IMG/VR virus record: IMGVR_UViG_3300045988_002517
DNA: 11,636 nucleotides
Direction: 5' to 3' (one strand)
Source: a virus
The position numbers were made by a program, and so were the translations under genes. Numbering within the stretch: the first letter of the stretch is position 1; every line of letters starts with the position of its first letter. Below are positions 1-11,636 of the stretch, one piece after another. The notes under the pieces are model-generated. The model was not told where the DNA came from. It worked only from the letters and a program-made list of their open reading frames with translations, and searched no databases.

Positions 1-62
1 GGTACGCTACTGACCCTTTTTTAACGTTTCCCAACGCATTTTTAACATTTGCAAACATTTTG

Positions 63-78
63 TGGCACGGTTTTTGCT
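63..78 (+). promoter_or_regulatory. Sigma-54-type -24/-12 consensus match, copy 1 (inward facing)
   Basis: TGGCACGGTTTTTGCT fits TGGCAC-N5-TTGC-W exactly. The GG and GC dinucleotides have the canonical 12-nt offset. Function as a promoter is not demonstrated. Confidence 0.4.
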
Positions 79-120
79 GGGTCGCCACTTTACCGTTTTT
101 TAACATTTCGCAACCCACTT

Positions 121-136
121 TGGCACGGTTTTTGCT
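121..136 (+). promoter_or_regulatory. Sigma-54-type -24/-12 consensus match, copy 2 (inward facing)
   Basis: Identical 16-mer TGGCACGGTTTTTGCT, preceded by ACTT. Confidence 0.4.
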
Positions 137-168
137 AAGGCACAGATTTAACAAAAGATAACAGACTT

Positions 169-184
169 TGGCACGGTTTTTGTT
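169..184 (+). promoter_or_regulatory. Sigma-54-like motif, copy 3 (degenerate -12: TTGT)
   Basis: TGGCACGGTTTTTGTT. It sits in the loop between 8-bp inverted repeats TAACAAAA (148-155) and TTTTGTTA (178-185). Confidence 0.3.
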
Positions 185-197
185 ATGCGTGTGCGCC

Positions 198-222
198 CGT
201 GAAATTGTTTCACGTGGAACAC
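198..222. promoter_or_regulatory. Nested palindromic operator-like element at the inner edge of ITR-L
   Basis: CGTGAAA-TTG-TTTCACG (7-bp arms) overlaps the 17-mer TGTTTCACGTGGAACAC. Its 16-nt core TGTTTCACGTGGAACA is 14/16 self-complementary around CACGTG. Confidence 0.55.
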
Positions 223-247
223 TGACACACCGCAACACGAAATAAAA

Positions 248-264
248 TGTTTCACGTGGAACAC
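248..264. promoter_or_regulatory. Second exact copy of the 17-mer TGTTTCACGTGGAACAC, outside the ITR
   Basis: Exact 17/17 repeat of 206-222, 42 bp downstream. It is unique to the left end. Confidence 0.55.
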
Positions 265-336
265 AACACCAAGAGTTAAGAAAAGTTAAAACGAAAATAA
301 TTTGTGCGCTTATGCTTGTATGTTAGAAAAATGTTG

Positions 337-344
337 TATCTTTG
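337..344 (+). promoter_or_regulatory. Bacteroidota-type -7 promoter box (TATCTTTG) for the left early genes
   Basis: TAtcTTTG matches TAnnTTTG. It is part of the 10-mer TATCTTTGCA that recurs at 5617 and 7482. A TTG lies at 315-317 with a 19-bp spacer as a possible -33 element. Confidence 0.55.
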
Positions 345-371
345 CAGTGTTCAATTAAACGATTTGAAAAT

Positions 372-602
372 ATGAAAGAGTTACTACAACATTTCAGAGA
401 GCAACCGAAAGAAGCAATTAAAGAGGTTGCAATGTGTTTGGCAATTTTTGCCGTGTGTGGTGCTATGTTGTTTTTGTCTGCAATTTTGCAGGGGTGTAGC
501 GTGACACGCCACACCGCAAGCAGTGGAAAGGCAACGATAATAACAACCGATACCACGTACATTTACCACGGCGGTACGGTTAAGTTTCCAAAGACAAAAT
601 AA
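372..602 (+). CDS. Small predicted lipoprotein (76 aa from ATG 372; the track ORF starts at 342)
   Basis: The hydrophobic stretch AMCLAIFAVCGAMLFLSAIL is followed by QGC, a lipobox-like LQGC. The mature part is Thr- and beta-rich. ATG 342 lies inside the predicted -7 box, so 372 is the more likely start. Confidence 0.6.
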   Translation: MKELLQHFREQPKEAIKEVAMCLAIFAVCGAMLFLSAILQGCSVTRHTASSGKATIITTDTTYIYHGGTVKFPKTK

Positions 603-627
603 GTTTAACAATTAAAAGTTTACTACA

Positions 628-840
628 ATGGAAGAAAAAAGAAACGCATTTGACGAATTTTCGTTTGCCGCTTTGTCGGCGTTGGGTAGCCTTATGGCGT
701 GTAATGAAGTTTGCCGCAACCAACGTGCGGTTATGAAAATAAACCGCTTTCGTGCGTGGCTTATGGACTTGAAGCCGCAAGACAACCCAGAACCGAATTT
801 GCCGTTTGACGGCGAACCGCAAGGACAGACAGCCGAATAA
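628..840 (+). CDS. Hypothetical 70-aa early protein, copy 1 (acidic, Pro-rich C-terminus)
   Basis: Intact ORF with a conserved AT-rich leader. It sits upstream of the SSB-like gene, which is the position of the dsDNA-binding protein gene 6 in phi29. No motif recognised. Confidence 0.6.
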   Translation: MEEKRNAFDEFSFAALSALGSLMACNEVCRNQRAVMKINRFRAWLMDLKPQDNPEPNLPFDGEPQGQTAE

Positions 841-875
841 TTAACAACAAGTTTAACAATTAAAAGTTTACTACA

Positions 876-1088
876 ATGGAAGAAAAAAGAAACGCATTTG
901 ACGAATTTTCGTTTGCCGCTTTGTCGGCGTTGGGTAGCCTTATGGCGTGTAATGAAGTTTGCCGCAACCAACGTGCGGTTATGAAAATAAACCGCTTTCG
1001 TGCGTGGCTTATGGACTTGAAGCCGCAAGACAACCCAGAACCGAATTTGCCGTTTGACGGCGAACCGCAAGGACAGACAGCCGAATAA
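876..1088 (+). CDS. Hypothetical 70-aa early protein, copy 2 (identical)
   Basis: Identical to 628..840 at the nucleotide level. Confidence 0.6.
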   Translation: MEEKRNAFDEFSFAALSALGSLMACNEVCRNQRAVMKINRFRAWLMDLKPQDNPEPNLPFDGEPQGQTAE

Positions 1089-1123
1089 TTAACAACAAGT
1101 TTAACAATTAAAAGATTACTACA

Positions 1124-1480
1124 ATGAAAAGTTTTGCAAGCAAGTTTAACAAGACAACTTTCGGTATTGACACAACCGATTTTCAGTACACCAAGTTAGC
1201 CGATATTTTCAACTCTGAGAATGAGGGCGGCAAAGATGTGGTACACAAAATCAATGGGCTTTATGTCCACAAATCACAATTAGGCGACAGCCCCGTAATT
1301 ATTGATGAGGAAAACAAACGGTTGGTGAACCTACCAAGCCACACCGCCGAAACGGTACGTGAAATTTTAGCCGATGATGAGGCGGTACAAACTATCAAAG
1401 ACGGCAAAGTTGGGTACACGATTTACGAGTATGAGAGCCACGGCAAGAAGTGTTACTCTATTTCGTTTGTGGATTTGTAA
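1124..1480 (+). CDS. Putative phi29 gp5-like single-stranded DNA-binding protein (118 aa)
   Basis: The size (118 versus about 124 aa) and the position just before the terminal protein and polymerase genes match phi29 gp5. The C-terminal pattern SHTAETVREIL...GYTIYEYESHGKKCYSISFVDL resembles SKTVAEAASDLI...KVKVVQGTSSKGNVFFSLQLSL of phi29 gp5 as I recall it. Confidence 0.45.
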   Translation: MKSFASKFNKTTFGIDTTDFQYTKLADIFNSENEGGKDVVHKINGLYVHKSQLGDSPVIIDEENKRLVNLPSHTAETVREILADDEAVQTIKDGKVGYTIYEYESHGKKCYSISFVDL

Positions 1481-1499
1481 GAGTTTGGAAAGTTATGTT

Positions 1500-1507
1500 T
1501 AACTTTG
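1500..1507 (+). promoter_or_regulatory. Bacteroidota-type -7 box (TAACTTTG) for the replication/packaging operon
   Basis: Part of the 12-mer TGTTTAACTTTG (1496-1507), repeated exactly at 8754-8765. It lies 45 nt upstream of ATG 1552. A TTTG at 1474-1477 is a possible -33 element (22-bp spacer). Confidence 0.5.
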
Positions 1508-1508
1508 T

Positions 1509-1540
1509 AGGGGTTGCAATGTTTGTAACCCCTATTTAAT
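1509..1540 (+). terminator. Hairpin after the early gene block (10-bp stem, 5-nt loop) with a weak U-tract
   Basis: AGGGGTTGCA-ATGTT-TGTAACCCCT followed by ATTTAAT. It begins 2 nt after the TAACTTTG box. Confidence 0.4.
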
Positions 1541-1551
1541 ATAATACCGTT

Positions 1552-2205
1552 ATGACAAAGTTAGGTTTCAAGATTAAATTTACAAAGTCTGTATTTGGTG
1601 CAACCCAACGGGCGAAAATCAAAAAAGAGATTTTGCAAGCCGTGGAAAGCAGCCCCGAATATAGAAAGGAAATTGCGAGGGTTTTCCAAATGGCGAACCG
1701 CCGAATACAGAATATAGAGCAAAGCGGACAACTTTCGCCAGCCGTGCAAGCGTTAAACAAAGGCGATGTAAAAGGGTTTACCAAGTTTTCAATGAAAGGC
1801 GATTGGAACACCCTAAAAATTGAGTACGGCAAGGCGATTTCGTTTTTACGCCAGCCGACCAGTACGGCGCAAGGTGCAAGGCAGTACGGGCAACACCTGC
1901 AACGTATGTACGATTTAACGCCCGATGAGTACAACCTTATGGCGAGAAACCTTCAAGGCAAGTTAAACAGCGTTTCAGACAACGAATTTGTGGAACGGTA
2001 TTTGATGCGGTACAAGGATTTCACGGGCGAAATGGAGCAAAGCGCAAGCGATATAAGCACCCAAATAGAAAGCGAAGCGCAAAGCATATCACGGGCGATT
2101 GATGCAGAGATAGAAAGGCAGGCAAATGAGGTTGCGGACGCAATGGATGATATGCAAAACGATATAGAGCGCATTTTGAGCAACTTTGGCAAATTTGGCT
2201 TATGA
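1552..2205 (+). CDS. Putative terminal protein (protein primer), 217 aa
   Basis: Immediately upstream of, and translationally coupled to, the protein-primed polymerase (ATGA overlap at 2202-2205), as gene 3 is to gene 2 in phi29. It has a basic N-terminus (KIKFTK...RAKIKKE) and a strongly acidic helical C-terminus, matching the DNA-binding and DNA-mimicking priming domain logic of phi29 TP. I could not verify direct sequence similarity. Confidence 0.55.
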   Translation: MTKLGFKIKFTKSVFGATQRAKIKKEILQAVESSPEYRKEIARVFQMANRRIQNIEQSGQLSPAVQALNKGDVKGFTKFSMKGDWNTLKIEYGKAISFLRQPTSTAQGARQYGQHLQRMYDLTPDEYNLMARNLQGKLNSVSDNEFVERYLMRYKDFTGEMEQSASDISTQIESEAQSISRAIDAEIERQANEVADAMDDMQNDIERILSNFGKFGL

Positions 2206-4412
2206 AAAAAATACCTTTTGAGTTACAAGAAAGAATAAACAGCCCGACCGAAATAACAAGCATCCTGCAACGTGCCGTAAACGAAAAGAACATTATCGGA
2301 AACAGCAAAGGCGAAAGGTTTTACAACATACCGTGCGCCTTTGATATTGAAACAACAAGTTTTTACCGTGATACGGACGGACGGGCGTACACATACGAGC
2401 AAATGCAACGTATGCAGGACGGGAACGGGCGCAAGGCGAAATTAGAGAAAGCCGCAATAATGTACGTTTGGCAGTTTGGAATAAACGGATATACGATAAT
2501 GGGGCGCACGTGGGGCGAGTTTGTTACGATGATGCAGGAAATAACAAGCATCCTGCAATTATCCGACAAATTACGCCTTATTGTGTATGTGCATAACCTT
2601 TCTTACGAATTTCAGTTTTTACGCAAATGGTTTGAGTGGCAACGGGTTTTCAGTATTGATTTGCGCAAACCGATTTACGCAATAACAACGGGCAACATTG
2701 AGTTTCGGTGCAGTTACCTACTTTCGGGTTATTCGCTTGCAAAGTTGGGCGAGCAACTTATGAAATACAAGTGTGAAAAAGCCGTTGGCGATTTGGACTA
2801 TCATTTAATAAGACACCACGAAACGCCGCTGACTGATGCGGAAATACATTATTGCATAAACGATATTAAAGTAGTGATGTGCTACATACAAGAACGTATC
2901 GAGGAAAGCAAGGGGATAACGCACATACCGATAACAAAGACGGGGTTTGTGCGCAAGTATTGCCGTGCGCATTGTTTGCGTGAAAAAAGCGATGCAGGAA
3001 AGACCGTACCGAATTGGGATTATGTAAACCTGATGCAGGAACTACAAATTACGGGTATGAATGAATTTAATATGCTGCAACGTGCATTTGCAGGCGGTTT
3101 TACACACGCCAACGCCGAATATACAGACGAAATAATGTATGACGTGGATAGTTACGACTTTACAAGCAGTTACCCGTATGTAATGATAGCGGAAAAATAC
3201 CCGATGTCGCAAGGCGTTGCGATAACGGTCAAAAACATGGCGCAATTTGAGTTTTTAATATCGAAGTATTGTTGCGTGTTCGATATTGAGTTTACCAACA
3301 TATTTGCCAGCGAAACGCAAGACAACCCGATTTCCGCGAGCAAATGTTTTGTGAAAGAAAACCCGTGTGAGAATAACGGGCGCATTGTGGCGGCTTCAAA
3401 AATTGCGCTGACAATTACGGACGTGGATTTTAATATACTCAAGAACTTTTATACGTGGGAAAGTATGCGTGTGGGCGAAATGTATTGTTACAAGAAAGAC
3501 TATTTGCCGACCCCGTTTGTAAAGTCTATCCTACATTTGTACGAAAGCAAGACGAAATTAAAAGGAGTTGAGGGCAAAGAAGTGGAGTATTTGAACTCAA
3601 AGGAGATGCTAAACAGTTGCTACGGTATGAGTGTTACCAACCCTTTGCGTGATGAGTTTACCTATAACGGCGAATGGGATATTAACTCAATGACAGCCGA
3701 ACAAAAGCAGGAACTTTTATACAAGTACAACACCAGCAAGAACCGTTTTTTGTTTTACCCGTGGGGCATTTTCGTAACCGCATACGCACGGCGCAACCTT
3801 TTCACGGGCATACATGAAGCAAAAGACGATTACATTTACAGCGACACCGACAGCATTAAAATAATGAACGGCAAAGCGCATGAAGCGTATTTCAAGGCTT
3901 ATAATATGCAGGTGCAAATGAAATTGCGATCCGCCTGCAAGTACCACGGTTTGCCGTTTTCCCTTTGCGAGCCGCAAACGATAAAAGGCATAACCAAGAC
4001 TTTGGGCGTTTGGGACTTTGAAGGGACTTATACACGGTTTAAGACTTTGGGCGCAAAACGCTACATGGTGCAAGAACCTAACGCACTGAAAGCAAACGGA
4101 CGGGCATACGATTTCAGTTTAACCGTTTCGGGCGTGAACAAAAAAGCCGCCATTCCGTACCTTATTGAAAAGTACGGGGCTGACGGGATATTTGATGCGT
4201 TTACCAACTATTTGGATATACCGCCAGCGGCAACGGGCAAAAACATACATACGTACATAGACTACGAGATACAAGGCGAAATAACCGACTACAAAGGCAG
4301 CACGGCGCACTACAACGAACGCACGGGCGTACATTTAGAGCCGACCGGATACAGCCTTTCCCTTTCGGTTATGTACATAAACTATTTGCGAGGTATCAAA
4401 TTTAAGGACTAA
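2202..4412 (+). CDS. Protein-primed family B DNA polymerase (736 aa)
   Basis: Exo I is FDIETT (D48, E50). Exo II is HNLSYEF (N132, with E136 where Asp is usual). Exo III is YCIND (Y217, D221). The pre-motif is RAFAGGFT. Motif A is DFTSSYPY (D319), motif B is KEMLNSCYG (K467) and motif C is YSDTDS (D548, D550). KxY is AKRY (K619, Y621). Motif spacing leaves room for TPR1/TPR2-type insertions. Confidence 0.95.
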   Translation: MKKIPFELQERINSPTEITSILQRAVNEKNIIGNSKGERFYNIPCAFDIETTSFYRDTDGRAYTYEQMQRMQDGNGRKAKLEKAAIMYVWQFGINGYTIMGRTWGEFVTMMQEITSILQLSDKLRLIVYVHNLSYEFQFLRKWFEWQRVFSIDLRKPIYAITTGNIEFRCSYLLSGYSLAKLGEQLMKYKCEKAVGDLDYHLIRHHETPLTDAEIHYCINDIKVVMCYIQERIEESKGITHIPITKTGFVRKYCRAHCLREKSDAGKTVPNWDYVNLMQELQITGMNEFNMLQRAFAGGFTHANAEYTDEIMYDVDSYDFTSSYPYVMIAEKYPMSQGVAITVKNMAQFEFLISKYCCVFDIEFTNIFASETQDNPISASKCFVKENPCENNGRIVAASKIALTITDVDFNILKNFYTWESMRVGEMYCYKKDYLPTPFVKSILHLYESKTKLKGVEGKEVEYLNSKEMLNSCYGMSVTNPLRDEFTYNGEWDINSMTAEQKQELLYKYNTSKNRFLFYPWGIFVTAYARRNLFTGIHEAKDDYIYSDTDSIKIMNGKAHEAYFKAYNMQVQMKLRSACKYHGLPFSLCEPQTIKGITKTLGVWDFEGTYTRFKTLGAKRYMVQEPNALKANGRAYDFSLTVSGVNKKAAIPYLIEKYGADGIFDAFTNYLDIPPAATGKNIHTYIDYEIQGEITDYKGSTAHYNERTGVHLEPTGYSLSLSVMYINYLRGIKFKD
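2250..2558 (+). repeat. 21-bp perfect direct repeat inside the polymerase gene (2250-2270 and 2538-2558)
   Basis: GAAATAACAAGCATCCTGCAA occurs twice, 288 bp (96 codons) apart and in the same frame, encoding EITSILQ both times. Confidence 0.9.
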
Positions 4413-4424
4413 AATAATAAGAGT

Positions 4425-5555
4425 ATGACAACAAGAAAGACAAAGACAGACAAGCCGAAATTTTACGACTTGAAAGCGATTTTAAGCAAAAACGCCGATT
4501 ATAATGTTATATTTGGCGAACGGTCAAACGGCAAGACTTATGCAGCCTTAAAATATGGTTTGGAAAACTATATCAAGACGGGCAAGCAAATGGCATATAT
4601 CCGCCGTTGGCGTGAGGATTTGAGGGGTAAACGTGCCGAAAGCCTGTTTGCAAACCACACCGCAAACGGGCTTATTGAGGAACTGACAGAGGGCAAATTT
4701 AATGAAGTGTTCTATATGTCTAACAAGTGGTTTTTATCTTACTACGATGCAGAGAAAAACAAGCGGACACCCGACACAACCCCGTTTTGTTACGGGTTTT
4801 GCCTTTCAGAGCAGGAACACGAAAAAAGCAGCAGTTATCCGAATGTTACAACGATTGTGTTTGATGAGTTTTTGACACGGCGGTATTATTTGCCCGATGA
4901 GTTTATGTTGTTTATGAACCTTTTGAGTACGATAATACGCCAGCGCAACGATGTTAAAGTTTTCATGTTAGGCAACACCGTAAACAAGTTTTGCCCGTAC
5001 TTTACTGAAATGGGGTTAAAGCAAGTGCCGTTTATGGAGCAGGGAACAATAGATATTTACCGCTTTGGCGAACACGGCGCAATAGTGGCGGTTGAGTATT
5101 GCAGCACGATAGTACAACACAAAGCCAGCAACAAGTATTTTTGTTTCGATAACCAAAACTTGCAGATGATTACGGGAGGTAAGTGGGAACTTGCAGTATA
5201 TCCGCATTTGCCGTGCAAGTACAAGCCGCAAGATGTGTTGTTTGTGTATTATATCAAGTTTAACGATGTAGTGTTACAAGGCAACATTATACAAGTAGGC
5301 AACGAATGTTTCACGTACATACACGCCAAGACAACCCCGATAAAAGATGAGGAAAACAGCCTTATTTATTCGCTGGAAATGAACGGCAAACCGAACTACA
5401 AACGCAAGTTATTGAGTACGGCAAGTTATGTGGAGCAACAAGTGGCACGGCTTTTCGCAATAGACAAAGTTTTCTACCAAGATAATGAGGTTGGCGAAAT
5501 TGTGCGCAATTATTTAATTACGAGCGCAAAGACAAACATAGTTTCGTTGAAATGA
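4425..5555 (+). CDS. DNA encapsidation (packaging) ATPase, phi29 gp16 type (376 aa)
   Basis: Walker A is FGERSNGKT (G31-T38), the GxRxxGK[ST] form typical of gp16-like ATPases. Walker B is TIVFDEF (D147, E148). The size is similar to gp16. Confidence 0.85.
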   Translation: MTTRKTKTDKPKFYDLKAILSKNADYNVIFGERSNGKTYAALKYGLENYIKTGKQMAYIRRWREDLRGKRAESLFANHTANGLIEELTEGKFNEVFYMSNKWFLSYYDAEKNKRTPDTTPFCYGFCLSEQEHEKSSSYPNVTTIVFDEFLTRRYYLPDEFMLFMNLLSTIIRQRNDVKVFMLGNTVNKFCPYFTEMGLKQVPFMEQGTIDIYRFGEHGAIVAVEYCSTIVQHKASNKYFCFDNQNLQMITGGKWELAVYPHLPCKYKPQDVLFVYYIKFNDVVLQGNIIQVGNECFTYIHAKTTPIKDEENSLIYSLEMNGKPNYKRKLLSTASYVEQQVARLFAIDKVFYQDNEVGEIVRNYLITSAKTNIVSLK

Positions 5556-5565
5556 AAATTACGGG

Positions 5566-5602
5566 CGGTTTGGTGCAAATTTCGTGCCAAACCGACCGTT
5601 TT
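5566..5602 (+). terminator. Intergenic hairpin after the packaging ATPase (11-bp stem including two G-U pairs, 7-nt loop), short T-run
   Basis: CGGTTTGGTGC-AAATTTC-GTGCCAAACCG, then ACCGTTTT. It separates the replication/packaging block from the late block. Confidence 0.45.
5574..5589 (-). promoter_or_regulatory. Perfect sigma-54-type consensus on the minus strand inside the same palindrome
   Basis: The reverse complement of 5574-5589 is TGGCACGAAATTTGCA, which fits TGGCAC-N5-TTGC-A. It faces leftward, antisense to the ATPase gene. Confidence 0.3.
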
Positions 5603-5616
5603 ACGAAATAAATGCC

Positions 5617-5624
5617 TATCTTTG
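5617..5624 (+). promoter_or_regulatory. Bacteroidota-type -7 box (TATCTTTG) for the late operon
   Basis: Second exact copy of TATCTTTGCA, with the same AAATG-N2-3 context as at 337. It lies 26 nt upstream of ATG 5650. Confidence 0.55.
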
Positions 5625-5649
5625 CAAGTAGTAACTAAATTATAACGAT

Positions 5650-5856
5650 ATGGACGCAAATACTATTATTCAAATCATTTCAAGTTTGGGTTTTCCGATT
5701 GTGATGTGCGGCGCATTGTTTTGGTATATGGTGAAACAAAGGCAGACGCACCAAGAAGAAACGGAACACCTAAAAGATACGATTGCGGAAAATACGAAAG
5801 TGTTAGCCGAATTAACAACGCTTATTAAAGTTTTGACCGATGAGAAAGAAAGATAA
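5650..5856 (+). CDS. Small single-pass membrane protein, YvrJ-like; holin candidate (68 aa)
   Basis: One N-terminal transmembrane helix (IISSLGFPIVMCGALFWYMV) is followed by a charged coiled-coil tail. The GFP-plus-helix pattern resembles the YvrJ family as I recall it. It is the first gene of the late block. Confidence 0.5.
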   Translation: MDANTIIQIISSLGFPIVMCGALFWYMVKQRQTHQEETEHLKDTIAENTKVLAELTTLIKVLTDEKER

Positions 5857-6958
5857 CATTTACAAGTTGTACCAAGCGCAAATAAGGGACAAAGACACCG
5901 CCGTAACCGAATTTATTGCAAACACGTTGGCGAAAACTCAAAGTATGTTTGAATATGAGGGTTTGCCCGACAGCATACCGCAAAAGGAATTGGAGCGGCT
6001 TTTGCAGACAACGGGCAACGCCTTTGTTACCAGCGTGGACGGCGTTTTGTATGCGCTTTCGGGCGGCAAAGGCGGCGAACCCGATGTTTACGGACGGGCA
6101 ACGCTTTACACCGTGGCGAACCCTGCAATAAAGTTAAACAAAACCTACGATATTCAGAAAGACGGGGTTTTGATTGAGAATGACAGCAACGGCGAAAGCC
6201 TTTTGCCGCTTATTGGGCGTTATGCGGTTTTATATACTGACGGGCTTATTTCGTTGAACACCGCCAGCATTTTAACCCGTATTACGATGCTTATAAGTGC
6301 ATCCGATGACAAGACAAAACAGAGTGCCGATGAGTTTTTGCGAAAGATACAAGACGGCGAGTTTTCAATTATCGGGGAAAACGCTTTTTTCAAGGGCGTA
6401 AATATGCAGACAGCACCGACCACAAACAGCGTGTATATTACGCAACTTATTGAGTTGGTGCAATACTACAAAGCCAGTATGTACAACGAATTGGGGTTAA
6501 ACGCAAATTATAATATGAAGCGTGAACGGCTCAATTTGGGCGAGGTATCAATGAATGTGGACGTACTTTTGCCGTATGTGGATAATATGCTAAAAGAAAG
6601 ACAAAATGCAGTTGAGAAAATTAACGAAATGTTCGATACCGAAATTTCGGTTAAACTTGCTTCAAGTTGGGGTTTGGAACGGGATAATTACAACGCTTTG
6701 GCGGCTGATTTGGAAACGGCAAAGGAAAACCCCGACCCGACAGACGAACCCGACCCGACAGAGGAAACAACCGAAACAGACGGAAACGGAACGGAAACAG
6801 ACGGAAACGGAACGGAAACAGACGGGAACGATACCGAAACAGAGGAAACAGAAGAAACGAAAGAAACGGAAACGGAAACGGAAACGGACGGTAACGATAC
6901 CGAAACAGAGGAAACAGAAGAAACAGAAGAAAACGAAGAAAACAACGATAAACAATGA
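5840..6958 (+). CDS. Portal / upper collar connector protein, phi29 gp10 type, with an acidic repeat C-terminal extension (372 aa)
   Basis: By-eye alignment to phi29 gp10 gives four matches. MRKKDNIYK matches MARKRSNTYR. FEYEGLPDSIPQKELERLL matches FEWENLPPTINPSFLEKSI. GEPDVYGRATLYTVANP matches GQRDVYNQATVFRAANP. MKRERLNLGEV...AVEKINEMF matches EKKERMVTDEV...ACEKINELY. Confidence 0.9.
   Translation: MRKKDNIYKLYQAQIRDKDTAVTEFIANTLAKTQSMFEYEGLPDSIPQKELERLLQTTGNAFVTSVDGVLYALSGGKGGEPDVYGRATLYTVANPAIKLNKTYDIQKDGVLIENDSNGESLLPLIGRYAVLYTDGLISLNTASILTRITMLISASDDKTKQSADEFLRKIQDGEFSIIGENAFFKGVNMQTAPTTNSVYITQLIELVQYYKASMYNELGLNANYNMKRERLNLGEVSMNVDVLLPYVDNMLKERQNAVEKINEMFDTEISVKLASSWGLERDNYNALAADLETAKENPDPTDEPDPTEETTETDGNGTETDGNGTETDGNDTETEETEETKETETETETDGNDTETEETEETEENEENNDKQ
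6773..6924 (+). repeat. Nested in-frame tandem repeats in the portal 3' region
   Basis: The 21-bp unit GAAACAGACGGAAACGGAACG occurs twice exactly (6773-6793, 6794-6814), with a diverged third copy (6815-6835); each encodes TETDGNG or TETDGND. A 38-nt repeat GACGG(G/T)AACGATACCGAAACAGAGGAAACAGAAGAAAC lies at 6821-6858 and 6887-6924. Confidence 0.9.
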
Positions 6959-7527
6959 AATACAGCGAACTATTTACAAAGGGTAACGGGATATTTGCAA
7001 CGGTTTTCAAAACTGAATACCCGACAGAGTACGCCGCAATTTTCGGCGATACCGACCCGACCAAGTTAGACGCTTACGCCTTACTGATGTACGGCGGCAA
7101 GACCGTTGTAAACAGCATAACCAGCGACAACGCAAGTGATGTTGTTTCGGCGGTGATTGCGGTAAACGTGCAAGGCTGGGAACGTGAAGCGGCGGCGATG
7201 TTAGCCGACTACGATGTACTGACACCCGTAACGGGGCAAATTGAACGGACGGAAACGGTTACTTTGCAGGAAAGCACGGACAACACCGAAACGGGCGCAA
7301 ACAAGGCTTTCAACGACACCGACTTTTCAGACAGCGACCGAAAGACCGCCAACGATGAGAGAAACCGCACAGAAAGCCGCAAAACGACCGAAACAAGCAA
7401 AGGAACGGGCGCAAGCAAATCAATTTCGGGCGAAATTGCAAAAGAATTGCGGTTAAGGCGTGATAATTGGAGAAAAAACATTATCTTTGCACTTGTAAGC
7501 GAGATTACAACGAGTGTTTACGAATAA
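6955..7527 (+). CDS. Structural or assembly protein of unknown role (head-tail adaptor/lower-collar position, or scaffold), 190 aa
   Basis: Translationally coupled to the portal (ATGA at 6955-6958), and located between the portal and capsid genes. It has a polar, disordered-looking centre (TETVTLQESTDNTETG...RTESRKTTETSKGTG). No motif recognised. Confidence 0.35.
   Translation: MKYSELFTKGNGIFATVFKTEYPTEYAAIFGDTDPTKLDAYALLMYGGKTVVNSITSDNASDVVSAVIAVNVQGWEREAAAMLADYDVLTPVTGQIERTETVTLQESTDNTETGANKAFNDTDFSDSDRKTANDERNRTESRKTTETSKGTGASKSISGEIAKELRLRRDNWRKNIIFALVSEITTSVYE
7482..7489 (+). promoter_or_regulatory. Internal -7 box (TATCTTTG) upstream of the capsid gene, inside the 190-aa ORF
   Basis: Third exact copy of TATCTTTGCA, 60 nt upstream of ATG 7549. 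Confidence 0.45.
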
Positions 7528-7548
7528 CTAATTTTAATTTTTAGCAAT

Positions 7549-8736
7549 ATGGAAGTAAAACAGATTTACACGCTTATTAACAGCGTATCGGGTGAAGTGT
7601 TGGGGCGTACTGACATTGTAACCGAGGATTTGACGGGCATTGTGGATTTAGGCACGGAAGTGTTTAACCAAAATGCGGTTGACAATTACGTGAAGTCACT
7701 TGTAAATCATATCGGCAAAGTGATTTTCGTAAACCGACCTTATGCGGGCAAAGTGCCGAGCGTTCTAATGGATGCGTGGGAGTTTGGCAGCGTGTTGGAA
7801 AAAATAAGTGCCGATGTTCCCGAAGCCGAGGTAAACGACACGTGGAACTTGACGGACGGACAGAGTTACGACCAAGATGTATTTCACAAACCGACCGTTA
7901 CCGCAAAGTTTTTCAACTCAAAGGTTACGTTTGAAGTGCCCGTATCAATCACGGAAAGGCAGGTCAAGGAAAGTTTCAGTAACGCCGCCCAACTTAACGG
8001 CTTTATTTCGATGATTTATACATCCGTTGAAAAGAGTATGACTATCAAGGCAGACGCTTTGATTATGCATACAATTAACAACATGATTGCGGAAACCGTG
8101 TTAGCTGATGCGCAAGTGTTTGGAGCAACGGAGGCAGGCGATATGGCAGGAGCAGACCTTGCAAGCGCAAGTACTGCAAGATGTGTGAACCTTTTGAAGT
8201 TGTACAACGATAAAACGGGCGCAAGTCTTACCGCTGCAAAGGCGATAACCGACCCCGATTTTATCCGCTTTGCGTCTTACGTAATGGGTACGTATGCCGA
8301 CCGCCTGCAAAGCATTTCGACCGTGTTCAATGTTGGCGGCAAGGAACGGTTTACGCCGAAAGATATGTTACACGTTGTACTTTTGTCCGACTTTGCAAAG
8401 GCAGCGCAAACCTATCTTTATTCCGACACGTTCAACCGTGGCGATGTGCTTTTGCCGCAAGCCGAAACCGTACCTTTTTGGCAGGGTAGCGGAAAGAACT
8501 ACGAGTTTGCCAACACGGGGCATATCAATGTTAAGGAAAGCGGCGGCAAAGCCGTTAAAATTTCGGGCGTGTTGGGCGTAATGTTCGACCGTGATGCGTT
8601 GGGCGTTTGCAATCTTGACAGACGAGTAACAACGAACTACAACGCAAAGGCAGAGTTTTTCAACAACTATTACAAGTTTGACGCTGGATATTTCAACGAC
8701 ACAAACGAAAACTTTGTAGTATTCTTTATTGAGTAA
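7549..8736 (+). CDS. Major capsid protein (395 aa)
   Basis: Large late ORF with its own promoter box, followed by the strongest terminator in the genome. The N-terminal segment NYVKSLVNHIGKVIFVNR resembles FITSLVDRIGLVVIRQ of phi29 gp8 as I recall it. Its position next to the portal module fits. Confidence 0.75.
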   Translation: MEVKQIYTLINSVSGEVLGRTDIVTEDLTGIVDLGTEVFNQNAVDNYVKSLVNHIGKVIFVNRPYAGKVPSVLMDAWEFGSVLEKISADVPEAEVNDTWNLTDGQSYDQDVFHKPTVTAKFFNSKVTFEVPVSITERQVKESFSNAAQLNGFISMIYTSVEKSMTIKADALIMHTINNMIAETVLADAQVFGATEAGDMAGADLASASTARCVNLLKLYNDKTGASLTAAKAITDPDFIRFASYVMGTYADRLQSISTVFNVGGKERFTPKDMLHVVLLSDFAKAAQTYLYSDTFNRGDVLLPQAETVPFWQGSGKNYEFANTGHINVKESGGKAVKISGVLGVMFDRDALGVCNLDRRVTTNYNAKAEFFNNYYKFDAGYFNDTNENFVVFFIE

Positions 8737-8757
8737 CTCAATAGGTATTAGATTGTT

Positions 8758-8765
8758 TAACTTTG
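8758..8765 (+). promoter_or_regulatory. -7 box (TAACTTTG) for the tail genes, abutting the capsid terminator
   Basis: Second exact copy of TGTTTAACTTTG (8754-8765), 51 nt upstream of ATG 8816. Confidence 0.45.
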
Positions 8766-8808
8766 GGCGGTGTGGGTGCAGGTGAAGCGCACCGCACCGC
8801 CTTTTTCT
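8766..8808 (+). terminator. Strong intrinsic terminator after the capsid gene
   Basis: GC-rich hairpin GGCGGTGTGGGTGC-AGGTGAA-GCGCACCGCACCGCC (about 14 bp with one bulge), followed directly by TTTTTCTT. Confidence 0.85.
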
Positions 8809-8815
8809 TACCGAT

Positions 8816-9268
8816 ATGACAACGATAAACTTTTATTCATACAACGGACACCCGAACACGGTAAACAAGCAGTTGGGCGAATTTACGGCGATTGAGGGCG
8901 ATTTGCGGCAAACTTTCGATGTGTTGCGCCCGACCGTAACACTACGAAAGCAGCCACGCCCGACTTTCAATTATTGTTATATACCCGATTTGGGGCGTTA
9001 TTATTTCGTGGAAAGGGTAAGTTTTGAGGGAAACAACGCCTACGAACTTACGTTGCGTGTTGACGTGCTTAAAACCTACGAAAGCGAAATTTTGGCGGCA
9101 ACGGGGCGTGTATCTGAAAGCGACAACCCCGACCCGTATATTTCAAACCGTGATACGGTTTACAAGCGCACCCCGAATTTCGAGAAAGTGCCGTTTGCAA
9201 ATACGGGCTTACTGAATGAAACGGGCGGTATTATCATGGTAACATTAAAAGGAACAACCGAAAATTAA
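8816..9268 (+). CDS. Tail-knob (phi29 gp9-type) N-terminal domain encoded as a separate 150-aa ORF
   Basis: FNYCYIPDLGRYYFVERVSFEGNNAYELTLRVDVLKTY aligns by eye with the gp9 segment [42 protein letters not shown]. The ORF ends at TAA 9266-9268. Confidence 0.65.
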   Translation: MTTINFYSYNGHPNTVNKQLGEFTAIEGDLRQTFDVLRPTVTLRKQPRPTFNYCYIPDLGRYYFVERVSFEGNNAYELTLRVDVLKTYESEILAATGRVSESDNPDPYISNRDTVYKRTPNFEKVPFANTGLLNETGGIIMVTLKGTTEN

Positions 9269-9274
9269 AAGAGT

Positions 9275-10858
9275 ATGGCAGTAATTGTAAATATACCCAA
9301 TGCACACGATGATAACAGCCAATGGAACGAAAGCGGCGGTTATTGGGATATAAACGTAAGAACCGATGACGGGTTTGTATTTCAAGGCGATGTTAAGGCG
9401 GTTTATACCAATACAAGCGGCTACCCGAAAAGCGTTGTTTTGGAGCAAAACGGCGCAAAGGTTTGGGCATTTGGTAAGTTGTCCCAAACCAATGCAAAGA
9501 CGAAAATAACTATCACGGGCGAAACAGCCAGCGAGGGAAACCCCGAACTTAACGTTACGAACAACGTACCCAACACGACAGCCACGGGCGAAAAGTTGGG
9601 CAAGACTTCGGCGAGGGTAACACTAACAGCCGATGAGGGTTTTAAGATAACCAGCGCACAAGTAGGATTTAGCAACGGTTACGGCTACCCTGCAAGCGAG
9701 AATATGACAATAAACGAGGGCGGCAAATCTGCAAGTTGGCAAAACGATGATTGCGAACCCGACAAAGGTGTAACGATAAACGGCGAAACGGGCAAATTTA
9801 CAGAAGGGGTAAGCATTGAACCCAACCTTTCAAATTGTCATGCCGACCCACCGTTACCCGAATTTTTGCAATACGGTGAAACGCTTAACGTAACTATCAA
9901 AGCGAATGAAAACACGGCGTTTGACACGGAACAAAGTACGCCTAATTTTTTCTATTACAACGAAACGGGATACCCTACCAAACAAGATTTAACCGTTTCG
10001 GGCGACAAAAAAACGGCAACGGGAAGCATTGTTTTACAAGACGGTTGGCATAACTTTTCTGTAAATGCGCAAGCGTACCCCGTGGCGGTTGTAGGCGAGC
10101 AGTACGGGGCTATAAACGTGTATTTGGTAACACTTGATGAGTTGGCAGAATTTAGCGGCAAACGGTTTTTCAAGGAAACGGGCAGCGACCCCGAAACGGG
10201 CGCAACGCAATACGAAAACATAGATTTGGGCACATACGTGAACAAAATACGCCGTGTTTACACCAACATAGGTGCAAGCAGCACCGATGTAATACGATGC
10301 GGCAACTACAACACGGGTGTATCTTGCCACCAGCCAGCGCAAGACAAAATAACGCTTGACTTTGGCACGGCGGTAGTACCAGCGCACAATGAGGACAACA
10401 CCGACTACGAAAGCGAAATACAAATCTTTTTGCCGTTTGCAGGCTTTGTAAACCTCAATGCCGATTATGCAGGCAAAACGATAGCTTTGCAGTACGTTAT
10501 AAACGTGGTAACGGGCAACGGGGTTGCGCTTTTGTCCTGCAACGGCGTTGTGTTCCAGGTTGAGGAAACAGAACCGAGCAGCGAAATAATATACCTTTCG
10601 CCAAGCACCCAAGTTAAAACCGTGGGCGGCGATGATTGGAACGAAATGTTATATTACGGGTTAGAACCTTACATTTATTGCAAGTGGTACGAGAGCGCAA
10701 GCAACGGGCGAAACAATGACAGACAAACGGGCATTTTAGGCGATTTCAGAGGGTTTAATGTGTTCGATGATGTTACACCCATACACACCGCCGAAATGCT
10801 GACAGAGGAACAAGAAATGATATACACGGCTTTGTCTGACGGCGTTTATATTGAGTAA
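9275..10858 (+). CDS. Tail protein: three-repeat putative receptor-binding region fused to the gp9-type tail-knob C-terminal region (527 aa)
   Basis: The C-terminal half matches gp9 in two places. [26 protein letters not shown] matches [33 protein letters not shown]...[17 protein letters not shown] matches AFNYVQTKD...NNDLQEIRTIFDNGITL. The N-terminal half has three GYP-centred repeats. It is in the same reading frame as 8816..9268. Confidence 0.7.
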   Translation: [527 protein letters not shown]

Positions 10859-10872
10859 CTGCAAGGCAGGAC

Positions 10873-10913
10873 AAAAAGAAAGGCGGCAACTTGATTGTTA
10901 CCGCCTTTTCTTT
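10873..10913. terminator. Bidirectional intrinsic terminator between the convergent tail gene and the leftward gene
   Basis: Hairpin GGCGGCAAC-TTGATT-GTTACCGCC (one mismatch), flanked by AAAAAGAAA on the left and TTTTCTTT on the right. It therefore reads as stem plus U-tract on both strands. Confidence 0.75.
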
Positions 10914-10930
10914 GTGCCGTGCTTGTTATT

Positions 10931-11302
10931 TCACGTGCTTTGCAAGAATGTCAGCACCCGTTTTTCGTTGTATGTGCTTACGGGATAACACGAACAAAAG
11001 GTTTTGAAACGATTTAACAGCCTTTCAGTTAGTATAAAGTCGTATGCTTGATTTTTGCAAGCCTTTTCTAACTCAAATTTGCCGTTTAACTTTTCAACGA
11101 TTGCGGCGTTATCACGATTGAAATATATTTGATTTTCCAACACGCTAACAACCGTTTCCAATGTTTCGGCAAGGCTTTGTAAGTTGGTACGAATTTCGGG
11201 CGCATTTGCCGCCAAAAACTCAACGTGTTTTTTGCTTGTAAGCAAAGTTTCTTGTAACTGATTTAATACTTTCGCATTTAATGCAAATCTTTCGTTTGTC
11301 AT
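10931..11302 (-). CDS. Hypothetical all-helical 123-aa protein; the only leftward gene (right-end early gene candidate)
   Basis: Intact ORF with its own terminator and upstream region reaching into ITR-R. It has no transmembrane segment and no recognised motif. Confidence 0.7.
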   Translation of the reverse strand: MTNERFALNAKVLNQLQETLLTSKKHVEFLAANAPEIRTNLQSLAETLETVVSVLENQIYFNRDNAAIVEKLNGKFELEKACKNQAYDFILTERLLNRFKTFCSCYPVSTYNEKRVLTFLQST

Positions 11303-11333
11303 AACTCAATATATTTAATTGTTTAACTTGTTG

Positions 11334-11364
11334 CGAAGGTAAGCATTTGTTTTGAACGTGCAAG
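11334..11364 (-). promoter_or_regulatory. Weak candidate promoter for the leftward gene
   Basis: On the minus strand, cTTG (reverse complement of 11361-11364), then a 19-bp spacer, then TACCTTCG (reverse complement of 11334-11341; one mismatch to TAnnTTTG). It lies 32 nt upstream of the ATG. Confidence 0.25.
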
Positions 11365-11399
11365 CGTTTGGCGTGTTATTTTGTGTTAAATTATTCTTT

Positions 11400-11407
11400 T
11401 AACTTTG
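11400..11407 (+). promoter_or_regulatory. Outward-facing -7 box (TAACTTTG) abutting the inner edge of ITR-R
   Basis: Third exact copy of TTTAACTTTG (11398-11407), on the plus strand and pointing at the genome end. The predicted start falls a few nt downstream, at about the ITR boundary (11413). Confidence 0.35.
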
Positions 11408-11414
11408 TTTAACA

Positions 11415-11439
11415 GTGTTCCACGTGAAACAATTTCACG
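11415..11439. promoter_or_regulatory. Mirror copy of the palindromic operator-like element in ITR-R
   Basis: GTGTTCCACGTGAAACAATTTCACG is the reverse complement of 198-222. It lies upstream of the leftward gene 11302..10931. Confidence 0.55.
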
Positions 11440-11452
11440 GGCGCACACGCAT

Positions 11453-11574
11453 AACAAAAACCGTGCCAAAGTCTGTTATCTTTTGTTAAATCTGTGCCTT
11501 AGCAAAAACCGTGCCAAAGTGGGTTGCGAAATGTTAAAAAACGGTAAAGTGGCGACCCAGCAAAAACCGTGCCA
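11453..11574 (-). promoter_or_regulatory. Mirror array of the three sigma-54-like motifs in ITR-R, facing leftward into the genome
   Basis: Reverse complements of 11559-11574, 11501-11516 and 11453-11468 give TGGCACGGTTTTTGCT twice and TGGCACGGTTTTTGTT once. Confidence 0.4.
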
Positions 11575-11636
11575 CAAAATGTTTGCAAATGTTAAAAATG
11601 CGTTGGGAAACGTTAAAAAAGGGTCAGTAGCGTACC

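Follow-up and report, generated by a model that had tools for sequence, protein, structure and literature searches.

Inward-facing sigma-54-type sites of the Bacteroidota kind in the inverted terminal repeats of a phi29-like gut phage

The inverted terminal repeats (ITRs) of a tiny phi29-like gut podovirus each carry three tandem copies of a motif whose sequence fits Bacteroidota sigma-54 promoters. On balance, we favor the view that these sites are promoters for host sigma-54 RNA polymerase, firing inward and lying upstream of separate sigma-A promoters. The pattern suggests that the phage may borrow a stress-response sigma factor from its host. The window analyzed here is the whole 11,636-nt stretch of IMG/VR record IMGVR_UViG_3300045988_002517, a near-complete genome of 11.6 kb. 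Its ITRs occupy 1-224 (+) and 11413-11636 (-), are 224 nt long, and show 100% complementarity. Contigs joined to sequencing adapters give the true terminus as AAAGGTAC; at the left ITR, the window starts 3 nt (AAA) short of this end.

Sites and neighboring elements in the terminal repeats

Sites 1 and 2, at 63-78 (+) and 121-136 (+), both read TGGCACGGTTTTTGCT and fit the consensus TGGCAC-N5-TTGCW exactly. Site 3, at 169-184 (+), reads TGGCACGGTTTTTGTT and has a single mismatch (TTGT). These matches are as originally predicted, and so are their right-end mirrors, which are exact at 11559-11574 (-) and 11501-11516 (-) and carry the TTGT mismatch at 11453-11468 (-). Counted from the true terminus, site 1 begins at nt 66. 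Inward transcripts from the three left-end sites would start near 89-90, 147-148, and 195-196, and those from the respective mirrors near 11547-11548, 11489-11490, and 11441-11442. The window holds seven matches to the consensus at no more than one mismatch, as compared to 0.56 expected, and 0 of 200 shuffles reached seven. The motifs were also scored, as the original prediction had proposed, with a classical sigma-54 position weight matrix (PWM) built on 96 Barrios/EcoCyc promoters, whose median score is 16.0 bits. Sites 1, 2, and 3 score 18.4, 20.1, and 15.8 bits, and a shuffled genome contains 0.035 sites scoring 16 bits or more.

Each ITR site is bipartite and asymmetric, with one free central position. 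The block that is invariant across copies is TGGCA(C)G-N-TTTTTG. The string ACTTTGGCACGG, put forward earlier as an alternative conserved unit, is not this core, as copy 1 reads TTGTGGCACGG. The unit that repeats spans about 40 nt rather than the 16 nt first described, and it includes the element TTTAAC exactly 22 nt upstream of every site. This element starts at 41, 99, and 147 (41-46, 99-104, and 147-152, all +) ahead of sites 1, 2, and 3, with an orphan copy at 20-25. Among relatives, it occupies positions -21 to -16 in ~93% of 145 contexts. No enhancer (UAS) was recognized near the ITR sites; TTTAAC-N8-AAC and the CACGTG palindromes are no more than candidates. A near-palindrome, GTTTCACGTGGAAC, lies at the inner ITR edge (207-220), with a second copy at 249-262 and a mirror at 11417-11430. 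It is probably a regulator site, and it is an element apart from the sigma-54-type sites. It persists in clade C of the relatives, where these sites are absent.

A fourth exact consensus match, overlooked in the original prediction, lies at 5574-5589 (-). It reads TGGCACGAAATTTGCA, scores 17.4 bits with a Bacteroidota PWM, and sits inside a stem-loop (5566-5594) located after the ATPase gene. A role as a sigma-54 promoter in its own right was considered and set aside. The stem-loop is a terminator-like hairpin in which A/G variation keeps the pairing. The match is confined to clade A, where CGGCAC is the majority variant and a few genomes have loop-length variants, and the other clades have different hairpins at this position. 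The simplest reading is a terminator hairpin, and whether the match belongs to the site system is uncertain. Two other internal strings were considered as further sites and dismissed. The 13-mer GACTTTGGCACGG lies at 10358-10370 rather than at 10365-10376, is coding sequence (encoding D-F-G-T), and is present in 12 of 69 clade A genomes. The internal copy of TGGCACGG lies at 5443-5450 rather than at 5446-5453 and is also inside coding sequence; this 8-mer is not enriched outside the ITR, its 17 matches (9.1 expected) including the six ITR copies.

Likeness to Bacteroidota promoters

The phage sites were compared with a profile of 16 TSS-mapped sigma-54-type promoters, 11 from Flavobacterium psychrophilum and 5 from Bacteroides thetaiotaomicron. 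The Bacteroidota promoters read TTTGGCA(C/T)-N4-TTTG-N, with T at positions 0 and -1 and a TTTG block. They have no conserved -12 C; position 15 is A in five, C in four, G in one, and T in six. The phage sites contain TTTGGCAC, matching features of the Bacteroidota promoters that lie outside the classical consensus. The lon promoter of B. thetaiotaomicron reads TTTGGCATTGTTTTTGTG. With this profile, sites 1, 2, and 3 score 16.1, 16.5, and 19.7 bits, site 3 being the best of the three, as compared to a leave-one-out range of 8.6-21.8 bits for the 16 promoters of what is a presumed host phylum.

Phage sites and Bacteroidota promoters (F. psychrophilum SM4; B. thetaiotaomicron hsp and lon) share TTTGGCA(C/T)-N4-TTTG at fixed spacing, a start predicted 13-14 nt past the G of TTTG, and, at the position of the Proteobacterial -12 C, a base that is not conserved. 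Unlike the host promoters, the phage sites lie in tandem in the ITRs of a lytic phage, are separated from the first start codons by 166-310 nt, and are more constrained at G7 and T9-T10. In Bacteroidota, sigma-54 controls chaperone, protease, and envelope-stress genes (groES, dnaK, lon, clpB), some with high basal expression. Promoter type, GC content, and a suggestion in the literature point to a probable host in the Bacteroidales; the MAG bins that hold phage contigs disagree (Prevotella, Scatosoma, Melainabacteria, and others). The rpoN gene is present in 27 of 27 Bacteroidia genus representatives (PMC12316311, table S1).

The primary promoters of this phylum follow a sigma-A consensus of -33 TTTG / -7 TAnnTTTG (PMC7366714), and the motif might itself be such an element, or else a neutral tandem repeat in a young ITR. 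Either origin is very improbable in our judgment. The strings TTTG and TTTTTGC do look like pieces of a sigma-A box, and the TTTGGCAC string in BT_4363 of B. thetaiotaomicron comes from a TAccTTTG box. However, TA precedes TTTG in no copy, the TTTG-to-TTTG spacing is 8 nt rather than ~19-21 nt, and TATCTTTGC boxes of genuine sigma-A type occur elsewhere, at 337, 5617, and 7482. Neutrality is contradicted by 145 unique contexts from four clades, in which the core carries ~2 bits and the flanks ~0.5 bit; the core has been kept while the flanks diverged.

Conservation among relatives and occurrence in unrelated phages

The relatives compared comprise more than 400 IMG/VR contigs. The sites are kept in four clades, with 1 to at least 6 tandem copies in one orientation: all 287 sites face inward, toward the early genes, and none faces outward. 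Of 144 unique ends, 137 have their first site beginning at nt 66, counted from the true terminus, and this placement is common to all site-bearing clades. Within the sites, TGGCA is conserved in 100% and G14 in 99%, T11-T13 are invariant, and the GG-to-G spacing (10 nt), set by the length of the T-run, is preserved in ~225 of 228 instances. The changes tolerated in the 287 sites are C6 to T, G7 to A or T, any base at position 8, and, once, C4 to T. This pattern corresponds to what sigma-54 tolerates and is counted in favor of the sigma-54 reading.

Comparison of the GG and GC dinucleotides with the flanks was suggested earlier as a check. The GG belongs to the invariant TGGCA, between flanks of ~0.5 bit. 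The -12 C is less conserved, position 15 being C in 57% and T in 41% of phage sites. The four copies in clade D all have TTGT or TTGA, and the innermost copies in clade A have TTGT. Relatives that keep TGGCACGG and lack TTGC, which the original prediction would have taken as evidence against sigma-54, thus exist in clade D. This observation is not a valid test, since TSS-mapped Bacteroidota sigma-54 promoters do not conserve the C either, and the loss of this base was set aside as a refutation.

The core is constant even though the polymerases of the clades are 67-84% identical and their terminal proteins 55-75% identical. An invariant core between diverged flanks fits a conserved host reader. 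G7 and T9-T10 are conserved at 93-99%, at positions that carry 0.1-0.3 bit in host profiles and 0.0-0.3 bit in the classical profile, and some further constraint therefore acts on the sites. Such constraint beyond what the sigma-54 profiles need would be expected if the sites were iterons for a different protein (an early phage protein, the TP-polymerase, or another host factor), working in origin function or packaging, with a coincidental likeness to sigma-54 promoters. We consider this possible, though rather unlikely. The sites do lie within the ITR of a protein-primed replicon, and the first one, at its fixed nt 66, sits at the inner border of a conserved terminal module. The 40-nt unit is composite, TTTAAC keeping a constant distance of 22 nt, and the number of copies differs between genomes as it does in iteron arrays. 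The ITRs of other small phi29-like phages hold short direct repeats of their own. However, a match of 16-20 bits to two independent sigma-54 profiles, including phylum-specific details, is very unlikely for an unrelated site. An asymmetric bipartite site also differs from what phage DNA-binding proteins typically recognize, which are palindromes or direct repeats.

The distribution of the sites also argues against iterons. In L276, a complete member of clade C, the site has been lost, with GG changed to AA and the T-run gone, so the site is dispensable, which counts against the favored promoter reading as well. L276 retains TP, polymerase, and the 118-aa and 70-aa early proteins. Site presence does not correlate with any early gene, and because clade C keeps all conserved early proteins without the site, no candidate binder co-varies with it. 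Relatives on other hosts have the same replication machinery without the site, as in the Astrithrvirus relatives, where none was found. High-scoring sites are limited to clades whose promoters are of the Bacteroidota TAnnTTTG type, a restriction counted in favor of the sigma-54 reading. In Proteobacterial relatives, sigma-70 promoters take their place within or beside the ITR, such as the one at 189-217 in DU_PP_III (219-nt ITR). Clade B has a single copy per end. A GGCAC/GTGCC hairpin downstream of the clade B site was considered and discarded, as it has no constant spacing and clade A has at most a weak version of it.

The motif is also found in viral contigs outside the phi29-like family, where 52.6 kb of sequence contain 17 copies of its extended form that score 17 bits or more. 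A same-strand ORF starts 27-90 nt downstream of 10 of these 17 sites (null 9.4%, P = 5e-7). Among the genes downstream are those for NAMPT, an isochorismatase, and a methylase. An HSP70/DnaK gene also has the motif ahead of it, at a distance of 75 nt, and in L081 two sites, 96 nt apart, stand ahead of one ORF. These large contigs (the 217-kb IMGVR_UViG_3300021399_000099 and others) carry the identical core TTTGGCACG(G/A)T(T/A)TTTGT, tandem pairs included. They have it before start codons genome-wide, whereas it is confined to the ITRs in the present phage. No conserved element was found within 25 nt upstream of the copies near genes in these other phages. These unrelated phages have no proteins in common with the phi29-like family, and the gene-proximal position of an identical motif in them is a further argument against iterons. 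Sigma-54-like promoters appear less rare in phages than the "very unusual" of the original prediction. The sigma-54 reading of the motif gains from this promoter-like use as well as from the Bacteroidota-type match, and promoter function at the ITR sites is predicted from sequence.

Early transcription from the genome ends

Inward transcription would reach coding sequence at both ends. On the left, the first coding target would be the first left-end gene (372-602, +), which encodes a 76-aa protein with a lipobox-like LQGC. On the right, it would be the only leftward gene (10931-11302, -; 123 aa), beyond which lies a convergent terminator at 10879-10908. A sigma-A-type promoter stands between the sites and the first gene at each end. 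The left one has a -7 box of Bacteroidota type, TATCTTTG, at 337-344 (+), 27 nt before the ATG at 372; the right one has a sigma-A-like -7 box, TACCTTCG, at 11334-11341 (-), upstream of the leftward gene. A sigma-70 promoter scan of the window found nothing in intergenic regions. Because a separate sigma-A promoter lies nearer each gene, sigma-54 is not needed for early expression. The idea that early transcription is tied to a sigma-54 signal does not hold, then, if sigma-54 is taken as the sole route.

In the mechanism we favor, host sigma-54 holoenzyme of the Bacteroidota type (TTTGGCA(C/T)-N4-TTTG-N) would recognize the three motifs in each ITR. At either end of the genome, transcripts would pass through what is left of the ITR and then the region of the sigma-A promoter before reaching the early genes. 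The activator would be a host enhancer-binding ATPase, since the phage encodes none; Pfam and PHROGs give only the Gp16 packaging ATPase, in agreement with the earlier statement that no bEBP is encoded. Early expression of the phage would in this way be plugged into the host stress regulon. Neither Pfam nor PHROGs assigns the small early proteins to a family, and the conserved 118-aa protein has only unnamed close homologues. An Rfam search gave no relevant match at E ≤ 1, including phi29 prohead RNA (pRNA) or other known RNA.

Sigma-54 closed complexes are stable, and they are silent without an activator. That behavior would suit sites that bind sigma-54 or its holoenzyme mainly without transcribing, an account we regard as improbable. 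Such sites might titrate sigma-54 away from the host chaperone, protease, and envelope-stress regulon while phage DNA replicates, or might act as an accessory or roadblock at the terminal origin, in the manner of NFI and Oct-1 sites in adenovirus ITRs. Near-optimal sites with an invariant core, repeated in tandem and not followed directly by a gene, are what this account would predict, and neither a UAS nor a phage bEBP was found. The early genes are served by separate sigma-A promoters, and the first site keeps a fixed distance from the terminus. A fixed nt 66 combined with a copy number from 1 to at least 6 suits an origin-linked or titrating site as well as a promoter. However, the argument for such binding is purely inferential, the single copy per end in clade B would make a weak sponge, and clade C manages without the site. 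The placement of the motif in unrelated phage contigs is that of an ordinary promoter.

Known systems place comparable elements at genome ends. The phi29 early promoters C2 and A1 lie near the ends of the genome. Like these and the DU_PP_III promoter inside the ITR, the present sites face inward, at or in the terminal repeat beside the origin. The phi29-like end promoters use the primary sigma factor, whereas the present sites match the activator-dependent sigma-54 class. The auxiliary origin of the adenovirus ITR contains NFI and Oct-1 sites, and phi29 has p6 nucleoprotein sites. These are likewise factor sites at a fixed distance from a protein-primed terminus, in or beside the terminal repeat. 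Unlike them, the present sites are absent from clade C and from non-Bacteroidota relatives despite the same replication genes.

The phage group is very abundant, with more than 400 IMG/VR contigs and ~8,000 polymerase clusters in public data. If the sites act as proposed, these tiny gut phages would wire the first steps of infection to host sigma-54, and infection would be sensitive to the stress state of the host. A literature search returned no case of a lytic phage exploiting an activator-dependent sigma factor; such a factor would be an addition to the few host sigma factors used by lytic phages. Large contigs from unrelated phages carry the motif before many genes, which suggests that the strategy may be widespread and as yet undescribed.

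Genome, termini, and primary sigma promoters

The window, at 11,636 nt, covers nearly all of the linear genome of a phi29-like podovirus. Four signature proteins of this group are recognized by Pfam: the protein-primed DNA polymerase of family B at 2202-4412, the packaging ATPase of Gp16 type at 4425-5555, the connector of phi29 type at 5840-6958, and the phi29-like major capsid protein at 7549-8736. IMG/VR holds >400 related contigs, and ~8,000 polymerase clusters are found in public protein data. Five clades were set apart by polymerase identity to the window: clade A, which contains it, and clades B, C, D, and E, at 68%, 76%, about 80%, and 84%, respectively; clade B has a GC content of 37%. 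The nearest cultured relatives are Astrithrvirus-like phages of Proteobacteria, with ~60% capsid identity.

The window ends in a perfect inverted terminal repeat (ITR) of 224 nt. In adapter-bearing contigs of relatives, GATCT is followed directly by AAAGGTAC at the phage end, which places the actual genome end at 5'-AAAGGTAC and shows the window to be short of three A's at each end. An Illumina/Nextera adapter is fused straight to the phage end in L049, L088, L100, L220, L246, L255, L256, and L322. This end is similar to phi29's AAAGTA, and its three leading A's would allow initiation by sliding back.

All genes but one are transcribed rightward; the exception, a leftward gene for 123 aa, occupies 10931-11302 at the right end. 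The product of the first gene (372-602) is 76 aa long and includes a lipobox-like LQGC, and an ORF at 5650-5856 matches a PHROG holin family. A Peptidase_M15_3 endolysin domain, present in relatives at the right end on the minus strand, was not detected in the window. An exact 248-nt tandem duplication (598-845 and 846-1093, with a partial third copy from 1094) doubles a 70-aa early ORF (628-840, 876-1088) plus the region upstream of it; by a crude start-motif count, clade A genomes carry this ORF once (41/69) or not at all (28/69), and none carries two. Toward its 3' end, the connector gene contains imperfect 21-nt tandem repeats (6748-6942; AACGGAAACAGACGG and similar units), near which many public contigs of ~6.1-6.8 kb seem to stop, possibly through assembly breaks.

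Identical TATCTTTGC boxes at 337, 5617, and 7482 lie 25-59 nt upstream of gene starts, and a TACCTTCG box precedes the leftward gene. These boxes have the form TAnnTTTG, which is the -7 element of the primary sigma factor in Bacteroidota (PMC7366714). A promoter scan found no sigma-70-type promoters in the intergenic regions of the window. For one member of this phage group, 12,148 bp long, a published survey suggested a Bacteroidales host (PMC11476376), and rpoN is present in 27/27 Bacteroidia genus representatives (PMC12316311, table S1).

Sigma-54-type sites in the terminal repeats and their conservation

The original prediction placed three inward-facing sigma-54 (RpoN) motifs in each ITR, and all three positions and their right-end mirror copies are as claimed: TGGCACGGTTTTTGCT at 63-78 (site 1) and 121-136 (site 2) and TGGCACGGTTTTTGTT at 169-184 (site 3), on the plus strand at the left end. 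The window contains 7 matches to the sigma-54 consensus at ≤1 mismatch, versus 0.56 expected. On a position weight matrix built from the Barrios and EcoCyc promoter compilations (96 sequences), the scoring that the prediction had proposed, sites 2, 1, and 3 reach 20.1, 18.4, and 15.8 bits, respectively, compared with a reference median of 16.0, and shuffled genomes yield 0.035 sites of ≥16 bits per genome. The sites thus conform, at the sequence level, to the definition of a sigma-54 promoter. Each site belongs to a repeat unit of ~40 nt in which TTTAAC precedes it by exactly 22 nt. Two internal partial matches in the prediction were a few bases off; correctly placed at 10358-10370 and 5443-5450, both lie in coding sequence and show no enrichment.

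The prediction's list of exact consensus matches also lacked a fourth, TGGCACGAAATTTGCA (5574-5589, minus strand). This match lies within a stem-loop, CGGTTTGGTGCAAATTTCGTGCCAAACCG (5566-5594), that is followed by GTTTT and occupies the gap separating the ATPase gene from the late sigma-A promoter. The match is restricted to clade A, where most genomes have CGGCAC; the A/G polymorphism preserves stem pairing, and a longer loop in a few clade A genomes breaks the sigma-54 spacing. Other clades carry different hairpins at this position, including a CACGTG palindrome in B and D. The internal match is therefore treated as a terminator hairpin whose relation to the ITR sites is uncertain. Of two terminator-like hairpins in the window, this one follows the early operon, and the other (10879-10908), with a 12-bp stem, separates the convergent tail and leftward genes. 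A near-palindrome, GTTTCACGTGGAAC, occurs at 207-220, 249-262, and 11417-11430, upstream of the early sigma-A promoters. It is present in one to three copies at the inner ITR, recurs in clades B and D where the ATPase gene meets the late genes, just ahead of the late promoter, and is kept in clade C, which has no sigma-54-type site. It is probably the operator of a putative regulator.

Conservation was assessed in 150 unique genome ends, picked by protein similarity independently of the motif. At least one inward-facing site of ≥10 bits occurs in 144/150, and no outward-facing site was found among the 150. Ends carry 1-4 copies, with six or more in one contig. The T of the first TGGCAC, counted here as motif position 1, lies at nt 66 from the terminus in 137/144 ends and at nt 65 in 7/144. 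Across 145 unique 70-nt contexts, TGGCA is 100% conserved while the flanks average ~0.5 bit, the outcome of the GG-versus-flank comparison proposed with the prediction. C6 (94%), G7 (93%), T9-T13 (97-100%), and G14 (99%) are also constrained; position 8 is G or C, and position 15, where the classical consensus has the -12 C, is C in 57% and T in 41%. Clade D has four copies, with the -12 C in 0/4. In L276, the sole complete clade C genome, TTTAACACGTGGGTAC replaces the first site: within L276:1-140, AA stands in place of GG, no T-run is left, and a new CACGTG has arisen, while the neighboring GGGTCGC and TTTAAC are still present. No high-scoring site was found anywhere in the L276 ITR. High-scoring ITR sites are likewise absent from relatives whose promoters are of sigma-70 type (Astrid, Phanie, DU_PP_III, Entb_47, and Firmicutes-type contigs); DU_PP_III has a good sigma-70 promoter inside its ITR.

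Several features go beyond what a plain promoter accounts for: G7 and T9-T10 are under extra constraint, the first site is fixed at nt 66, copy number varies, no enhancer was recognized, and the genes lie 166-310 nt away. These facts keep two rivals alive: a silent sigma-54 binding site, serving as a sponge or origin accessory, and a replication-origin site bound by some other protein. The latter is disfavored by clade C and the non-Bacteroidota relatives, which lack the site despite having the same replication genes, and by the finding that no phage gene co-varies with it.

The Bacteroidota sigma-54 form and its occurrence in unrelated phages

The 43% non-C at position 15, together with the invariant T-run, first raised the suspicion of a different DNA reader, a view changed by published start-site maps. 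In F. psychrophilum, promoter motif SM4 was assigned to sigma-54, one SM4 promoter was confirmed by mutagenesis, and SM4 lies upstream of groES, dnaK, grpE, lon, clpB, htpG, and skp (PMC9723704). Among 11 SM4 sequences compared, position 15 is A in four, C in two, G in one, and T in four; G14 occurs in 11/11, and T precedes TGG in 10/11. Five SM4-shaped promoters appear in a B. thetaiotaomicron dRNA-seq table (PMC7366714 supplement): TTTGGCATAAGGTTTGCA (BT_0565, heat-shock protein), TTTGGCACAGGATTTGAA (BT_1000), TTTGGCATCTGCTTTGCT (BT_0779), TTTGGCATTGTTTTTGTG (BT_0837, ATP-dependent protease), and TTTGGCATGTAATTTGTA (BT_1111). Their listed upstream sequence stops at motif position 27 or 28, and the last base was taken as the mapped start.

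Together, these promoters give a Bacteroidota form, TTTGGCA(C/T)-N4-TTTG-N, which the phage core TTTGGCACG-S-TTTTTG-Y fits, including the features unlike the proteobacterial consensus. A profile of the 16 promoters scores the sites at 169, 121, and 63 at 19.7, 16.5, and 16.1 bits, with a leave-one-out range of 8.6-21.8 bits for the references themselves. The original prediction had taken loss of the -12 C in relatives to speak against sigma-54. Such loss does occur, in clade D, but it does not refute sigma-54, because this C is not conserved in Bacteroidota promoters. The specific match to two sigma-54 profiles and the asymmetric, bipartite form of the site argue further against a different protein at the origin. 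Sigma-54 is the likely reader of the ITR sites, whatever their role.

An exact 15-mer scan of IMG/VR also returned contigs without protein similarity to the window's family. Most have single matches at chance level. Several have many copies with flanks in common (TAGTTTGGCACGGTTTTTGTAATAT): the 217-kb contig IMGVR_UViG_3300021399_000099 (sampled as loci L109, L129, and L143), a 30-kb contig (L141), a 13-kb contig (L081), and L165. Scanning these multi-copy loci with the Bacteroidota profile revealed more, non-identical sites, such as TTTGGCACGATATTTGTACAGT, for a total of 17 sites of ≥17 bits in the 52.6 kb scanned. Gene-proximal copies share the core TTTGGCACG(G/A)T(T/A)TTTGTAATAT, and at 10/17 sites the first ATG of an ORF (≥60 codons) lies 27-90 nt downstream on the same strand (null 9.4%, P = 5e-7). 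The genes that follow encode a NAMPT-like enzyme (NAD salvage), an isochorismatase-family protein, a DNA methylase, and others. An HSP70/DnaK gene in a 335-kb contig has TTTGGCACGGTTTTTGTT 75 nt upstream (L117:10714-10735). A site pair 96 nt apart ahead of one gene in L081 provides a precedent for tandem copies. Judged by this placement, the ITR sequence, T-run included, appears to act as a promoter in genomes with no proteins in common with the window, which points to a host reader and again disfavors a different origin-binding protein. These data suggest that, in some phages, promoters of sigma-54 type form a common class that has gone undescribed.

A candidate link to host stress

We lean modestly toward a promoter role for the ITR sites, the reading with the best support. 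Host sigma-54 holoenzyme would bind them and would be activated by a host enhancer-binding ATPase acting from a putative site of its own. Inward transcription would then begin near 89-90, 147-148, and 195-196, as well as at the corresponding right-end positions, upstream of the sigma-A promoters and in tandem with them. In F. psychrophilum, the remFG operon is similarly served by two promoters, one of them of the sigma-54 class (PMC9723704).

The predicted sites face inward, as do the known promoters at phi29-like genome ends. A full-text literature search found no description of sigma-54-class promoters at phi29-like genome ends or in the early region of any lytic phage; as far as that search shows, this class is new in that position. 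The Bacteroidota sigma-54 regulon is one of chaperones, proteases, and envelope stress, and, if the proposed mechanism is true, early phage expression would be coupled to host stress.

Follow-up and report, generated by a model that had tools for sequence, protein, structure and literature searches.

Introduction

The tail knob protein of phage phi29, gp9 (5FB4/5FB5; PF16838 and PF20934; PHROG 2248), is one chain of 599 aa without an Ig-like insert. Pfam assigns its residues 7–122 to Caud_tail_N and 151–597 to phi29_gp9_C, with the boundary between the two domains at residues 122–151. The gp9 homologues of phages of Gram-positive bacteria are likewise single proteins of about 570–610 aa. Examples are the ‘major tail proteins’ gp12 of Streptococcus phage C1 (4EO2; 574 aa) and gp12 of Staphylococcus phage Andhra (8EGS; 588 aa), and GA-1 gp9 (612 aa).

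Astrithrvirus-like phages have a tail knob made of two pieces, which was described in 2024 both by Pourcel et al. (J Virol 98:e00667-24; cited in PMC11476376) and by Evseev et al. (PMC11476376). Members of this group are Salmonella phage Astrid (ORF009/ORF010), Acinetobacter phage Phanie (gp9/gp10), Pectobacterium phage DU_PP_III and the gut MAG 2692_55609 (PMC11476376). For Phanie, Astrid and DU_PP_III, HHpred and AlphaFold indicated that the C-terminal part of the large protein is equivalent to that of gp9, and a 6+6 hetero-oligomeric knob with inter-subunit beta-sheets was described for the two-piece phages (PMC11476376). The two-piece arrangement itself is therefore already known from relatives.

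In this study, we analysed a viral genome of 11,636 bp (the whole stretch is called the window hereafter), in which two adjacent genes very probably encode separately translated subunits that jointly replace the single gp9-type tail knob protein.

Genome and locus

The window is a complete genome with exact ITRs of 224 bp at both termini. PolB, the gp16 ATPase, the gp10 connector and Phi29_MCP were identified directly upstream of the knob genes, which places them in a phi29-like context, and gp9 likewise lies beside the major capsid gene in the late operon of phi29-like phages. The Astrithrvirus-like phages resemble the window in size (both 11–12 kb) and in gene order (ATPase, small ORF, connector, a protein of ~190 aa, MCP, a protein of ~147 aa, large protein). 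Whole-window megablast against deposited phages gave zero matches. A Shine-Dalgarno motif is absent upstream of every gene in the window, which is compatible with a Bacteroidota-type host.

The features of the locus are listed in Table 1. Two ORFs in the same frame, set apart by TAA-AAG-AGT before ATG 9275 and yielding 680 aa if the stop were read through, had been reported in a preliminary description of this DNA, and these coordinates were confirmed (150-aa ORF with an ATG start, followed by a 527-aa ORF; both in frame 2).

Table 1. Positions of the features of the tail knob locus in the window.
Feature	Position	Strand	Remarks
Hairpin, then UUUUUCUU	8765..8810	+	Follows the major capsid gene (stop 8736) and precedes the knob genes
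Knob protein N, 150 aa	8816..9268	+	N-terminal tube-fold domain of phi29 gp9 / C1 gp12 (Pfam Caud_tail_N) as a separate polypeptide
Junction	9266..9274	+	TAA of the N gene (9266-9268) and A-rich 6-nt spacer AAGAGT, then C gene ATG
Knob protein C, residues 1-270	9275..10084	+	Three tandem Ig-like beta-sandwich domains (AF2, Foldseek)
Knob protein C, residues 271-527	10085..10858	+	Conserved C-terminal knob domain; clade HMM matches large knob proteins

The hairpin upstream of the knob genes has a folding energy of -28.3 kcal/mol (z = -4.4), and none of 200 shuffles folded equally well. It was not flagged by a scan for consensus terminators (the stem is imperfect). The hairpin resembles an intrinsic terminator or attenuator placed in front of the knob genes. 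In relatives, gene calls of 161–174 aa begin within the upstream hairpin and are probably over-extended.

The small protein

A profile match, Foldseek and BFVD all support homology between the 150-aa protein and the N-terminal domain of phi29 gp9 and C1 gp12. The best match of the N-family profile in the PDB was C1 gp12 (4eo2_A, E = 0.0066, residues 49–127), and Andhra gp12 followed with a weaker score (8egs_Y, E = 0.14, residues 68–119). The stretch GRYYFVERV...LRVDVLKTY, previously proposed to be the knob N-terminal motif, indeed aligns to these residues. An alignment to phi29 gp9 (residues 89–121) came from relatives of the window protein and not from that protein. PF16838 was the sole relevant Pfam family to recur and was reached by 5 of 149 N-family members (best 1.5e-5); the window protein itself stayed below every Pfam threshold. 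Against PHROG it gave a weak match to phrog_16615 (E = 0.033), to whose N-terminal region gp9 also matches, and an NCBI protein 87% identical to it bears the name ‘major tail protein’. Phmmer with either knob ORF against the PDB gave no match.

The AF2 model of the N protein has a mean pLDDT of 83, with a confident beta-sandwich in residues 1–100 and an extended low-confidence tail in residues 100–150. Foldseek with this model retrieved phi29 gp9 (5fb4/5fb5, probability 1.0), 4eo2 (0.97) and 8egs (0.82) from the PDB, although with modest E-values of about 0.02. The N-domain fold and the signature motif are thus common to gp9 and the window protein, and the relationship to gp9 suggested in the preliminary description stood up to both profile and structure searches. 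Past about residue 130, C1 and Andhra gp12 do not match the window.

Neck and stopper proteins of siphophages carry the same fold and rank equally with gp9 in the Foldseek search, where neck proteins of lambda and SaPI1 appear beside it, as do numerous entries labelled ‘head-tail adaptor / closure knob’; the fold is a common tube/stopper fold (PMC11476376). The 150-aa protein might then form an independent neck- or stopper-like ring with a head-tail adaptor fold, next to a separate distal tail protein. We regard this as quite improbable. At the sequence level, the matches are N-domains of tail knobs and not adaptors, and the best structural matches in BFVD are the N-termini of long knob-like podovirus proteins of 448–666 aa (E 1e-7 to 1e-6, rmsd 1.7–2.0 A). 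Moreover, this domain heads the same chain as the C-domain in fused relatives, so the two halves belong together. The distinction between a neck ring and a knob is in any case largely semantic, because gp9 N-domains form such a ring too.

The large protein

The 527-aa protein's N-terminal portion is predicted with high confidence (pLDDT about 90), and its Foldseek matches are proteins with tandem Ig/FN3 repeats, which reflect the Ig-like domains only. The number of Ig-like modules varies among relatives, giving large proteins of 386–854 aa. Presumably, this module is lateral and binds to cell surfaces. As in the window, Ig-like domains lie between the two conserved parts in Astrithrvirus-like phages, which also have a tight junction. 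The middle region differs, however, in the number and type of its domains: the window has three Ig-like domains, whereas Phanie's large protein, of 854 aa, bears a lyase annotation in GenBank.

With a 290-aa C-terminal HMM built from the metagenomic clade, nearly end-to-end alignments were obtained to large knob proteins, namely those of DU_PP_III (1.2e-17), Entb_47 (3.5e-16), Astrid (9.7e-12) and Vibrio K58 g2 (2.6e-6); the large protein of Phanie was not detected with this HMM. These profile matches show homology between the C-terminal domain and its counterpart in the large knob protein of cultured Astrithrvirus-like phages.

Its relation to gp9 is less direct. It had been claimed earlier that gp9-like C-terminal motifs reside in the 527-aa ORF. 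In hhalign, the C-domain aligned to phi29 gp9 or to an alignment of four knob proteins over the last 30–40 residues only. The alignable stretch sets a 17-residue protein end against ...DLQEIRTIFDNGITLW and is colinear, both sides showing the motif ‘...E..I...L..GV...’. At E-values of 0.15–0.22 the alignment is not significant, so that the gp9-like motifs find only weak support, and similarity of the C-domain to gp9 was not detectable with the sequence methods used. Searches of PDB, Pfam and PHROG with knob C gave no sequence match to the gp9 C-domain (PF20934). Profile A2 retrieved nothing from the PDB, and profile A7 gave a marginal match to 4ei0_A, an uncharacterized hypothetical protein, in the variable region (E = 0.022). 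In the AF2 monomer, residues 271–527 have a pLDDT of 30–60 and the model is unreliable there. By way of the published Astrithrvirus-like phages (PMC11476376) and the fused relatives, residues 271–527 are presumed to be the counterpart of the gp9 C-terminal domain. In the monomer predictions, the low confidence of this domain and of the N protein tail (residues 100–150) fits folding upon assembly. A joint MAFFT alignment of the N and C families with a fused relative (P0241 or P0507) stacked the Ig-like regions of C onto the N-domain, and the two proteins were therefore modelled separately.

Gene arrangement and junction among relatives

The two-gene state is widespread. The N profile matched 7,949 representative clusters, and nearly all of the best 150 are stand-alone proteins of 140–165 aa (typically ~147 aa), a state that persists down to 44% identity. 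For the large protein, more than 120 clusters of 524–620 aa share one start methionine. With the artificial 680-aa fusion as query, coverage did not exceed 81% in any of the best 120 of 1,622 matches; the best matches were proteins of 525–527 aa beginning at the same methionine. Cultured, plaque-forming phages have this layout as well. Tblastn with the 150-aa ORF detected DU_PP_III (6e-11), Entb_47 (9e-11), Astrid (2e-10), K58 g2 (3e-8) and Phanie (9e-7, annotated as ‘putative tail knob protein’), in each case in the gene right after the MCP gene. Among the possibilities raised before, a genuinely two-piece tail knob is thus the one borne out by relatives, infectious cultured phages included. 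The N protein of the window shares just 26–34% identity with the Astrithrvirus-like proteins, and the window hence belongs to a different, metagenomic clade.

The junction is less uniform than the gene pair. Where a split locus with a downstream ORF was found, the junction ranges from -14 to +9 nt and all three frame relations occur; for P0217 no contig locus was located. TAA followed by 6 nt is kept in 67 of 80 close relatives, and the identical junction recurs across dozens of independently made assemblies of several origins. TAA is present in all split loci of the window clade with a window-type junction, and TGA occurs only in two variants with the -14-nt overlap. Spacer variants of close relatives are AAGAGT, AAGGAT, AAGTAT, AAGACT, AAAAGT, ATGAGT, the 5-nt AGAGT and the 3-nt AAT. 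In Astrid, Phanie and DU_PP_III the genes overlap as TAATG, and in Entb_47 and K58 g2 they are separated by 1 nt, unlike the same-frame junction of the window. Further lineages have junctions of -8 (L081) and -4 (L083, L086). Same-frame loci were found in 3 of 11 lineages (window clade, L085 and L087), with Astrid, Phanie and DU_PP_III entered separately, and the other 8 use another frame. The earlier estimate that same-frame adjacency alone has a chance of one in three agrees with this count. The shared frame of the window ORFs is therefore no more than chance, a lineage-specific coincidence, and the same-frame majority within the window clade is not independent evidence because its members share ancestry at 95–100% identity.

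Programmed read-through of the TAA at 9266 would produce the 150-aa protein and a minor 680-aa fusion, both of them needed. This idea could draw on the common frame, the gap of just 6 nt and its retention in close relatives, and on the covalently fused alleles that are evidently tolerated in nature, yet we consider it very improbable. TAA is the stop here; both release factors recognise it, and no stop codon is less leaky. The junction RNA is less structured than shuffled sequences (z = +1.13), with no stimulatory structure found by folding against shuffles. In L051 and L076 (5-nt spacer) and in L057 and L080 (14-nt overlap) the frame is broken, but the downstream ORF is full-length, and another frame is found in 8 of the 10 lineages besides the window clade, all five cultured phages among them. 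Read as codons, the spacer shows non-conservative exchanges (S/D/Y/T). The ATG-GCN start downstream is conserved across the family. These findings of two genes in different frames, and of a conserved second start, argue against read-through and against a single gene split by an in-frame TAA, as the locus had been described before. Read-through systems of the Qbeta type need a stop that leaks (UGA in Qbeta), often have a stimulatory structure 3' of it, and are not known to have an independent downstream start. The likeness of the window to Qbeta A1, a short ORF followed by a longer one in frame, is superficial only, as the window has TAA, a conserved downstream ATG and a frame that varies among relatives. 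Low-level read-through of the TAA within the window clade, which would give few covalently fused subunits, is also very hard to credit.

The remaining proposal, that a single gp9-like gene recently acquired the TAA by nonsense mutation, or shows it through an error of sequencing or assembly, in a defective genome or a suppressor-dependent phage, could appeal to the same-frame adjacency and to the single-chain gp9 homologues of Gram-positive phages, but it can practically be dismissed in view of the recurring junction, the lack of matches spanning the 680-aa query, the stand-alone N protein below 45% identity and in cultured phages, and the finding that, at the TAA position, none of the relatives compared has a sense codon. 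Conservation of the split and of the ATG, together with the varying frame, leaves sequencing error, nonsense mutation and programmed read-through unsupported.

Discussion

The reading we favour is that of two separately translated subunits. The N-terminal tube-fold ring would come from the 150-aa protein; the 527-aa protein would contribute three Ig-like domains in lateral position and, distally, the C-terminal knob domain. The split coincides with the border that separates Caud_tail_N from phi29_gp9_C in gp9, and it appears to be ancestral to a very large group of phi29-like phages of ~11–12 kb, including the cultured Astrithrvirus-like phages of Gram-negative bacteria. With a conserved ATG of its own as the likely start of the C gene, the geometry of the junction suggests a site of termination and reinitiation rather than a recoding site. 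Most likely, the tight arrangement of stop and start couples translation of the C gene to termination on the N gene. Potentially, such coupling would yield roughly equimolar subunits for a 6+6 assembly like that described for the two-piece phages.

One may also speculate on the lifestyle of the window clade, which is metagenomic and very abundant. Virions of Phanie are described as infectious only once bound to myophage Aci01-1's contractile tail (Pourcel et al., 2024, as cited in PMC11476376). By analogy, the window phage could be a satellite-type podophage whose two-piece, Ig-decorated knob docks onto the tail of a helper phage, although we think this unlikely. No recognisable endolysin gene was found in the window genome, in which it differs from the Astrithrvirus-like phages; this is compatible with dependence on another phage. 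If the satellite reading were true, the break after the N-domain would be a module boundary at which the distal, partner- or receptor-specific part is swapped, duplicated, deleted or re-fused, and this would explain why split and fused alleles exist side by side.

For annotation, the two-subunit reading calls for the names tail knob protein N-part and C-part; flags such as pseudogene, frameshift or recoding site should be avoided. It adds a large uncultured clade to the phi29-like phages with a split tail knob.

The split is not a fixed state, however. Comparison of orthologous loci for fused or split genes, as proposed in the preliminary description, showed mostly split loci, but natural fused alleles of 610–668 aa occur in the window's own clade, where they coexist with split alleles at an identity of at least 95%. 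The same clade contains split alleles in three frame relations, differing numbers of Ig-like modules and re-fused chains. This suggests a hot spot of modular exchange in the tail region that likely serves in host recognition or as an adaptor. The coexistence of re-fused and split alleles in one clade, a difference from the Astrithrvirus-like phages, appears to be a modestly new point, and the re-fused alleles offer natural ‘fusion controls’ for asking why the knob is split.

The fused alleles would seem to be products of in-frame deletion, with a loss of several hundred bases; relative to the L057-type they have lost the junction and about 165 codons. A 10-nt duplication was considered as the origin of the L057-type junction and rejected on nucleotide and protein alignments. 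In phmmer searches of the fused relatives against four knob proteins, the N-domain alone was aligned. More distant relatives have compact fused proteins (P0307, 387 aa; P0331, 523 aa; L093, 471 aa). The C-domain of gp9 reportedly contains a long Gly/Ala-rich hydrophobic, membrane-active loop (residues ~417–491). On inspection of the sequences in alignment A7, this loop corresponds to a gap in the window protein and to a Gly/Ala-rich insert in the fused proteins L093 and P0331.

A tail knob encoded by two genes

The 150-aa ORF lies directly 3' of the capsid gene and stops with TAA at 9266. After AAGAGT, ATG 9275 opens the 527-aa ORF in the same frame, and read-through of the stop would, as computed from the sequence, give a product of 680 aa. 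Since the ORFs, their frame and this length were all re-derived, the preliminary description of the sequence is accurate. We searched 5.8 billion proteins with an artificially fused 680-aa query and obtained 1,622 matches. The best 120 were all 524-620 aa long and shared their first Met, with MAVIV... as the start of nearly all; 81% was the most of the query that any of these 120 spanned. Relatives of the 150-aa protein, a few truncated fragments excepted, are stand-alone products of 143-174 aa, down to 44% identity; one is called 'major tail protein' in an NCBI record. An exhaustive profile search with the family returned 7,949 representative clusters, and nearly all of the best 150 were 140-165 aa. 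In the cultured relatives (Salmonella phage Astrid, Acinetobacter phage Phanie, Pectobacterium phage DU_PP_III, Entb_47 and Vibrio K58 g2) gene order is identical to that of the window. The fused-protein search, the stand-alone relatives, the cultured phages and the junction geometry together establish that the split is no accident.

Features of the window around and beyond the knob genes
Feature	Coordinates	Remarks
Terminal inverted repeats	1-224 and 11413-11636	224 bp, exact
Type-B DNA polymerase, protein-primed	2202-4412
Packaging ATPase, gp16-type	4425-5555
Holin-like ORF	5650-5856	68 aa; phrog_4898, E = 1.2e-10
Connector, gp10-type	5840-6958
ORF between connector and capsid genes	6955-7527	190 aa; no family match
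Major capsid protein	7549-8736	Phi29_MCP
Hairpin between capsid and knob genes	8765-8810	-28.3 kcal/mol, z = -4.4; then U-run UUUUUCUU
Small knob gene	8816-9268	150 aa
Large knob gene	9275-10858	527 aa
Hairpin between knob gene and convergent ORF	10879-10908	12 bp, G+C-rich, T/A runs on flanks
Right-end ORF (-)	10931-11302	123 aa; no matches

Junctions between the small and large genes were compared in 80 close relatives (IMG/VR loci, N protein identity 95-100%) and in further loci. All are tight (-14 to +9 nt), and the same frame occurs in about a quarter of lineages, as expected by chance.

Junctions between the small and large knob genes
Loci	Junction	Frame
66 of 80 close relatives (67 with the window)	TAA + 6 nt	same
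L012, L018, L037 (close)	TAA + 6 nt + ATG, downstream ORF not delimited	same
L066 (close)	3-nt spacer	same
L054 (close)	ATG directly after TAA	same
L051, L076 (close)	5-nt spacer	different
L057, L080 (close)	14-nt overlap, TGA stop	different
L058, L062, L065, L073, L074 (close)	single ORF, 610-621 aa	fused
L081	-8 nt	different
L083, L086	-4 nt	different
Astrid, Phanie, DU_PP_III	-1 nt (TAATG)	different
Entb_47, K58 g2	+1 nt	different
L087	+3 nt	same
L085	+9 nt	same

Programmed read-through or recoding at the TAA, suggested by the shared frame, is wrong: most lineages carry the two genes in different frames, the outcome named at the start as its refutation, the stop is TAA at every junction of the window's type, spacer 'codons' change non-conservatively (AGT, GAT, TAT, ACT), RNA across the junction has less structure than its shuffled versions (z = +1.13), and the downstream ATG, then GCN or AGY, is kept family-wide. 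A nonsense mutation or sequencing error, also considered initially, fails on the widespread stand-alone N protein, which is present in cultured phages as well. The remaining proposal, a genuine two-piece tail knob, is borne out by the homologous split pair in cultured relatives and by the N-domain homology.

By itself the 150-aa protein gave nothing at Pfam, PHROG or PDB thresholds. The profile of its family matched the N-terminal regions of two tail knobs, that of phage C1 (gp12, residues 49-127; 4eo2_A, E = 0.0066) and that of Andhra (8egs_Y; E = 0.14), and the RYYF...DVLKTY motif, read from the start as a tube motif of the phi29 tail knob gp9, falls within the match. An AlphaFold2 model from an alignment of 149 sequences has pLDDT above 90 in residues 1-100, followed by a floppy tail (residues 100-150). 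Among its best Foldseek matches in the PDB were phi29 gp9 (5fb4/5fb5, prob 1.0), C1 gp12 (0.97) and Andhra gp12 (0.82), with neck/stopper proteins of the same tube fold scoring level with them. The best BFVD matches were N-termini of uncultured podovirus proteins of 448-666 aa (E about 1e-7, rmsd about 2 Å). PF16838 (Caud_tail_N) was detected in 5 of the 149 family members (best 1.5e-5) and was the sole family in more than two. Profile, model, Foldseek, BFVD and Pfam results thus argue for homology to the gp9 N-domain. Because gp9 itself, used as control, consists of PF16838 (7-122) and PF20934 (151-597), the ORF break falls at gp9's own domain boundary. Among the N-domain matches, an unrelated hydrophobic sequence follows the N-domain in P0245 (325 aa), possibly a chimeric contig, and in P0382 (468 aa) the N-domain lies at residues 318-430, behind a different N-terminal region.

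The large protein begins with three Ig-like domains in tandem (residues 1-270, pLDDT about 90), matched in Foldseek by Ig/FN3 repeat proteins, and ends in a C-terminal domain that is conserved (residues 271-527). The HMM built for this domain from the metagenomic clade matches, near end to end, the large proteins encoded after the capsid gene in cultured phages (DU_PP_III 1.2e-17, Entb_47 3.5e-16, Astrid 9.7e-12, Vibrio K58 g2 2.6e-6). Sequence and profile searches found no homology of residues 271-527 to the gp9 C-domain; in hhalign no more than the last 30-40 residues aligned with it, in colinear order but not significantly (E about 0.2), and this part of the monomer model cannot be relied on. 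HHpred and AlphaFold analyses link the large proteins of Phanie, Astrid, DU_PP_III and a gut MAG to the gp9 C-domain (PMC11476376). From these published analyses, gene position and one-chain relatives, the domain is presumed to be the gp9 C-domain counterpart.

Proposed expression and assembly

None of the ten + strand genes of the window is preceded by a Shine-Dalgarno-like motif, and their leaders are A/T-rich, e.g. ...aataagagtATG (ATPase gene) and ...ttaaaagagtATG (large knob gene), a pattern typical of Bacteroidota-type translation initiation. Given this and the tight junctions, the simplest reading would be that termination-reinitiation couples translation of the two genes, which could deliver both knob subunits in similar amounts. 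AF3 models of relatives build the knob from six small and six large subunits (PMC11476376). By those models the small protein may form the proximal ring, as counterpart of the gp9 N-domain ring, and the large protein's C-domain the distal tube, with the Ig-like domains projecting laterally. The low model confidence of the small protein's C-terminal tail and of the large protein's C-domain is consistent with chains that may fold against each other.

The hairpin upstream of the small gene looks like a terminator or attenuator and would fit a 6-copy tail protein expressed below the level of the capsid protein. In many relatives the small protein is called at 161-174 aa (MQVKAHRTAFF...), with the start codon inside this hairpin; these calls are probably over-extended. 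The hairpin behind the large gene is probably a bidirectional terminator.

Split and fused alleles

According to Evseev et al. (2024; PMC11476376), a two-piece knob was reported for Phanie by Pourcel et al. (2024). Evseev et al. widened the description to phi29-like phages with Gram-negative hosts and to a human-gut MAG, and proposed that the split arose with Ig-like domain insertion in the ancestor of the split-knob group (PMC11476376). Of the features that define the split-knob group (PMC11476376), the window phage shows all that could be tested; with the gp9 family it shares the N-domain fold and context but not the single chain. The pair is a further case of the already described split knob, and its value lies in correct annotation and the split/fused polymorphism.

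In the window's clade, fourteen clusters at 90% identity, drawn from several data sources, encode one protein of 610-668 aa, and five IMG/VR contigs carry such a fused allele of 610-621 aa (at about 4001-5840). Proteins P0241, P0460, P0476, P0480, P0481, P0483, P0485, P0490, P0491, P0496 and P0504-P0508 are naturally fused as well. The N part in these phages is 95-97% identical to that of the window. What the fused alleles lack, set against the L057-type split allele, is the stop/start junction together with roughly the first 165 codons of the large gene, and the N protein's ...KGNDNDT tail runs in frame into an inter-domain linker. The split is not a fixed state in this clade, and the coexistence of split and fused alleles may be new.

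The middle of the large protein differs among relatives by whole Ig-like modules (386 to 854 aa). Modules of ~90 aa vary in copy number (relatives have 614-620, 713-725 or 772-804 aa against 527 aa in the window), as seen against window 9275-10084 in P0009, P0067, P0087, P0389 and L087; some relatives show a perfect tandem duplication. Because fused alleles exist and Ig-like modules vary wholesale, the gene boundary appears to lie between modules, in a region that evolves fast and probably recognises host or partner.

Fusion into one compact protein is also seen in more distant relatives: P0307 (387 aa), P0331 (523 aa) and a 471-aa ORF of L093 (MT836263, human faeces; 3423-4838). P0331 and L093 carry a Gly/Ala-rich hydrophobic insert (...GLVQTAVGAIAGGIESFFGGGDIANGIASGA...), absent from the window protein and two-piece knobs, at the place of the membrane-active, membrane-penetrating loop of phi29 gp9.

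Genome context

The genome is linear and complete (11,636 bp, 43.7% G+C), phi29-like by gene content and presumably replicated by protein priming. The ORF between the connector and capsid genes keeps its position in all relatives (189-190 aa there). No endolysin gene is recognisable anywhere in the genome, whereas Astrid and Phanie have CHAP and amidase genes; in the more distant L081 and L086 a Peptidase_M15_3 gene occupies the right-end position. The connector's C-terminal end (6750-6955) is a long acidic low-complexity repeat (TETDGNGTETDGNGTETDGNDTETEETEETKETETETETDGNDTETEETEETEENEENNDKQ). Read in other frames, its DNA contains long ORFs that are spurious (6606-6986 + and 6651-7064 -).
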